Shown one piece after another: positions 1-64,000 of a stretch of DNA of 64,000 nt; the first letter of the stretch is position 1; every line of letters starts with the position of its first letter. The position numbers and the translations under genes are program-made. Source of the stretch: an archaeon (GTDB lineage: Archaea; Micrarchaeota; Micrarchaeia; Norongarragalinales; UBA97); NCBI GenBank assembly GCA_020057405.1, contig JAGVFW010000011.1, positions 36,344 to 100,343 on the forward strand, in the 5' to 3' direction. A model generated the notes under the pieces. The model ran no database searches, was not told the origin of the DNA, and saw only the letters and a program-made list of their open reading frames with translations.

Positions 1-28
1 ATGCGATCTACCGTTGATCTACCAGCCC
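1..28 (-). tRNA. 5' part of a tRNA, probably tRNA-Ala, truncated by the window edge
   Basis: Minus strand reads GGGCTGG-TA-GATC-AACGGTA-GATC-G-CAT: acceptor strand, U8A9, paired D stem GATC/GATC and GG in the D loop. A GGGC start with GATC D stem is typical of archaeal tRNA-Ala. TTTAAA box about 30 nt upstream. Anticodon lies outside the window. Confidence 0.7.
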
Positions 29-71
29 GGCAAATAGGGTATGTGTGAAAAAGCCTTTAAAGCGGCAGGCT

Positions 72-296
72 TTAGGCGGGTGACACGAAGACAACCGTGT
101 CGCCGCGCAGGAGAACGGTGCCGAGCTTTCGCTTCAACTCGCCGTTTTTCAGCTCCTCGCCGTTGTCGATGACGAGGTTCATGTGGACGTCGAAGCTGGC
201 GAGCGTGCCGCGGATTTCGACGTCGCCCTTAAGCTTTACTAGAACGTTATTGTTTAGTGCCGCGTTCAAAACATCGAACGGCCTTTTTTCAGCCAA
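72..296 (-). CDS. Sm/Lsm-like archaeal protein (SmAP)
   Basis: Sm1/Sm2 motifs [15 protein letters not shown] and [15 protein letters not shown] start after AGGTGG. Confidence 0.93.
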
Positions 297-320
297 AAAA
301 ACCACCTACCCTAAATATTC

Positions 321-1097
321 TCAGACGCGAAAGATTCGCGTTATCTGCTCTACTAATTCTGCCAGCCAGTCCTTTTTAACCTTGCTTTCGTCGACCGGCT
401 CGCCAGTTAGCTCTCCCGCAAGCACGCGCATCCTCTGGGAAAAAGTAGTATTCGGGAATTTGAGGAAAACCGGTTCCTGCGTGGCGCTGGCCCGGCGAAC
501 GTTGGCGTCAATTGGCGACTGCGCCAAAAGCTTGGCCTCAAGCACCGTGCCCATGTCCTTGGCGCTTACTTCAGCCGCGTCGGCGTAGTACATGTTGTAG
601 ACAAAACCAGCCACGCGCACGCCGTTCTTCTCGGCAAACGAGCGGACTTTAAGCGCGTCAGCCAATGACGAGGGCTCGGGCGTGACGACGACAAGCAGTT
701 CTTTTGCGGCCTTGATGCCGGCTTGCGCGTCAGGCGCCAGGCCTGATGGGCAGTCGATGATGACGAAATCAAAACTCTTCAGTTCCCCAACCGCGGCGCG
801 CAGGCGGCCGTAATCAATTCGCCTGATGCGCTCGGTGCTAAGCCCGGCAGGCACGTAGTTTAAGCCCGCGGGCCCGTCGTAGACGGCGTCGCGCATGGAC
901 GCCTCGCCAGTAAGCACGTTGTGGAGGCTGATTGGCGCGCGGTCAACGCCAAGGAGGATGCCGAGGTTCGCCATGCCAACGTCTGCGTCGACAACGCAGA
1001 CTTTAAGGCCCTTCTCGGCAAGCGCAAGCCCGAGATTTAGCGAGACGCTGGTCTTGCCTACGCCGCCCTTGCCGCTTGCAACCGCTATTGAACGCAT
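321..1097 (-). CDS. minD: MinD/ParA family cell-division ATPase
   Basis: Deviant Walker A SGKGGVGKT, DADVGMANL, IIDCPSG, VTPEPSSLAD. Confidence 0.9.
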   Translation of the reverse strand: MRSIAVASGKGGVGKTSVSLNLGLALAEKGLKVCVVDADVGMANLGILLGVDRAPISLHNVLTGEASMRDAVYDGPAGLNYVPAGLSTERIRRIDYGRLRAAVGELKSFDFVIIDCPSGLAPDAQAGIKAAKELLVVVTPEPSSLADALKVRSFAEKNGVRVAGFVYNMYYADAAEVSAKDMGTVLEAKLLAQSPIDANVRRASATQEPVFLKFPNTTFSQRMRVLAGELTGEPVDESKVKKDWLAELVEQITRIFRV

Positions 1098-1100
1098 TTT

Positions 1101-1655
1101 TCATTCACCGTCGTCGCCGGCGAGGCGCTCAAGCAAGTCGTCCACGGCAGGCAGGCCGTCATCGCCGGCCGAAGGCTGCGCTACTGCGCCGGAGACCTTG
1201 TATTTCTTTAGAAGCTCGTCGCGCGTTGGCGATAGGGATTGGAACTTGAATTCCTCCTCGAAGAGCGGGTCGAACTCGATTTTGCGCGGCCTTAACTCCG
1301 CCGCGGAGGGAATGTATATTGCCGCCTCGTTAAAGGCAATCGCCAGCTGCACCTGCTCGTTGGTCAGCTCGACGACGTCGATGACGCCCTTAATCGCCGT
1401 CGAGGCATTGAGTACGCGCTTGAACGCGTCGCCGCCGACGGCCATCTTGCGAAAAGCGTAGTACTCGTAGAAGCTCGCGACGGGCTTTCCGTCGTCAAAA
1501 ACTTGCGTGCCTTCTTCGATGCCGTACTTTCCTTGCGTTGCGATTGCCGCGTAGCCTGAAAACTTGCGGTCTGAAAGCTCGCGGAGGAGAGCGAAAAAGT
1601 CTATAACGGCGACGTCAAGCCCCGTCTTTAGGGCATTGCCTGAGGGCAGGTTCAT
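1101..1655 (-). CDS. DUF2226-like archaeal protein
   Basis: N-terminal MNLPSG and the FSGY...EEG pattern recalled for DUF2226; this family is often next to archaeal minD. Confidence 0.6.
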   Translation of the reverse strand: MNLPSGNALKTGLDVAVIDFFALLRELSDRKFSGYAAIATQGKYGIEEGTQVFDDGKPVASFYEYYAFRKMAVGGDAFKRVLNASTAIKGVIDVVELTNEQVQLAIAFNEAAIYIPSAAELRPRKIEFDPLFEEEFKFQSLSPTRDELLKKYKVSGAVAQPSAGDDGLPAVDDLLERLAGDDGE

Positions 1656-1702
1656 CGAGTAGACTAATTCAACGGATGGTTAAAAACCTAAGCACTTCCG
1701 CG

Positions 1703-3175
1703 TCAACCGCGCAAGTGGGGGTGGAGAATCTCTGCAACTCGCATTGAAGCCTGTATTCTTGAAGCGTCCTTGCCATTTGCTTTGGCCAGACGGGCCTTGA
1801 CGCCGGACAGAAGCGATTGCGCGTTGTTTAGTTTTGACGCCCACGTGCTCCAAGCAGGAGTGCCGGGCCGCGCGTGGCTGGGGTGCTCGAGCGAGTAGGC
1901 GTACACTGCAGTTGAAAGAGCGCGCTTGATGTCAGACACCTTGAAATCATGTTTCAGAAATTCGAGCTCACGCAGTATATCGTCGTGGCCGGGATGGTGG
2001 CCCAGGCCTTCTTTTTTAAGAGTTTCTGTTAGCGTGGCGCCGTTTCCATTGGCTTCGGCCGCGGATTTTGCTTTGGCTGCGGAAGCCTCAAAAAGCGAAA
2101 GGACGTTTGCAATCGGTTTCTTAGCAGCCCGTTCGGCAATCTCAGCGTGCGTCGTCACTTTGGCCTTCACGAGCTTGCAGGCGCGCAGGAAAGTGGACAA
2201 ATCCAGCCGGGAATAGTGCGCGAGGTCCGAAGGCGAACTGCCGGCCTCCTTGATGTTCTCGATTGCGGAAACGATTTTCCCAAGGTTGCTTACGCCGAGG
2301 GTGGCGTGGACTTCGATAACGTCGTTGATGGAATGCCCTCCGTCAAAAACGTCGCTTAATTCAGAGAACCGGCTGTTTCGGGCAACGCCTAGAGGCAGTA
2401 CGCGCCAAGCGGCCATCTTGTGCATCAGCAACACCAGCGACCTTGCGGTCGTGGAACCGCCGGCACTCCTGATTAAAGCCTCGGCCCCGGCTTCGGGCGA
2501 GCGGTCGCCAGGCGGCAGGCTAAGAAAGACACCAAGGGCATCCTCAAAACCCAGTTTCTCCGACACTTGACTGATTTTATCATAATCGATGTCCCTAGCG
2601 TGCTTTAGGATGTGATCGTATTCGGATAGCACTTCAAGACCCGCGGTGTCGAAAAACCTTGCGATAAAATGCTGCGAGCGCGGGTCGATTCCCTCACCAA
2701 TCGCTTCCTTGAGCTTGTTTGGAGGCACGCTGCGGTCCAAAAGCCAGTCTATCGAATCGACTGAATTGCTTGTTTTCTTGTCTTTAGAGCCTGCCCAAAT
2801 TCTGGCCGAGGCTTCTGGCGCCTCAATGATGCTTTTCAGGAGCTGCCTTAGCTGTGCCGGTTCTGAAAACACGCCCTCAGCCGTAGTCGGCAGGGGATTC
2901 TTAACGCCGCCAGTGCCTTTGATTCTGATCATCCCTTGTTCTGCAACAATTTCGGATAACTCGTCAAAAGGCGCCATCAGGTATGCCTGTCCCTGGGCAC
3001 TGGACAAGTGATTATAGAAGTACGGCAGCGAAGACTCGAGAATCTCCCGCGAGAGGTCCTGCGGGTCGCGCTTAAGGTGTGTAGAGAGGACTGAAACCAG
3101 TGGAGTTCGCGAAAAGCTGGCGGCGTGCTCGTCTGCAATCCGCTTGAACCTATCCTCAAGTTCACCCTTGCGCAT
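1703..3175 (-). CDS. Hypothetical protein (490 aa ORFan, mostly helical)
   Basis: Long open frame that fills the gap between neighbours; no recognisable motif. Confidence 0.75.
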   Translation of the reverse strand: MRKGELEDRFKRIADEHAASFSRTPLVSVLSTHLKRDPQDLSREILESSLPYFYNHLSSAQGQAYLMAPFDELSEIVAEQGMIRIKGTGGVKNPLPTTAEGVFSEPAQLRQLLKSIIEAPEASARIWAGSKDKKTSNSVDSIDWLLDRSVPPNKLKEAIGEGIDPRSQHFIARFFDTAGLEVLSEYDHILKHARDIDYDKISQVSEKLGFEDALGVFLSLPPGDRSPEAGAEALIRSAGGSTTARSLVLLMHKMAAWRVLPLGVARNSRFSELSDVFDGGHSINDVIEVHATLGVSNLGKIVSAIENIKEAGSSPSDLAHYSRLDLSTFLRACKLVKAKVTTHAEIAERAAKKPIANVLSLFEASAAKAKSAAEANGNGATLTETLKKEGLGHHPGHDDILRELEFLKHDFKVSDIKRALSTAVYAYSLEHPSHARPGTPAWSTWASKLNNAQSLLSGVKARLAKANGKDASRIQASMRVAEILHPHLRG

Positions 3176-3179
3176 GAGT

Positions 3180-3650
3180 TCACTCTTTGAGGTTGATGAC
3201 TATGTCGGCCGCGTTTCGTAAGGCGCTGGAGAAGTCGGGCTCGCAGCCGGCTACGATGGTTTCCTTGCCGTGCGCCTTTGCCTTCATCACGACGGGCTTA
3301 AAATCGCTGTCGCGGCTGACTATGGCGATGACGTCGATGTTGTCATTGAAGCTCGCCTCAACCGCCTCGACCGCGAGGGCCACGTCAACGTCTGACGGGA
3401 CGACGACAGGATCGAAGCCCTGATTGGTGACTGCCTCGATGAGCTTGTCTGAAGCGTACTGGTCTAGGAAAACCTTGGCGACCTTCATCTTGCCGTGCTT
3501 GGCGAGCGTCTTTCGCACCTTTTCGAGGTCGATGCCGAGCTCTTTTCTAATGATGTTGGGGCCGTCGACAAAGCACGCGATGTTCTTCTCGCCCTTCTTC
3601 TTCGCCATCAGGGCCTTAAGGCCTTCAAGCATGTTTGGAACGTTAGCCAT
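3180..3650 (-). CDS. NYN-domain protein (TIGR00288-like)
   Basis: FVDGPN, DVDVALAVEA, SRDSDFKP, ALRNAAD. Start overlaps the TatD stop (TAATG). Confidence 0.88.
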   Translation of the reverse strand: MANVPNMLEGLKALMAKKKGEKNIACFVDGPNIIRKELGIDLEKVRKTLAKHGKMKVAKVFLDQYASDKLIEAVTNQGFDPVVVPSDVDVALAVEAVEASFNDNIDVIAIVSRDSDFKPVVMKAKAHGKETIVAGCEPDFSSALRNAADIVINLKE

Positions 3651-4393
3651 TATTTCCACCCGAAAAACTTTTGCGCGTTTGCACAAAGAGCCTCGGCGAC
3701 AACCGCCAAGTCCTCATTGCGGCCAGACGCGACGACTTCGTAGGCGGCCACGACGTCTTTCGGTTCGCTTACGATGCCCGGCCCAAGCCCAAAGGGCGAG
3801 TCGGTCTCGCAAGCAAGTGACGCCAGCGGCAGCTTACGAGCAATCTTTAGCCGAGAGTCGCTTTTAATGGTTGGCAGCGAAACCAGCCTGCCCGCCGGCG
3901 CGGCGGCCTTCTCGGCAAGCTTCTCAAGGAGGAAAAAGTGCATCATCGCCGGAACTGAAGGAAATTCGGCGAGAATCTCAAGCACCCGCTCTTCAGCCTT
4001 CCGAGAGTGGACGACGACGGGCAATGCCAGTTCCTCGGCAAGCGCGAGCTGGCTGCGAAACGCCTCCTCCTGGGCAGGAAGTTCTGCCTGCCCGAAGTGG
4101 TGGGCGTCGAGGCCAATCTCGCCGATGCCGACTATGGAGTCGCGGTTGGCGCGGATGAAAGAGAGTTGCTCTTGCAGGTCGCACTTGGGAACGTCGTAGG
4201 GCGAGACGCCCAAGACGACTTCAACGGTTTTCGGAAAGCGCTTGTGAATCGAGAGCTGGGCGAGGTTTGCCGCGGGGCCGGAACCGGCTGAAACGGCTTT
4301 AGTCACGCCGGCCCCAATGGCTCGGCTGACGATGGCATCGAGGTTGCCGTAAAGCAGCTCGTGCTCAAGATGGCAGTGGAAGTCTACAAACAC
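3650..4393 (-). CDS. tatD: TatD family hydrolase
   Basis: DFHCHL, GIGEIGLD, VVHSR, ETDSP. Confidence 0.92.
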   Translation of the reverse strand: MFVDFHCHLEHELLYGNLDAIVSRAIGAGVTKAVSAGSGPAANLAQLSIHKRFPKTVEVVLGVSPYDVPKCDLQEQLSFIRANRDSIVGIGEIGLDAHHFGQAELPAQEEAFRSQLALAEELALPVVVHSRKAEERVLEILAEFPSVPAMMHFFLLEKLAEKAAAPAGRLVSLPTIKSDSRLKIARKLPLASLACETDSPFGLGPGIVSEPKDVVAAYEVVASGRNEDLAVVAEALCANAQKFFGWK

Positions 4394-4453
4394 GTCTTTT
4401 CACCAACACTCTTTAAAAGCTTGTGTGGCCACAAAGTAATAAAACTCGTTTCT

Positions 4454-4861
4454 ATGGTGGTAGCAGTGTCTGGAAAAATTTTCTCTACTATGGGCGACTT
4501 AAAGCTGGGCAAGTATGTCATGATTGACGACCACCCCTGCCGCATCGTGAGCATGGACAAGAGCAAGCCCGGAAAGCACGGCGCGGCCAAACTCAGCGTA
4601 GTGGCAATCAGCCTGTTTGACAACTCCAAGCGGTCGCTAATGAAGTCAACCGACGCCGACTGTGAAGTCCCGATTGTGGAACGAAGGCGCGCCCAAGTAA
4701 TCAGCGTCGCTGGCGACAGCGCGCAGCTGATGGACCTTGAGACTTACGAGACGTTCGAAATCAGCGTCGATGCGGAAATACGCACGCAGCTTGAGGCAGG
4801 CAAGGAAATCCAGTACATGGATGTCATGGGCCGCCGCACGCTCGAGCGCGTCTACGAGTAA
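4454..4861 (+). CDS. eif5A: Translation factor aIF-5A
   Basis: Hypusine motif SKPGKHGAAK, QLMDLETYETFE. True start may be the GTG at 4466. Confidence 0.95.
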   Translation: MVVAVSGKIFSTMGDLKLGKYVMIDDHPCRIVSMDKSKPGKHGAAKLSVVAISLFDNSKRSLMKSTDADCEVPIVERRRAQVISVAGDSAQLMDLETYETFEISVDAEIRTQLEAGKEIQYMDVMGRRTLERVYE

Positions 4862-4902
4862 AAAGACTGTATTTAAATGCGCGTTGCGAAAGAACTGCGT
4901 AT

Positions 4903-5940
4903 ATGCGCAAGCTTTCCTTTTTGCTGGCATTCGCTTTGGCAGCGGCAGCATCGTTTGCCGCTGCAGCCGACTACAACGTCACGCAAAGCGGCACGTTTTT
5001 GCTCACCGTCGACGACTCGCTTTACATGGGCAACCTGCAGGTAAAGGTCCTCGACTCTGCCCCGCCTGACGCGATTGCCGTCGCAGTCTTTACCGGCGGG
5101 CTCAAGCAATTTGGCTTTACGCGAATCGGCCGCGGGCAATACCTTGACCTGCCGCCCTATTCCATCCAGTTCCAAGAGTTCAACTTGTTTAACGGCACCA
5201 ACTACGCGAATGTTAGCGTCTACATCGCGCCGACGCCAACCCCGGCGCCCACGGCAACGCCGGAACCTACTGGCGATGGAAGCGCGGTAACCCCAGAGCC
5301 GACACCCTCTGACGGCAGTGGCACAAGCGGCGTGACTGAACAGCCGCTTGAGGACGACAATGGATATCCGGTGGGCGCCCTGACTGCCGAACAGGCGGCG
5401 CAGTCGCCCAACTGCGAGGGCGCGAGTGCGTTAAACGCGATTGCGGCAATAAGTCCCCAAAGCGTAGCGCAGGGCGACCGGGTCAACGCGCTTTTGCAGG
5501 ACGCGGCTGCTGACTCAAACTCGATTGCGAATGCGACGCTTCGGGTAATCTACCCGTCGGGCAAGGAATTTGAAATCAAGACCGACACCCTCGGCCTCAC
5601 AAGCTTCATCGCGGTTGAGAAAGGCAGGTACACTATTTTGCCGGGCGGGTGCTTCCAGCTTCCGCAAACCCAGGTTTACGCATATCCTGACGCCGTGCCG
5701 GGGCTTGCAAAACAGGCCATTCCCGCACCGGCACTCGAGTTCTTCATCGACAATTATTTCGCTATTCTGGCAATCATCGTCGCGATTCTCCTCCTCACCG
5801 TCGCGTGGTTCACTTACGACTTTATTAACGAGAACACGTCCCTAGATGAAGCGCTGGAGAAGTTCGAAAACTGGCTTGAAACGCAGGTGGCGGCCCTCAA
5901 GATACAGCTCTTTGGCGGCAAGCAAGAAAAGAAGAAGTGA
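4903..5940 (+). CDS. Secreted, membrane-anchored hypothetical protein with a Pro/Thr linker
   Basis: Signal peptide, PTPTPAPTATPEPT linker, C-terminal TM helix and basic tail. Confidence 0.75.
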   Translation: MRKLSFLLAFALAAAASFAAAADYNVTQSGTFLLTVDDSLYMGNLQVKVLDSAPPDAIAVAVFTGGLKQFGFTRIGRGQYLDLPPYSIQFQEFNLFNGTNYANVSVYIAPTPTPAPTATPEPTGDGSAVTPEPTPSDGSGTSGVTEQPLEDDNGYPVGALTAEQAAQSPNCEGASALNAIAAISPQSVAQGDRVNALLQDAAADSNSIANATLRVIYPSGKEFEIKTDTLGLTSFIAVEKGRYTILPGGCFQLPQTQVYAYPDAVPGLAKQAIPAPALEFFIDNYFAILAIIVAILLLTVAWFTYDFINENTSLDEALEKFENWLETQVAALKIQLFGGKQEKKK

Positions 5941-5946
5941 GCAAAC

Positions 5947-7425
5947 ATGGCCTCTACGATGATGGCGCAACGCGAGTTTGACCTCGATAAGCGCAAGAAC
6001 TTTTCCGAATGGTACAACACCATAATCTACGCCTCGGGGCTAATCGACGGCCGCTACAACGTGGCGGGCTTTGTAGTGCACAAGCCCCTCGCAACTCGCC
6101 TCATGCGCGGCATTTACGCGCTCCTTGAGCCGGAGCTTGAGGCAGACGGCCACGAGCCCGTCGCGTTCCCCACAGTCATTCCGAAAGAGAATTTCGAAAT
6201 CGAGAAAGAGCACGTGGCAGGTTTTGTGCCCCAAGTCTTTTGGGTCACCAAAGGCGGAGGCGAAGAGTTCGCCAGGCCGCTCGCTCTTAGGCCGACAAGC
6301 GAGACTGCATTCTATCAAATGTTTGCCCTCTGGATAAAAGCGCACTCGGACTTGCCGATGAAGTTCTACCAAAGCTGCACGGTCTTCCGCTATGAGCACG
6401 AGACGCTCCCGTTCATCCGCGGCAGGGAATTCCACTGGATTGAGACGCACGATGCTTTTGCAACCGCAAAAGAGGCGCTTGGCCAGACGGCAACTGACAA
6501 CGAGATTTTTTCCCGCGTGCTCTTCGACCATCTTGGCGTGCCGGTGACCGTATTCAAGCGTCCCCAGTGGGACAAGTTCCCGGGCGGGGAAGAGACTTTC
6601 GCCTACGACGTGCTCATGCCAGACGGGAAAATGCTACAGTGCGGAAGCACCCACTACTTGGGCCAGAATTTCACTAAAGCGTTCGGAGTCAAGTTCACTA
6701 AAGCCGACGGCGGCGAGGAATTCCCCTTCAGCACGTGCTTCGGCCCCGGAGTGTGGCGCATCGTCGCCGCGGTTGCAAGCGTGCACGGCGACAACAAGGG
6801 CCTCATCCTGCCGTTTTCCGTTGCGCCCGTGCAGGTGGCGGTAGTGCCGATTGCAAAAGGCGAGAACGCCGAGGCGGTCGTAAAGGAGTGCCGCAAGATT
6901 GCCGCCGGCCTCAAGAAGGACGGCATCAGGGTTGTGTGCGATGATTCGGATAAGTCGCCTGGCTTCAAGTACAACTACTGGGAAATGCGGGGTGTACCCC
7001 TGCGCGTTGAAATCGGCGGCCGCGAGCTCGAGGCTGGCACCGCGACCGTCGTTCGCCGCGACACGCGCGAAAAGAAGGTCGTGCCGCTTGCCAAACTCGC
7101 CGACGAACTGCGAAAGGAAGGCAGTGCGATGCTTGCGACGCTGAAGGACGCCGCTGAAGCCGACTTGAAGGCGCACGTTACTGAAGCCAAGACGAAAGAG
7201 GAAGTCAAGAATGTCCTCGAGTCCAAGGGCGGTTTCGTGCGCACTCACTTCTGCTCGACCGCAAGGGATGGCGAGGCGTGCGCAAAGGAACTCCAGGCAT
7301 TCACTATCGGCGGCAAAGTGCGCGGCACGCTAGTCAACAAGGAAGAAAAGCCCGCGGCGGGCGCCAAATGCGTGGTGTGCGGCCACTCGGCAAAGACAGT
7401 CGTTTACGTTGCAAAACAGTACTAG
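5947..7425 (+). CDS. proS: Proline--tRNA ligase (archaeal/eukaryotic type)
   Basis: LRPTSET, FRYE, IRGREFHW, HYLGQNF, HGDNKGL, C-terminal CVVCG...AKQY. Confidence 0.97.
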   Translation: MASTMMAQREFDLDKRKNFSEWYNTIIYASGLIDGRYNVAGFVVHKPLATRLMRGIYALLEPELEADGHEPVAFPTVIPKENFEIEKEHVAGFVPQVFWVTKGGGEEFARPLALRPTSETAFYQMFALWIKAHSDLPMKFYQSCTVFRYEHETLPFIRGREFHWIETHDAFATAKEALGQTATDNEIFSRVLFDHLGVPVTVFKRPQWDKFPGGEETFAYDVLMPDGKMLQCGSTHYLGQNFTKAFGVKFTKADGGEEFPFSTCFGPGVWRIVAAVASVHGDNKGLILPFSVAPVQVAVVPIAKGENAEAVVKECRKIAAGLKKDGIRVVCDDSDKSPGFKYNYWEMRGVPLRVEIGGRELEAGTATVVRRDTREKKVVPLAKLADELRKEGSAMLATLKDAAEADLKAHVTEAKTKEEVKNVLESKGGFVRTHFCSTARDGEACAKELQAFTIGGKVRGTLVNKEEKPAAGAKCVVCGHSAKTVVYVAKQY

Positions 7426-7434
7426 CTGAATTCA

Positions 7435-8232
7435 ATGACAACGCTGGCTAAAATCGCAAGCTGGGAAAGCACCTCCAACCGCATGACTGCGCTTGCCAGG
7501 CGACTCAGAAACACGAGTTTAAACAATCACGCAAGCTTCGTTTACCGTCTAACCGACAGCCAACGGCCGGTCAGGATAAAAATAAAAAATTTCGGAAAAA
7601 CGAAGGCGGGACCAAGCGACGAAGAAAGCAGGGAACTGATTTTGGATGCCATTTCCTTTCGCGTGCATCGGCCGAAAGGCGCGCGAGGCTACGGCATCAC
7701 GCCCCACTTCATTGACAAGAAAGGCATTTCAGCACTTCACCTCGGCTATCACGACATGCACCAGGCTAGCTTTTACACCGGAGGCGAGCACGATGTTGAA
7801 AACCCGAAGCCGGAAAACCACATTCCAATCGAACCTGTGAAAAAAGGGCTTGCGAAAATAGCCGAAATGATTGGCAACTACAAGAAAGCCACCTGGCTTT
7901 CTGGCCTTAGCAGAAAAGCAATTGACGAACTGGTTAGAGCGGCCAAGAAGGACGGCGGCCATGACGTTACGGTAATACGATTTGCAGTGCATGACAGGGA
8001 GCACGGAAACCTCAACGCCCGCGAGTACTGGCCATACAACCCAAGCGAAGCCGAGCTAAGGCAAAGCGAGGACGAGCTAAGGCGAGAGCTAGTCGAGAGA
8101 ATGCCTCTAAAAATACGAGAAGCGTATGAAAAAGAAGATGCCGAACTCTCGATTTTTAAGAGCAAGTCCGGCAGGGAAACAACGCTTTACGCAATCGTAA
8201 AGACGAAAGTCTTGCCCGAAGAGCACACTTAG
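7435..8232 (+). CDS. Hypothetical protein (265 aa ORFan)
   Basis: Open frame directly after proS, with A-richer codons than proS; no motif recognised. Confidence 0.7.
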   Translation: MTTLAKIASWESTSNRMTALARRLRNTSLNNHASFVYRLTDSQRPVRIKIKNFGKTKAGPSDEESRELILDAISFRVHRPKGARGYGITPHFIDKKGISALHLGYHDMHQASFYTGGEHDVENPKPENHIPIEPVKKGLAKIAEMIGNYKKATWLSGLSRKAIDELVRAAKKDGGHDVTVIRFAVHDREHGNLNAREYWPYNPSEAELRQSEDELRRELVERMPLKIREAYEKEDAELSIFKSKSGRETTLYAIVKTKVLPEEHT

Positions 8233-8423
8233 GCCGCGATGGCCTTGGGCACTCGCCCGTTCATGATGCACAACTCGCCTGCGAGCTTGTTTAACTCCTC
8301 GCCGCTTTTCATGATGTCAAGAGTGCGCACGAAGTTCTTGTTCGCAGTAAAGTCTCCGCTAATCTTTTCAGGATAGCGTTGCACTATTTGCTTGGCAAGC
8401 ACGCGTAAATGTCGTCCTTTCAT
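8229..8423 (-). CDS. rps17e: 30S ribosomal protein S17e (divergent)
   Basis: YPEKISGDFTANK...LNKLAG follows the S17e pattern YP..F..DF..NK...RNKIAGY; AGGTGGT RBS. Confidence 0.75.
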   Translation of the reverse strand: MKGRHLRVLAKQIVQRYPEKISGDFTANKNFVRTLDIMKSGEELNKLAGELCIMNGRVPKAIAA

Positions 8424-8456
8424 CTCAAACCACCTTCGCTCCATAATCTAACATAA

Positions 8457-8583
8457 TAGCCCCGGGCAGATTTTCGTAGGGAAAAATGCGAAATCCTCCC
8501 CTGCTTCGAACTGCCGATCTCCTGGTTCAAAGCCAGACGTCCTTAGCCCCCCTTTCGGGGTTTGGCCGCTAGACGACGGGGCT
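8457..8583 (-). tRNA. tRNA-Gln(TTG) with two non-canonical introns (8543-8561 and 8471-8504)
   Basis: Removing the 19-nt and 34-nt BHB-bounded introns gives a 74-nt cloverleaf: AGCCCCG/CGGGGCT-A, D stem GTCT/GGAC, anticodon arm TCTGG-CTTTGAA-CCAGG, T arm GGCAG-TTCGAAT-CTGCC. Confidence 0.93.
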
Positions 8584-8670
8584 ACCTAACTACTGTGCTG
8601 CAGGCGAATTATTAACCCTCGCGCTTGGCCGAGGCGAATCATTATTACGGCGATTGCGGTAAATTCCTCC

Positions 8671-9168
8671 ATGATAGACTTCCTCAAGCTCGCCCTCTCG
8701 GTAAAGGCCGACGAGACGCAGGCTTACACTACTGCTTTTCTCCCCCCCTTCGTGCTCTTTGCGGTAATGCTGCTTTTGTTCCTCGGCCTCACCCTCGAAG
8801 GCATTGCGATTGCAGTGCTATCCGGCATCGTGATGGGCGGCCTTGCCGTCGTCGGCCTGTGGTTTTTCACCGAAGCGCAGATTGACGGCGTGCTTTCCGT
8901 CCTAGACTACTCGCCTGCAGTCAAGGTAAGGAGCGAAAGCGGGGTTGAAAAAGCACTCGCGCGCGTCACCCGCGTTTTTGCGCAAAAGAACCTGACGCAA
9001 GTGCCCCTAAGCCTAAGCGAGTACGCCTACTACTCCCCTAAGCCATTCGTCGCCGTACTGGTTAAGCCCGCTGGCAGTGGCAGCGAGGCCGCAATCGCGT
9101 TTGACACGGAAAACCCCGAAGCCAGGGCGATTGCGCAACTCTTGGCATCGAGCCTACGAATCAAATAA
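8671..9168 (+). CDS. Hypothetical membrane protein
   Basis: Two N-terminal hydrophobic helices followed by a soluble domain. Confidence 0.7.
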   Translation: MIDFLKLALSVKADETQAYTTAFLPPFVLFAVMLLLFLGLTLEGIAIAVLSGIVMGGLAVVGLWFFTEAQIDGVLSVLDYSPAVKVRSESGVEKALARVTRVFAQKNLTQVPLSLSEYAYYSPKPFVAVLVKPAGSGSEAAIAFDTENPEARAIAQLLASSLRIK

Positions 9169-9205
9169 AAAAGCGCGCCACCTAGTACTTACACAGGTGG
9201 TTGAC

Positions 9206-9718
9206 ATGGCAAGCAAGAAACGCCGTAGCTTCTTTGACTCTTTTTTCGACGACTTTCCGGACTTTGGGGAAATTGACAAGATGTTTGACGCGATGATGCG
9301 CGACGCGGGCCGCATCAAGACCGAGCCAGGAAAGCCATTAGTCTACGGCTTTAGCATGCACGTCGGCCCAGACGGCAAGCCTCACGTCGAGCAGTTCGGC
9401 AACGTCGAAGTGCCAAAGGGCAAGATGAAGGACGAGCGCGAGCCGCTTGTCGACGTCATTGACGCGGAAAAGGAAGTCACAGTCGTTGCGGAACTGCCTG
9501 GAGTGACGAAAGAGGAAGTGCACCTGCGCTTTGCAGGCGGCACCCTAGTGATTGACGTCAAAGACCCGGAGCGAAGGTACTACAAGGAAGTCGCCCTGCC
9601 TGCGCAAGTCGACGAGGACAGCGTGAAGGCAACTCTCAAAAACGGCATCCTTGAAGTCAAGATGGCCAAGAAAAGGGCGGCCAAGGCGCAAGCCAAGGCA
9701 ATCAAGGTCGAAGGCTAG
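9206..9718 (+). CDS. hsp20: Archaeal small heat-shock protein Hsp20
   Basis: YGFSMHVGPDGKP..FGN, EREPLVDV, AELPGV, KNGILEV; RBS AGGTGGTTGAC. Confidence 0.93.
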   Translation: MASKKRRSFFDSFFDDFPDFGEIDKMFDAMMRDAGRIKTEPGKPLVYGFSMHVGPDGKPHVEQFGNVEVPKGKMKDEREPLVDVIDAEKEVTVVAELPGVTKEEVHLRFAGGTLVIDVKDPERRYYKEVALPAQVDEDSVKATLKNGILEVKMAKKRAAKAQAKAIKVEG

Positions 9719-10367
9719 GGGACGCCACTTTTTTCTTTCCAGCAGGCGCCAGCATCTTCCTCACTTGCTCGTCGGTCAGTTGCGGAAATTTTTCGTAGAA
9801 CTGCCCGACTGCGTGGAAGAAAGGCGGCTCGAGCAAGACGTGCACTTCGTCAGCGTGCTTTCGCAGGAACTCGACCGCGGCGGGGGGCGCAACAGGCGTT
9901 GCCACAACGATTTTAGCGGGTTTTTTCAAGCGGATGAACTTTATTGCAGCTACGGCGGTGCTTCCGGTTGCGACGCCATCATCAACAACGATTACAATCT
10001 TTCCCGCAAGGCTCGCCAACCGCTTTTTTCCAACCAGCTCAGTGCGGCGCGTAGCAAGTGAAGCCTCAACCAGCCTGGCCTGCTGCGCGAACACGGCCGT
10101 CTCAAGGCCCGTCAGCTCGAGGTCGGGGTTAATCACTTTGGCGCCGCCGTGGCTCACCGCACCAACGGCGACCTCCGCGTTGGCCGGGTACGGCACTTTT
10201 TTGGCAACAACGAAGTCAAGAGGCGCGTTAAGTTCCCGCGCAACCACTGCGGCAACCTCAACCCCGCCGCGTGGAATGCCAAGCACGATTGCACCACGGC
10301 CACGGTAGCCGACAAGCCTGCTTGCAAGCAGCTTGCCTGCGGAAAAACGGTCAATAAAGCGGCTCAT
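9702..10367 (-). CDS. Type I phosphoribosyltransferase family protein
   Basis: FIDRFSAG, LGIPRGG, PRPP motif IVVDDGVATGST, AVGQFY..FPQLTDEQV. Confidence 0.9.
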   Translation of the reverse strand: MSRFIDRFSAGKLLASRLVGYRGRGAIVLGIPRGGVEVAAVVARELNAPLDFVVAKKVPYPANAEVAVGAVSHGGAKVINPDLELTGLETAVFAQQARLVEASLATRRTELVGKKRLASLAGKIVIVVDDGVATGSTAVAAIKFIRLKKPAKIVVATPVAPPAAVEFLRKHADEVHVLLEPPFFHAVGQFYEKFPQLTDEQVRKMLAPAGKKKVASPSLRP

Positions 10368-10715
10368 AAGGCAGTATTTGGCGGTTGCGGGCTTTAAACA
10401 CTAGAGCCAACACACCCAAGGGGTATGGCCCCCGCTTCAAAAGCCCCCCCTTCGGCCGCCTGAGAGCGGCTTGCAGGCCCGAATATATCGAAAAACGGTC
10501 CGGCCGGCCAAACCAGAGCCAATTATACTGCTTCGGTATTGATTTTGAGGTCTCTAGTGTGGCCGCTAGGGGTAAAGAAAAACCGGCTCGCGGGTGCCTT
10601 AGGGGGGCGGCAAGCCGGCAAGCCACCGTTGGCCAAGGAACGACCGCTCGGGGGCAGTAGCAACTATGCAAAGTGAATTGAATGGTCTTCGGATTGGCTC
10701 GAATGAAAAAAAAGA

Positions 10716-10909
10716 GTGCCCGAGAGGACACGCGAGCCACCTGCCAAATTAGGTTAGGAACTGGTGAGTTGAATGAATTTCGTTAGTGCGTCAAAAAAAG
10801 AAAAAGTGCTCGAAAGGACGAGAGAGTCACCCACCAAATACAATTGGGGAGAACTCGAATATATTTCTTGTGCCGGTGTGCTCGAGAGGGTAAGAGGGTC
10901 ACCCACCAA
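10716..10909. repeat. Three degenerate copies of a 32-nt motif (10716-10747, 10806-10837, 10878-10909)
   Basis: GTGCCCGAGAGGACACGCGAGCCACCTGCCAA / GTGCTCGAAAGGACGAGAGAGTCACCCACCAA / GTGCTCGAGAGGGTAAGAGGGTCACCCACCAA. The third copy is positions 7-38 of the tRNA-like RNA. Confidence 0.85.
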
Positions 10910-10957
10910 GTGACTGCGCGCAGGCGCAGTGTGGGGTTCAAATCCCCACCGCCGGCA
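10872..10957 (+). ncRNA. Non-canonical tRNA-like RNA (long variable arm, 7/6 acceptor-T stems, ACC anticodon, C33)
   Basis: GCCGGTG/CGCCGGC-A acceptor; TG; D arm CTC-GAGAGGGTAA-GAG; GTCAC-CCACCAA-GTGAC; variable arm TGCGC-GCAG-GCGCA; T arm GTGGGG-TTCAAAT-CCCCAC. Confidence 0.8.
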
Positions 10958-10989
10958 AACGACCCTCAAGTAAACCAGAGGTGGTTGAC

Positions 10990-11109
10990 ATGAAAGTTGA
11001 CGTAAGCAAGTTGAGTTTTGGAAGCCTGAACAAGGCCTTCACCGAGATGGATGAAGGCAACCTGGCGTTCTCCCGCAAGGGCGAGCGCGTGTTCGTCGAA
11101 GTGTGCTAG
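10990..11109 (+). CDS. 39-aa micro-protein MKVDVSKLSFGSLNKAFTEMDEGNLAFSRKGERVFVEVC
   Basis: ATG after a strong GAGGTGGTTGAC RBS; host-like codons; below the ORF-track cutoff. Confidence 0.65.
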   Translation: MKVDVSKLSFGSLNKAFTEMDEGNLAFSRKGERVFVEVC

Positions 11110-11121
11110 GAAAAAAGAGGA

Positions 11122-11340
11122 ATGAGAACAATGGACACGATGGACTACGCTGAGGCTGACGCGAATGCGCAGCGGCGGCCCCAGTTTTTCATCAAGCAGA
11201 ACGGCGAAGTCATCGGGGCGGCCTGGCTTAAGGAAAGCCAGTCTGGGAAGTACCTTAGCGTGGCGGTCAACAAGGACATCCACGCGGGGTCAAAAGTGTT
11301 TCTTTCCCCAAGGAAGGGATTCGAGGGGGTTTTCGGGTAA
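11122..11340 (+). CDS. Small DUF736-like protein
   Basis: EVIGAAWLKESQSGKYLSV resembles the DUF736 signature EIGAAW....GxxYLSV as recalled. Confidence 0.6.
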   Translation: MRTMDTMDYAEADANAQRRPQFFIKQNGEVIGAAWLKESQSGKYLSVAVNKDIHAGSKVFLSPRKGFEGVFG

Positions 11341-11426
11341 TAGAGGCATTAGGGGCAGTAGGCGCAACAAGCCAATCAGGCACCGCGCCGCCCCCATTCC
11401 TCCACCCATCCGAAAGCTTTTAAGTC

Positions 11427-11444
11427 AATTATAACAAATTATAA
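11427..11444 (+). promoter_or_regulatory. Putative operator of the first VapBC operon
   Basis: AATTATAA repeated twice with 10-bp periodicity, just downstream of the BRE/TATA-like CGAAAGCTTTTAA. Confidence 0.45.
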
Positions 11445-11453
11445 TAGATAGAG

Positions 11454-11663
11454 ATGGTGCAAGTGTTCAAAGCGAAAGTCAGGCCCATTGGCTCCTCTGC
11501 AGGAATCATCATTCCGCAGGAGGTTCTGCTTGCGGAGAAACTAGCTCCGGGCGAGGAAGCGGAGTTCGCAGTAATCCACCGAAATTTTGCCCTACTCGAC
11601 AATCTCATGGGCACAATGAAAGGCGCAAAGCCGTTTGTGCGCGATCGGCGCGACAGAATTTAG
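11454..11663 (+). CDS. vapB: AbrB/MazE-type antitoxin (VapB)
   Basis: KVRPIGSSAGIIIP swapped-hairpin motif; lies upstream of a PIN gene. Confidence 0.85.
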   Translation: MVQVFKAKVRPIGSSAGIIIPQEVLLAEKLAPGEEAEFAVIHRNFALLDNLMGTMKGAKPFVRDRRDRI

Positions 11664-11671
11664 GTGGTTTC

Positions 11672-12046
11672 GTGCTCCTAGACACCTGGGCCTGGATAGA
11701 ACTCTTTCAACGAACTCCCAAAGGCCTCGCTGTGCGAAGTAGGATGAAAAAAGACGAAGTGCTTACCTCTGCACTTAGCCTTGCCGAAATAGCCCACTGG
11801 TGCAATCGGAACGGAAAGGAAGCCAGCCCATACCTACAAGCAATGAGGCAATCATCAATAATCTTGTCTGTCAGCGATGAGCTAGCAGAGAAAGCCGGCT
11901 TAAACCTCGCGGGCTTTAGGCAAACGTCGCCAGGAATTGGCATGGTCGACGCAATAATACACGCTACTGCCGAATCAGTCAGCAATCTTTTACTCACCGG
12001 CGACCCGCATTTTCGTAACCTGCCCGGCGTCGAATTCATCGAATGA
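11672..12046 (+). CDS. vapC: PIN-domain toxin VapC
   Basis: LLDTWAWIE, LAEI, GMVDAII, LLTGDPHF. Confidence 0.92.
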   Translation: MLLDTWAWIELFQRTPKGLAVRSRMKKDEVLTSALSLAEIAHWCNRNGKEASPYLQAMRQSSIILSVSDELAEKAGLNLAGFRQTSPGIGMVDAIIHATAESVSNLLLTGDPHFRNLPGVEFIE

Positions 12047-12118
12047 TTTACCCTAAAGCGAGTAACTACGCGTTTTCGGCTAGGGGGGTTAAATGCCTTT
12101 AGCGGCTGCAAGTGCGTC

Positions 12119-12742
12119 ATGGACTTGATTCGCGAGTTTGCCAAAGGCAGGCCCGTGCTGGTTTTTGACTCAAGCGACCGCGAGGCCGAAGTGGATTTCA
12201 TGCTTGCGGCCGGGGCAGTCACGCCGAAGCTTCTTGCGCAGATGCGGGAGGATGCCGGCGGGCTCATTTGCGTCGCAATCGGCGAAAAACCCGCAAAAGC
12301 GCTCAAGCTGCCTTTTGCTGCAGACTTGCTTAGAAAGAACGGACAGCGGGGACTTGGTCGCGAGAAGATGCCTTACGGCGGGCAAAGCGCTTTTTCGCTT
12401 ACCGTAAACCACAGGGAGACGTTTACGGGCATTCCCGATGCGGACAGGGCGCTTTCCATCACGGCGTTGGCCAAATTGGCGGCACGCCCCTCGCGCGCGG
12501 CGTTTGAGAAGCAGTTCTACGCTCCCGGACACGTGCAGTTGCTCATTGGCAGGGGCCTGAAGCAACGCCAGGGCCACACTGAACTGTCCTTGGAACTCTG
12601 CAAGCGGGCGGGGTTGCCTGAGGCGGCGGTTGTTTGCGAGATGCTTGACTCTAAAACTGGCCGGGCGCTAACGCCCGCCAAGGCGAAAGCCTATGCCCTG
12701 CGGCATGGATTGGCGTTTGCCGAGGGCAAGCAACTTATTTAA
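12119..12742 (+). CDS. ribB: 3,4-dihydroxy-2-butanone-4-phosphate synthase (archaeal type)
   Basis: FDSSDREAEVD, DAGGLIC, TFTGIPDADR, PGHV, RQGHTE, VCEM. Confidence 0.93.
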   Translation: MDLIREFAKGRPVLVFDSSDREAEVDFMLAAGAVTPKLLAQMREDAGGLICVAIGEKPAKALKLPFAADLLRKNGQRGLGREKMPYGGQSAFSLTVNHRETFTGIPDADRALSITALAKLAARPSRAAFEKQFYAPGHVQLLIGRGLKQRQGHTELSLELCKRAGLPEAAVVCEMLDSKTGRALTPAKAKAYALRHGLAFAEGKQLI

Positions 12743-12799
12743 AGCATCCAGCGCCTAATCCCGTCTGCTTCACAGCAACCGCATAGAGGGATTTGGCAA

Positions 12800-15700
12800 T
12801 TGTTCGTATCGCAGATAGAGCTTCGCAACTTCAAGTCGTTTCCTAGTGCAACGATTAAGCTCCAGCAGGGCTTCAACGGCATCGTCGGCCCAAACGGCTG
12901 TGGGAAAAGCAACATCATCGACAGCCTGCTCTTCGCTTTTGGCGAAAACCGGCTTAAGGCGATGCGCGTCAAGCGCTCGGTTGACCTGATTTTTGACAAC
13001 AATAAAGTTGCCGAAGTCAAGGTCACCCTAACTAATGGCAGCGAGTCGCATGAAGTCGCGCGCATGGTCAAGCGCGATGGCAAGACGAAGTACATGCTTG
13101 ATGGGAAGCGCACTAAGCGCTACGCGATTGAGGACTTTCTTTCCCACCACTCTGTCTCGACGACGAACATCATCAAGCAAGGCGAAGTCCAGCGCATCGT
13201 TGAGATGGATAGCAAGGACCGGCGCGGCTTGATCGATTTAGTCGCCAACGTGAGTGAGTACGAGGACAAGAAAAAAGAGGCGATGGGCGAGCTTTCGCAA
13301 GTTGAGTCCAAGCTCCGCGAATCCACTACGCTCATGCACGAGCGGGAGGGGTACCTTCGCGAGCTTGAGCAGGAGAAGAACAACGCGATAAAGTACAAGG
13401 AACTAAAAGAACGGCTCGACGTTCTCAAGGCGACGATAATCTACATTGACTTGAAAAACTACGAGGCCAGTTTCGAGGCGCTCATCAACTCGATGCTTGA
13501 CCATGACAACAAGATTTCCGCAGTCGTTGCCAAAGTCAAGGAACTTGAGTCCTCGATTACTGCAAAGAATGCAGAGAAGGACGAGATTAACAAGCTCATC
13601 ATCGAGCGCAGCCACGGGGAAGATGCCGAGTTGCAGCGGGCGATTGACGCCCTTAGCATCGGCATCGAGACGAGCAAGCGGACTATAGAGGAAAAGGGCG
13701 CCTCCGCAAAAGAGGCCGACGAGAAGCTGCATTCGAGGAAACTCGAGCTCACTAAGGCGGGTGACGAGGCGCACGGCACGGGAACTCAACTAAAGGAAAT
13801 CGAGGAGGAGCTTGCGGTCGTCGAGAGGCTGTTAAAGGAGAAGACCGCGGAGTACAACCGTCTTTTGGGGAGCAGCAACAAGTTTTCAGAAGGCTTTCAA
13901 AAGGCCCGCGAGTTTGTCGAGCAGTCAACCGAGCGAATGTTTGGCATCAAGTCACAGCTTTCCGAGCTTCAGGCCGACGCGGGCAAGAACGAAGAACTGG
14001 CTCGGATGAAGGAAAAGGAGCTCGACCGCATCAAAAGCGGCGAGTTCGTCGACTATGGCCCCCAAAGGAAGGAAGTCGAGGGGCAGCGCCACGGGCTAAA
14101 CGCCAAGCTAAAGGAAGCGCAGGCTACCCTCGACGGGCTTTTTGAGCGAGAGCGAAAGCTAAACGAGCGCGTGCCGGTGCTTGAAGACCTGCTTTTGATG
14201 GCGCGCGAAAAATGCGTTGAAATTACTTCGCGCCTGCGCACGGCCGGTGAAGGCAACGAGCGGTCGGCCGAGGCGGTTGACACGCTGCGAAAGGAGGACA
14301 AGGGCGTTCTCGGCACGGTCGAGGAGCTCTGCACTTACTCAAGCCGGTACGCCGTCCCCGTGCAGGTGGCCTTCGGCGCTCGCAGCAACTTCGTCATCGT
14401 CGACTCAAGCAAGACCGCGTCAAGAGCCATTACTGCACTCAAGTCGCGGCGGCTTGGCCGCGTGAGCTTCATCCCCCTTGACAAGATTGGCACGCCGAAT
14501 CTCATCAAGAAAGAGGACCGCGAGCTTGCAGAGAGGCCCGGGGCGCTTGGGTTCTTAATTGACTTGATTGATTTTGACGAGAAGCACAAGCGCGCCTTCG
14601 AGTTCGTTTGCGGCAACACGCTTTTGATGTCTGACATGCACTCTTGCGAACCCCTCATCGGCAAGATTCGGATGGTGACGATGGAGGGCGAGCTTGTCGA
14701 GTCAAGCGGCCTGATGACTGGCGGCACTTTCACGCTGCGCGTGAGCGCGGCAGTCGAGAGAAGACAGTTAACTGAATGGGAGAAGAAGCGCGACGACGCG
14801 AAACGCGAAAAGGATGGGGCTTATGATGCGCTGCAGGGCCTTCGCGAGGAGATGAACGACGCGCGAAAGAAGAAAGCCGAGGCCGAACTTGCGCTAAAGT
14901 CCTGCGAAATCCAGCTCGCCCACATGGCCGAGCAGGAAAAGCGCGAGCGGGAAAGCAAGGCCCACGTGGCAAAGGCGCTTGACGAGATTGCGTCGGACAT
15001 AGTGCAGTTGCGCGAGTCTGTCGGCAAATCAAACGAGGAGCGAAGCCGGCTCGTACGCGAGCTCTCGGACTTAAACCTCAAGATGCTTGAAGCCAAGCAG
15101 CAGGTTGATGTTGAGAAGGAAGAGGCTTTCGGCATCCAGCTAAAGGAGCGCGAGCGGGCGATAAACGAGCTGCGCATGAAGTACATCGAGTACGAAAACC
15201 GGCTGCAGTCCCTGCGCACGCAGCATTCGCTTTACGACAAGCAGGCGCGCTCGCTTGAAAAAGAAGTTGCCGAACTCGACGCCCAGACGGGGGTCCTGCG
15301 AAAAGCCGTTGACGAGGCTGACGATTACATCAAGAAGGCGCGAGGCGAGCTAAAGGAGAAGACCGAGGCGCAAAAGGCCCTTAGCAGCCGGTTTGCCGAG
15401 ATGGTGAACAAGCGCGAGAAAATCGATTCCGAAATCGCCAAGCTCGGCAACGAAAAGGGCCGCCTTGAGTTCGAGCGCGAGAAACTCGAGCACGAGGCCG
15501 GGAACGAGCGCGTGAAGAAGGCGGTTGTCGAAAACACGCTCGCCACGCTAAAGGGGCAGATGGACGAGTTCGCGAGCGTCACGCCGATGGATGGCAAGGG
15601 AATCGAGCACAAGCCCGAGCTCGTCGCCCACGCCAAAGTCGCGCACGCTGAAATAGAGTCGCTTGGCAGCGTGAATATGCGCGCGGTTGAGATGTACGAG

Positions 15701-16252
15701 ACGCGGGCGAAGGACTTCGAGGAACAGAAGAAGCGCGTGGAGCAGCTCTTCACCGAGAAAGAGGCGGTAATCACCGTCATCAACGCAATCGAGGGCAAGA
15801 AAGTCGCGACTTTCATGGAGTCCTACAACCACATCAATTCGAACTTCAAGCGCATTTTCGCGCAAATCTTCAAGGGCGAAGGCACGCTGTTTCTCGAGAA
15901 CCCCGAGCGGCCCTTTGACGCCGGCCTCACCATCCAAGTCAAGCTTGAGAACAAGGAAGTCAAGTACCTCGAGCTGATGAGCGGCGGCGAGAAGAGCCTG
16001 ATTGCACTGGTCTTCATGTTCGCGGTGCAGAGTGTCAACCCGTCGAGTGTATACATCCTCGACGAGGCCGACGCGGCCCTTGACGCAGAGAACTCAAGGA
16101 AGCTCGCGATGCTCTTGCACGCGCTTGCGGAAGGCACGCAGTTCCTCGTCGTCACCCACAACCAGAACGTCTACAAGGAAGCCGACACGCTCATCGGCGT
16201 CAGCGCCGCGAAGGAAGGCAGCCGCGTGGTTGAAGTGAAGTTGAACGAATAG
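12800..16252 (+). CDS. smc: Chromosome segregation protein SMC
   Basis: GPNGCGKS, long coiled coils, hinge GRVSFIPL, MSGGEKS, ILDEADAALD, VVTH. Confidence 0.96.
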   Translation: MFVSQIELRNFKSFPSATIKLQQGFNGIVGPNGCGKSNIIDSLLFAFGENRLKAMRVKRSVDLIFDNNKVAEVKVTLTNGSESHEVARMVKRDGKTKYMLDGKRTKRYAIEDFLSHHSVSTTNIIKQGEVQRIVEMDSKDRRGLIDLVANVSEYEDKKKEAMGELSQVESKLRESTTLMHEREGYLRELEQEKNNAIKYKELKERLDVLKATIIYIDLKNYEASFEALINSMLDHDNKISAVVAKVKELESSITAKNAEKDEINKLIIERSHGEDAELQRAIDALSIGIETSKRTIEEKGASAKEADEKLHSRKLELTKAGDEAHGTGTQLKEIEEELAVVERLLKEKTAEYNRLLGSSNKFSEGFQKAREFVEQSTERMFGIKSQLSELQADAGKNEELARMKEKELDRIKSGEFVDYGPQRKEVEGQRHGLNAKLKEAQATLDGLFERERKLNERVPVLEDLLLMAREKCVEITSRLRTAGEGNERSAEAVDTLRKEDKGVLGTVEELCTYSSRYAVPVQVAFGARSNFVIVDSSKTASRAITALKSRRLGRVSFIPLDKIGTPNLIKKEDRELAERPGALGFLIDLIDFDEKHKRAFEFVCGNTLLMSDMHSCEPLIGKIRMVTMEGELVESSGLMTGGTFTLRVSAAVERRQLTEWEKKRDDAKREKDGAYDALQGLREEMNDARKKKAEAELALKSCEIQLAHMAEQEKRERESKAHVAKALDEIASDIVQLRESVGKSNEERSRLVRELSDLNLKMLEAKQQVDVEKEEAFGIQLKERERAINELRMKYIEYENRLQSLRTQHSLYDKQARSLEKEVAELDAQTGVLRKAVDEADDYIKKARGELKEKTEAQKALSSRFAEMVNKREKIDSEIAKLGNEKGRLEFEREKLEHEAGNERVKKAVVENTLATLKGQMDEFASVTPMDGKGIEHKPELVAHAKVAHAEIESLGSVNMRAVEMYETRAKDFEEQKKRVEQLFTEKEAVITVINAIEGKKVATFMESYNHINSNFKRIFAQIFKGEGTLFLENPERPFDAGLTIQVKLENKEVKYLELMSGGEKSLIALVFMFAVQSVNPSSVYILDEADAALDAENSRKLAMLLHALAEGTQFLVVTHNQNVYKEADTLIGVSAAKEGSRVVEVKLNE

Positions 16253-16343
16253 AGTTGCAAACTTTCGCGAACACCTAACTAAGCCCGGCAAGTGGGTTAC
16301 AAAAAGCTTTTTATTGCCCCCACTCAATTTCTAAAAGAACGAG

Positions 16344-17210
16344 GTGGTTCATTTGAAGAAATTAGTTTTGGCAGTGCTCTTCTTGGGCATCGTAGCAGGA
16401 ATGGCATCGGCAGCAACGCTGACGATACGGCCCGATGGCCAGGGATTTTACTCGGCGTGGACTAACGTCGGATGCAGTTCCGGCTCAAGCGAATGGCAGT
16501 GCGTTGACGAGTCGTCTGCAAACACTAGCGACTACCTGAAGGCAACGAATACGGCAAAGGAAAGCTTTTCCTTCGGCAGCACCGGCCTATCGACTGAAAC
16601 AGTCAACAGCGTCACAATCTACTACTACGCGAAGTGGAACCTGAAGACTGCAGACTCGTGCTTTGACGCGATGATTCGCGCAAGCAGCACCGACTACGCC
16701 GGGAACAACTTCTGCACGAACGGAACTTGGCTGTACTACTCGCAGACGTACTCCACCAACCCGGCTACCGGCAGCGCGTGGACGATTGCAGAAGTCAACG
16801 CGCTTGAGGCTGGCATGAAGGGCGGTGCAACAAATGGCGGCGGTTACGTAGCGCAAGTGTACGCAGTAGTTGATTACAATCCCCTCTTGTCCGACCTGTT
16901 CATCAACGGGTTGAACTTCTATGAATACGACAACAGCAACGGAACCGGCCAAGTCAGGGCGTTTGTCTGGGGCTACACCAAGAACGCTGGCGTCGCGAAT
17001 GCAAGTGCATCGACGACACAGATGTCGTACCTGTCAACCGATGACCAGTCGGTAGGCGTGCTTGCACCCGGAGTACAATCGTACTTCAGCCGCGACTACC
17101 TGTGCACTTCGGCGCACACATTCACCGCAACAGCCGACTTTTACGGCGCGGTGACGGAGAGCAACGAGGGCAACAACGCGGCCTCGGTCTACATCGACTG
17201 CGTAGTGTAG
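16344..17210 (+). CDS. Secreted protein with a C-terminal CARDB-like domain
   Basis: Signal peptide; TNPATGSAWT motif; ATAD....VTESNEGNN CARDB signature. Confidence 0.75.
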   Translation: MVHLKKLVLAVLFLGIVAGMASAATLTIRPDGQGFYSAWTNVGCSSGSSEWQCVDESSANTSDYLKATNTAKESFSFGSTGLSTETVNSVTIYYYAKWNLKTADSCFDAMIRASSTDYAGNNFCTNGTWLYYSQTYSTNPATGSAWTIAEVNALEAGMKGGATNGGGYVAQVYAVVDYNPLLSDLFINGLNFYEYDNSNGTGQVRAFVWGYTKNAGVANASASTTQMSYLSTDDQSVGVLAPGVQSYFSRDYLCTSAHTFTATADFYGAVTESNEGNNAASVYIDCVV

Positions 17211-17226
17211 AGTAAGAAAACACGCC

Positions 17227-17270
17227 AAAAAGGGGAAGACGAAAAATCCCCCTTTTTCCCTTCTTTTTTA
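17227..17270. terminator. Hairpin plus T-tract between convergent genes
   Basis: AAAAAGGGG...CCCCTTTTT followed by T runs. Confidence 0.55.
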
Positions 17271-17272
17271 TT

Positions 17273-17608
17273 TTAAGTGACTTTAGTGCCAACGGGCACG
17301 TCGGCCTGCGGGCCGAGGAGCACGCAAGTGCTGCCGTCATCGCTTTCGGCGCAGAGCAGCATTCCCTGCGATTCCTCGCCAGCGAATTTTGCGGGCTTGA
17401 GGTTGGCGAAAACGACGACTTTTTTGCCGACGAGTTCTTCGGCAGTGTAGTAGGGAACTAATGATGAGACGATTTGGCGGACTTCGCCTTCGCCCATTGC
17501 GACTTTGAGCTTGTAGAGCTTTTCAGTGCGGGGCACTTTCTCGGCTGACAAAATCTCGCCAATCAGAAGCTCCAGCTTCCCCCAATCGGTAAGAACAGCT
17601 TGCTCCAT
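17273..17608 (-). CDS. tRNA-binding protein (Trbp111/CsaA/MetRS C-terminal-like)
   Basis: KLYKLKV..G...RQIVS, NLKPAKFAGEESQGMLL. Confidence 0.9.
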   Translation of the reverse strand: MEQAVLTDWGKLELLIGEILSAEKVPRTEKLYKLKVAMGEGEVRQIVSSLVPYYTAEELVGKKVVVFANLKPAKFAGEESQGMLLCAESDDGSTCVLLGPQADVPVGTKVT

Positions 17609-17611
17609 GCC

Positions 17612-17824
17612 CTAAAGCCCGAGTGCGCGCAGCACGACGCCGAACGCTATTGCCAAAAGAACGGCTACTAGGAGGAGGTTGATGTAGGAAAGTGCCTTGA
17701 GTTCGAAGAGTTTTGACTCCATTGTCTCCTCTACGCGCTTGTCAAAATCATGGAATGCCTGGAGCTCGGAATCGAGCGATTCGAGCATTCGCGCGATGTC
17801 TTCGTTGTTGGTTCGTTTTGCCAT
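17612..17824 (-). CDS. Small coiled-coil protein with a C-terminal TM helix
   Basis: ATG at 17824; hydrophobic C-terminus. Confidence 0.6.
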   Translation of the reverse strand: MAKRTNNEDIARMLESLDSELQAFHDFDKRVEETMESKLFELKALSYINLLLVAVLLAIAFGVVLRALGL

Positions 17825-17900
17825 GGCAAGCCACTTCCGATAATTCCTTATGGTTAAAAGCAGCACTTGATTTAAACAGTTTCCGTAAGGTGTGGTTTCA

Positions 17901-20900
17901 ATGGAAGTAGCGCAACAGAGGCTTATTAGCAGCGAGCTGGTGCTGCGGTTCGACAAGTTTTTCTCGCAGGAGAGCCAAAAGCGGCGGCTTGAAATCGTTG
18001 CCTCAAAGTACCCGCAGGTAAAGAGCGCCGATGTCGACCTTGACGACGTCTACAAGTTTGACCACGACTTGGCGGACGAAATCCTTGAGCAGCCTGACGT
18101 TTACCGCGAGGCCGCGGAAGAGGCGGTGCGCAGGATGGGCGTGGCGTCAGTGCAGGAAAACGAGTTTTCGCCCCACGTGCGCTTCTTCAACACGCCTGAC
18201 GTGCCAAAATTCCGGCCCATGGTGCTTGAGCTCGGCGCAGACCACCTAAACCGCCTTATTTCGATTGATGGCACGGTCAGCTCAATTGGCGACATCAAGC
18301 CGCACTTGAAGCGGGCGGTGTGGCGCTGCAAGTTCTGCGAAGCCACTACCGAAACTTTTCCCGACAAGACTGAACCGGTCCAGCCGCCGTTCTTTTGCGA
18401 GAGCTGCACGCGCAAGGACGGGAAGGCCAACTTCGAGCTTGACGAGAAGGCAAGCTGGCTTGTCAACAAGCAGCGGTCTGAAATCCAGGACGCAGTCGAG
18501 CGCCTGCGCGGCAACGTCCCGGCAGTGCACGTCGAACTGTGGCTTGAGGACGACCTCACCAACAGGATTGCGCCAGGCGATAAAGTCATCCTTAGCGGCA
18601 TCCTGAGGCTAAAGCCCCTGACGCAAGGCCGCGGGAAGAGCAGCGTTTACGGCAAGTTTTTCGAAGTCATGCACGTTCACGAGCGTGAACTTGAATTCGA
18701 GGAAATCGAGATTACAAGAGAGGATGAGGTCGAAATCCTCAAGCTTGGCCGGGACCCCAAGCTGTTTGAGAAAATCGTCGCGAGCATCGCACCCAGCCTC
18801 TACGGTTACACTGAACTAAAGCAGTCGATTGCGCTGCAGCTATTCGGAGGCACGCCCGGAAAAGTGCTTCCTGACGGGGAGCGCATCCGAAGTGATATGC
18901 ATATTTTAATGATCGGTGATCCGGGTTGTCTCGTGGCCGATGAGCGGGTTGCACTAGGAAACGGCGCAATCGCTAAGATGGGAGAGCTTGGAACCAAACA
19001 CTTGCAGGAAATAAACGTGTCCGTGCTTACTGGCGAGGGGGGAAGGAAACGGGATGTCGCAACCGTCTTCCACAAGTACCCTAACCAGCCGGTCATGGAA
19101 GTAATTACAGAAAGCGGCAAAAGCATCAGGGGAACTCACAACCACCCGCTATTGTGCGTAGAAGGCGATTACGGAAGGATACAAAGAAATTGGAAGCGCC
19201 TTGATGAACTCAAAGTCGGGGACAAACTGGCGGCAGTAACGTCAATCCCCTGTACGATTACCGCACCGGTCGCTACCGGATTCAAGCCTCTAGCCTACAA
19301 GGGGGGACCCAAGTTCAGCGGAAAGCTGCCGGCCCGCTTCACGCCCGACCTGGCCGCACTGTCGGGCTATTTCCTTGGCGACGGCTGGGCAACTGAAACT
19401 GAAGTCGGATTCGTAGTGGCCGAACCGGAGAAAGACATCATACCCGAGCTTGAGCGCAAGTGCGTAAAGCTTTTTGGCATTAGTCCCAAGAAAGTGTCGC
19501 ACAAGCTCGCTAAAGGCAGAACGGTTCCACTCCACTACTTCGGGCTATACTCGAAAGATATTGCGAATAACTTAAAGTTCCTTCGGGAAAAGCGCGTGCC
19601 GGCACTGGTCCTCGCGTCGGGAAATAGGGTATTGGCGGAATTCCTAAAATGGCTCTTTGAAGCTGACGGCACGGTCTTCGACAAGGGCAGGGGCAGGCGG
19701 GTCGTCGGGCTAAAGGCCAAGAATATCGAACTATTGCGGGACGTTCAGATGCTCCTACTTAGGTTTGCAATCCACTCGCGAATCGACGGCAACGCGCTTT
19801 TGATACGCCGGGGGAATGACATCATTAAGTTTACAAAGAAAATCGGCTTCGCATCGCAAAAGAAGAGGAAAAAACTCGAAAGCCTCGCCGCCAAAGCCAA
19901 AGGATTCGCGAGGACAAAGGGGCAGCGGGTTGAAAAAATCGTCAAAATCATCCGACACCCCCCCGAAGACGTCTTCGACGTCGAAGTGCCAAAGGGCCAC
20001 CGCTTCATCGCAAACGGCATTATCTCCCACAATACGGGCAAGTCAACTATGCTTGAGTACGTTTCCAACATTGCGCCCAAGAGCGTTGTTGTTAGCGGTG
20101 GCAGCTCGACTGGCGTCGGCCTCACGGCTGCTGCTGAAAAAGAGGAGGGCGGCGAGGGTTGGGTGCTTAAGGCGGGCGCCATGGTGCTCGCGAATGGCGG
20201 AATTGTCGCAATTGACGAGCTTGACAAGATGAATGAAAACGACAGGGGCGCAATGCACCAGGCGATGGAGCAGCAGTACATCAGCATTGCAAAGGCAGGC
20301 ATTGTCACTGAATTCCAGACCAAGACTGCAGTCTTGGCGGCTGCAAACCCAAAGCTCGGCAGGTTTGACCCCAACACGCCCCCCGCGCAGCAATTCAACA
20401 TTTCTCCGGCCCTGCTCTCGCGTTTCGACCTGATTTTCACCATGCGCGACGTGCTTGACGAAAGCCGGGACAAGGCAATGGCGAGCCACATTCTCGAGGG
20501 CCACAGGATTGCGGCCTCGAAGGAAGCCCCGCCGAAGTCAAGCATCACCGTCCCGCTAATTGAGCAGACTATTTTGCGAAAGTACATCGCTTACGCAAGG
20601 CGCCACTCAGCTCCAAAGCTCACGAAGGAAGCCTCGGAGAAAATCAGGGACTACTACGTGCAAATGCGCCGCATTGGACAGGAGCAGAATACTTTCCCGA
20701 TCACTGCGCGGCAAATTGAGGGCCTCATCCGCCTCTCGGAAGCTAGCGCGAAAATGCGTTTGTCGGCAACAGTTGACTTGCAGGACGCCCAGCGCGCGGT
20801 TGACTTGCAGAACTACGTGCTTAACGAAGTCTTCATCGACAGGGAGACCGGCAAGCTCGACAGCGACGTCGTCAATCTCGGACAGTCGAAGAACCGGCTT

Positions 20901-21104
20901 GACCGCGTGCGGACCGTGCTTAACATCATCCGCGACATCGAACGCGAGTACGACCTCGCTCCCATCGACGATGTCGTGAAGGAAGCGCGCAACTACAACA
21001 TCGACGAGTTCTACGCAAGGAACCTCATCGACGAGCTACTCCGCAAGGGCGAGCTCTACGGCCCCAAGGCGGGGTATGTGAAGAGCGCACGGCAAAGGGA
21101 ATAG
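17901..21104 (+). CDS. mcm: Replicative helicase MCM, intein-containing
   Basis: Zn finger CKFC/CESC, GDPG|TGKS, IDELDKM, AAANP, LLSRFDLIF, ITARQIEG. Confidence 0.96.
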   Translation: MEVAQQRLISSELVLRFDKFFSQESQKRRLEIVASKYPQVKSADVDLDDVYKFDHDLADEILEQPDVYREAAEEAVRRMGVASVQENEFSPHVRFFNTPDVPKFRPMVLELGADHLNRLISIDGTVSSIGDIKPHLKRAVWRCKFCEATTETFPDKTEPVQPPFFCESCTRKDGKANFELDEKASWLVNKQRSEIQDAVERLRGNVPAVHVELWLEDDLTNRIAPGDKVILSGILRLKPLTQGRGKSSVYGKFFEVMHVHERELEFEEIEITREDEVEILKLGRDPKLFEKIVASIAPSLYGYTELKQSIALQLFGGTPGKVLPDGERIRSDMHILMIGDPGCLVADERVALGNGAIAKMGELGTKHLQEINVSVLTGEGGRKRDVATVFHKYPNQPVMEVITESGKSIRGTHNHPLLCVEGDYGRIQRNWKRLDELKVGDKLAAVTSIPCTITAPVATGFKPLAYKGGPKFSGKLPARFTPDLAALSGYFLGDGWATETEVGFVVAEPEKDIIPELERKCVKLFGISPKKVSHKLAKGRTVPLHYFGLYSKDIANNLKFLREKRVPALVLASGNRVLAEFLKWLFEADGTVFDKGRGRRVVGLKAKNIELLRDVQMLLLRFAIHSRIDGNALLIRRGNDIIKFTKKIGFASQKKRKKLESLAAKAKGFARTKGQRVEKIVKIIRHPPEDVFDVEVPKGHRFIANGIISHNTGKSTMLEYVSNIAPKSVVVSGGSSTGVGLTAAAEKEEGGEGWVLKAGAMVLANGGIVAIDELDKMNENDRGAMHQAMEQQYISIAKAGIVTEFQTKTAVLAAANPKLGRFDPNTPPAQQFNISPALLSRFDLIFTMRDVLDESRDKAMASHILEGHRIAASKEAPPKSSITVPLIEQTILRKYIAYARRHSAPKLTKEASEKIRDYYVQMRRIGQEQNTFPITARQIEGLIRLSEASAKMRLSATVDLQDAQRAVDLQNYVLNEVFIDRETGKLDSDVVNLGQSKNRLDRVRTVLNIIRDIEREYDLAPIDDVVKEARNYNIDEFYARNLIDELLRKGELYGPKAGYVKSARQRE
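18927..20033 (+). mobile_element. Intein (369 aa) with LAGLIDADG homing endonuclease in MCM Walker A
   Basis: Begins CLVAD, block B THNHP, LAGLIDADG boxes LSGYFLGDG and FLKWLFEADG, ends FIANGIISHN followed by Thr+1. Confidence 0.95.
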
Positions 21105-21209
21105 TATAGCGCCTGAAAAATCCCTAGATTTCGCCAGCGTAGCGGCAAGGCCGGCAAGCCACTGCCGAACATATTTATAAGGCGAGTTGTATATACTTGT
21201 GGTGTTTAG

Positions 21210-21455
21210 GTGGGTAACGTGTTGATTTCACTCGATGAGAAGCACGAGCGCCTCTTGCGGCGGCTGGTAGAAGAGAAGCACCAGGGCCGCAGGGGAGCCA
21301 TTAGCGCAGTGGTAGCCGAAGGAATCGATGCAGTTGCGGAAAAGAGCCATAGACGGGCGGCGGCAAAACGCCTGATTGAAGGCATGCGCAAAGGCGTCGA
21401 CTTTGGCTTGAGGGGAAGGAAAGCTTACGAGAGCAGGGATGAGATTTATGACTGA
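21210..21455 (+). CDS. Antitoxin (RHH-like VapB)
   Basis: Small protein overlapping a PIN gene; C-terminal SRDEIYD typical of archaeal VapB; GTATATAC palindrome in the promoter. Confidence 0.75.
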   Translation: MGNVLISLDEKHERLLRRLVEEKHQGRRGAISAVVAEGIDAVAEKSHRRAAAKRLIEGMRKGVDFGLRGRKAYESRDEIYD

Positions 21456-21873
21456 AGGAACGGTTCTCGTAGATACGAATGTCCTCGCCTATGCTTATCA
21501 ATCATTTGACGACCGGCATGAGACTGCCGTCAATGTGCTCGACGAGTTGATTGAAAACGGGAGGGGCGCAGTTAGCGTCCAGAACTTGGCGGAATTCTCG
21601 CGCTTGGCAGTTGAAAAATTCCCGAAAACCATTTCCCACGAAGAAGCACGGGAAATTGTGTTGAATCTCTCTGCCAGCCTTGACGTCGTATCGTACCGGG
21701 CGCAGACTGTCTCTGAAGCCTTAAGACTATGCAGGACCTACAAGCTGCACTTTTTTGACGCGCTTCTTGCGGCCACGATGGAACAAGACGGAATCAGAAT
21801 TATAGTCACCGAAAACGAAAAAGACTTTAGGAAAATACCGTGGCTGAAGGTCGTCAACCCATTCAAGCCCTAA
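21448..21873 (+). CDS. vapC: PIN-domain toxin VapC
   Basis: LVDTNVL, QNLAEF, FFDALL, TENEKDF, VVNPF. Confidence 0.92.
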   Translation: MTEGTVLVDTNVLAYAYQSFDDRHETAVNVLDELIENGRGAVSVQNLAEFSRLAVEKFPKTISHEEAREIVLNLSASLDVVSYRAQTVSEALRLCRTYKLHFFDALLAATMEQDGIRIIVTENEKDFRKIPWLKVVNPFKP

Positions 21874-21960
21874 ACCGCAAAGCTCATTTTGGCAGTGAGG
21901 CCTATGTTTGCGGCCGCGGGCAAAGCGCTTTTAACCAAGCGGCAGCGAAAGTAACTTGCT

Positions 21961-22887
21961 ATGCGAAAAGTAGTATTGTTGATGATAGCGTCTTTCCTCT
22001 TTGTCCAGCTCTTGGCGCTCGCGGTTGGAAGCGAGTTCATCGCGCAAAAAATCAGCGTCGTAAAGGACTCGGCTGATAACAATAACGCGATTTTCTTCTT
22101 TGGCTACGTGCTCTTTAGCGCCGTTGTGCTCCTCCTCGTGCTAAGGTTCTACAGCGGCAACCTGTTGTTCGTCTTCCTTGAGTTCGTCCTCCTGTTCTTC
22201 TCAATGCAAATACTATTCTCCCTAGTTGTTGACAGCGAGCTGGTTGCCGCAGGCGCGGCGCTTTTAGTCACCCTCCTGCGCTTCAAGTTCCCCTACATTC
22301 GCGCGCTGCTTTTGCTATTGGCAAGCGCTGTTGTCGGGGCGCTTTTGGGCTCGAGCCTCGACATCGTGCCCGCAGTAATCCTAAGCGCGCTTCTGGCCGG
22401 CTATGACGTCATCGCGGTTTTCTACACCAAGCACATGGTGACCCTAGCTAAGGGGCTTAGCGCGCGGGGAGCGGCTTTTAGCATCCAAATCACTGCGGAA
22501 AAGAAAATCGAGGCGCGGACAAAGGCGGTCGTGCGGCCCGCGCTCAAGCTCCCAAAGGGCGACGCGGCGTACAGCCGTGGCATTGCGACTAAAGTTAGCG
22601 CGCCGACAACAGACCGCGAGCGCGATTCCGTAGAGACGATTGAGCTTGGCACGGGCGACTTAGTCATTCCTGCAATGCTTTTAGTCAGCGCACTCAAACT
22701 TGACGGGGTCGGAACTCTTCCGCTTCACGCCATCGCCGCCTTTGCAGGCAGCGTGTTAGGCATCGCCGGACTGTTTTGGGTGCTTGAACGCCAGAGGGGC
22801 TATTGGCCGGCGCTGCCGCCACTCGTTTTCGGCGCCCTACTCGGCCTAGCTGCACTTCAAGTGCTCATTGTCCTCAAGGTGGTTTAG
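21961..22887 (+). CDS. Presenilin-family intramembrane aspartyl protease (PSH)
   Basis: Multi-TM protein with YD, LGTGD and PALP motifs. Confidence 0.92.
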   Translation: MRKVVLLMIASFLFVQLLALAVGSEFIAQKISVVKDSADNNNAIFFFGYVLFSAVVLLLVLRFYSGNLLFVFLEFVLLFFSMQILFSLVVDSELVAAGAALLVTLLRFKFPYIRALLLLLASAVVGALLGSSLDIVPAVILSALLAGYDVIAVFYTKHMVTLAKGLSARGAAFSIQITAEKKIEARTKAVVRPALKLPKGDAAYSRGIATKVSAPTTDRERDSVETIELGTGDLVIPAMLLVSALKLDGVGTLPLHAIAAFAGSVLGIAGLFWVLERQRGYWPALPPLVFGALLGLAALQVLIVLKVV

Positions 22888-22890
22888 GGA

Positions 22891-23328
22891 ATGGACGGCG
22901 AAAGCGCGCCAATCCGCTCTGAGAAGCCGCACCGCGAAACGGCACGGCATGCACTCGTCTCCGAATTGCTTGAAGGAAGTTTTGTGAAGGGCAGTGCTGA
23001 GGGCGAAGCCAATTTTATAGAGAGTGAGGCCGGCCGGTTTGCCCGCGTCTGCATAATCGGCACGGTTGTTGAACGAAAGTCTACTGAAGATGGGCCTGAA
23101 CTTATTGTTGCTGACGCCACGGCCGAGATTTTAGTTCGGCCCGCCAACGATTTGGTCGCGTCTACGCTGCAAGGGCTTAATAAGGGCGCCGACGCTCTAC
23201 TAATTGGGAAAGTGCGTGAGACGCGCGAGCGGTTTTTGCTCGCCGAAATCGCGCGGCCGCTTGAGGACCCGAACTGGGAGGCCGCACATTTGCTCTCTGC
23301 CGCGCTCTCCAGGAAGAAATCGAAATGA
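22891..23328 (+). CDS. OB-fold protein (RPA2-like)
   Basis: RETA, RVCIIGTVV, DATAEI, IGKVRE pattern. Confidence 0.7.
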   Translation: MDGESAPIRSEKPHRETARHALVSELLEGSFVKGSAEGEANFIESEAGRFARVCIIGTVVERKSTEDGPELIVADATAEILVRPANDLVASTLQGLNKGADALLIGKVRETRERFLLAEIARPLEDPNWEAAHLLSAALSRKKSK

Positions 23329-23741
23329 CTGACCTGCTCACTTACGACACCCTCTTAACCGGCGTTTACGCCAAGCTGCCCAAGAAAAAAGCGCGCGCGG
23401 ACCGGTTTGAAATCCCGATTGCTGACTCCATAGTCATCGGCATCCGCACGACTATAAAGAATTTTGACGCAATCTGCGCCTACCTCCGCCGCCAGCCTGC
23501 TGACGTGGCCAAGTACTTTTTCAAGGAGCTCGCCGTGCCGGGCGTCATCGAGGGCCCGCGCCTGGTGCTTGCGGGCAAGTTTTCCAACCGCGCGATAAAC
23601 GAGCGGCTGGCTGGTTTTGTCCGCGAGCGCGTGCTGTGCAAGGAGTGCGGCAAGCCCGACACCGAACTTACGCAAATCGACCGCAACCTGTACTCGCTTA
23701 AGTGCGAGGCGTGCGGCGCAAAAGCGACGGTGCGCGTCTAA
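23325..23741 (+). CDS. eif2b: Translation initiation factor aIF-2 beta
   Basis: RFEIP, CKECGKPDT, CEACGA. Confidence 0.95.
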   Translation: MTDLLTYDTLLTGVYAKLPKKKARADRFEIPIADSIVIGIRTTIKNFDAICAYLRRQPADVAKYFFKELAVPGVIEGPRLVLAGKFSNRAINERLAGFVRERVLCKECGKPDTELTQIDRNLYSLKCEACGAKATVRV

Positions 23742-23779
23742 GAAAGTTAATTAACAAAGCGTGAGTGAGATTATATCCG

Positions 23780-24142
23780 ATGATTGCGAAAAAACCGTTT
23801 AAGAAGAAGCCCGCGTTCGTGCCGCGCATGCCATCAGGGGCGCCCATGACGCAGACGCAGATTGAGGAGCGCATCCGCACTCCAAAGCGCCACGAGGGAG
23901 AGATGTTCGCCATGGTAGTCGAGCAGAAGGGCGGTTCGCGCATGATTGTCCAGTGCGAGGACGGGAAAGAGCGCCTTGGCCGCATTCCTGGCCGCGTGAG
24001 AAAGCGTTTGTGGATAAAAGACGGCGATTACATCATCATCAAGCCCTGGGTAGTCGAGGCCGACGAGAAATGCGATTTGGAATACCGCTACACGCCAGTT
24101 CAGGCGGATTCCCTCAAGAGAAAGGGCATCATTCGCTTCTAG
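23780..24142 (+). CDS. eif1A: Translation initiation factor aIF-1A
   Basis: CEDGKERLGRIPGRVRKRLWIKDGD, KPW, YRY. Confidence 0.95.
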   Translation: MIAKKPFKKKPAFVPRMPSGAPMTQTQIEERIRTPKRHEGEMFAMVVEQKGGSRMIVQCEDGKERLGRIPGRVRKRLWIKDGDYIIIKPWVVEADEKCDLEYRYTPVQADSLKRKGIIRF

Positions 24143-24157
24143 CTTTAAAGTGAGTCA

Positions 24158-24922
24158 ATGTGCGCACTCAAGATAAGTAAACGCAAGCGCCCTGAACGCG
24201 AGGACAAGCCCCTAAAGGAACGGCTGAAAATCGCAGGGAAAGTGCTTGATGACCCGACTTTGATGGTGCTCGTCGGCTTCCTTAACGGGAAAGTCATCAA
24301 GAGCGTCGACTATCCCATCTCAAGCGGCAAGGAGGCGGTGGTTTTTCGCGCGACCACGCCAAAAGGCGAGTTTATTGCAGTCAAGGTATTCAAGTTCGAG
24401 ACTAGCGCATTCCGCCACATGAGCGAGTACATCGAGGGCGACCCGCGCTTTCGGCACGTCAAGCGCCAGAGGCGGCCGCTTATACGGGAATGGGCAAGCA
24501 AGGAGTTCGCCAACCTGCGAAAGGCGTTTGAGGCGGGCGTGCCGTGCCCCGAGCCCATGCGGCTAAAGCAAAACGTGGTGCTCATGGAGTTTATCGGCGA
24601 GGGCGGCAGGCCTTACGCATTGCTTAACGAAGTGGTGCTAAGCGAGCCGGAGCAAATCTTCCGCGGGCTGATGGCGGATGTGAAAAAACTCTACTCAATT
24701 GGTTTGGTGCACGGGGACTTAAGCCCGTATAACATCATGCTGCGAGTGCGGGACGGCCGCGAGCAGCCGGTAATCATCGACTGGGGCCAGGGAGTCCTCC
24801 TCGAGCATCCGCGGGCAAAAGAATTTCTCGAGCGCGATGTTCGCACCGTCTGCGAGTTCTTCAAAAAGCAGGGAGTCGAGTGCGACGAACAAACCGAACT
24901 GCAACGCATTTTAAAGCAATAG
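24158..24922 (+). CDS. rio1: RIO1 family serine kinase
   Basis: ISSGKEAVVF, KEFANL, VHGDLSPYN, IDWGQ. Confidence 0.95.
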   Translation: MCALKISKRKRPEREDKPLKERLKIAGKVLDDPTLMVLVGFLNGKVIKSVDYPISSGKEAVVFRATTPKGEFIAVKVFKFETSAFRHMSEYIEGDPRFRHVKRQRRPLIREWASKEFANLRKAFEAGVPCPEPMRLKQNVVLMEFIGEGGRPYALLNEVVLSEPEQIFRGLMADVKKLYSIGLVHGDLSPYNIMLRVRDGREQPVIIDWGQGVLLEHPRAKEFLERDVRTVCEFFKKQGVECDEQTELQRILKQ

Positions 24923-24939
24923 CCTCACATTACCAGAAT

Positions 24940-25671
24940 GTGGAAAGCGAACTGCTCAAACGCGGCAACTACCTGCTGAAGCGGGCTTCGGAAAACCCAA
25001 CGCCAAACCACTACTTTGCCGGCCAGGCGCTTTACTACTTCACCATGGCCAACTCTAGGGAAGGAGCCAAGCAAGCAATTGCCGTGCTCAAGCGAAACTT
25101 GGGCCGCACAGGCGACTTTCCGCAACTCAAGGGAAAACTGGAGAAAAACGCCCAGGCGGTCGAACTCGCCGAATTGCCGAAAAAACTGATGCGCTACTAC
25201 GACCTCTACGCAATCCATTTTGACAAGATTGCTGAAGCATCACGAAAACTAGTCATGTTTCCAGTTGAAAGCGAGAAACTCCAAGAACTGGAGCGGCTTG
25301 AAGGTTCAAGGCCAAAGCTAAATCAGCCGGCCTTTGAAATCCTGATGAGGCAAATTGAAGACCAGCAGGCCAGAAAACAAGGCTGGGACACCAAAGCAAC
25401 TTCAAGCGCACTCGCAAAGAGAGCGGAAACCAACGCGGACGCAGATGCAGTCGCCACTGCAACCAAGCTATTAATGGGCGAGCGGCTGGCCAGCGCACAA
25501 CAAATTGCCATGGAACTGCAGGCCAACGGCCTTCACTTTGATGACGCGAAACTGGTTGGCGATGCATTCATGAGCCTAATTGGCGACGGCAGGGCGCTAG
25601 TGCAAAACAGTGCCGCCCGGCTGCACGCCAGCCACCTATACCGCACGCTGCGTGGGGTAAAGGGCGGTTAG
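24940..25671 (+). CDS. Hypothetical protein (ORFan)
   Basis: Open frame between rio1 and the KH gene; start uncertain (GTG 24940). Confidence 0.65.
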   Translation: MESELLKRGNYLLKRASENPTPNHYFAGQALYYFTMANSREGAKQAIAVLKRNLGRTGDFPQLKGKLEKNAQAVELAELPKKLMRYYDLYAIHFDKIAEASRKLVMFPVESEKLQELERLEGSRPKLNQPAFEILMRQIEDQQARKQGWDTKATSSALAKRAETNADADAVATATKLLMGERLASAQQIAMELQANGLHFDDAKLVGDAFMSLIGDGRALVQNSAARLHASHLYRTLRGVKGG

Positions 25672-25754
25672 AGGGGCCTGAAACGCCATTTTTCGCTGTT
25701 TGGCCGATTGTGCGACGGGCAGGCTATTTAAGGCTTTAGAGGGTAACTAGTAGC

Positions 25755-26297
25755 ATGAGAGTTTTTGTCCTGCCCACCAAGCGCCTTGAGCGCTTGAAGA
25801 AAGATAGCGGCCGCGCGCTCAAGGATTTGGAGAAGAAGGGCGGAGTCAAGATTGCCGTAAAGGAAGAAGGCGATTACGCAACGCTAGAGATTACCGGGGA
25901 AAGCGAGGGAGAGTGGGTGGCGGGCCAAGTGCTTGCCGCAATAGACTTGGGATTCCAACCAAAACAAGCGCTAAAGCTCTTTGGCGAAAACATCTACCTT
26001 GAGACGATTGACCTTGGCGAGGCAATGCATGGCAAGGAAAACGCGGTGACGCGCATGAAGTCGAGGATCATCGGCTCGGAAGGCCGCATTAGAAAAGCGC
26101 TTGAGGAATTAAGCGAGGCTGCAATTGCAATCAGCGACGACTCGCGCGTGGGGTTGCTTGGCGGTTTTGAGGAAGTTAAGGCCGCAAAGGAAGCCGTTTT
26201 GCGCCTCCTTGAGGGAAACCAGCACGGCGGGGTCATCACCTACCTTCGCAACGAAAAGAGAAAACGCGAGGCCCAATCGCTTGGAATCAAGCTGTAA
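25755..26297 (+). CDS. KH-domain pre-rRNA processing protein (Dim2/Pno1)
   Basis: AIDLGFQPKQALKL, RIIGSEG, LLEGNQHG; conserved position before top6B. Confidence 0.88.
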   Translation: MRVFVLPTKRLERLKKDSGRALKDLEKKGGVKIAVKEEGDYATLEITGESEGEWVAGQVLAAIDLGFQPKQALKLFGENIYLETIDLGEAMHGKENAVTRMKSRIIGSEGRIRKALEELSEAAIAISDDSRVGLLGGFEEVKAAKEAVLRLLEGNQHGGVITYLRNEKRKREAQSLGIKL

Positions 26298-26402
26298 ACC
26301 GTGAGCCTTTCGAATGCGCAAAGGTTTTAATGCTTTAAGCGACTAACCGTGTTTGACTCGCCTAAAGTCTTGACGCGATTTTGAAGCAATCAAGTGACTA
26401 GA

Positions 26403-28076
26403 ATGGCAAAGAAGACCGAAGAAGAACGCGTGATTTCAGCTGACGAGCTGTCAAAAGAGTTCAAGGAATACAGCGTAGCCGAGTTCTTCAAACGCAACCG
26501 CCAGATGCTTGGCTACACGGGCAAGGTGCGCTCGCTAACTACCGCAGTGCACGAGTACGTCACCAACAGCCTCGACGCCTGCGAAGACAGTAAAGTTCTC
26601 CCCGACATCCTCGTTGAAGTCCATTCCTTTGAAAACGGCCACGTCCGCGTCATTGTCGAGGACAACGGCACGGGCATTCCGAAAAAGAACGTAGGCCAAG
26701 CACTGGGCAAGCTCTTGGCCGGCACGAAATTCATGAAGCGCCAGCAAAAGCGCGGACAACAGGGTATTGGCGCCTCGTACGCAACCCTCTTCGGCCAAAT
26801 TACGACCGGCAAGGAAACGCACGTCAAGACGAGCTTAGGCGACGGCAGCGTTTACGAGTGCGACGTGAGTGTTGACATCAACAAGAACGACCCGCAAATC
26901 CGCAATGAAAAAGAGGCGCGCGGCAACTTTAGAGGCACGCGCATTGAAGCCGAGTTTGCTGAAGTCGAGTACAACCGGTCAACTTACGGCGTTTACGAAT
27001 ACCTCCGCCGCACTGCAGTTGCCAACCCCCACGCTCAAATCACTCTAGTCGAGCCCAACAAGGAAATCACAGTCTTCCCGCGGGCGACTAAAAACATTCC
27101 AAAGAAGGCAAGGGAAGTCTTGCCCCACCCCCTCGGCATCACCACAAGCGACTTAGTCGACATGGCGCGCGTCACCAAGGGCCGCAAGATAGCCTCTTTC
27201 CTCCAAAGCGATTTCTCGCGCCTGAGCGCCGAGAAAGTCAAGGAAATCGCTTCAATGTGCCCCGGTGTTGACCTCGAGCGCGCACCATCGGCACTCACTT
27301 GGCCAGAAGCAGAGAAGGTCGTCAACGCCATGCAGAAAATCAAGTGGATTGCACCCGAGATGGACGCACTGCAGCCCATTGGCTTAGTCGAGCTTGAAAA
27401 AAGCCTCAAGAACTTGCTGGCACCAGAGCGCTTAAAGGTAGTCGAGCGGCCGCCCAAGACCTTCCGAGGCGGCATCCCGTTCATGGTTGAAGCCGCAATC
27501 GCCTACGGCGGCAAGTCCGGAACAATCGGCAGTGCCGACGGCAGCGGCGCAGGCAAGGGCGAAGTCCTCCGCTACGCCAACCGCACGCCACTCTTGTTTG
27601 ACGCAGGCGCCTGCGCAACAATGGAATCAGTAAAGACCATTGACTGGAACCGCTACGACCTGAAAAACTGGGAGGACATGCAGGTCAGCATCTTCATCAA
27701 CTTTACTAGCGTCTACGTCCCCTACACTGGCGCGGGCAAGCTTGCAATCGCCCAGGAAGAGGAGATTGTGCTCGAAATCCGAAACGCGCTCATGGAATGC
27801 GCCCGCGATGTCGCGACTTACCTCCACAGCGTGCGCCGTGGCGAGGAACAGGAAGCCCGCAGGCAGATTTTCTTCCGTTACATCGGCGAAGTAGCAGAAT
27901 CGCTTCACGACATCACCGGCAAGTCCAAAGTAGAGCTTGAAGGCAAGCTGCGTAAGATCGCCGAGGAAAAGACGAGCATACTCGAACAACAGGATGACGA
28001 GGCTGAAATGGAAGAGCTGGACAAGATTGAGAAAGCCGCGTCCAAGGCAATGAAGGACGAAGGCGAAGAGGAGTAG
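26403..28076 (+). CDS. top6B: DNA topoisomerase VI subunit B
   Basis: SVAEFF, EYVTNSLDAC, EDNGTGI, RGQQGIG, RYANRTPL. Confidence 0.97.
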   Translation: MAKKTEEERVISADELSKEFKEYSVAEFFKRNRQMLGYTGKVRSLTTAVHEYVTNSLDACEDSKVLPDILVEVHSFENGHVRVIVEDNGTGIPKKNVGQALGKLLAGTKFMKRQQKRGQQGIGASYATLFGQITTGKETHVKTSLGDGSVYECDVSVDINKNDPQIRNEKEARGNFRGTRIEAEFAEVEYNRSTYGVYEYLRRTAVANPHAQITLVEPNKEITVFPRATKNIPKKAREVLPHPLGITTSDLVDMARVTKGRKIASFLQSDFSRLSAEKVKEIASMCPGVDLERAPSALTWPEAEKVVNAMQKIKWIAPEMDALQPIGLVELEKSLKNLLAPERLKVVERPPKTFRGGIPFMVEAAIAYGGKSGTIGSADGSGAGKGEVLRYANRTPLLFDAGACATMESVKTIDWNRYDLKNWEDMQVSIFINFTSVYVPYTGAGKLAIAQEEEIVLEIRNALMECARDVATYLHSVRRGEEQEARRQIFFRYIGEVAESLHDITGKSKVELEGKLRKIAEEKTSILEQQDDEAEMEELDKIEKAASKAMKDEGEEE

Positions 28077-28084
28077 GGTTTCCC

Positions 28085-29218
28085 ATGGTCATAGCAGAAA
28101 AGAACAACAAGGAAAAGCTCAAAGCCAGCCGCGACGAGATTCTTGAAAAAATCAAGCGCACCGGCGAGAAGCTAATAAAAGAGATTGACAAGGGCGACAA
28201 CCCGGCACTAGAAATTCCAGTGCGCGGCAGCAGAAACGTCGAGTTCGACGAGAAAAACAAAAAACTCGTGCTAGGCGACAAGATTGCCCACCGCTACCTC
28301 TTCAACGTCGGACACGCCAAGAAATTCATGCAAACCATGCTCGTCGCGAGCTACGTCAAGAAGGATTTGCTTGAGAACAACCTGACGGCGACTCTCCGGG
28401 ACCTTTACTACGCGAAAAAGCGCACAATCGCTGGCACCAAGGAAGAAACAATCGAGGAACAAAAAGAGTCCGACTTGGCCATTGTCGACTTTGAAGTCTC
28501 GCTCGACACTTTCCGCGAAAAGCTCCACCTGCGCGCTGAACCAAAAGGCCGCATCGCAGGCGACATGGTAGTCACCGATAGGGTGCGCGACAAGGTCGAC
28601 TCAATTGACCTTTCGCGAATGGGCTCCGGCGGATGGGCAGTGCCCTCAATTGTCGAACAAATCGAATTCAAGGACGTTGGTGCCGAATACGTGCTCGTTG
28701 CCGAGAAAAACGCGCTCTTCGATAGGCTTAACGAGGACGAGTACTGGAAGAAGAACAAGTGCATGGTGATGACGACTGCCGGCCAGGCGGCCCGCGGCGC
28801 AAGGCGCTTCCTCCAGAGGCTAAACGAGGAACTCGGCTTGCCGGTCTACATCCTCACCGACGCAGACCCCTACGGTTGGTACATCTACTCGACCATGAAG
28901 TACGGCTCAATGGCACTTGCCCACGAGAGCGACCGTCTTGGATGCCCCAACGCACACTTCATCGGCATGAGCATCAGCGACATCGAGCACTACGACCTGC
29001 GCTCGGTGACAATCAAGGCAAAGGACGTTGACATCAAGCGCGCAGAAGAAATGAAGGAATACGAGTGGTTCAAGAGCAAGCCCTGGCAAGTCGAAATCAA
29101 CAAGTTTCTTGAAAAGAAAATTAAGGCCGAAATCCAGGCACTCAGCTCCAAGAGCCTGCAGTACGTGTCAAACACTTACCTGCCCGAAAAAATCGCGAAC
29201 AAGGACTTCCTGCCTTAA
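28085..29218 (+). CDS. top6A: DNA topoisomerase VI subunit A
   Basis: TLRDLYY (catalytic Tyr), AEK, TDADPYG, KAEIQAL. Confidence 0.97.
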   Translation: MVIAEKNNKEKLKASRDEILEKIKRTGEKLIKEIDKGDNPALEIPVRGSRNVEFDEKNKKLVLGDKIAHRYLFNVGHAKKFMQTMLVASYVKKDLLENNLTATLRDLYYAKKRTIAGTKEETIEEQKESDLAIVDFEVSLDTFREKLHLRAEPKGRIAGDMVVTDRVRDKVDSIDLSRMGSGGWAVPSIVEQIEFKDVGAEYVLVAEKNALFDRLNEDEYWKKNKCMVMTTAGQAARGARRFLQRLNEELGLPVYILTDADPYGWYIYSTMKYGSMALAHESDRLGCPNAHFIGMSISDIEHYDLRSVTIKAKDVDIKRAEEMKEYEWFKSKPWQVEINKFLEKKIKAEIQALSSKSLQYVSNTYLPEKIANKDFLP

Positions 29219-29227
29219 GGTGCTAGC

Positions 29228-29863
29228 GTGCCAAAATTCGCCGCAGTTCTCTTTGACTTCGACGGCACGCTCGTTGAGACGCACGACTACATTCTCGGCG
29301 CTTACAACCACGCGCTGGCTTCGATTGGAAAGCCCAAAATAGACCTGGAATTCCTTTCAAAGTGGGCAGGCGTGCCCCTTGACTCGGTCTTCCGCAAGAA
29401 CGGATTTACTGAAGCGGAAATCGAGGCGCTAACCCTGAGCTTTTACGAATTCCAGAAGGCCAACCTCGGCCTCGTAAAGGCATTTCCGGAAACAAAGCGC
29501 GTGCTTGTCGAGCTTGAGGGTCGCGGGGTGAAAGTGGGCATCGTCACTGCGAGAAAGACGCGCAGCACGAAGATGATGCTGGAACACACGGGCCTTGGCA
29601 AATTCATCAAGGAAATAATCGCGCCAGACAACTTCAACAAGAACAAGCCCTCGCCAGAACCATTCCTCGAGTGCGCGCGCCTGCTTGGCGTAACTGCAAA
29701 AGAGTGCCTCGTTGTCGGTGACGGGTGCGCCGACATTGTAGGCGGCCACGACGCTGGAATGAAGACCGCCTTGGCCGAATACGGCTACGGCGCTGCACAC
29801 GAATGCCACCAAAAGCCCGACTTCATACTCAAGAGCGTCGCTGACGTGCTCAAGCTAATTTAA
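29228..29863 (+). CDS. HAD-IA family hydrolase
   Basis: FDFDGTL, KPSP, VGD...DI. Confidence 0.9.
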   Translation: MPKFAAVLFDFDGTLVETHDYILGAYNHALASIGKPKIDLEFLSKWAGVPLDSVFRKNGFTEAEIEALTLSFYEFQKANLGLVKAFPETKRVLVELEGRGVKVGIVTARKTRSTKMMLEHTGLGKFIKEIIAPDNFNKNKPSPEPFLECARLLGVTAKECLVVGDGCADIVGGHDAGMKTALAEYGYGAAHECHQKPDFILKSVADVLKLI

Positions 29864-29921
29864 AAGAAAAATTGAGGCGGGCGAATGCGCCCTTGCCCTG
29901 TCGCTTGGGAAACTAAATTGC

Positions 29922-30626
29922 TTAGCGGCGCTTGCGTCTGGCGCTCTTCTTGGATGCCGAAACGCGAACTTTCGAAGCCGCCTTCCTGCCGCCCTTCTGC
30001 TCCTTGGTGAACTCGTGGTACGAGTAGACGATGAGGAAGACCACTGCAACTAGCACGGGACCGATGGCAAGCAGAAACGACCACTTGGGAAAGACCAGGC
30101 CAAAGAGGGCGATGATGCCTGCGGCTTTAAAGAGCCGACTTGCAATTGCATGAGTCTTGTCCCAGACGTGATCGCTTGAAAGAGTCCACGGCGTGCGGAC
30201 GCCGACGAAGTAGTTGCGCTTGGAGTCCGCCATCATCACGCCCACCTGGTAGAAAATGGCGGCTAAAGCGATTGGCATTGTCGCAAGCGGACTTAAGGGC
30301 TTGCCGAAGTTCCAGAGAATGTAGAGCTGGATGAAGAGCATGGCGATAACAAGCGAGAGTATGATGAAGAAGGCGTCAAGGTCGTTGCGGAACGCCTCGA
30401 TTGCCTTGTGGCGCGGGTCAATGCGAGGGATGAGCACGAGGAGAATGAAGACGAAGAGGATTACGACCGGCATGAGAAAGACGGTCCAGCTATCCGCATA
30501 GCTGTTTACAGCGCCGTTAGCATCCCAGTGGCTGGCGATTACCGGAGGAAGCAGCGGATAAGCCCAAACTGCAATTGCAAAACAAGCAAGCGTAACCAAC
30601 AAAACAGCGTTTTCAGCGAACCTCAA
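29922..30626 (-). CDS. SdpI family membrane protein (DUF1648 + SdpI)
   Basis: LP..IASHW..NG, PRIDP, RNYFVGVRTPWTL..VW.KTH. Confidence 0.9.
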   Translation of the reverse strand: MRFAENAVLLVTLACFAIAVWAYPLLPPVIASHWDANGAVNSYADSWTVFLMPVVILFVFILLVLIPRIDPRHKAIEAFRNDLDAFFIILSLVIAMLFIQLYILWNFGKPLSPLATMPIALAAIFYQVGVMMADSKRNYFVGVRTPWTLSSDHVWDKTHAIASRLFKAAGIIALFGLVFPKWSFLLAIGPVLVAVVFLIVYSYHEFTKEQKGGRKAASKVRVSASKKSARRKRR

Positions 30627-30756
30627 GCCAATCCCCTCGTAAGACTCAGGCACCAGGGCAATAAAAAGCATTTGAAAGACGCTTAGTGGCCCCGTAGAAC
30701 GGAATAAAAACCATTCCCGACCTATAATTGTTGAGAGCAACACTACTAATTCTAGT

Positions 30757-30829
30757 GCCTCGGTAGCTCAGCTGGTAGAGCGCCTGGCTGTTAACCAGGA
30801 TGTCGCAGGTTCGAGTCCTGCCCGGGGCG
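30757..30829 (+). tRNA. tRNA-Asn(GTT)
   Basis: GCCTCGG/CCGGGGC-G acceptor, GCTC D stem, CCTGG-CTGTTAA-CCAGG, GCAGG-TTCGAGT-CCTGC. Confidence 0.97.
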
Positions 30830-30959
30830 CTTCTTCTCGAAGTATTAGCGCCGGTTTGAAGTGTTCTTTGGGCCGGCAAGTCACGGCCGCGAGCATGATT
30901 TGGGGGCGGTGGGACAGTATGCGTTATTTTGGCAAAACTTCTGGGGACGCACTGGCTAG

Positions 30960-32645
30960 CTAATTGATTTGGTCCCGGAGGGGCAGCAGGCCCAAGTGCA
31001 GTACGGCTCCGCGGAAAGTTCCGTGGACTGCGGCCACGCCGCCGTAGAAGTACGGATTTGCCTCATCTACTACCAGGTCAGCGTAGGTGCCGTCCGCCCT
31101 GCCTCCCCAGTACGCCGGCATTGAAGTGGGGTTGGCGGCCTTCTCGAAGATTCCGAGCATTGCAAAACTGCGGCCCTGGCCCTGATTGTACCACGAGCCG
31201 CTTGCGTAAACCTTGGTAGGCGTCACTACCAGCGAATCGAACGAAGGCCGGTATGTAGTCTGCAATTGGACTGTTCTTTGGAGGTTCAAGTTTGAAAGGT
31301 TGGCCGCGTCAAGCACGAGCACGATCGAACCGCCGGCCGCGTAGATTGTGTTCCCGTCAACCACCATGTCCTTGAAGATGGCGCGGTTGAACCGGGTGTT
31401 CGGGTAAGTGGCAATTTGCTCAAGTGATGGCGAGAAGACCGCCACGCTCGGGTCGTCGTAAGTTCCCCTCACCCACGAGACGATTAAGTGCTCGTCCTTT
31501 ACGGCAAACCCGTATAAGTTGCTAGAGTAGCTCAAGTCGCCGACTACGCTCACGGCGTTGGGGTTGCTTATGTCTATTTTCTTGAGCGAGCGGAGGAAGC
31601 TTACGTAAGCGAAGTTGCCCGAAAGCGCGATGTCGAAACTCCCGTAGCCGTCACTGGCCGGGATTGTGCTCAGCGGGCCCGACAGCGTGCCGTTGGGGAA
31701 GAACTTCAGCACGACGAAGCCCGTCCTTGTCGCGCCGTAGACGTACTCGCCGTCTGGAGAAAGCTTGAGCTTGTTGAAAGTGAAGTTATTGGCTGCAGAC
31801 CTTACGACTGGCGGGAACAAGTAAGACCCAAAGTCCAGGCGCGTGGAATTCAGGCGATAGACGTCAATTCCACTGAAAGATTTGCCTACCAACAGCATTT
31901 GCGTCGGCGCGTAATACTCGAGCGCGCCGCCTCCTGGCAGCGCCTCGCTCAGCTGAAACACGCCGGGAGGCGGTGTTGGTAAAGGAGAGGAAGCCGGAGT
32001 GGGGGTTGGCGTTGCGGCAGGGCTCGCAGTCGGGGTTGCGGAAACAGTCGGGCTTGCAACCGGAGTAGCGGAGGGAGTCGCGGTGCTTTCCGGTGAGGGA
32101 GTTGGGATTGTAGTTGGCGCCTCAGGCGTCGCAGTAGCTGCGAAAACCGTTGCTTGCGCGCTTGCCGCGGGAGCCGGACTTGCGTCCGCACTCCTGAAGA
32201 GTTGCAGTCTTCGTCCTATTTCGTCTTTCAGGATTCCATCGCACTTGTCAAGGTATTGTTCTGCCGTGAGGAAGAGGGGATCGTCAAGGCGGTTGGCTTC
32301 AAGCCGCGCGATTTCACAGTCCATTGTTGCCAGCGAGAACAGCGGTCTTGCTTCCTCGAGTTCCCTTCGCGTCTCCTCGCTTGCACGCTCGGGCAGCGTC
32401 ATGTCCCGCAACTGGATGAAAAGGTTGCAGGTAGTTTCACTGCCTTGCTTGGCAGTGATTTCCGCATAGACCGTCACGCCTGCCAGTGTGACTGTTGCCT
32501 TGGCGGGGCCGCAGCTTGCCTGCGTCTGTTCCTTCAGGCAACTGATGCTGTTGGCACAGTCGCGGAAATCCACTCCAGTCTGCTGCTGCACGCAGCCTGC
32601 AATGACTAAGGCTATTGCGGCCAGGAGGCAAAATATTTTTTTCAT
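30960..32645 (-). CDS. Lipoprotein with Pro/Thr linker and a beta-propeller (LVIVD-like) domain
   Basis: Lipobox IAGC; long PT linker; SGNFAYV...IDISNP and DGNTIYAA...LVLDAAN repeats. Confidence 0.75.
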   Translation of the reverse strand: MKKIFCLLAAIALVIAGCVQQQTGVDFRDCANSISCLKEQTQASCGPAKATVTLAGVTVYAEITAKQGSETTCNLFIQLRDMTLPERASEETRRELEEARPLFSLATMDCEIARLEANRLDDPLFLTAEQYLDKCDGILKDEIGRRLQLFRSADASPAPAASAQATVFAATATPEAPTTIPTPSPESTATPSATPVASPTVSATPTASPAATPTPTPASSPLPTPPPGVFQLSEALPGGGALEYYAPTQMLLVGKSFSGIDVYRLNSTRLDFGSYLFPPVVRSAANNFTFNKLKLSPDGEYVYGATRTGFVVLKFFPNGTLSGPLSTIPASDGYGSFDIALSGNFAYVSFLRSLKKIDISNPNAVSVVGDLSYSSNLYGFAVKDEHLIVSWVRGTYDDPSVAVFSPSLEQIATYPNTRFNRAIFKDMVVDGNTIYAAGGSIVLVLDAANLSNLNLQRTVQLQTTYRPSFDSLVVTPTKVYASGSWYNQGQGRSFAMLGIFEKAANPTSMPAYWGGRADGTYADLVVDEANPYFYGGVAAVHGTFRGAVLHLGLLPLRDQIN

Positions 32646-32795
32646 CAGCCTTTTCATTAACCAACCGCCATTTAAAAACTCGCTCTCAGGGGGCTCGGCT
32701 GTCCTTTCACTAAAGACATCTGGGCCTGGTCTTGGCTCTGGTGGGGGGTATCCGCCTTATTTCATTTGCTTTAAATAAAAGAAAGGCATTACAGG

Positions 32796-33773
32796 ATGGT
32801 GAAGCCCGTCCCGTTTTTACTGCTTGCGAGCCTTTTGCTGGGAGGCTGCATCACGGCCGCGGAGTTCGAGGACCCCACTCCGAGTCCGACAGCTACTGGC
32901 ACACCAGACGAGCCACTGCTGATTGAAATCAGTTCTGCCGAAGTTCAGCGCAATGACGCCCCGCCGTCAATAACGATAAGCGCCAGTCCATCTAACCCAG
33001 ACAGGGGGCAGGTGTTCACCCTGGCAATCAGCTCGCAAGACGACCTGGCGGTCAAGGCCCTTTCCTGGGAATCTGCGGACGTTTTTACAAAGCAGCCGGA
33101 AACAAATTCTTTCGACTGCGGACTGCAAAAAATCTGTTCGGTCAACTGGGATTTCAGCTCGGGCCAAGACGGCTTGAAGACCATTACCGTCTACTCCACT
33201 GACTCGACTGGACACTACTCCGGAAGAACCCCGGTTGAAATTGACGTCCGGCCTTTTGATGCGCGGCCTGCTTCCACGGTCACGCCGATTGCCGGTTGCG
33301 GGAATGACGTTTGCGACAGCGGGGAGGCGTTTGAGACCTGCGCCCAGGACTGTCCTGCCGCTGGCTTCAGGTGCGCTAACGGCGTTTGCGAAGGCGGGGA
33401 GTCGTATCAAAGCTGCCCGCAGGACTGCAGCGTGAGCTCCATTGTAGGAAGCACTTGCGGCGACGGCGCGTGCGAACGCGGGGAGGACAAGGCAAACTGC
33501 CCGGCCGACTGCACGTCAATAAAGCCCAACTGCGGAAACAACGTTTGCGACGCGTGGGAAAACAGCACTAGCTGCCTTGCCGACTGCGAATCGGCTGGCG
33601 CGACCGAGGACGCGTGCACTTACAATTCCGCGTGCGGCTACAAGCAAATCTGCCAAGGCGGAAAGTGCGTGAGCGTGGACTGCACGAATGACGCGCAGTG
33701 CAGCTACGGCAAGGAATGCAAGTACAATCGATGCGTCAGGTGCCCAAGAGGCCCATACGGGCCGGCATGCTAA
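32796..33773 (+). CDS. Lipoprotein with an Ig-like domain and cysteine-rich repeats
   Basis: Lipobox LGGC; four C(G/A)(N/D)xxCxxxExxxxCxxDC repeats plus two further Cys knots. Confidence 0.8.
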   Translation: MVKPVPFLLLASLLLGGCITAAEFEDPTPSPTATGTPDEPLLIEISSAEVQRNDAPPSITISASPSNPDRGQVFTLAISSQDDLAVKALSWESADVFTKQPETNSFDCGLQKICSVNWDFSSGQDGLKTITVYSTDSTGHYSGRTPVEIDVRPFDARPASTVTPIAGCGNDVCDSGEAFETCAQDCPAAGFRCANGVCEGGESYQSCPQDCSVSSIVGSTCGDGACERGEDKANCPADCTSIKPNCGNNVCDAWENSTSCLADCESAGATEDACTYNSACGYKQICQGGKCVSVDCTNDAQCSYGKECKYNRCVRCPRGPYGPAC

Positions 33774-33866
33774 CCCCCGCCCAGAATCCTCCCTCGCCTC
33801 GGCACAACCCTTACTAGTACGCGTTTATTTGGAGTTCAATTAGAGTTTACGTGCGACCTACCTCGC

Positions 33867-33884
33867 TGTTGCCGAAAGGCAACA
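33867..33884. terminator. Stable GAAA-tetraloop hairpin
   Basis: TGTTGCC-GAAA-GGCAACA followed by CTTTTATTT. Confidence 0.35.
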
Positions 33885-33919
33885 AGCAAGCTTTTATTTC
33901 GCCCGCCAGTTAGGCTTGC

Positions 33920-34378
33920 GTGAAAACCAGTGTTTTTAAGCGCAAGCCCGAGTTCTGGGTTGCGTTTGTTTTTGCGCTGATTGCCTGCTGTGCAGTTGCC
34001 GCGCTTTTCCTATACTCTCTTTTTAGCCAATCGAGCCTCGCCGTAATTGCCGCGGCCCTGGTTGCGTTGGGGGCAATAAGTATTGCCGTTGGCAACGCGC
34101 TAGTAAACACGGTGACCACGGTTGCCGTGGGACCGGGCAATGTTGAAATAAGGTTTTTGGGCAGGGAAAAAGTTTCTTTCTCCAAGGCGGACGCCATACT
34201 AATTTCCGCCGCGCTTTGGGCAATTCCCGCAGAGCTCACAATCAGGCACGGCAAGCAGGTTGTCTCGATTGGCACTTACACCTGGTTTAAAGACGCGCGG
34301 GGGCTGGAGAAAGCAGTGCAGCAGGCGCTCAAAACCAAGGCAAAGAACCTCGGGATTATCACTTCAAAAGCCGAGTGA
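33920..34378 (+). CDS. Hypothetical membrane protein
   Basis: Two TM helices then a beta-rich domain. Confidence 0.65.
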   Translation: MKTSVFKRKPEFWVAFVFALIACCAVAALFLYSLFSQSSLAVIAAALVALGAISIAVGNALVNTVTTVAVGPGNVEIRFLGREKVSFSKADAILISAALWAIPAELTIRHGKQVVSIGTYTWFKDARGLEKAVQQALKTKAKNLGIITSKAE

Positions 34379-34464
34379 AGAGTGCCGAAATTCGCGTGAA
34401 ACAAGACCCGGGCAGTTTTTTGCCCCGGGGCTTGGTTTTTATTCCCCAAAAGAGTAACGAAAAC

Positions 34465-37400
34465 ATGCGTAAGGGCGCTTTTCGGCGGGCCGCATTCCTA
34501 TTTTCCTTGCTCTTGCTAGTTATGGCAGTTCCCTTGCGCGCCACCAACCACACTTTCGAGTGCAGCCGGATGGCGCCCGCGGACTGGATTATCCAGCCGG
34601 CAGCGGAAGAAAACATGCGCGACGACAGTACCATGGACAAGGAGGAAGCCGCAATTGCCGAACAATACGACCACTGCAGTTACCGCAACGCGGACAACGC
34701 GATAAACCCGCAGATGAATGTCCTGCTGTTCGTGCAGGGAGTGTTTCACCACAAACAGGCTGGTGCGGACAAGTACATTGCCAACACCGTCGAGGGCACG
34801 AAAAAATACGGGGTTACCGGCAATACCCCGGACAACAGGTACTGGTTTTTCACTGGTGCCAACTGGAGGATTGTCGTGGAAACTGCGGAGTTCGTCAGCG
34901 AATACGACCCCAAGACAATGAAGCCAAAGGGATACCACTACTACGCATGGAAGGGCAGGGGCGAAGTTTGGAAGCAAATCGGCCACTGCGTGCTTTCAGT
35001 CTCAGGCGAGCTTTTCCCCCCTGACTTGAACTACCGTTTCGACCCCATTCCGGAACGCGGGCCCTACACCACCAAACAGCAAGCCGTCGAGGTTGGAAGG
35101 GGCGTGCTGATGCGCGAATTGGCCGAGAAGGGCGAAGGGCTTTTGGCAAAAGCGTCAACCGCGGAACTCCAGGAATTCTGCATGCGCTCGCTTGACGGCA
35201 CGGAATCAGCCGCTCCAACGCCATCACCTTCACCGAGTCCATCGCCAGAGCCCAAATGCGATACAAACGGGGAAATAATTTTCGAGCCAACTCAAGGCGT
35301 CTGGCAGGATGACTACCACTTTGCCGACGCGCCAGGAAAAAGAATAGAGAGAATCGCGCAAGGGCAATACAATGCTGAACTGCCAATGGTTGTGGGAAGG
35401 CGCTCGCTTATTTTCGGACAAAGAGGGGCTGGCGCCCCAGACGCGGTAACGGACTTCGAGCGCAGGACAATTAAAATGAAGGGGACCACTACGGGAACCA
35501 CGGCGGTAATGTCGAGGATCAAGTTCTCGCTCGACTCGCTTGGAGCGTCGAAAACCGTCTACGAATCGGCCAACGAAATCGCGCTCCCAATCGGCCCGCC
35601 TTGCGGGGCGCAACACGCCTTTTCAAGAACCCTGCCCGCCGGGCTGGGCCTGCCGCCCGCGACGGACTTCACTTTTGACTCAAAGGGCGCCTACGAGCTC
35701 AAGGCAGAACTGCTAAGGGGAAGCGACAGCAAGCCGGTAGGAGTGCAGACCAGCGTCTTTGGAAACGCGGTTGAAACAAAGGAAATGCAAGTGCACTTTG
35801 TTGCAACAAGTGTAATGCCGGCAATAGGCGCGTTGGCTGCGCAAAACCTGGCCGCGTGGACACGCCAGCTGGCCCAGGACTCGCAAGCCTACATTCCCGA
35901 CTACTTCCCGCTTGCGCAAGGGCCAAACGCGATACAGACCCTCACCTATCCAGTACTACGCTCGTACTTCTCGACCCTGGCTCAGGCAAACCAGAGCTGG
36001 AAGGCTTACTGGGCAAGCGCGCTCTTTACGACAGGCGAGGATGACGAGCGGGTTTACGAACATTACCGCAGGCAGCACATGGCCGCGCAGGTTTTCGGGG
36101 AACTTTCGGCAGGCGCAATGTTCGGCAACGCCGACAAGATAGTAGTGGTCATACCAAGCGAGGAGGCGGGAACGCTGATGGGATCAGGGGCAGTGGCAAT
36201 CTCGGTTACCCAAAAAGTGGTGATAGTGCCCTACAACATTAACTACACAAAGCCGCCCCACGACACGGTTGCCCACGAACTTGCACACACCATGCCCTTC
36301 ATATGGTCCGCGGACGAAATGCTGGCGGCGTGCGCAGACGATTACCACAACACCAACCGGACTATTGCGCACGGTTTTAGGATAACTTACGGGGGCGCTC
36401 CGGCAGTCAGGGGACACGTTCCAGCCGGCGGGGCGCTGCCGATAATGGGGGTCGGGACGCTCGTCGTAGGGCCGGCCGTGTGGGCAACCGACACGCTCTA
36501 CGACGCCAACAGTTACACCGTCTGGAACGACCAGTGCACTTATACGCACTTGGCGGACTACATGCAGGCGCCAGTTGACCCCAAGCTGCTTTTGGTAAGG
36601 GGCGAAATCGCAAGAAAGGACGGCAAGTATTTTGCGAGGCTGGCGCCATCATACGAGTTTTACGGAACGCCTACCTTGAGCGCCAACGGCACGGGAAGCT
36701 GGAGAATAGTCGTCAGGGACGCTTCGGGAACCGAAGGTCCGTCATACGCGTTTGAGCCCGGGTGGGAACTGCCCACCCAGCCAGAGCACGTTATCCTTGA
36801 CCTCGTTTCCTTCACCCAAGCAATACCGTTTGAAGACAATGCCGCATCAATAGAAATATACTCAAGCGAGGGGCTTGAGGCTACGATGAAGTTAAGCGCC
36901 AACGCGCCGACAGTGCAAATAACCTCGCCTGAAAACAATTCAAACACCGAGCCCCAAGAACAGGGCACCCCAATTGCGTGGGAGGCGGGTGACGCGGACG
37001 GCGACGCGCTTGCCTACACCGTGCTTTACTCTTCCAACGGGGGCGAAAGCTGGCGGCAAGAAGTTTTTGAAACAACGCAAACAAGCGCGAAAATAAGGCT
37101 CGACGACGCGCCCGACCACCTTGTGAAAGTGCTTGCAACAGACGGCGCCAACAGCGGCGAGGCGGTCGTGGCTTTCAGCACGCGAGCAAAGGAACTCCAG
37201 CCCACGCCGGAACCCCAAGCTGCTTCGCCGCAAATCGAGCTTCCCCAAGAAATAGACTTTTCATTCATCCCGCAATCGGTTGCCAGCTTGCTTGGCGGGG
37301 GGATTGTGAGAATAGACTTGTACGAGGGCGGCACTCCCGCATCGTTTTGGTATGAGCTCCAAGAAGGCGGCAAGGCAGTCAGGCTGGCCGAACCGCAGGG

Positions 37401-37974
37401 GGCAGCCCTTGCTCTGCAAGTTTCAATGACGCGCTCGGTATTTGAGGCAATGCAAAACTCCGTCGACTCGCAGAATGCCGCAAAGCTGGCGGTGAGCCGC
37501 GATGCCGTGCGAATCAATTCCCCGGACGCTGCAAAGCAGGCGGCGCTCGGGTTTTTCAAGCAGACCGTAAAAGGGGATGAATTCAACCCCGCGCCCGGAA
37601 GCGAAGTGCAATTCAGGGGAAAAACGGCAACAGTGGTTGAAGGCCCGGCAGGAAGGCCTGCCCTCTCAATTGCCGGCGAGCGGTTCCTGCCGGTGATGAA
37701 CAGGTACGGCGCGCCCATGGGAGCAAGCATTCCGGGCACGGCAGGGTTGCTGGCCAAGGCAAAAGAATCAAGCACGCAAGGCGGGGCGGGCGAAGGGTTT
37801 TCGCAAAAGGCGGGAGTGCTTGCGGCAGACCCAAAGACCGGAAAGCCCGTGCTTGAGCCTCAAGCTGAATCAACCCCGCGGGCGCCAATCGCGGCAGTGA
37901 AGCCGGCAAGGGCGGCGTACAGGGCGGGGATAAGCGCAAGAAATGCATACAGGCAAGCGACTGCAAGGGGATAA
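34465..37974 (+). CDS. Large secreted multidomain protein with a HEXXH zinc-metalloprotease motif
   Basis: Signal peptide, PT/PS linkers, VAHELAHT, possible Met-turn PIMG, Ig-like NAPTVQITSP...DADGDAL domain. Confidence 0.75.
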   Translation: MRKGAFRRAAFLFSLLLLVMAVPLRATNHTFECSRMAPADWIIQPAAEENMRDDSTMDKEEAAIAEQYDHCSYRNADNAINPQMNVLLFVQGVFHHKQAGADKYIANTVEGTKKYGVTGNTPDNRYWFFTGANWRIVVETAEFVSEYDPKTMKPKGYHYYAWKGRGEVWKQIGHCVLSVSGELFPPDLNYRFDPIPERGPYTTKQQAVEVGRGVLMRELAEKGEGLLAKASTAELQEFCMRSLDGTESAAPTPSPSPSPSPEPKCDTNGEIIFEPTQGVWQDDYHFADAPGKRIERIAQGQYNAELPMVVGRRSLIFGQRGAGAPDAVTDFERRTIKMKGTTTGTTAVMSRIKFSLDSLGASKTVYESANEIALPIGPPCGAQHAFSRTLPAGLGLPPATDFTFDSKGAYELKAELLRGSDSKPVGVQTSVFGNAVETKEMQVHFVATSVMPAIGALAAQNLAAWTRQLAQDSQAYIPDYFPLAQGPNAIQTLTYPVLRSYFSTLAQANQSWKAYWASALFTTGEDDERVYEHYRRQHMAAQVFGELSAGAMFGNADKIVVVIPSEEAGTLMGSGAVAISVTQKVVIVPYNINYTKPPHDTVAHELAHTMPFIWSADEMLAACADDYHNTNRTIAHGFRITYGGAPAVRGHVPAGGALPIMGVGTLVVGPAVWATDTLYDANSYTVWNDQCTYTHLADYMQAPVDPKLLLVRGEIARKDGKYFARLAPSYEFYGTPTLSANGTGSWRIVVRDASGTEGPSYAFEPGWELPTQPEHVILDLVSFTQAIPFEDNAASIEIYSSEGLEATMKLSANAPTVQITSPENNSNTEPQEQGTPIAWEAGDADGDALAYTVLYSSNGGESWRQEVFETTQTSAKIRLDDAPDHLVKVLATDGANSGEAVVAFSTRAKELQPTPEPQAASPQIELPQEIDFSFIPQSVASLLGGGIVRIDLYEGGTPASFWYELQEGGKAVRLAEPQGAALALQVSMTRSVFEAMQNSVDSQNAAKLAVSRDAVRINSPDAAKQAALGFFKQTVKGDEFNPAPGSEVQFRGKTATVVEGPAGRPALSIAGERFLPVMNRYGAPMGASIPGTAGLLAKAKESSTQGGAGEGFSQKAGVLAADPKTGKPVLEPQAESTPRAPIAAVKPARAAYRAGISARNAYRQATARG

Positions 37975-37975
37975 C

Positions 37976-38485
37976 ATGGATTCCAACAAACTGAAACCTG
38001 AAACTGGAGGGAAAAAAGAGCTTCCGCCCAAAGCGCCCTCGCTTTTTTCCAAAGCCGCGCCGTTTGCACTTGGTGCTATAGCGCTGCTCATAATTGCGGT
38101 AGTTTTTAGCGTTTTTATTCTGCCGAAAACGCCTTCTGCAGGCGGGGCGGGCTTGGAGGAGGCGGCCGACTTTTCCCCTTCACTCAAGGATTCTGCCGCC
38201 TACAAGGCATTGGCTGAAAGCGGGCTTGAAAACGCGATAGTTGAGTCAAAGGAAAACGAAGTGCTGGTCTACCTGCAGGTGGATGTGGGAAGGGACGGAA
38301 GGGAAGCTGCGTTTACCGCCCTTGGGGCGGCAGGCGCCCTTGCTAAGGCAGAAAGCACGGTGAAAGTGCAAGTAGAGCAGGGAGGCAAGAAAACTTTTTA
38401 CTCCGCAAGCGCTGCTGACGTGCACGCGCTGCTTGACGGCAAAATCAGCGACGAGGAATTTGAAAGCCGCGTGTCAAGCAATTAA
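37976..38485 (+). CDS. Hypothetical single-TM protein
   Basis: One TM helix; C-terminal GKISDEEF motif. Confidence 0.7.
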   Translation: MDSNKLKPETGGKKELPPKAPSLFSKAAPFALGAIALLIIAVVFSVFILPKTPSAGGAGLEEAADFSPSLKDSAAYKALAESGLENAIVESKENEVLVYLQVDVGRDGREAAFTALGAAGALAKAESTVKVQVEQGGKKTFYSASAADVHALLDGKISDEEFESRVSSN

Positions 38486-38583
38486 CCCGATTTCAGCCCA
38501 CGGTTCTTTCGTCACTGGCAGAAGGCGCTTTTTTCTCTTAAAGTCACGAGTATATAGTCCGGTTTGCCGTTGACATAATTACA

Positions 38584-39105
38584 ATGAATTACTTGCTTAT
38601 CGCACTTTTTGCGGCAGTGCTGCTTTTTGGCTGCGTTAGCCAAACAATACTGCCCGAGCCTACCGCAACGCCGACAGCCGCGCCAACAGTTACTGCGCAG
38701 CCTACTGCAATTGCTACTCCGATTCCGACAATCGTGTTTGTTGACGCGACGCCCGCTCCAAGCCCGACGCCAGTTTCAGAGTTCACTGAAATGACTTTCG
38801 ACGAGTTTCTTGCCGACTGCTCAAAGTCAACTAAGCTTACTGGAGTCCTGCGCGCCCAGCAGGTAAGGCTAGAAGGAAAGATTTCAACGATATACGACAT
38901 CGTCAACAGAAACGGCGTCATCATCACCCTCGAAGGTTTTGGCTCAGCTTCAAAGCCGACAGGAATGGAAGCGACCGGCTCCACGATTTACACGTTCTTC
39001 GGCACTCCGTCAAAGCACCCGATTGCCATCTACACTCAAAACGAATGCTGGCTTAAGTTAGAGAAAATCGAGAACACCGAGCAAGTCTATCCGTTGCCCG
39101 AATAA
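38584..39105 (+). CDS. Lipoprotein with Pro/Thr linker
   Basis: Lipobox LLFGC; PT-rich linker. Confidence 0.72.
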   Translation: MNYLLIALFAAVLLFGCVSQTILPEPTATPTAAPTVTAQPTAIATPIPTIVFVDATPAPSPTPVSEFTEMTFDEFLADCSKSTKLTGVLRAQQVRLEGKISTIYDIVNRNGVIITLEGFGSASKPTGMEATGSTIYTFFGTPSKHPIAIYTQNECWLKLEKIENTEQVYPLPE

Positions 39106-39192
39106 GGGAAAGTGGGCAAACTATTTTTTGAATTCTCGCTCGACGCGTGCATCAATCAATATGGTTATATCCTTCGGCGACCATAGTATTGC

Positions 39193-39522
39193 GTGGAGAA
39201 TCTGCCCGAGGCTATCGTTAGCGACGGTCGACTTCTGGAAAAGAAGTTTGATGCCGCCGACGGAGTCATTGACGCGGGCGAACTTGACCACCGCGAATTC
39301 TCTTCCGAACTAGTTAGGAAAGTCATTTACCTCCAGCGCGAGTTTTCCTCAAAGGAAGCCTGTGCGCGATACGACGAGGAGAAAGTCGACGGCTTTCGCG
39401 CGCTAGCAAGACATTTTCTAACGGAGCTAAAGGACGGTTCTCTGACAAGCGAAAGCACGCGTGAAGTCAGCCGCCACCTGAAGAACAACTTCCCCAAGCT
39501 GCAGATGCCCAAGAAAAGGTAG
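39193..39522 (+). CDS. Hypothetical protein
   Basis: 109-aa open frame with coding-like composition. Confidence 0.55.
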   Translation: MENLPEAIVSDGRLLEKKFDAADGVIDAGELDHREFSSELVRKVIYLQREFSSKEACARYDEEKVDGFRALARHFLTELKDGSLTSESTREVSRHLKNNFPKLQMPKKR

Positions 39523-39727
39523 CTGTCCGGGATTCCCGCTGCAATTAAAAGCAGGGTGTGGGTGCAACTAGTCTAACTTTATGGTCTTCAAAGTAATTCC
39601 GTTCCGCAACGGCACCCTACGGTGCAAGCTGGAGTACTTAGACTTTTAACAGCCGGTAAGAGCAGCAAACCGAGGGGCACTGCCGCACGGCAAAACTAAT
39701 AAGCCACAAAGGACACTCTTAGTCACT

Positions 39728-40546
39728 ATGAAAAGGCAGTTCCGGCTCGAACAGTTCAGGGAAACGCCAACGCCCGAGAAAGTCAGGCAAGTAAGGCAGT
39801 TTTTCCTCCTAGGCCATCCTAACCTAGTGATTTCCATTGCAGGAAAACCGGGCGCGGGCAAGAGCACGCTCGTGCGGGAACTTGCAAAATGGCTTGGCCT
39901 TAAGCACCAGGAAATGAGCGACCCAGCCTACGAGGAAGAGGAGAACGAGACTCACGAAGTTTCCTACCGTCACCTACCCGGCAGCCTTAATGAAAACAAG
40001 AAACTCGCAAAGCAGTATGCCGTAGTTGACGCGCTAATTGACGCAAAAGGAATCGAGGCCGCACAGAAGTTCGCCAAAGACCGGGGCGGCATTGTTGCCG
40101 GAAGAATGCCCGCGTTTTTTGGCATTCCGAACGTGATTGCAAGGATAAACGCCAGGTTAAAGGGCAGAAAAACGCGCAATCTCAGCGTCGAGCGGATTCG
40201 GGCGGAAGCAAACGTCACTGAAGTTACTCCGATTCCGATTGGAGTGAGGATTTTCTTGCATTGCGACCCCGTTGTCGCAGGCGAACGCAACTATTTCCGC
40301 GAACTCAGCCACGCTGGCTCCAAGGAACACCTAGAAAGCCCCGAACACGCGACCGAGAAAATACTCGATAGAGAAGCCGACGACCAAGCGCACTACCTCA
40401 AGCAATACGGCATAGACATCGCAGACCCCTCCAACTACGACATAATCATTGACACTACCAACCACAACAAAAACCCGCACGAAACGCTGATGGATGCCCT
40501 ATTCGCAATCCGGGCGCACCTGGAAAAGCAAGCAAAGCAGAGGTAA
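39728..40546 (+). CDS. Cytidylate kinase-like P-loop protein (divergent)
   Basis: ISIAGKPGAGKST, GR, RE..D...Y...YGID...YDIIIDT. Confidence 0.8.
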   Translation: MKRQFRLEQFRETPTPEKVRQVRQFFLLGHPNLVISIAGKPGAGKSTLVRELAKWLGLKHQEMSDPAYEEEENETHEVSYRHLPGSLNENKKLAKQYAVVDALIDAKGIEAAQKFAKDRGGIVAGRMPAFFGIPNVIARINARLKGRKTRNLSVERIRAEANVTEVTPIPIGVRIFLHCDPVVAGERNYFRELSHAGSKEHLESPEHATEKILDREADDQAHYLKQYGIDIADPSNYDIIIDTTNHNKNPHETLMDALFAIRAHLEKQAKQR

Positions 40547-40590
40547 CCGGCTATTGCGCCGCATGGGGAGGAGGGGTGTCGGTCGACCTT

Positions 40591-41157
40591 TTACTTTAGC
40601 ACTACCATGTTCGTCATGCCGAAGGCGTGCGTCTCGACCGCGCCCTTGCCCTTGAGGCGGTTGACAATCCGGTGCGTCTTTACTGCAGAGAAGCCGGTCT
40701 TTACCGACAAGTCCTTTTGAGTGAGCTTGCCGCCGGCCTCGCGGAGCTTGGCAACGGCCTGCTTTTCCTCATCGCTCAGGACAAACGCGTAAACCTCGTC
40801 TTTTGCTTCCGCCCGGTTGTGCGCGTTAAGAAAACGCCACAAGTAATAGCCATTGGCAAGGAAGGCAACTGCGGTAAGCAGGTGGAGCAGGTTGAAGGGA
40901 GAAAGTATTAGCGAGAGCGGGTCAAGGGCAATTGAGGGGCGAGTAAACGGCCTGAACGTTCCGTTTAGCGCTTCGGGAGAAGACGTAATAATTTGGCGCG
41001 GTTCCTCAAAATAGCCGCCGCCCCTTCCGGGCATGAATGAGAGGAACTCGTGGCGCCAGAAAATTGAATAGAGCTGGGCAAGGTAAAGCAAGGCTAGGAA
41101 TCCACCAAAGATTAGCGAGAACAGCATGAGTACCTTAAGGTGTTTTGGGGATGCCAT
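40591..41157 (-). CDS. Membrane-anchored winged-HTH regulator
   Basis: Two TM helices flanking a loop; C-terminal LSDEEK...GKLTQKDL..TGFSAVKTHRIV..L..KG. Confidence 0.8.
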   Translation of the reverse strand: MASPKHLKVLMLFSLIFGGFLALLYLAQLYSIFWRHEFLSFMPGRGGGYFEEPRQIITSSPEALNGTFRPFTRPSIALDPLSLILSPFNLLHLLTAVAFLANGYYLWRFLNAHNRAEAKDEVYAFVLSDEEKQAVAKLREAGGKLTQKDLSVKTGFSAVKTHRIVNRLKGKGAVETHAFGMTNMVVLK

Positions 41158-41172
41158 TTCAATCATTTCAGG

Positions 41173-41198
41173 TTATTACTTATTACAGCTTATTACAG
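41173..41198. promoter_or_regulatory. Tandem direct-repeat operator candidate
   Basis: TTATTAC three times; CTTATTACAG twice with 10-bp periodicity, in the divergent promoter. Confidence 0.55.
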
Positions 41199-41234
41199 GC
41201 AAGACATATATCCCATTACGTCGTTAAAAGCCTT

Positions 41235-41912
41235 ATGGAAAAAGCAGTGCTGCGGCTTCACGACGTGCACAAGACGTATTTCCTTGACGGCGTCGAAGTC
41301 CGCGCTTTACGGGGCGTCACCCTCGACATCAGGAAAGGCGACTTTCTTGCAATCACGGGCGCGTCGGGGAGCGGCAAGTCGACCTTGCTTAACGTCATCG
41401 GCTGCCTTGACTCGCCAACTAGCGGGCGCGTTGAAATCAACGGCGTTGACACCGCGACTCTGGACGACGACCGGCTGGCCCGCATGCGAGGAAAGGAAAT
41501 AGGCTTCGTGTTCCAGTCGTTTAACCTGCAGCCTAACATGACTGTTTGGGAAAACGTGGCGCTCGCCATGCGCATCCACGAGTACCCCGAGGAAGAAGTT
41601 ACTGAAACGGTCACCCGACTGCTTGCCGATGTTGGCCTCTCAGACCGGATTGGCCACTACCCAAACCAGCTCTCAGGCGGCCAGCAGCAGCGCGTGGCAA
41701 TAGCGCGGGCGCTCTCGACAAACCCGGCGATTATTCTTGCCGACGAGCCTACGGGCAACCTGGACTCGGAGTCTGGCGGGCACATCATGGAACTGCTTGC
41801 GCGCATCAACAAGGAAGACAAGGTTACGGTAGTCGTCGTAACCCACGAGCCTACAGTCGTTAGCTACGCAAGGCGCAAAGTGCACGTAAAGGACGGCAAA
41901 ATCAACGCTTAA
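41235..41912 (+). CDS. ABC transporter ATP-binding protein (LolD/MacB type)
   Basis: GASGSGKS, LSGGQQQR, ILADEPTGNLD, VTH. Confidence 0.95.
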   Translation: MEKAVLRLHDVHKTYFLDGVEVRALRGVTLDIRKGDFLAITGASGSGKSTLLNVIGCLDSPTSGRVEINGVDTATLDDDRLARMRGKEIGFVFQSFNLQPNMTVWENVALAMRIHEYPEEEVTETVTRLLADVGLSDRIGHYPNQLSGGQQQRVAIARALSTNPAIILADEPTGNLDSESGGHIMELLARINKEDKVTVVVVTHEPTVVSYARRKVHVKDGKINA

Positions 41913-41938
41913 AACAAAATCGGGGAGTGGTGGAGATT

Positions 41939-43273
41939 ATGAAAAAAGCAATCTGGCTGGTAATCATCATGGCGGTGGCGCTCATTCACTTCGCGAGCGC
42001 AGTCACTGGCTCCGACTACGTCGACGTCCAGGTCCAGAACCTGCGGCTCGTCCCCTATCCAGTCGAGCCCGGCCAGTACTTCACAATCTACTTCGAGCTA
42101 TACAACAACGGCAACCTCGAGGCCAGCAACGTCGTCTTCACCCTAACGCCGAAGTACCCGTTCTCGCTTGAGCCAGCCGACAACCCAACGACAGTCATTT
42201 CCGGCCTTCCTGGCGGGAGCAGGCGCCTAGTGCAGTACCGCGTGCGCGTGGCACCGGACGCGATTGACGGCGCCAACGACCTTGGCTACACGCTGACCTA
42301 CAACAATGTGCAGGGCGGAAAGACCTCGTTCAGCGTGCCGGTAACTCGCAAGAATAACCTGCGCATCACAAGCGTCACCCCAACGCGCATCAAGCCCGGC
42401 GTCGAGACACAGTTAACATTCACCCTCTCGAACATAGGCAATGCGACGGCACAAGGCATCACGCTTTCGTGGTCAGAACCCAGTGGCCTCATCATCCCCC
42501 TTGGCTCTGAAAACAGGCGCGACATTGTGCAACTCGGGCCCGGCGAAAAGCAGGACGTCACCTTCGACGTCATAGCCGACCCGTCGATAGCTCCAGGCGC
42601 ATACCTTCTTACCGCAAACGTGTCCTATGCGGGCGGCAACTCGACCGCGTCGTTTACAAGCAAGACCGGCGTGGTCGTCGGCGGAGATGCCGACCTTGAA
42701 GTGAGCGTCCAGGACTACACCCAAGGCCAGCTCTCGATAGCGATTGCCAACACGGGCACCAACCCGGCGGCGGCAACTAGCGTCACCATACCACGCCAGC
42801 CAGGCGTCACAGTCACGGGCGCTAGCACGCAGTTCATCGGCAACCTGCAGCGCGGCGACTTCACTCTCGCGACTTTCCAAATCCAGCAAACGGCGGTCGA
42901 TGCGGGCGTCCAGGCGACGCCGTCAGGCGGCAGGCAGGGCAGGCTCGGGGGAGGCAACTTCACCGGCGGCGCGTTTAGGGGCAACTTCAGCGCCAGCGCA
43001 AACGAAGTGATGGTTCAGGTCGCCTACACAAACACGCTTGGAGAACGAAAGACAATAATGCAAGCCGTGCAGCTCACTACAGGCGGCGCGCTGGCAACAG
43101 GTGCGGGCGGGTTTGCAGGCCGCTCGGGGCAGCAGGCTAATGCCACGCCGTGGTACTATTACGCCGGCGGTGCGGTAGTCCTCATTGCAGTCGGGTGGCT
43201 GGCGCACAAGCGCTTCAAGAAGAAGCTGCCAGCCGTTGCCGCGCAAACACACGCCAAGCAGGAGCGCCACTAG
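41939..43273 (+). CDS. COG1361 S-layer-domain-like protein
   Basis: Signal peptide, PYPVEPG, Ig-like repeats (NNG/NIG/NTG), C-terminal TM; lies between ABC genes. Confidence 0.8.
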   Translation: MKKAIWLVIIMAVALIHFASAVTGSDYVDVQVQNLRLVPYPVEPGQYFTIYFELYNNGNLEASNVVFTLTPKYPFSLEPADNPTTVISGLPGGSRRLVQYRVRVAPDAIDGANDLGYTLTYNNVQGGKTSFSVPVTRKNNLRITSVTPTRIKPGVETQLTFTLSNIGNATAQGITLSWSEPSGLIIPLGSENRRDIVQLGPGEKQDVTFDVIADPSIAPGAYLLTANVSYAGGNSTASFTSKTGVVVGGDADLEVSVQDYTQGQLSIAIANTGTNPAAATSVTIPRQPGVTVTGASTQFIGNLQRGDFTLATFQIQQTAVDAGVQATPSGGRQGRLGGGNFTGGAFRGNFSASANEVMVQVAYTNTLGERKTIMQAVQLTTGGALATGAGGFAGRSGQQANATPWYYYAGGAVVLIAVGWLAHKRFKKKLPAVAAQTHAKQERH

Positions 43274-43305
43274 CTTAGGAGGAAAAGGGTGAGGGGCGCG
43301 ATAGG

Positions 43306-44574
43306 ATGAAGCTCAGTTACTCCGCGAGCCTGGCTCTGTCAAACCTGGCTAGAAGCAAGCTACGCACGTGGCTCACCATCACGGGAATCGTCATCGGCGT
43401 TGCGGCTGTGGTCCTCATCGTTAGCATCGGCAACGGGCTGCAGGCAAATGTCCAGAGCCAGTTAAGCGGCTTTGGCGCCGACATCATCACAGTCTCCCCC
43501 GGCTTCAGCCGCGCTGCAGGCGCCTTCGGAGGCTTTCGGGGAGGCGGGGGCGGCGACTTTTTTGGCGGCGGGCAAAGGCAGGAAGGCAACCTGACGACCA
43601 AGGACCTGCAGGCAATACGCATTTCGACCAACGTGAAAGTCGCGACCGGCACGATCAACGGGAGGGAAACCATGACTTTCGGCAGCGAGTCAAGCAACGT
43701 GCAAGTGCGCGGGGTCGATGTTTTGACTTGGAGCGCGTTTACTACTGACACGGTCGCTCAAGGCAGGGGCTTGACGCCAAGCGACTCCAATGCCATACTC
43801 GTCGGAAGCCGGATTGCAACCAGCTTGTTCAAACGGCCATTAACGCCCAACGCGGTTGTCGAAATCGCGGGGCACACCTTCCGCGTCGCGGGCATACTCG
43901 CTGCGAGCGGCACACAAGGTGGCGACGACAACGCAGTCATCATGCCCATAGCGCAGGCCCGACAGGTCATTGAAGGCCTGACGCCCGACCAGTTCAACAC
44001 CATTTCAGTCAAGGTCAAGGACGCTAGCACTGCAATCGACACTGCGTCCGAGCTTGACCGCCGCCTGTCGATAGAGCGCCACGTCACAAATCAGACTAAG
44101 GACTTCACCGTTACGGCCGCACAGACCATACAACAGACGATTTCGAGCGTCACTTCCTCGATATCGCTGTTCCTTGCCGGCATCGCAGCCATTTCACTCC
44201 TTGTAGGCGCAATCGGCATCGCAAACACCATGTTCATGACCGTGCTCGAGCGCACGCGCCAAATCGGCGTGCTCAAGGCACTCGGCGCCACGAGCAGGGA
44301 AATAACGCTGTTGTTCCTCATCGAATCCGCCATCTTAGGAATCACGGGCGGCATCATAGGACTCGCGATCAGCTTCGCTGTTGCTGCAACGATTTCCCAA
44401 ATCAACCTAGGCTTCCCCACCGCAGGCGCTAGAGGGGGCGGGGCGTTCCTAATTACGCCCGACCTCGCAATCTTTGCTCTCTTGTTCTCTGCAATCATCG
44501 GCATGGTCGCAGGCTACATTCCGGCACGCCAAGCCTCAAGGCTAAAGCCCGTTGAAGCGCTAAGGTACGAGTGA
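43306..44574 (+). CDS. ABC transporter permease (MacB/FtsX type)
   Basis: RTWLTITGIVIG, GIANTM..VLERTRQIGVLKALGA, PARQASRLKPVEALRYE. Confidence 0.95.
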   Translation: MKLSYSASLALSNLARSKLRTWLTITGIVIGVAAVVLIVSIGNGLQANVQSQLSGFGADIITVSPGFSRAAGAFGGFRGGGGGDFFGGGQRQEGNLTTKDLQAIRISTNVKVATGTINGRETMTFGSESSNVQVRGVDVLTWSAFTTDTVAQGRGLTPSDSNAILVGSRIATSLFKRPLTPNAVVEIAGHTFRVAGILAASGTQGGDDNAVIMPIAQARQVIEGLTPDQFNTISVKVKDASTAIDTASELDRRLSIERHVTNQTKDFTVTAAQTIQQTISSVTSSISLFLAGIAAISLLVGAIGIANTMFMTVLERTRQIGVLKALGATSREITLLFLIESAILGITGGIIGLAISFAVAATISQINLGFPTAGARGGGAFLITPDLAIFALLFSAIIGMVAGYIPARQASRLKPVEALRYE

Positions 44575-44577
44575 ATC

Positions 44578-46521
44578 TTACGCCGAATCGCGCGCACTCG
44601 CGTGCAATCTAAAGCGCCTATAGGCAAGCGCACCAGCAGCCAAGCCCGCAACCGCAAGCCACGGCAATATCGAACCACTGGTTGTGGCAACCGGTGATGG
44701 CGAGGCTGCCCCGTCTTGCACTTTCTTTTCCAGCGCGTCAATCAGCCCGCGGGCGCCCGCAGAATCACCAGAGCTGATGTGCTCCTCGATTGCGCTTACT
44801 TCATTCGCATACTTTTGCGCGTCAAAGCCCGGCAATTTCTTGATTGCGTCAAGCGCGGTCTTTAGGGAATCGGGGTCATTTGGCGACGGCGAGCCCCCAT
44901 TGACGGGAGTCGAGGGATTGGGCGGGGATGACGGGCCAGGCGAAGAGGATGGACCCGGAGAAGGGGACGGCCCGGGCGAGGATGACGGCGATGGCGTAGG
45001 TATCGACGGGCTTGGCGTAGGGGTGAAAGCTGGAGCAGAAGGGCTAGGCGTTGGCGAAGAAGAGTTGGCTACAGTCAAGGAATTCAGGTAAATGCTTCCG
45101 CCCGAAGTAGTGTAAGCGCCGATAACCGCCTGCGGTGCCCCAGCGCTTCGAAAACTCCCGCCTGAAACGGAAAAACCGGCGCCGTCACCGTCGGCGGCCC
45201 CGTCAAACCGCATGCCGAAGGTGCTTGAGAGGCCAACGCGGCCCGCCGCAATTGGGGAATTAATGAAGTACGCGCTGCCGGAAAAAACGCGGTTGTTGAA
45301 GCCGGCGCCGTAAGCGCCCAAAAGCAAGTCGCCCTTGCCATCACCATCCAAGTCGCCTGCAAAAATCGAGTAGCCAAGAAAGCCGTTTGCAAACGCGCCG
45401 TCAAACTCCGCATACGAGCCTGAAGACAAGTCGGTCACGCTTTGGGCCGTTTTGAGGCCTGCAACGACATACGCGCTGCCGGAGTCAACCCCGCCGTAAT
45501 CAGCGCGGGGCGCACCCACGGCCAGGTCTAAAACCCCGTCGCCGTCGGCATCAAGCGAAGTAAGGGAATAACCAAGCTCATCGTACGGCGAGGCACCGTC
45601 AATGCGGCGCGAGAACGCCGACTCAGCGGCCAAATTGCCGCCTGCCGAAACGGCAAGCACGTAAACGCTGCCTGAATCGATTCGGCCATTGTTGTCGGCC
45701 CGCGGCGCTGCGGCAACCGCCTGCTTTGAGCCGGCGCCAGTCACGTCGGCAGCCATCACCGCGTGACCAAGCCTGTCACCCGCAGTACCGCCGTCAAACC
45801 GCGCGAAATAAGTCGAGGCATTTGCAAGGTTTGCCGAAGCACCTGCATGGATGGACTGGCCGGGAATGACGTAAACGCTGCCGGAGGCGCCCAATGAATT
45901 GAAGCTTGCCTGCGGGGCGCCCACAAGCAGGTCGCCCGCACCGTCGCCGTCAACATCGCCAACTGCAACGGAATAACCGGCGTAGTCACTTGCCGAGGCG
46001 CCCGCAATCCTCGCCGAATAGTTTGAGTCCGCCGACAGGACAAGCGTTTGCGGCAGTTGCGTGCCGCCAAAGACGATGAACACGCTGCCGGCAAAAGAAG
46101 TGCTTGAGCTGTCTTTGGGCGCAGCCAGTACCAGGTCGGCCTTGCCGTCAGAATTCAAGTCACCGATTGCAACGGCTCCGCCAAGTTCGGCGTAAGACCC
46201 GGGGCCGTCAAAGCGGACGGCGTAGGAGGCGGGATCGGAAAGCACGGCGCTTGACGTGCCCGCAAACGAGTTGCCGTAAATAATGTAGACGCTGCCCGAG
46301 CGCACGCCATTGTGGCCGGCGTAAGGGGCTCCGACTATCAGGTCGGCAACGCCGTCGCCGTCAACATCGCCGGAGGCAATAGAAAAGCCGGCCTGCGAAG
46401 AGGCCTCGCCGTCAAAACGCTTGTCAAAAACGGAGTTTAAGTCAACAGTGCCCGCCAAGGCGGCGCCTGCCATAGACGCGAACAAAATCAAGACTAGTGC
46501 AAGCCGTACGGGCACTGCCAT
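44578..46521 (-). CDS. FG-GAP (integrin-alpha-like beta-propeller) surface protein
   Basis: Signal peptide; about seven G.S...GD.DGDG..DL.VGAP repeats; PS-rich linker; C-terminal TM. Confidence 0.9.
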   Translation of the reverse strand: MAVPVRLALVLILFASMAGAALAGTVDLNSVFDKRFDGEASSQAGFSIASGDVDGDGVADLIVGAPYAGHNGVRSGSVYIIYGNSFAGTSSAVLSDPASYAVRFDGPGSYAELGGAVAIGDLNSDGKADLVLAAPKDSSSTSFAGSVFIVFGGTQLPQTLVLSADSNYSARIAGASASDYAGYSVAVGDVDGDGAGDLLVGAPQASFNSLGASGSVYVIPGQSIHAGASANLANASTYFARFDGGTAGDRLGHAVMAADVTGAGSKQAVAAAPRADNNGRIDSGSVYVLAVSAGGNLAAESAFSRRIDGASPYDELGYSLTSLDADGDGVLDLAVGAPRADYGGVDSGSAYVVAGLKTAQSVTDLSSGSYAEFDGAFANGFLGYSIFAGDLDGDGKGDLLLGAYGAGFNNRVFSGSAYFINSPIAAGRVGLSSTFGMRFDGAADGDGAGFSVSGGSFRSAGAPQAVIGAYTTSGGSIYLNSLTVANSSSPTPSPSAPAFTPTPSPSIPTPSPSSSPGPSPSPGPSSSPGPSSPPNPSTPVNGGSPSPNDPDSLKTALDAIKKLPGFDAQKYANEVSAIEEHISSGDSAGARGLIDALEKKVQDGAASPSPVATTSGSILPWLAVAGLAAGALAYRRFRLHASARDSA

Positions 46522-46597
46522 GAAATGCGTTACGCAAGCGGCCTTTAAAAGCAACCCGCAATTTTAATAACTGACAGGAGATATTAGAGCCGATTAC

Positions 46598-47080
46598 ATG
46601 GAAAGAAAAACGCGCGGGCAGTCAGCGATAGAGTACTTGTCAAACTACGGCTTTGCAATCACGATCATAGTTTTGGCCGGCGTTGTGCTCTGGCAAATGA
46701 ACGTGTTTAACCCCGCGGCCCTCTTTTCATCAAAGTACTGCGGCGGCTTTTCGCAGGTCCACTGCAGCGACTTCGCGCTTGACGCGACAGGAAACATCGT
46801 CTTCGTATTTGAGAACTCGGCGAGCCAGATTTCCGACATCACGCTCGTTGACGACCAGGAACGCCAGATACCCGGCAGCGCGTGCGAAAACAGCTTTGAT
46901 TTGCAGAACAGCGCGAAACCGGGCGAAAGCTTCAAGTGTACCTCCCCGGGCGGGTCAATAATCACGGGCGCGGTATTCGGCACCATAGTGAGCGACCAGC
47001 GCATCCAAGTCCGCTACAGGACCGACGCGTCAGGCATCTACCACGTCGACACGGGCAGCATCAAGGGTTCGACGGGCTAG
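46598..47080 (+). CDS. Class III signal peptide protein (archaeal pilin-like)
   Basis: RG|QSAIEYLSNYGFAI prepilin motif followed by a hydrophobic helix. Confidence 0.85.
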   Translation: MERKTRGQSAIEYLSNYGFAITIIVLAGVVLWQMNVFNPAALFSSKYCGGFSQVHCSDFALDATGNIVFVFENSASQISDITLVDDQERQIPGSACENSFDLQNSAKPGESFKCTSPGGSIITGAVFGTIVSDQRIQVRYRTDASGIYHVDTGSIKGSTG

Positions 47081-48006
47081 CGGGATTTCAAAGTGCTCCA
47101 GCCGAAATTCCCGAAAGGAATCACCGCGCAGCCGAGAAGGTTAGGGTACTTTAGTTTTGTTACGACGAACCTGGCCTGCAGCTCAGAAGCAGTCTTTCCC
47201 AAGTGCGGGTGTGCGTTGTCTTTTCCTGCGTACTCACCGAACACGTCTAGCGCATCGGAAACGTAGCGGTCGTCCTTGCTTGGGCCGCCTGAGAGGACAG
47301 TCAAGTCGGGCTTCAAAAGTTGGTGCAGCGCGTGCATCGAGTGGCCGAGGTTCTCTGCCGCCAGCTCATACGCTCTGACTGCCACCTTGTCCCCGCGGTT
47401 TGCAAGCTTGCGAGCTTGAAAGCCGTTTTCTGCATTCGCCAGCGTTTGGATTGCGAGCATTCCGGCATGGGATTCCACGATGCCGCTTCCGGGCGGGCCA
47501 AGCACCATGTGCCCCGGCTCCAGGTCAATGAGCTCAAGCCCGCCGGCGCTGCCTACTTTCCCAAACACGCCACCGATTCCCGAACCGAGCACGAGGGTGA
47601 CTAGCCGTTTCGCCGACTTGCCTTCGCCGAAATTTTTTATGCCCAAATGATTGGCAAAAGCGTCGTTGGCCCAGTAAACGCGCCTGGGGCCCAATCCCGT
47701 TTCTTTCAGCGCACGCTGGTTTTGCAGCCCGAAGTCGACGTTCACGTCGCGGAAAAAAGGGAAGTTGATGGAGTTGCGCAAAAAGCCGCGCTCGTCAAAA
47801 ATCCCCGGCATGCAAATCGAGACCGGCGCGCGTTTATCCGAGCCCGCAGCTTTTGAGGAAAGCTCGGCAACGAGACCGAAAAATTCCTTCGCAGAAGTCT
47901 TTGGCGTTTTTGCTGAAAAGACGCGACCGCACTTGCCTGTGCGGGAGTCAATCCTGGCGGCGCGGATGCTTGAACCGCCGACGTCAACACCAATTACGTA
48001 GGGCAT
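47077..48006 (-). CDS. ROK family sugar kinase-like protein
   Basis: GVDVGGS, PG, NDA, LGSGIGG, EPGHM. Confidence 0.85.
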   Translation of the reverse strand: MPYVIGVDVGGSSIRAARIDSRTGKCGRVFSAKTPKTSAKEFFGLVAELSSKAAGSDKRAPVSICMPGIFDERGFLRNSINFPFFRDVNVDFGLQNQRALKETGLGPRRVYWANDAFANHLGIKNFGEGKSAKRLVTLVLGSGIGGVFGKVGSAGGLELIDLEPGHMVLGPPGSGIVESHAGMLAIQTLANAENGFQARKLANRGDKVAVRAYELAAENLGHSMHALHQLLKPDLTVLSGGPSKDDRYVSDALDVFGEYAGKDNAHPHLGKTASELQARFVVTKLKYPNLLGCAVIPFGNFGWSTLKSR

Positions 48007-48044
48007 GAAGAACTTTCAGCCAGCCTGTGCTTAAAAGTATTGGC

Positions 48045-48827
48045 TCAGGAGCGCACTGCGACGACGAAGTATTCCGTCGAGTCGGCAGTCGCCGCCTTGC
48101 GCGTCTCGGCGTCGACGACTTCCTTTAGAGTGAAGCCGGCTGCCTGAAGCTGGCCCTCAAGCACGGACAGGTTGATGAGAGCAAGGGCGTTGTCGCTTGA
48201 GTGCCGGGAGTAGTTCCCGTCAGTGCGGGAAACAAAATAAGTGCCGTGCTCGCGAAGCACGCCCTTGTCAACGTCGGCAGTGCTCTCAATCACTTCAATC
48301 ACTTCCCTGCCGCCCACAGTCGCGCGGTCGACGTAAGTGTAGGCAAACTCGCCCTTCACCATGGACTTTAGGTAATCGGTGACTTCAAGGAGAAGCACGC
48401 CGCCACGACGCAGGCTCAAGGCGAAGCAGGATAGCGCAGTGCGCGCCTGCTCGGGCGTGTTGTTTACGAGAAACGCGTTAGTCATGCAGATGACCGCGTC
48501 GCACTTTTTCGGAGCGACGAACTTGCGCATGTCGCCCTGGAAAAAGGAGACGCGAGAGCTTTTCGACAAAGGCTTTTGAATTGCGAGCTCGACCATGCGT
48601 TCGGAAAAGTCAAATCCAATCAGTTCGTACCCGCGCGAGGCGAGCTCGACGGAGTGGATTCCTGTGCCGCAACCGGCGTCCATCACGCGGCGCATGATAG
48701 AGGCGTTGCGCAAGAGAATTTCCTCAATGGCATTGCATTCCCGGGAAATGCCGTCGTCCTTTTGAAGACCGCGCCTGTAGAGGGGCTCGTAAAACTCAGC
48801 AGCCTCCCAATACAAAACGTCCTTCAT
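48045..48827 (-). CDS. Class I SAM-dependent methyltransferase
   Basis: MDAGCGTG, GFDFS..M, GDMR, LRRGG. Confidence 0.9.
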   Translation of the reverse strand: MKDVLYWEAAEFYEPLYRRGLQKDDGISRECNAIEEILLRNASIMRRVMDAGCGTGIHSVELASRGYELIGFDFSERMVELAIQKPLSKSSRVSFFQGDMRKFVAPKKCDAVICMTNAFLVNNTPEQARTALSCFALSLRRGGVLLLEVTDYLKSMVKGEFAYTYVDRATVGGREVIEVIESTADVDKGVLREHGTYFVSRTDGNYSRHSSDNALALINLSVLEGQLQAAGFTLKEVVDAETRKAATADSTEYFVVAVRS

Positions 48828-48895
48828 CTCTGCGCTCCGCTTTACTCATGCGGCAATCGTATTAAAAACTTCCGGCTGCCAATGTGCAATCTGCA

Positions 48896-49084
48896 ATGCA
48901 GATTATAGAGATGGCGTGGGCACTGATCGTACTCGCGTTCCTCACAATCCCGTTCGGCAGGTGGGAAATTACTGCGGCGCTTGCCGCTGCAGGAATCATA
49001 CTCTATGCAATACTGCGGCTAGTGCTCTATGAGCTTAAGCTCGGGCAGGCCGACGGCCCGAAGAAGGAAGCACCGCGACGGTGA
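48896..49084 (+). CDS. Small two-TM membrane protein
   Basis: Hydrophobic ORF of about 62 aa; overlaps the helicase 3' end by 50 nt. Confidence 0.5.
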   Translation: MQIIEMAWALIVLAFLTIPFGRWEITAALAAAGIILYAILRLVLYELKLGQADGPKKEAPRR

Positions 49085-50129
49085 TGCCGAAGGACGAGAG
49101 CACGCGCCTTAAGTGCGGCACTTCCTCTGCAGTTAAAATGCTGACGCACTCGCCGGTTGTGCGCATGCGCCCCGTGCGCCCGGCGCGGTGGAGGTAGAAT
49201 GACTGCGAGATGTCAAAAGAGTAAACGCGCTTTACGTCGGCAAAGTGCACTCCACGCGCGACTAAGTCGGTCGCTACAAGCACGCCGCCTCCGGCGGCAA
49301 AGCGCTTGACGACAGAATGGCGCTGGAATGGCTTGAGCTCAGAGTGGAGGAGAAGCACTGGTGAAAGGCCGTGGTAGCGCAGGGCTTTTGCCAAGTCACT
49401 GGCCGAATCGACGGTCGAGCAGAAGACTACGCTCTTTACCGGGGTTTCCCGAAGCAGCTTCGCAAGCAGCTTTGGCTTGGCCTCGCCAACTGCAACGAAG
49501 TGGCTGACGGTCGTGCCGAATACCGTGCCGGTCCGCACTGTCGAAAACCCGGGCTTTAGGAGCTTTGAGGCGAGAACCATCATGTCTGCGGGCATCTGCA
49601 CGCAAAACAAAAGCGTCTGGCGGGTGCGGGGCAGCTGGGACGCAATGTGACTCGAGTCCTCTGCAAACTGCTTGTAGAGAAGCCGGTCCGCCTCGTCAAG
49701 GACGATGACTGAAACATCGGAAGCCGCCAAAACCCGGCTCTGGAGGAGCTCGCGGACGCGGCTTGGCGTGCCGACGATAACTTGGGAGCCTGCGCGAATC
49801 AGGTCCTCTTGGCGGCGCGGGTCGGTCCCGCCGTATGCGGCGATGACGCGAATGTCGGTTCCGGCGGCAAGCCTGCGGCACTCGTTGGCCGCCTGGATGA
49901 CTAGCTCGCGCGACGGCTCAAGCACTATTGCCCGGAATTTCTCTCCAGAAACTAGGCGGTGAAGGAGCGGGAGCATGAAGGCGGCGGTTTTCCCCGTGCC
50001 GGTGGGCGCGCGGGCCAAAACGTCACTGCCTGCGACTATTGGTGCAAATGACTCGATTTGCACGAGCGTGAATTCCTTAAAGCCCATCTTGTTGGCATTC
50101 GCCAAGAGTACGGGGGACAGTCCTTCCAT
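49035..50129 (-). CDS. DEAD-box RNA helicase (degenerate motif III)
   Basis: Q motif, APTGTGKT, PSREL, GTP, LDEAD, TDLVARG, HRAGRTGR. Confidence 0.9.
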   Translation of the reverse strand: MEGLSPVLLANANKMGFKEFTLVQIESFAPIVAGSDVLARAPTGTGKTAAFMLPLLHRLVSGEKFRAIVLEPSRELVIQAANECRRLAAGTDIRVIAAYGGTDPRRQEDLIRAGSQVIVGTPSRVRELLQSRVLAASDVSVIVLDEADRLLYKQFAEDSSHIASQLPRTRQTLLFCVQMPADMMVLASKLLKPGFSTVRTGTVFGTTVSHFVAVGEAKPKLLAKLLRETPVKSVVFCSTVDSASDLAKALRYHGLSPVLLLHSELKPFQRHSVVKRFAAGGGVLVATDLVARGVHFADVKRVYSFDISQSFYLHRAGRTGRMRTTGECVSILTAEEVPHLRRVLSSFGITVAVLPSSGRRPARA

Positions 50130-50213
50130 AGCTAAAATTAGGGCGGGCAAAGTAGTTAATCCCGGCGCTGCAGGGGACACGGGCAGATTAGTATGAATTG
50201 TATGAAAATAAAT

Positions 50214-50381
50214 ATGACCAGCTCTTTTGAGAAGCACTTTTACGGCGCAGTAAGCGTCGGTGCGCGCGGCCAAGTGGTGATTCCCAAGGCTGCACGCAAG
50301 GAATTTAACATCAAGGCGGGCGACCGGCTGATTGTGATGGGCAAGCCCGGTGGCGGCCTCAAGCAAGGGAAAAAGGCGTAA
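50214..50381 (+). CDS. AbrB/MazE/SpoVT family DNA-binding protein (possibly C-terminally truncated)
   Basis: FYG.VSVGARGQVVIPK.AR..FNIKAGD.L. Confidence 0.75.
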   Translation: MTSSFEKHFYGAVSVGARGQVVIPKAARKEFNIKAGDRLIVMGKPGGGLKQGKKA

Positions 50382-50382
50382 A

Positions 50383-51057
50383 CTAACGCGCTTGCGTGAC
50401 GGGCTCAAACCCCGACGCCCACGAGCAGAACGCCATGACTGAAGCGTAGGCCAATGCAAGGGCCGCCAGGTCGGGGGGGACTACCGCACCGCCGCCTGTT
50501 GGCGCGAAGTACTTCCACACGCCCGCGGCGGTTCCCGAAAACTCGGCCACCAAGCCAAAGAGGGCGGTGAAAGCGTAGACGCCAAACGGCCGGTTTGAGG
50601 AAACGGAAATAACGTAAAGCCCTGCAACCGCAATCGGCAGGCTAATTGAAAGAGAACCGTTTAGGAAAGAGGCTGCGGCAACCACTACTGAAACGATGAG
50701 CAGCCAAGTGTTTCGCTCCACCCGAGCGAGGGATGATTCAAGCTGCACCACCCACCAGCCGAGAATAGCCCAGCCTAGCGCAATCCACACCGGGGCGCCT
50801 AGGATGCCTCCGTACTTGTAGAGGCCGGCGGCCACATTCGCTGTTTCAAAAATCATGCCGAGGACGGCTAAAGTAATCATGAGCTTTCGCGTGCGAAGGT
50901 CGCTGCGGAACACCACGAGATAGAAGAAAAGCGCGCCGAGGAGGACATCGCCTGCGGAGTTGCCGAATTGCGAAACGCCGTAGAGGGTTAGGGGCACGAA
51001 AAGCACGGGCCAGAGTGAAAACAAGAGTGAAAGCTGGCTGCCGAGGTTTTTGTCCAT
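50383..51057 (-). CDS. Multi-pass membrane protein with internal duplication
   Basis: Two repeats: FETANVAAGLYKY and AEFSGTAAGVWKY. Confidence 0.75.
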   Translation of the reverse strand: MDKNLGSQLSLLFSLWPVLFVPLTLYGVSQFGNSAGDVLLGALFFYLVVFRSDLRTRKLMITLAVLGMIFETANVAAGLYKYGGILGAPVWIALGWAILGWWVVQLESSLARVERNTWLLIVSVVVAAASFLNGSLSISLPIAVAGLYVISVSSNRPFGVYAFTALFGLVAEFSGTAAGVWKYFAPTGGGAVVPPDLAALALAYASVMAFCSWASGFEPVTQAR

Positions 51058-51175
51058 GACAAGTTGATTGGCCGGAAAAGCTTTTAACGCATTCCTGCCG
51101 CCAGGGCACGGGGGCAAATGGAATGTTTAAATAAGGGGCTGACGGTAATGCAACAATCAAACTAGGGGTGATTCC

Positions 51176-51835
51176 TTGGAATTCAAGGCAGTAATCGCGC
51201 TTTTAGCATTAGGTTTTGTTCTAGTCGGCTGCGTCCAAACGGGAGGAGCGGCATCTCCTTCGGGCGGCCAAGCCACCGACATTCCGCAAGCAACTTCAGC
51301 CCCGGAGGCGACAGCGGCGCCTCAAGCCACTGCTGCGGGAGGTAACGGCGCGTTGGGCGGAACCGACCTCAACGCGATGGCCGTAAACCAGATAAAGAAC
51401 AGCTTGAGCGCAGGCCAGCGCGTGAAGTGCGTTGCAACCCAATCCCAGCCCGAGGGAGTCACCTTCTCCTCGACCTACACAATCTACCTCACTGGCGACA
51501 AGCAGGCAACGGATTCGACGATTCAATCTGAGGGAAGCGTAGCGTCGTTCAAGAGCTACACCGACTTTAAGACAAAGACCGTCGCGGTTTACATGGGCAG
51601 CCAGTCTACTGGTGAAGTCAATGAATGCGATTGGCTTAAAATGACCACGACGTACGAAGACCCAGCCGGCCAGAGAATCGACGAAAGCCAACCGTTCGAG
51701 TCTGCGGTTTCAACCCAGTTCCCAGAATACACCGCAAGCTGCGCCTACGACAACTTTGACGACTCGGTCTTCACCGAGCCCACAGTCAAGGTCTGCGACC
51801 TAGCCGCAACCCCGACGGACACAGGAACGGGCTAA
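51176..51835 (+). CDS. Lipoprotein
   Basis: Lipobox LVGC; A/T/P linker; DDSVF.EP..VCD motif. Confidence 0.75.
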   Translation: MEFKAVIALLALGFVLVGCVQTGGAASPSGGQATDIPQATSAPEATAAPQATAAGGNGALGGTDLNAMAVNQIKNSLSAGQRVKCVATQSQPEGVTFSSTYTIYLTGDKQATDSTIQSEGSVASFKSYTDFKTKTVAVYMGSQSTGEVNECDWLKMTTTYEDPAGQRIDESQPFESAVSTQFPEYTASCAYDNFDDSVFTEPTVKVCDLAATPTDTGTG

Positions 51836-51927
51836 GCCCCCCGTCCCATCTTTTTTCTTTTATTTTCAGACGCTACCCAGCTAGCGCAAGCACCGGTTTA
51901 ATTGCCTTGCCGGCCTAATGATATTGT

Positions 51928-53013
51928 ATGGGACTAGCGGACAAGATTACCGAACTTGAGACTGAAATCTCCAAGACGCAGAAGAACAAGGCAACCGAAG
52001 CGCACCTTGGGCTGCTTAAGGCAAAGATTGCGAGGCTCAAAAACGAGGCCGAAGTCCAGAGAGCCAAGGGCGGCGGGTCGAGCGCAGGCTTCGACGTCAA
52101 AAAATCAGGTAGCGCTACGGTCGTCCTGATTGGACTGCCGTCGACAGGCAAGTCATCGATTCTAAACGCGCTTACTGGCACAAAATCGCGCACCGCCGCT
52201 TACGCCTTCACCACCGTCACCTGCATTCCCGGCATGATGGAATACAAGGGCGCGCAAATCCAGATTCTCGACCTGCCAGGCATCATCGCTGGCGCCGAGA
52301 GGGGCAGGGGCCGCGGACGGGAGGTCATCGCGGTTGCAAGGACCGCCGACCTCGTTCTCTTCATCCTCGACGTCTTCGACCCGCTCTACCTCCCAAAGCT
52401 TCGGGACACAATCGAGAGCGTCGGAGTGCGGCTCGACTGCAATCCCCCAAGGATAGTCATTGAAAAGCGCGCCAAGGGCGGCATGTCCATACACTACGAC
52501 ATCAAGCCAACGCACTTGACCGACAAAATCATCAACGCAGTGCTCAAGGAATACGGCATCTTCAACGCGAGCGTGGTCGTGCACGAGGACGCCACAGTCG
52601 ACCAGCTCGTCGACGTCGTGGTAGGCGGGAGGGTTTACGCAAGCTCGCTCGTAGTTGTCAACAAAATCGATCTCGTCAAGCCGGAATTCCTGAAAAAACT
52701 CCCGTTTGGGTTCCTGCCAGTCTCGGCGGAAAAGCGCACGAACATCGAGGCCCTAAAGGAAGCCATTTTCCACAAGCTCAACCTCATTCGCGTCTACACG
52801 CGCTCGAGATTCGAGGCGGCTGACAAGAACGCTCCGCTAATCGTAAAGGACGGCACCACCGTGCTTGAAGCGGCGGAGAAGCTGCACCGCGACCTGCGCA
52901 AGTCATTCAAGCACGCCCGCATCTGGGGCCCCTCGGCAAAACACCCGGGCCAGCGCGTCGGCCCCGACCACTTGCTAAAGGACGGCGACGAATTCATCGC
53001 AGAGACAAAGTAG
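51928..53013 (+). CDS. DRG/OBG family GTPase with TGS domain
   Basis: NKATEAH, GLPSTGKS, YAFTT, DLPG, NKID, WGPSAKHPGQRVG. Confidence 0.95.
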   Translation: MGLADKITELETEISKTQKNKATEAHLGLLKAKIARLKNEAEVQRAKGGGSSAGFDVKKSGSATVVLIGLPSTGKSSILNALTGTKSRTAAYAFTTVTCIPGMMEYKGAQIQILDLPGIIAGAERGRGRGREVIAVARTADLVLFILDVFDPLYLPKLRDTIESVGVRLDCNPPRIVIEKRAKGGMSIHYDIKPTHLTDKIINAVLKEYGIFNASVVVHEDATVDQLVDVVVGGRVYASSLVVVNKIDLVKPEFLKKLPFGFLPVSAEKRTNIEALKEAIFHKLNLIRVYTRSRFEAADKNAPLIVKDGTTVLEAAEKLHRDLRKSFKHARIWGPSAKHPGQRVGPDHLLKDGDEFIAETK

Positions 53014-53024
53014 GCTGCTTCGGC

Positions 53025-53312
53025 TTAGAATGCCTTGAAGTAGTGTAGCACGTAGTAGGCGAAGAGAGCAAGCGTGCACAAGGCGATTACCGGCACTGCG
53101 AGCCGGGACTGGCGCTCAAGGGGCACCGGCGGGCCGAAGAAGGCGACGAGGGCGAATACTATGATGCCGAGGATGCCCTTTCCAATCCAGTGGTGGTAGA
53201 ACGTGGCCTTGAGCCACGCCAACAGGCCCGTGCTGAGTTCCGCACCGATTGTAAGGACGGTAAGGAAGACTATTGTAACGAGCGCCGCAAGGGCGATTGA
53301 CTCGATTTTCAT
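53025..53312 (-). CDS. Small membrane protein (HHWIGKG motif)
   Basis: Three TM helices; stop/start overlap with the upstream gene. Confidence 0.7.
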   Translation of the reverse strand: MKIESIALAALVTIVFLTVLTIGAELSTGLLAWLKATFYHHWIGKGILGIIVFALVAFFGPPVPLERQSRLAVPVIALCTLALFAYYVLHYFKAF

Positions 53313-53767
53313 CCTCTTGCCTCCAGTGCCGCGCGCGCGGCGTTAGTGATGACGAAGCCCTCAAAAGCGACTATGAGCCCAAGTATGAAGATGGCGAGTG
53401 CGAAAGTCGAGGCGAGCTTGAGTGCCGCCGCGGACTTCTTCCTAAAAGCGTAGTCTATTAGAAACACGTCGGCAACAGCCAAAAACGGGAGGAAAAGAAA
53501 CACGTGCTCCTTAGTCTCGGTGCCAAGGTCGTGCGCCCAATCGGATGATGCGAGAATTAGGGGCTTTACCTGCGGGCCGTAGACGGTGATGTAATGGAAT
53601 CCGCCCATCGCCCAGGAAAAGAGCAAGAGGATGACGCCGAGCACCCCGGCCATGTGCGCCTTGGCGAAGCTTTCGGCACCCGGCTTTCGCAACTCGAGAA
53701 ACGCGAGGCCGAAGGCCATTATCCCAAGCAATCCGGCAACTGCGTGCAGGAAAATCAGCGGATTCAT
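53309..53767 (-). CDS. Four-TM membrane protein with His residues (ETKEH motif)
   Basis: Hydrophobic helices; H in TM1; ETKEHVFLFLPFL. Confidence 0.72.
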   Translation of the reverse strand: MNPLIFLHAVAGLLGIMAFGLAFLELRKPGAESFAKAHMAGVLGVILLLFSWAMGGFHYITVYGPQVKPLILASSDWAHDLGTETKEHVFLFLPFLAVADVFLIDYAFRKKSAAALKLASTFALAIFILGLIVAFEGFVITNAARAALEARG

Positions 53768-54366
53768 TTTCTTTCCTCCTTGAATACGAAGTAAACGCGC
53801 CACAGGATTGCCAGGCTTGCAAGGCCGATTATCGCCTCGCCCAGGACCGTTCCCTTAAACGCCCCGGCCTCGGTAAGCACGAAGTGGACAAGCGCGATTC
53901 CAAGGGCAACGTAGCCGAGCCGTTGGATGCGCTTCCACTTGTCATAACCAAGGCCGTCAAACACGACGTCGCTTGAAGTCGCCGCGAGCAAACTAAAGAG
54001 GGCAAACGACGCCATCGCGGCGGTTATTGAAACAAGGTTGTCGATGGTGAAAATGTAGGGGGAACTGTAAGACAGGCTCAGAAGGCCGTGGATGGCCAGG
54101 AGGGAAAAGCCCGCGATGCCGAAGAACTTGCGGTACTCCGACGGGTCGAGCTTCGGCATCAGCCACCAGCTAAGCGGCCCGAGGACAAAGGAGAGAATGG
54201 TCAGGATAGTGCCGCTTGAGGCCGTGACGCGATTGAGGAAGCGGGTGACGGGAAAGCCGGATTTGGCGTAAATGAATGCGACGAGTGCAATGACGGCTAC
54301 CGAGATTAGAATCCGCCCCACTCCTGGCGGGACGATTTTGTGTTCAACGCGGGTGGCTTTTGCCAT
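53764..54366 (-). CDS. Ferric-reductase-like transmembrane protein (MsrQ/YedZ-like)
   Basis: YRKFFG...H, LAATS, WKRIQRLGY...LVH. Confidence 0.82.
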   Translation of the reverse strand: MAKATRVEHKIVPPGVGRILISVAVIALVAFIYAKSGFPVTRFLNRVTASSGTILTILSFVLGPLSWWLMPKLDPSEYRKFFGIAGFSLLAIHGLLSLSYSSPYIFTIDNLVSITAAMASFALFSLLAATSSDVVFDGLGYDKWKRIQRLGYVALGIALVHFVLTEAGAFKGTVLGEAIIGLASLAILWRVYFVFKEERK

Positions 54367-54475
54367 GTTGCAACAAGCAAACTTTCCAAGTATTTAATAG
54401 TGCCAGAAAGCGGCAACCGCAGGGGCATCGCAAGACAAGGCAGGAAAAGCTGCGGGAGCTAGAAAACCGAGGCGG

Positions 54476-54823
54476 CTATTTTTTCTTTTCGGCCAAGTAA
54501 AGTTCGGTGCCGTCGGGGTCGGAAAAGTAGGCAAAGCGCATGTAGTCCTCGTCGAAGAATTGAAACTTGACTCCCTTCTTTGCAAGGGCCTTGGCAGCCT
54601 TGTCGAGGTCCTTGACTTCAAAGCCTATCGAGACGCTCTCCTCCTTCCTGCCGCTTCTCTTTGCGGGATAGAGGCCGATGGTGATGCCGGGCCCCTTGAT
54701 TTCGGCCCACTCGCCGTAATTGGCTAAGAGTTTGAGACCCAGGGTCTTGGTGTAAAATTTGATGGAGCGCGCCATGGTGGCGACCATCACGGCAACCTTG
54801 CCTCTCTTGAAAACGACTGCCAT
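54476..54823 (-). CDS. VOC/glyoxalase family protein
   Basis: FYTKTLGL, FEVKDLD, YFSDPDG. Confidence 0.9.
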   Translation of the reverse strand: MAVVFKRGKVAVMVATMARSIKFYTKTLGLKLLANYGEWAEIKGPGITIGLYPAKRSGRKEESVSIGFEVKDLDKAAKALAKKGVKFQFFDEDYMRFAYFSDPDGTELYLAEKKK

Positions 54824-54845
54824 AAAATCACCCGCCATTTTGATT

Positions 54846-54966
54846 AAGCTTTTCGAGGCCGACCGAGCAAAGCCTTCGGCTTTGCAGGTCCAGCAAACGC
54901 TTCGCGTTTGCCCGGAGAAGCGAGCCGGCAACCAAGCCGGGAGCCTCGCGGGCCGAAGAAAAGCTT
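54846..54966. repeat. Intergenic structured element with twin 19-nt palindromes
   Basis: GCAAAGCC-TTC-GGCTTTGC (54867-54885) and GCAAACGC-TTC-GCGTTTGC (54893-54911), enclosed by AAGCTTTTC/GAAAAGCTT. Confidence 0.7.
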
Positions 54967-55372
54967 ACTTGAAGCCGCGCTCCTCGACGATGCGCTCCTG
55001 GAGCCTTCCGCGGCTGTAGAAGACGACGACGAGGCCGGCAAAAAAGGCGGCCATGGCCATGATGATGTTGAGGCTGCTTCGGCTTTCAAGCAGGCCGAAC
55101 GCGGCGTACTCAAACGCAATCCCTATTATGAGGAGCCAAAGTAGGCGAAGCTCAATCAAGTACTCGGAGAAGAGGCCGTGGCTCTTGATTGCGGAGACCG
55201 GGTAGTTCCACATGAAGCTGGCGGCGGCTAGAAAGAGGAGCGCGGGATAGGTGAAAGTCGTCCAAGCCGGAAATATGAATTCTACAGCTGCAGCCATGAC
55301 GAAAACTACGAAAATGTGCGCGGCAAAATGCGTGTTCTCCGCTTCCTTGATCCACTCTAAAACGTTTTTCAT
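54965..55372 (-). CDS. Hypothetical membrane protein
   Basis: Four hydrophobic segments. Confidence 0.65.
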   Translation of the reverse strand: MKNVLEWIKEAENTHFAAHIFVVFVMAAAVEFIFPAWTTFTYPALLFLAAASFMWNYPVSAIKSHGLFSEYLIELRLLWLLIIGIAFEYAAFGLLESRSSLNIIMAMAAFFAGLVVVFYSRGRLQERIVEERGFK

Positions 55373-55460
55373 GAAACCCACCAAAATGACTTTGGCGGAA
55401 ACAACTATTTAAAGCCAGCCAGAGTGGTAGTTGCGACATATTTTGGAGGTCGATTCAGCT

Positions 55461-55676
55461 ATGATGGGACACGTGTGCAGCAAGTTCATGGGACTATTCG
55501 TGCTAGTGGCAGGCATTGCGTTTCTAATGCTTGCGATGGGCTCAATGGCAGCAGTGACCGTGTATTGGATTGCAGGCGCAATGTTCGCACTCTTCGGCCT
55601 GGGCAAGCTCGTGCACGTAAGCGGAATGTGCCCGATGTGCAACGCCGAAATGAAGGGCGGCTCAAAGCGCAAGTAA
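55461..55676 (+). CDS. Small membrane protein with CxxC
   Basis: GGAGGT RBS; two TM helices; CPMC. Confidence 0.65.
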   Translation: MMGHVCSKFMGLFVLVAGIAFLMLAMGSMAAVTVYWIAGAMFALFGLGKLVHVSGMCPMCNAEMKGGSKRK

Positions 55677-55691
55677 ATTCTTCCCAAAATT

Positions 55692-55740
55692 AGGGGCCGC
55701 GTGCTTTCGCGCGGAGACGGCCCTTAAACTTCTTTTTCAA
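55692..55740 (+). terminator. Hairpin plus T-tract
   Basis: AGGGGCCG...CGGCCCTT followed by TTCTTTTT. Confidence 0.45.
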
Positions 55741-55835
55741 TTATTGTTGGCCGCGCGGCTACTGCGATTAATTTGACTGTCGACACTGCACGCCATAGAG
55801 TTAAGGCCGTGGTGCAGGGGGGCGTTCACTTTCGG

Positions 55836-56231
55836 CTAGCGCCGGTGGTAACGGCTGTGCGCAGTAGGCGGGGCCGGGATTCGGAACTTGGCGCGCGGGC
55901 CCTTGCGCTTTAAGTCAGTGAATTGTGCCTCGAACGCGCTCTCGCGGCGCTCGATGTAATAGCGGGAGATGTTAGTCATTAGCAACAAGACCGTGCCAAC
56001 GCCGATGAGTGCGTAGAAGATGAGGAAGATTTTGGTGTAGTCGTGGTGTGGCGTGATGTCGCCGTAGCCGATGGTAGTCAGCGTGATTGTCGCTAGGTAG
56101 AACGAGTCGAGCCACGAGAGGTTCTCAAGAGTATGAAAGACGGTTGCGCCGACGGCTAGCAGCAAAACGATGACTAACAGCGAATAGGCTATTCGCGTGA
56201 AATTCTTGCTCTCGTCATAAATCGGGGCCAC
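55836..56231 (-). CDS. Two-TM potassium channel (KcsA-like)
   Basis: Selectivity filter TTIGYGD between two TM helices. Confidence 0.92.
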   Translation of the reverse strand: MAPIYDESKNFTRIAYSLLVIVLLLAVGATVFHTLENLSWLDSFYLATITLTTIGYGDITPHHDYTKIFLIFYALIGVGTVLLLMTNISRYYIERRESAFEAQFTDLKRKGPRAKFRIPAPPTAHSRYHRR

Positions 56232-56268
56232 AGCACAAGAATTAGCAAAAACTGCTTTTAAAGCGCAA

Positions 56269-57480
56269 TCATTCGAACATCAGCGTCTTCTCAACGGCCT
56301 TCTTCACTTTAGCCGCAGTGTAGGAAAGCTTTATGAGGGTCGTGTGGCCGCGCACGCCCTTGCCGCTTGAAACCATGTTTACTAAGCCAAGCATCTCAAG
56401 CTCGTTTAGGTACTCGCGGTACCAGCGTGAGGTGCGCGGAACGTGGCCCAAGCGCTTTGCAAGTGACGCGTAACGCTCGTAAACTTCGCCGCTAAAGTAA
56501 AGCTTGTCGCCGCCGTCCTCAACGAGGCGCTTGTACTGCACGTCCTCGCTTAGGCCCGCCAGGCTGTAGAGCAAAAGCTGCTGGTGCTGGGGGAGGGTCG
56601 AGATGACTTCGAAGGCCTTGTCCTCGTCGGCAAGCTTTCGCGCCTCCTCTACGTCCTTGTCGCTGATGCGCCGAGAGCCGTCCGGCCGGCTTTCGACGAG
56701 TTCGCCCGCGCGCAGGAGCAGCAAAAACGCGTAGCGCGCGTCGCCGTTCTCACCAGCCGCAATGGCGCTCGCTAGGTTGATTGCGTTCTCCTCGATGATG
56801 CCCTTTTCAAACGCCGACTGCGCGCGCTGGCCGAGAATTCCTTTGAGCTGCACCGCGTTATAGGGCTGGAAAACTATTTCCTCCTCGCAAAGCGCGCTCT
56901 TGCTGCGTGGGTCGAGCTTTTGCTTGAAGTTGACTTTATTGCTGATGCCGATGAGACTCACGCTACCGCCGGTTAAGTCGTCGTTGGCGCGCACTAGAGT
57001 GTAGACTAAAGAGTCAAGGTCACTGACCATGTCAATCTCGTCAAGGATGACGACTAGGTGGCGGCCCTTCAGGTCGCTTTTCGAGTTTTCAATCCAGTCG
57101 AGCATTTCCTCGTAGAGGATTGAGAAGCTGTGGCCCGTTTTTGCAAAGTGGGGCTTGAATTCGGTGATGACTTTTTGCAGCACCTTGTAGCGCGTGTCGT
57201 AAACGCGGCAGTTCATGTAGACGGTGAATACGCGGGGGTCGGCTTTTTCCTTCAGCTTCGAGAGGACCTGCTTGACGCTGCAGGTCTTGCCCGTGCCGGT
57301 AAGCCCGTAGATGAACAAGTTCTTGGCTTTCATGCCCTGGAGGACGGGGGCGATGGCGAGCATGATTTTGCGGATTTCATCTTCGCGGTAAAGCAGGATT
57401 TCGGGCACGTAGTGCGGCGAGAGGACGCTCTTGTCAAGAAAAACGCCTTTCCCGGCTAATATTTCATCAAAACTTGGCAA
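56269..57480 (-). CDS. cdc6: Orc1/Cdc6 replication initiation protein
   Basis: YGLTGTGKT, NC, ILDEID, FQPYNA.QL, GDAR, C-terminal winged helix with G.RG.T. Confidence 0.95.
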   Translation of the reverse strand: MPSFDEILAGKGVFLDKSVLSPHYVPEILLYREDEIRKIMLAIAPVLQGMKAKNLFIYGLTGTGKTCSVKQVLSKLKEKADPRVFTVYMNCRVYDTRYKVLQKVITEFKPHFAKTGHSFSILYEEMLDWIENSKSDLKGRHLVVILDEIDMVSDLDSLVYTLVRANDDLTGGSVSLIGISNKVNFKQKLDPRSKSALCEEEIVFQPYNAVQLKGILGQRAQSAFEKGIIEENAINLASAIAAGENGDARYAFLLLLRAGELVESRPDGSRRISDKDVEEARKLADEDKAFEVISTLPQHQQLLLYSLAGLSEDVQYKRLVEDGGDKLYFSGEVYERYASLAKRLGHVPRTSRWYREYLNELEMLGLVNMVSSGKGVRGHTTLIKLSYTAAKVKKAVEKTLMFE

Positions 57481-57595
57481 CTCTCACAATCCCCCGTCTA
57501 ACTAGTAGCCTGCATGCAATAAATAACTTCGGCAAACAAAGGCTTTTTAAGCTCGCTGACCCGTATTTCTGTTATTCACCAAAGGGGTGCGAAAT

Positions 57596-57958
57596 ATGGG
57601 TATTTTCCAGAATCTCAGCAAGGCTTTCGGATCGACAAAAGAGCTAGACGTTGACGCTTTCATGAGCGCAGCAGAGGCAGAACAGGTTGACGTCATGCAC
57701 GTCGAGGCAGACTCTTACGTCAAGCCAATCACGCTTCAAGTCGACGGCGACATCAAACTCGTTGAGGAAGAGCTGAAAACCGGCAACATCGTTTTGCTCA
57801 ACATCGCCTCATACGCGCGGAATCCAGCGAAGCTAAAGACCGCGGTAATGGCCCTAAGGCACTTCGTCACGACAGTCAACGGCGACCTCGCCAGAATCGA
57901 CGAGGACAAGATTTTGCTCACTCCGGGCAAAGTCAAGATTGTCAAGAAGCGCAAGTAA
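57596..57958 (+). CDS. sepF: Cell division protein SepF
   Basis: GNIVLLNI, GDLARI..DKILLTP..VKI. Confidence 0.85.
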   Translation: MGIFQNLSKAFGSTKELDVDAFMSAAEAEQVDVMHVEADSYVKPITLQVDGDIKLVEEELKTGNIVLLNIASYARNPAKLKTAVMALRHFVTTVNGDLARIDEDKILLTPGKVKIVKKRK

Positions 57959-58058
57959 GTGCGTGCGCTCTTCAATTGAAAGGATTAGCGCGAGCCGGTG
58001 GAAACAAAAGGCTCGAAAACCATTAAAAACAGCCCCGCAGCTAGTTAATGCGATTGCA

Positions 58059-59105
58059 GTGATTCTTGACGCGCCAACTTTCGAACTCGTGCTCACCCCA
58101 GAGGCTGCCCTAGGCATCATCCAAAAGGAAATCAACCGCAAGCACTGGGCCAAGTGGGAAGTCGAGGACATCCGCCTAGTCTACACGCCGTACTGGATAT
58201 TCAGCTTCGACGTCACTGCAGAAGGAAGCCAGCCATCGGGCAGGGTGGCGCTAAACGCGACCACTGGTGAAGTCGACGAGTTCGTGCCCCAACTGCTTGA
58301 CAGGCCGTTTAAGAAAGCGCGACAGACCGACCCAAAAAGCCCGAAAGCCGAAGTTGAGTCCACCAACATTAGCAGAAAAGAAGTCGAGGCGGTCGCACCC
58401 GCAAAAGTCGCCGCTGCCGTTGGCCTGAAAAAAGACACGATAACCGTAAGCGCGATTGCCAAATACTACGTGCCGTTCTTTCGAGTGTGGGCAACCGTGC
58501 CTGCAGAGACGGGCGACAGCTACAAAATCAACGTCGACGCGCTGATGGGCGCCCCCCTTGGGAGCCAAGCGATTCCGGGCAAGGAAAAAGGCATGGAAGA
58601 GTCGACTGAAGAGACTTTCGACAAGCTGAAAAGCCCCGCGGGCTGGATGTCGTTGATTAATGACACGGGAAAGGCACTACAGCAGGGCGGCCCCGGCGGG
58701 CTATTGGCAACGCCCTTAGGCAGATGGGCAATCATGCTCGCAGTCATCCTCGTCCTCGCGTTCTTCGTGTTTAGGGCGCCGAATGTGGGGGCCGAATGCA
58801 AGCCCGCCGACGCTTACTTGAGCGCGCCCGAGTTTGTTTTCTTCGGCGACACGCACTTGGTGCCAAAACGGACGACTAAGGGCGAGTTCTACATCGAAGG
58901 CACGTGCACGTTTACCAACAACAACCGCGACCCGCAAAGCAGCTGCGTGCGCATGAACATCTTGGACGGCAAACTCCCCGTTGCAGGCAATAACACTTGC
59001 GTCTCCAACCTGGTCGCGGGCGGGATTACTGAAAAAGACTTCCGCATCCAATGGCCGGGCAAGGTACAGTCTACTTACGTGCTTGAAACGAATAAAGTAG
59101 TCTAG
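58059..59105 (+). CDS. Hypothetical single-TM protein
   Basis: Duplicated YTPYW/YVPFF motif, one TM helix, C-terminal Cys-containing domain. Confidence 0.7.
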   Translation: MILDAPTFELVLTPEAALGIIQKEINRKHWAKWEVEDIRLVYTPYWIFSFDVTAEGSQPSGRVALNATTGEVDEFVPQLLDRPFKKARQTDPKSPKAEVESTNISRKEVEAVAPAKVAAAVGLKKDTITVSAIAKYYVPFFRVWATVPAETGDSYKINVDALMGAPLGSQAIPGKEKGMEESTEETFDKLKSPAGWMSLINDTGKALQQGGPGGLLATPLGRWAIMLAVILVLAFFVFRAPNVGAECKPADAYLSAPEFVFFGDTHLVPKRTTKGEFYIEGTCTFTNNNRDPQSSCVRMNILDGKLPVAGNNTCVSNLVAGGITEKDFRIQWPGKVQSTYVLETNKVV

Positions 59106-59107
59106 GC

Positions 59108-59821
59108 TTAGCGCGTCTTTTTCGCAATCCTACGCATCGGCCCGATTGGCGCAAGCAAGGCCTGCACTTCGTCCCTAGAGGGCCGGGCGCGCTCGATGAC
59201 GTTTCTAAAGGCATTGCTGACTTTGCGCGGGTCCTGGATGCCGGACATCGAGCGGACTAGTTCCTCAAACATTTTCTCCAAGTGCAGCCGCTTTTCCCTA
59301 GAGGCCGGCCGCATGTTGCGCTTGGGAATTGCCGACGGCTTACCCGCACTCGCCATGAAAAACTCGTATGTCACAACCGCAACCGCGTGGCTCAAGTTCA
59401 GGACCGTGTGCTCGCTAAAGGCGGGGACGTAGGCGACGATGTCGCAGTGCTTGAGTTCTTCCCGGTGCAGGCCGCGGGACTCGCTGCCGAAAACAATTGC
59501 GACAGTGCCGGCATCGGCTGCCTTCTCGACGGCCTTTCGCAGGGGCACGACGTTTTTTAGCTCGCTTGAAAACCTGTCGGGGACTCCGCTTGTGCCAACG
59601 ACGAGGTCGACGCCCGCAACAGCCTCTTCGAGTGTCTTGACTTTTCGCGCTTCAGTCAGCACTTCCTCGGAGTGCTTGGCAAACTTTTTGGCCTCAAGGC
59701 CCAGCTTGCACTTGGGGTTGACGAGCCAAAGCTCCTTGCAGCCGAAGTTTTTCATGGCCCTGGCTGCAGAACCCACGTTGAGGTCGAATTCCGGCTCGAA
59801 AAGCACTATCCTAAGCTGCAT
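59108..59821 (-). CDS. trmJ: tRNA (C/U32) 2'-O-methyltransferase, TrmJ/SpoU family
   Basis: NVGSAARAMKNFG, VFGSESRGL, LNLSHAV. Confidence 0.9.
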   Translation of the reverse strand: MQLRIVLFEPEFDLNVGSAARAMKNFGCKELWLVNPKCKLGLEAKKFAKHSEEVLTEARKVKTLEEAVAGVDLVVGTSGVPDRFSSELKNVVPLRKAVEKAADAGTVAIVFGSESRGLHREELKHCDIVAYVPAFSEHTVLNLSHAVAVVTYEFFMASAGKPSAIPKRNMRPASREKRLHLEKMFEELVRSMSGIQDPRKVSNAFRNVIERARPSRDEVQALLAPIGPMRRIAKKTR

Positions 59822-59867
59822 GCGAAAAAACCTATTGCTTTTAAACAAGGCTAAGATAATTTGTGCG

Positions 59868-61142
59868 ATGAGAATTAAACCCGTTGCCTTCCTCGCGCTT
59901 TTGGCACTAGTCGGCACGGTCTTTGCCGCCCTATCAAGCGACCAGGCCCTTGACATCGTAGGGGGCAAGGGAGGGTACCTAAACGATTACGAGTCTGCCA
60001 AGCTGTTGCTTCAGACGCCGATTGAAATCAACGGCGAGCGCTACTGGGTCGCCTACGTCTACCAGACTTCCTCGCCTGATACGAAAAACCTGCAGCTTGC
60101 CGTTAGCGACAACACGGGCTTTGTCGAACGCGACCCTATTGCGCTCACTAGCGTATTCCAAATCTCCCAAAAGCTTGCGGTGATGGATCAACTAAAGCAA
60201 GGGAAAGCGTCCCTCGATGACGTCGACGCGTTTCTTTCAGACGCGCAAACGCAGCGCCAGTCAGTTGAGCAAGTCTTCTACACCAACATCCGCCAGCAGC
60301 TTGAGCCAAAGTACACGCAAGTGTCTTTCGACGAGATTGCAAACGGCCTGCAGGAAGTCAAGGACGGCCAGGACGCTTTACAAAACAACATCCGCGAAAC
60401 GCGTTCGCTAAAGGGCCAGTTCGAGCTTTACGGCACCGGCAACGACTTCGACGCCTACTTCAACGCGTTTAACACCACGCTTGGCAGCTTCAACACGCTC
60501 TCGCTAACAGTCGAGCGCTACCAGTCAAGAGTGCTTGCCAAAGTCGACGAAGTGACGAATTCCCGGGACTTGAACTTCAGCGCAAAAGAAGAGATTACAA
60601 CCGCGCTTGAGAAGACTTACGACGTGGGCGACTACAAGGGCTTCCGCACAGGCGTCGTCGAGCCCGCCCAGAGGCTGATGGCCTCACAACTGGCGCGCCA
60701 GGACACTCTAGTCGCCAACAACGTCGAGAGCACGCTATACCGCATTGCAAAGAAAAACGCAGAGAAAGCCTATAGCACGGACCTCAAAGACAGCGTCACG
60801 GCAGTCCTCGCTTCCGCCAGGGAGCCCGAGCTAAAAGTCTGCGGAATTGATGCAAGCGAACTCAAGAAAGTATGGGCGCAAGTGCGGACGGTGATGGAAA
60901 ACCCGTCAAACTCTTCGCGCGCTACCTACGATACCGTGCCCGAGCAGGCGGCCAAGGCAAGCACGCTTGCAGCCGACATCACGCAAAAGCTAAACGACTG
61001 CACGATTGCGGCAACGCCGCCACCACAACGCGCCGACTATTCGGGCCTGCTTTCAAACGCGCTCATCCTCGTAGTCGTTGCCGGACTGGGCTATTACGGC
61101 TACACGCGCTACAAGAAGTGGCGCCAAGAAAGCGATAACTAG
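59868..61142 (+). CDS. Secreted coiled-coil protein with C-terminal TM anchor
   Basis: Signal peptide, helical body, TM and RYKK tail. Confidence 0.72.
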   Translation: MRIKPVAFLALLALVGTVFAALSSDQALDIVGGKGGYLNDYESAKLLLQTPIEINGERYWVAYVYQTSSPDTKNLQLAVSDNTGFVERDPIALTSVFQISQKLAVMDQLKQGKASLDDVDAFLSDAQTQRQSVEQVFYTNIRQQLEPKYTQVSFDEIANGLQEVKDGQDALQNNIRETRSLKGQFELYGTGNDFDAYFNAFNTTLGSFNTLSLTVERYQSRVLAKVDEVTNSRDLNFSAKEEITTALEKTYDVGDYKGFRTGVVEPAQRLMASQLARQDTLVANNVESTLYRIAKKNAEKAYSTDLKDSVTAVLASAREPELKVCGIDASELKKVWAQVRTVMENPSNSSRATYDTVPEQAAKASTLAADITQKLNDCTIAATPPPQRADYSGLLSNALILVVVAGLGYYGYTRYKKWRQESDN

Positions 61143-61174
61143 CGTATAGGGCAAAAAGGCGAAAGGGAATTTTC

Positions 61175-61972
61175 GTGAGAGGATCGCAAAAGCCATCGGT
61201 TAAGGCCTCACACTCGCGGCTAATGGAAAAGGGCGTCGCCATTGACTTGTTCCAGGCGCAGGGAGCGCCTCAAGCAACGCACGCCATCGTGCTTTTGCAC
61301 GGGCTGGCCATAAGGCCTCCGGGCGCCAGAAGCCCCATTGTGCGCGAGTTGCTTCGAAAAGGATATTGCGTCGTGGCGCCCCACTACCTTGGCACGCACG
61401 ACAGCACCGGCGAGTTTTCAATACTCAATTCAGTAAGCACGGTAAAGCACGCCGTCAAGGCAGTTGGCGCAGAATTGCCCAACGTCACCGACTTTTCAAT
61501 TTTTGGCTACAGTTACGGCGGCGCCATAGCCATGGTAGCCGGAGCGCAGATTCCCGAAGTCAGGAAAATCATTTCAATTGCAGGCCCGCCCGAATGGCGG
61601 CCAATTGGCCGCGATGGAACAACAGAGGACGTACTCTACCACCTCCTCAAAGAGCGGAAAAGGCAAAAAACGCAGGTAAATCCGGGGTTTAGGATTAAAG
61701 AGGCGACTGTCGAAGAGATGGAGGAAGGCGCGCCGGGCCTCTCGCCCATCGACCACGTTGATGCGCTAAAAGACAAGGACGTGATGCTGCTACACCCGCA
61801 GCAAGACGAATACCTCCCGCCAATTGTTTCAAAGGCATTCCACGAAATCCTCTTGACAGGCAATGGCAACCACCTGATGTTTACTCTCCGCGGAGGGCAC
61901 TCGATGGCGTTTTCCGCAATAACCGGTAATGCTGCAAGGCTCAAAAGAGTCCTGGACTGGCTCAAGACGTAA
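61175..61972 (+). CDS. Alpha/beta hydrolase
   Basis: LLHG, GYSYGG nucleophile elbow, D and H of the triad. Confidence 0.85.
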   Translation: MRGSQKPSVKASHSRLMEKGVAIDLFQAQGAPQATHAIVLLHGLAIRPPGARSPIVRELLRKGYCVVAPHYLGTHDSTGEFSILNSVSTVKHAVKAVGAELPNVTDFSIFGYSYGGAIAMVAGAQIPEVRKIISIAGPPEWRPIGRDGTTEDVLYHLLKERKRQKTQVNPGFRIKEATVEEMEEGAPGLSPIDHVDALKDKDVMLLHPQQDEYLPPIVSKAFHEILLTGNGNHLMFTLRGGHSMAFSAITGNAARLKRVLDWLKT

Positions 61973-62018
61973 AAAAACAACTAGGATGGGCACCGCAAGC
62001 TTTTCGGCCCGACTTGGC

Positions 62019-62645
62019 TTAAACCAGCACTGCGCTGATTACTGCCAACTCCTCAAAAGAGAATTTCTGGCTCACGAGAATCTCGCACTTGAATCCTTCA
62101 GCCTCAAGCTTGCCCAAAGTCTCTGCGTTGCCGTTTCCCTCGCCCGCACTGTCGGCAAGAGAACTTGAGACAAGCAGCACGATGCCTCCGGCGTTAAGGT
62201 GCGCTTTCGCCTGCGGGATAAACGCGTCGGTAACGCGCCTGCCGTCGGGCCCGCCGTCAAAGGCCGCGTCAAGCCCGCCCTTGACGTGCTCCTCTTCGGA
62301 GGTTGGCAGGTAGGGCGGGTTAAAGCAAATGCAGTCGAACTTCTCGCCCCCGAGGGCGGAAAAGAGGTCGCTTTCGAGAAAAACAATTTTTCCGTCCACG
62401 CCAAGGGCCTCTGCGTTCGCCTGTGCGCACTCCAGGGCGTCAGGATTGACGTCAACCGCAGTCACTGACACAACAACGGGCTTCTGCGCAGCCGCGATTG
62501 AGGCAATGCCGCTTCCCGTGCCAATGTCAAGCACGCGACCACGGGCGAGGGAGCGCACTGCGAAAGCTAAAAGCAGGGAATCCTCGCGGGGGGCGTAGAC
62601 GCCTTCGGGAACTGAGAGAGAATCGAGTGAATTGGGAGAAACCAT
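62019..62645 (-). CDS. HemK2/N6AMT1-like protein-glutamine methyltransferase
   Basis: VYAPREDS, LDIGTGSG, NPPY, GGPDG, FSFEEL. Confidence 0.9.
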   Translation of the reverse strand: MVSPNSLDSLSVPEGVYAPREDSLLLAFAVRSLARGRVLDIGTGSGIASIAAAQKPVVVSVTAVDVNPDALECAQANAEALGVDGKIVFLESDLFSALGGEKFDCICFNPPYLPTSEEEHVKGGLDAAFDGGPDGRRVTDAFIPQAKAHLNAGGIVLLVSSSLADSAGEGNGNAETLGKLEAEGFKCEILVSQKFSFEELAVISAVLV

Positions 62646-62681
62646 TTGCCTCAAGCCTATAAACCCAAACTCCTCGTTTAA

Positions 62682-63779
62682 CTACGCTTGGCCAACGGGC
62701 GGCGCGAGGACTTCAATCACCTTTCCGCCGGATATCTTTAGGAATTCCCGCAAAGTCATTGGAGAGTCTACGCCGTGCCGGTTGTTTTGGAAAATTATTA
62801 TTTCCTTACCCTTCTTGGCAGCCGCCAGCACCACGTGCGTGTATCTCCTGTCATCGCGGTTATAGGGGCTATTTGGCATGAAGATGCCAATAAGGTTGCC
62901 GGGGCGAACGTGCCGGGACAAGCTAGAGGGAAGCGGTTCAGCGTCTGGATTAGGGTTTTCGTAAGTGACGATGTTGCGGTCTCGAAGCTGCCAAGCGTTG
63001 GCACGAACGTATCGGGGCAGGTGCTCAAACAGCGCTTGGGCTGCGCGCGTTGCGTAGCCCGAACAATTGCTCGGTTCGGACCAGCCTTCAATCAACGGAG
63101 GCAAAAGCCGGCTCAAATCGCCGTCAAGAACCCGCGAGTACGCCTCCCGGTCATCGTGGCTTCCGGTTAGGTACTCGATGCCCTCGTTGACTTTCCCCCG
63201 CCTTACTGATGCGAGAAACCCGCCAGGCTCGGTTAATCGCTTGTTGGCCAAGGCTTCCGACTCGCGCATTCGCTTCATGAAATTCGCGTCAACCCGGGCA
63301 ACAGGAAGCGGGCGTATCTTTACGGGCACATGACTCCCGAAAAACATGTGCTTGAACAATTTGGTCGCACGCTCGACATGGTAAGGCGACGTGACTACGA
63401 TGACACGCTTTGGCTTGTACTCGGGGGACATGCATTTGGCCAATTGAGCACACAAGACAGCGCTGCCAATGCTATCCAAAGAATGCGGCTCAAGAAGCAG
63501 CCTGTTGCCGGGAAAAGAATCTCCAAGCGCGGCTTGCTTTAGGGCCTCAGCTTCGCTGACGGTTGAAGAATACCGGTGGAAAGGGCGGCCACCGGAAAGC
63601 ACCATGACCGGCTCTTCCCCGCGCGAAACCAGCTCGCTATAGGCGCGCTTGGCTTCATTCCACCGCTCAGAAGCGGATTTGGAGAGCTTCCCTCGCGGAC
63701 CGACCTTGGCCCCCTGCACAATTATCCAAACCGGATTTTTGGGTACCGGCGGCTCGTTCCGGTAGACGGGTTTTAGCAT
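62682..63779 (-). CDS. DUF218 (YdcF/ElyC) domain fused to a CHAP/NlpC-P60-like domain
   Basis: LSGG, SEAE, LEPHSLDS, VVTSPYHVERA; then NCSGYA, ANAWQL, PGNLIGIF, YTHVVL, FQN. Confidence 0.75.
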   Translation of the reverse strand: MLKPVYRNEPPVPKNPVWIIVQGAKVGPRGKLSKSASERWNEAKRAYSELVSRGEEPVMVLSGGRPFHRYSSTVSEAEALKQAALGDSFPGNRLLLEPHSLDSIGSAVLCAQLAKCMSPEYKPKRVIVVTSPYHVERATKLFKHMFFGSHVPVKIRPLPVARVDANFMKRMRESEALANKRLTEPGGFLASVRRGKVNEGIEYLTGSHDDREAYSRVLDGDLSRLLPPLIEGWSEPSNCSGYATRAAQALFEHLPRYVRANAWQLRDRNIVTYENPNPDAEPLPSSLSRHVRPGNLIGIFMPNSPYNRDDRRYTHVVLAAAKKGKEIIIFQNNRHGVDSPMTLREFLKISGGKVIEVLAPPVGQA

Positions 63780-63822
63780 ATCAGCAACTATGCTGGGACT
63801 ACAACTTTAAAACGTTGGTTCA

Positions 63823-63999
63823 CTAGCGCCCGCGGCCCTTCCACTTCTTGCCGCCGCTGTGGCGGTCGAAAGACGGCTTGTGCCGGCTGGTGCCTTGGTC
63901 GTGGCCTGAGTCAAAAGTGCGGCCCTCGCGCTTCTGCGCTTTGGCGTGCTCCTGGACCGGGAAGACGACGGTTTCTTCTCCCCACTTGTAGATTTCGAA
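63823..63999 (-). CDS. C-terminal end of a gene running off the window (basic tail)
   Basis: FEIYKWGEE...GGKKWKGRGR* open to the window edge. Confidence 0.6.
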   Translation of the reverse strand, partial: FEIYKWGEETVVFPVQEHAKAQKREGRTFDSGHDQGTSRHKPSFDRHSGGKKWKGRGR

Positions 64000-64000
64000 C

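What the first reader, a model, noticed from the sequence alone, without database searches (positions are those of the whole stretch)
10872..10957. Non-canonical tRNA-like RNA: 13-bp acceptor+T arm (7/6), long variable arm, C33 and ACC anticodon
Seen: all five stems pair (one G-U in the acceptor), and U8, A14, the D-loop GG and the UUCAAAU T loop are intact, which argues for selection on the fold. Known: canonical tRNAs are 7/5 with U33, archaea essentially lack A34 tRNAs, tRNA-Gly has a short variable loop, a long arm with A73 is Leu-like, and 13-bp arms are a tRNA-Sec feature (8/5 or 9/4). Inference: this is not a normal decoder. It could be an allo-tRNA-like or missense (Leu/Ser at GGU) tRNA, a non-ribosomal aminoacyl donor, or a processing or regulatory mimic.
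Basis: partly seen in the sequence, partly recalled or inferred. Interest (0 to 1): 0.82.

Follow-up and report, generated by a model that had tools for sequence, protein, structure and literature searches.

The report
tRNA-shaped RNA with antisense partner copies
A tiny archaeon carries a real, conserved, tRNA-shaped RNA gene that is probably not an ordinary decoder, and next to it lie partial copies of its own front half that look like genes for short RNAs able to pair with it.

Summary
Window 10872-10957 (+) folds as a class II cloverleaf with a 7-bp acceptor stem, 6-bp T stem, C33 and ACC. It is under selection: four Micrarchaeota genomes carry it, and 11 of 26 pairs show changes on both sides.

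It is not a standard decoder. The general tRNA model misses it. The "anticodon" differs between genomes: ACC here, GUC in three relatives. The genome has its own Gly, Asp and Leu tRNAs.

Positions 23-36 of the nearer copy change together with the tRNA-like RNA in every genome.

On the minus strand each copy has three features:
- a TATA-like box 21-22 nt before the point where identity starts;
- a free seed of 14-18 nt;
- a hairpin followed by at least 7 T.

My best reading (about 0.45) is that these are short antisense RNAs targeting the D/anticodon arm of a tRNA-like element. That element sits in the leader of a conserved small-ORF/smc locus. No expression data could be obtained, so the strand and the function are inferred.

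The parts
10872..10957 (+). tRNA-like RNA 'X': class II cloverleaf, 7-bp acceptor stem, 6-bp T stem, loop CCACCAA, discriminator A
   Evidence: Sequence, ARAGORN, fold. Covariation in four genomes. Covariance-model hits of 113.8, 109.2, 78.3 and 70.0 bits.
10894..10907 (+). Segment of X (positions 23-36: 3' strand of the D stem, position 26, 5' strand of the anticodon stem, loop up to the 'anticodon') that is shared with module B and changes together with it
   Evidence: Alignments, module table. The 12- to 16-mers occur nowhere else in the assembly.
10793..10837 (-). Module B: copy of X positions 7-36(38) at 10806-10837, plus the run A7-G-A5 at 10793-10805. Read on the minus strand it is a predicted RNA of about 43 nt: 5' seed, hairpin, U5CU7.
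   Evidence: Repeat family D1, minus-strand alignment, fold and duplex of -31.1 kcal/mol with X. Expression not shown.
10858..10866 (-). AT-rich TATA-like box (AATATATTT on the + strand) 22 nt before the predicted minus-strand start of module B
   Evidence: the same 21-22 nt spacing in 5 of 5 B modules from five genomes. Caveat: genuine tRNA genes of this genome also have an AT-rich box at about -14 to -6.
10706..10748 (-). Module A: more diverged copy of X positions 7-36(38) at 10716-10748, plus A8 at 10706-10713. On the minus strand it is a predicted RNA of about 40 nt with the hairpin GUGUCC-UCUC-GGGCAC and U8.
   Evidence: D1. The terminator-like site at 10731-10716 on the minus strand was found by the scan. 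Its seed matches X poorly (-20.9 kcal/mol).
10769..10781 (-). Weak AT-rich box (TTGAATGAATTTC on the + strand) in front of module A on the minus strand. It is part of the repeat found at 10673-10691 and 10764-10782.
   Evidence: (D3). It is only loosely TATA-like.
10961..10967 (+). 'Anti box' GACCCTC, 4 nt after X, complementary to X positions 23-29 (GAGGGTC)
   Evidence: in 4 of 4 genomes the longest Watson-Crick complement between X and its own 60-nt trailer starts at X position 23 or 24, with a different sequence in each genome. Each match alone is not significant: 97, 252, 14 and 381 of 1000 shuffles do as well.
10977..11109 (+). Shine-Dalgarno-like AGAGGTGGTT and a small ORF (ATG at 10990, 39 aa, MKVDVSKL...). 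The ORF is conserved and usually sits in front of smc.
   Evidence: Found in 50 of 68 genomes of the order at E<=0.1. An smc P-loop lies within 1.5 kb downstream in 11 of 20 loci. No Pfam family.

Best explanation
X is a tRNA-shaped RNA derived from a class II (Ser/Leu-type) tRNA. It is kept by selection for its L-shape but no longer serves as a codon reader. It lies between the promoter region and the conserved small ORF that precedes smc.

The upstream partial copies, module B and the older module A, are small genes read from the opposite strand. Each would run from a TATA-like box, through a fixed 21-22 nt spacer, to a start at the complement of X position 36-38. A single-stranded seed of 14-18 nt follows, then a GC hairpin and a run of at least 7 U.

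The seed of the B RNA is complementary to X positions about 21-36. Pairing would open the D and anticodon arms and destroy the tRNA shape. That would change how X, and any transcript it is embedded in, is processed by RNase P and tRNase Z or how stable it is. A short box just 3' of X can pair with the same site in cis and may compete.

Shown: the fold and its covariation, the copies and their co-variation with X, the sequence signals, and the synteny.

Inferred: transcription of the minus strand, the pairing in vivo, and its consequence.
For: 1. X is a selected structure. 11 of 26 pairs change on both sides, 98% of cells pair, and 0 of 500 shuffles reach this.

2. X is not a standard tRNA. It falls below the Rfam cut-offs, and the loop differs among the four orthologues.

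3. Within each genome, module B equals X over positions 23-36: 15/16, 14/14, 13/15 and 15/16 by my count on the sequences. Between genomes this stretch differs (GTCAC-CCACC, ATCGC-CCGTC, ACAGC-CCGTC, ACTGC-CTGTC).

4. Positions 7-22 keep separate identities. B always has a perfect GCCC-GNNN-GGGC hairpin and X always has a D arm. Blanket gene conversion is therefore unlikely.

5. On the minus strand, 5 of 5 B modules carry a TATA-like octamer 21-22 nt before the first shared base (TATTTATA, TTTATTAA, TTATTAAC, TTTTTATATT, ATATATT). The spacers between are unrelated in sequence. All 7 modules end in a hairpin plus at least 7 T.

6. The distance from that box to X varies: 5, 8, 17 and 8 nt, counted.

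7. Only 209 runs of at least 7 A or T exist in 1.22 Mb, and two of them lie here.

8. The predicted RNAs are 39-46 nt. In 2 of the 7 (G061, G055) the seed is wholly unpaired, and in the others the predicted fold ties up part of it. Cognate B-X duplexes are -31.1, -37.2, -26.1 and -32.1 kcal/mol, against -13 to -29 for non-cognate pairs.

9. The shared 12-mers occur only in B and X in each genome.

10. One genome (G055) has B with its box but no X. No genome has X without B.
Against: - No RNA data exist, so the transcribed strand is undecided.
- TATA boxes are nearly symmetric.
- In G000 and G001 the AT-rich boxes at about -38 to -29 and -14 to -6 before X look like those of genuine tRNA genes of this genome. 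They could belong to X.
- In G028 a conserved plus-strand promoter (direct repeats plus TTTTAAAC) sits about 22 nt before B. B may therefore be the 5' end of a plus-strand B-X-sORF transcript.
- Relatives G048 and G003 have a B-like hairpin directly in front of the small ORF's ribosome-binding site, which suits a plus-strand leader hairpin.
- G-U versus C-A asymmetry in the hairpins favours the minus strand for A in G000 but the plus strand for A in G001, by my reading.
- Module A's seed matches X poorly.
- My crude test found no orientation bias of T runs at ORF ends: 28 against 27.
- G061's B RNA pairs slightly better with G001's X (-28.6) than with its own (-26.1).
- The sample is only 4-5 incomplete metagenome-assembled genomes, forming two pairs of relatives.
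Confidence: 0.45

Rival explanations
1. Plus-strand leader model. One long plus-strand transcript runs through A/B, then X, then the small ORF (and smc). B is a 5' hairpin plus a mimic of X's own 5' half. It competes with X for the 3' strand of the anticodon stem or for the anti box, so the leader switches between a tRNA shape that RNase P and tRNase Z can cut and another fold.
For: - G028 has the conserved promoter (direct repeats plus TTTTAAAC) about 22 nt before B.
- Similar hairpins precede the small ORF's ribosome-binding site in G048 and G003.
- The anti box co-varies with X positions 23-29 in 4 of 4 genomes.
- Folds with the anti helix forced lie only 2.1-4.4 kcal/mol above the optimum in 3 of 4 genomes, and 10.5 in G061.
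Against: - The model gives no pairing partner for loop positions 32-36, which also co-vary.
- It does not explain the fixed 21-22 nt spacing between the AT box and the end of B, nor the conserved A run.
- The anti box fits X better than B in 3 of 4 genomes, by my count.
- T runs of 4-5 lie between B and X on the plus strand and might stop such a transcript.
Confidence: 0.2
2. No function for the copies. A and B are leftovers of tandem duplication of the 5' half of a redundant tRNA paralogue and are kept alike by short-tract gene conversion. X is a slowly drifting spare tRNA gene.
For: - Tandem spacing of 90 and 72 nt.
- Patchy distribution: X in 4 and B in 5 of 68 genomes of the order.
- An acceptor A4-C69 mismatch in G001 and an extra T-stem pair in this genus.
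- ARAGORN finds no tRNA in G001's copy.
Against: - Compensatory changes occur in all five stems across two families.
- B and X stay identical only at positions 23-36, while positions 7-22 keep distinct conserved forms.
- The flanking A run and the AT box keep their position in five genomes.
Confidence: 0.15
3. X is a working tRNA. It would be charged through its class II body and A73 (Leu-like) or by SerRS, and it would read GGU here and GAY in relatives, or it would donate its amino acid outside the ribosome, as proposed for allo-tRNAs.
For: - All tertiary-contact nucleotides, a 7-nt loop with purine 37, A73 in 4 of 4, and a 5-bp variable stem are kept.
- G028 has U33 and an ordinary 7/5 arrangement.
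- C33 also occurs in this genome's tRNA-Ser(GCU).
- Bacterial allo-tRNAs show GUC among their commonest anticodons and often lie near toxin-antitoxin genes (PMC5389517, passages read). A VapBC pair lies 0.5 kb downstream here.
Against: - The anticodon differs between close relatives (ACC against GUC), while B changes in step. This points to pairing, not decoding.
- Cognate Gly, Asp and Leu tRNAs are present.
- The 13-bp acceptor/T helix in this genus would misplace the anticodon relative to the CCA end. This is established tRNA geometry, recalled.
- VapBC is absent from the locus in G061 and G028.
Confidence: 0.1
4. A and B are attachment-site scars left by mobile elements that integrated into the tRNA gene.
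For: Partial tRNA copies beside a tRNA gene are typical of integrase scars (recalled). Small genes of mobile type (DUF736-like, VapBC) lie downstream.
Against: - The copies lie 72-90 nt apart with no element between them.
- They lack the acceptor strand and carry an A run instead.
- The layout is shared by two families.
- No integrase domain appeared among the 28 neighbouring ORFs scanned.
- No copy of the 3' half was found anywhere in the genome.
Confidence: 0.03

Closest known systems
Allo-tRNAs (Mukai et al. 2017, PMC5389517; abstract and passages read)
   Same: - A class II tRNA body combined with anticodons that do not fit the body.
- GUC is among the commonest anticodons.
- Patchy occurrence, often close to toxin-antitoxin genes.
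- Many are suspected not to serve translation.
   Different: - Allo-tRNAs are bacterial and are defined by 8/4 or 9/3 acceptor/T arms that sum to 12 bp. X is archaeal, with 7/5 or 7/6 (13 bp).
- X has A73.
- X has a co-varying partial copy beside it, which is not described for allo-tRNAs in the passages I read. The supplements could not be seen.
tRNA-like processing elements inside longer transcripts (mascRNA of MALAT1, plant mitochondrial t-elements, the tRNA-like element before Haloferax 5S rRNA; recalled, and MALAT1-type elements seen only in the listing)
   Same: A tRNA-shaped module placed in front of another gene product. There RNase P and tRNase Z would cut and so define RNA ends.
   Different: X has a full cloverleaf with anticodon and variable arms, a co-varying partner sequence, and no experimental proof of cleavage.
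Base-pairing small RNAs with a 5' seed and terminator hairpin, and RNA sponges made from tRNA transcripts (3'ETS-leuZ of E. coli; recalled)
   Same: The predicted B and A RNAs have the layout of seed, hairpin and U tail. The target or partner is part of a tRNA-type transcript.
   Different: - Here the target is the body of a tRNA-like RNA, not an mRNA.
- The small RNA gene appears to have been born from a copy of the target's own 5' half.
- The host is an archaeon, where hairpins are not needed for termination.
tRNA-Sec (Rfam RF01852)
   Same: A 13-bp acceptor/T helix and a long variable arm. It is the best Rfam match (28.2 bits).
   Different: - The score is below the cut-off of 47.
- There is no UCA anticodon.
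- The arrangement is 7/6, not 9/4 or 8/5.
- The D stem has 3 bp, not 6-7.
- Relatives have 7/5.
This genome's own tRNA-Ser(GCU) (G000:C10:10386-10470)
   Same: - It is the best-scoring genuine tRNA of the genome with the X model (62.4 bits).
- Its anticodon arm GCAGC-CCGCTAA-GCTGT is close to that of G061's X, ACAGC-CCGTCGA-GCTGT, including C32 and C33.
   Different: The tRNA-Ser has G73, a cognate anticodon, a 7/5 arrangement, a different D arm and acceptor stem, and 51 bits with RF00005.

Membership tests
Canonical elongator tRNA (Rfam RF00005) | Reaches the family's gathering score of 29 bits | tested here: not met
   Not listed at the gathering threshold. Not among the 38 matches at E<=0.01 in the whole genome. 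Within the tRNA clan the best match is tRNA-Sec at 28.2 bits. Genuine Leu and Ser tRNAs of the genome score 49-57 bits.
Canonical elongator tRNA (Rfam RF00005) | 12-bp acceptor/T helix (7/5) | tested here: not met
   7/6 in G000 and G001. The feature is met (7/5) in G061 and G028.
Canonical elongator tRNA (Rfam RF00005) | Anticodon conserved among orthologues and needed by the genome | tested here: not met
   ACC against GUC, GUC and GUC. Gly, Asp and Leu sets are present elsewhere.
Canonical elongator tRNA (Rfam RF00005) | U33 | tested here: inconclusive
   C33 in 3 of 4 X genes and U33 in G028. Of 27 intron-less tRNAs checked in G000, 25 show T33, one (Pro-TGG) could not be read because the script mis-placed its stem, and tRNA-Ser(GCU) has C33.
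Canonical elongator tRNA (Rfam RF00005) | Tertiary-contact nucleotides (U8, A14, G18G19, T54-T55-C56, A58) | tested here: met
   Invariant in the four sequences.
Canonical elongator tRNA (Rfam RF00005) | Aminoacylation and use on the ribosome | not testable with these tools
   No biochemical or proteomic data.
tRNA-Sec (RF01852) | Gathering score of 47 bits, UCA anticodon, 9/4 (archaeal) arm | tested here: not met
   28.2 bits, ACC or GUC anticodon, 7/6 or 7/5 arrangement.
Allo-tRNA | 8/4 or 9/3 acceptor/T arrangement | tested here: not met
   7/6 or 7/5. Definition taken from the abstract of PMC5389517.
Allo-tRNA | Class II body with a non-cognate, variable anticodon | tested here: met
   Long variable arm with covariation. 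ACC or GUC anticodon.
Base-pairing antisense small RNA (modules A and B, minus strand) | Own promoter and terminator at fitting distances | tested here: met
   TATA-like box 21-22 nt before the first shared base in 5 of 5 B modules. Hairpin plus at least 7 T in 7 of 7 modules. This rests on sequence signals only.
Base-pairing antisense small RNA (modules A and B, minus strand) | Extended complementarity to a target that co-varies | tested here: met
   14-18 bp, -26 to -37 kcal/mol for the B modules. It is weak for the A modules.
Base-pairing antisense small RNA (modules A and B, minus strand) | The RNA is made | not testable with these tools
   No RNA run was listed.
Integrase attachment-site scar | Partial tRNA copy separated from the gene by an integrated element, with an integrase nearby | tested here: not met
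   72-90 nt spacing. No integrase domain in the 28 ORFs scanned.

The most novel reading that the evidence does not exclude
X and the B RNA form an RNA-only, addiction-like pair. X would be a chargeable, mis-decoding or otherwise harmful tRNA-like 'toxin' RNA. It would be held in check by a short antisense RNA that arose from a copy of its own 5' half. The pair lodges in the leader of the smc locus and is lost in the safe order: X first, leaving an orphan antisense gene as in G055.
Probability: 0.1. Interest if true: 0.9.

Novelty: new variant of a known kind. Interest (0 to 1): 0.62.

Why it matters
tRNA-shaped RNAs that have left translation are known from a few scattered cases. How they are controlled is mostly unknown.

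Here a conserved archaeal example comes with a built-in partner whose sequence tracks it across genomes. That makes an RNA-RNA interaction on a tRNA body directly testable.

If the antisense reading holds, it would show a simple route by which a regulator is born: duplicate part of the target and read it backwards. It would also add a regulatory layer in front of the chromosome-organising smc gene in genome-reduced DPANN archaea.

If instead X is charged, it would be an archaeal counterpart of the bacterial allo-tRNAs, with a different arm geometry.

Tried and rejected
- **Metagenome scan.** All 120 matches I printed are ordinary class II tRNAs with no B module.
- **GTDB species-genome scan with the module pattern.** It found only G001's contig plus five chance bacterial hits.
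- **BLAST of the locus in 61 relatives.** It found only G001.
- **The broader model R2 on 151 genomes of the phylum.** It picks up ordinary Leu and Ser tRNAs. The 28 best other loci I inspected are all ordinary. Only G000 and G028 exceed 72 bits. This tally includes one unpublished genome, G094, which gave only an ordinary-level hit.
- **R2 without filters on 17 small-ORF loci.** No remnant of X turned up beyond G001.
- **RNA evidence.** No RNA holder was listed.
- **Earlier notes of this scan.** There was nothing on this stretch by sequence.
- **Other targets of the seeds.** Matches with one mismatch are as frequent as in the reversed-pattern control.
- **Pairing of the seed region with the small ORF's ribosome-binding site.** It is 9 of 10 in G000 but absent in the other genomes, so I dropped the idea (my reading).
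- **Replication-origin repeats.** I considered this because of the repeats, the A runs and the nearby MCM and SMC genes. I dropped it because one copy lies inside a covariation-supported RNA and no orc1/cdc6 gene was seen among the scanned neighbours.
- **T-run orientation test.** It was uninformative: 28 against 27.
- **Literature.** Searches found no description of such a pair. That covers only the held library. The look-up in PMC7609411 failed on a malformed term and was not repeated, so that review was not read.

Full report
**What is there**

The window is G000:C10:36344-100343 of a 1.22-Mb, 17-contig archaeal assembly that is 90.6% complete. Its sister genome's contig is titled Candidatus Micrarchaeota.
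- a 7-bp acceptor stem with one G-U pair;
- a 3-bp D stem with G13-A22 next to it;
- a 5-bp anticodon stem with loop CCACCAA (C33, ACC);
- a 5-bp variable stem with a 4-nt loop;
- a 6-bp T stem with loop TTCAAAT;
- discriminator A.

ARAGORN calls it tRNA-Gly(acc). The fold is far better than shuffles, with z = -4.12 and 0 of 200 shuffles as good.

**It is a selected RNA, not decay**

A covariance model built from this gene and its same-genus homologue was searched in all 68 genomes of the order. Nine genomes gave a match. Four matches are the same RNA: G000 at 113.8 bits, G001 at 109.2, G061 at 78.3 and G028 at 70.0. The rest, at 51 bits or less, are ordinary tRNAs when read.

On the four-sequence alignment:
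- 98% of cells pair and 11 of 26 pairs change on both sides;
- no shuffle of 500 reaches any of the five measures;
- partners slid by 1-3 columns pair in only 38-55% of cells.

All five stems take part. G061 and G028 belong to another family and have an ordinary 7/5 arrangement. The extra T-stem pair is special to G000 and G001. G001 also has an A4-C69 mismatch, and ARAGORN does not call it.

**It is not a standard decoder**

- Rfam's tRNA model does not reach its threshold. The best clan member is tRNA-Sec at 28.2 bits against a cut-off of 47.
- A whole-genome search lists 38 tRNAs but not X, while genuine Leu and Ser tRNAs score 49-57 bits.
- The loop reads CCACCAA, CCGTCGA, CCGTCGA and CTGTCGA in the four genomes. 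The "anticodon" is therefore ACC once and GUC three times.
- The genome has Gly(GCC, UCC, CCC), Leu(UAA, UAG, CAG, GAG) and an intron-bearing Asp(GUC) elsewhere.

The genome's own tRNA-Ser(GCU) has the loop CCGCTAA. That tRNA is the genuine tRNA closest to X, at 62.4 bits with model R2. X therefore probably descends from a class II tRNA of the Ser type and later acquired A73.

**The upstream copies**

Positions 7-36(38) of X recur twice in tandem, at 10716-10747 (A) and 10806-10837 (B). Each copy is preceded by an A run. G001 has the same three-copy layout. G061 and G028 have one copy, B. A pattern for A run plus hairpin finds these seven modules and nothing else in 68 genomes. It hits five genomes, against 2 hits for the reversed control.

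Within each genome, B equals X over positions 23-36. That stretch covers the 3' strand of the D stem, position 26, the 5' strand of the anticodon stem, and the loop including the "anticodon". Between genomes this stretch differs (GTCAC-CCACC, ATCGC-CCGTC, ACAGC-CCGTC, ACTGC-CTGTC).

Positions 7-22 behave differently. B always forms a perfect GCCC-GNNN-GGGC hairpin, and X always keeps a D arm. The likeness is therefore maintained over one defined stretch and does not come from wholesale homogenisation. The shared 12- to 16-mers occur nowhere else in the assemblies.

**Which strand?**

Aligned on the minus strand, all five B modules show the following in order:
- a TATA-like octamer;
- a spacer of 21-22 nt with unrelated sequence;
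- the first base shared with X, which is the complement of position 36-38;
- a seed of about 15 nt;
- the hairpin;
- at least 7 T.

The terminator scan independently flags module A on the minus strand. The same AT box lies 5, 8, 17 and 8 nt from X in the four genomes. In G055 it is present with B although X is absent. The box is therefore tied to B, not to X.

Predicted RNAs are 39-46 nt. Cognate B-X duplexes reach -26 to -37 kcal/mol. This is the basis for my preferred reading: A and B are small antisense RNA genes, and X is their target.

Against it:
- There are no expression data. No RNA holder was listed.
- TATA boxes are nearly symmetric.
- In G000 the AT-rich boxes before X resemble those of genuine tRNA genes.
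- In G028 a conserved plus-strand promoter sits just before B.
- G048 and G003 have a B-like hairpin right before the small ORF's ribosome-binding site.
- Module A pairs poorly with X.

**Context**

X is followed by a 39-42-aa ORF (MK[VI]DVSK...) with a strong Shine-Dalgarno-like site. This ORF is found in 50 of 68 genomes of the order. It lies directly before smc in 11 of 20 loci examined. In G000, a DUF736-like ORF, a VapBC pair and a DHBP synthase gene are wedged between it and smc. In G001 the small ORF lies before the modules instead.

X therefore sits in the leader or promoter region of a conserved small-ORF/smc locus. Most genomes have the locus without X or B. Even within the genera of G061 and G028 only some species have them. 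This points to repeated loss or mobility.

A 7-8-nt box just after X is complementary to X positions 23-29/30 in all four genomes, with a different sequence in each. In 4 of 4 genomes the longest complement between X and its trailer starts at position 23 or 24. Each match alone is not significant. Folds that use this helix cost 2.1-4.4 kcal/mol in three genomes and 10.5 in one.

**How it most likely works**

X is a tRNA-shaped module, and the shape is shown to be kept. It probably serves as a recognition or processing element rather than as an adaptor (inferred). The B RNA, and to a lesser degree the A RNA, pairs with its D/anticodon arm (inferred from complementarity and co-variation). That would abolish the L-shape and thereby alter cleavage by RNase P and tRNase Z, or stability, of X and of a transcript carrying it (inferred). 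The cis anti box may compete for the same site.

The order of loss seen so far, B without X once and X without B never, also fits an addiction-like pair. With five genomes this is weak.

**Comparison with known things**

X works most like tRNA-like processing or regulatory modules. In body and anticodon mismatch it resembles bacterial allo-tRNAs (PMC5389517: GUC among the commonest anticodons, vicinity of toxin-antitoxin genes, doubtful use in translation; abstract and passages read). It fails the defining 8/4 or 9/3 geometry.

It also fails membership of the tRNA and tRNA-Sec families by score, and of attachment-site scars by layout. I found no paper describing a tRNA-like RNA paired with antisense copies of its own 5' half. 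Only the held library was searched, and supplements were closed.

**Verdict**

The thing is a real and unusual RNA locus. Its mechanism is inferred from sequence alone in four to five incomplete genomes.

Noticed in passing
G000:C10:10386-10470 (outside the window): The genome's tRNA-Ser(GCU) has C32-C33 (loop CCGCTAA). It is the only one of the 27 intron-less tRNAs checked that shows a C at 33 (one other could not be read). A tRNA-Ser(CGA) of another genome (L163) also shows CCCGAAA. C33 may be a lineage trait of Ser tRNAs.
   Followed up: partly
window 10392-10700: A GC-rich stretch of about 300 nt between the divergent phosphoribosyltransferase gene and module A. It has long-range inverted repeats (10398-10419/10539-10560, 10467-10480/10604-10617), a TTTAAAC box at 10393-10399 and a minus-strand terminator-like site at 10515-10496. 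There is no Rfam match at E<=10. It may be a structured leader or another RNA gene.
   Followed up: partly
window 10606-10627; also L179, L181, L188, L180, L019: Two direct repeats (GGCAAGCC here, GGAAGCAC/GGAAGGCAC-like in other genomes) lie just upstream of a TTTTAAA box in front of the small ORF in several genomes. This looks like a conserved regulator-binding site of the small-ORF/smc promoter. In G000 it is displaced from the TATA box.
   Followed up: no
window 10990-11109: A 39-aa ORF with no Pfam family is conserved in 50 of 68 genomes of the order and usually lies directly before smc. It may be an unrecognised small partner or regulator of SMC.
   Followed up: partly
window 11122-12046: A DUF736-like 72-aa ORF, an AbrB/DUF2080-like 69-aa ORF and a PIN-domain (VapC-type) ORF are inserted between the small ORF and smc in this genus only.
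   Followed up: no
window 17892-21104; L018, L181, L184: MCM carries an intein with a LAGLIDADG domain. In G061, G048 and G036 the smc P-loop reads GPNGSGKC followed by VRGD..., which suggests an intein at the SMC Walker A site.
   Followed up: no
G000:C11:66680-66800 (-) and C11:166051-166164 (-): tRNA-Asp(GUC) appears to have an intron after position 9, and tRNA-Leu(GAG) has an insertion in the D loop. These are non-canonical intron sites, as noted elsewhere in this genome.
   Followed up: partly
L002 about 2090-2020 (minus strand): In G001 a GC-rich leader before the small ORF contains a T-arm-like GGATTTGAATCC flanked by complementary GCGAAG/CTTCGC. It may be a relic of another tRNA-like element. 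Model R2 does not score it.
   Followed up: partly
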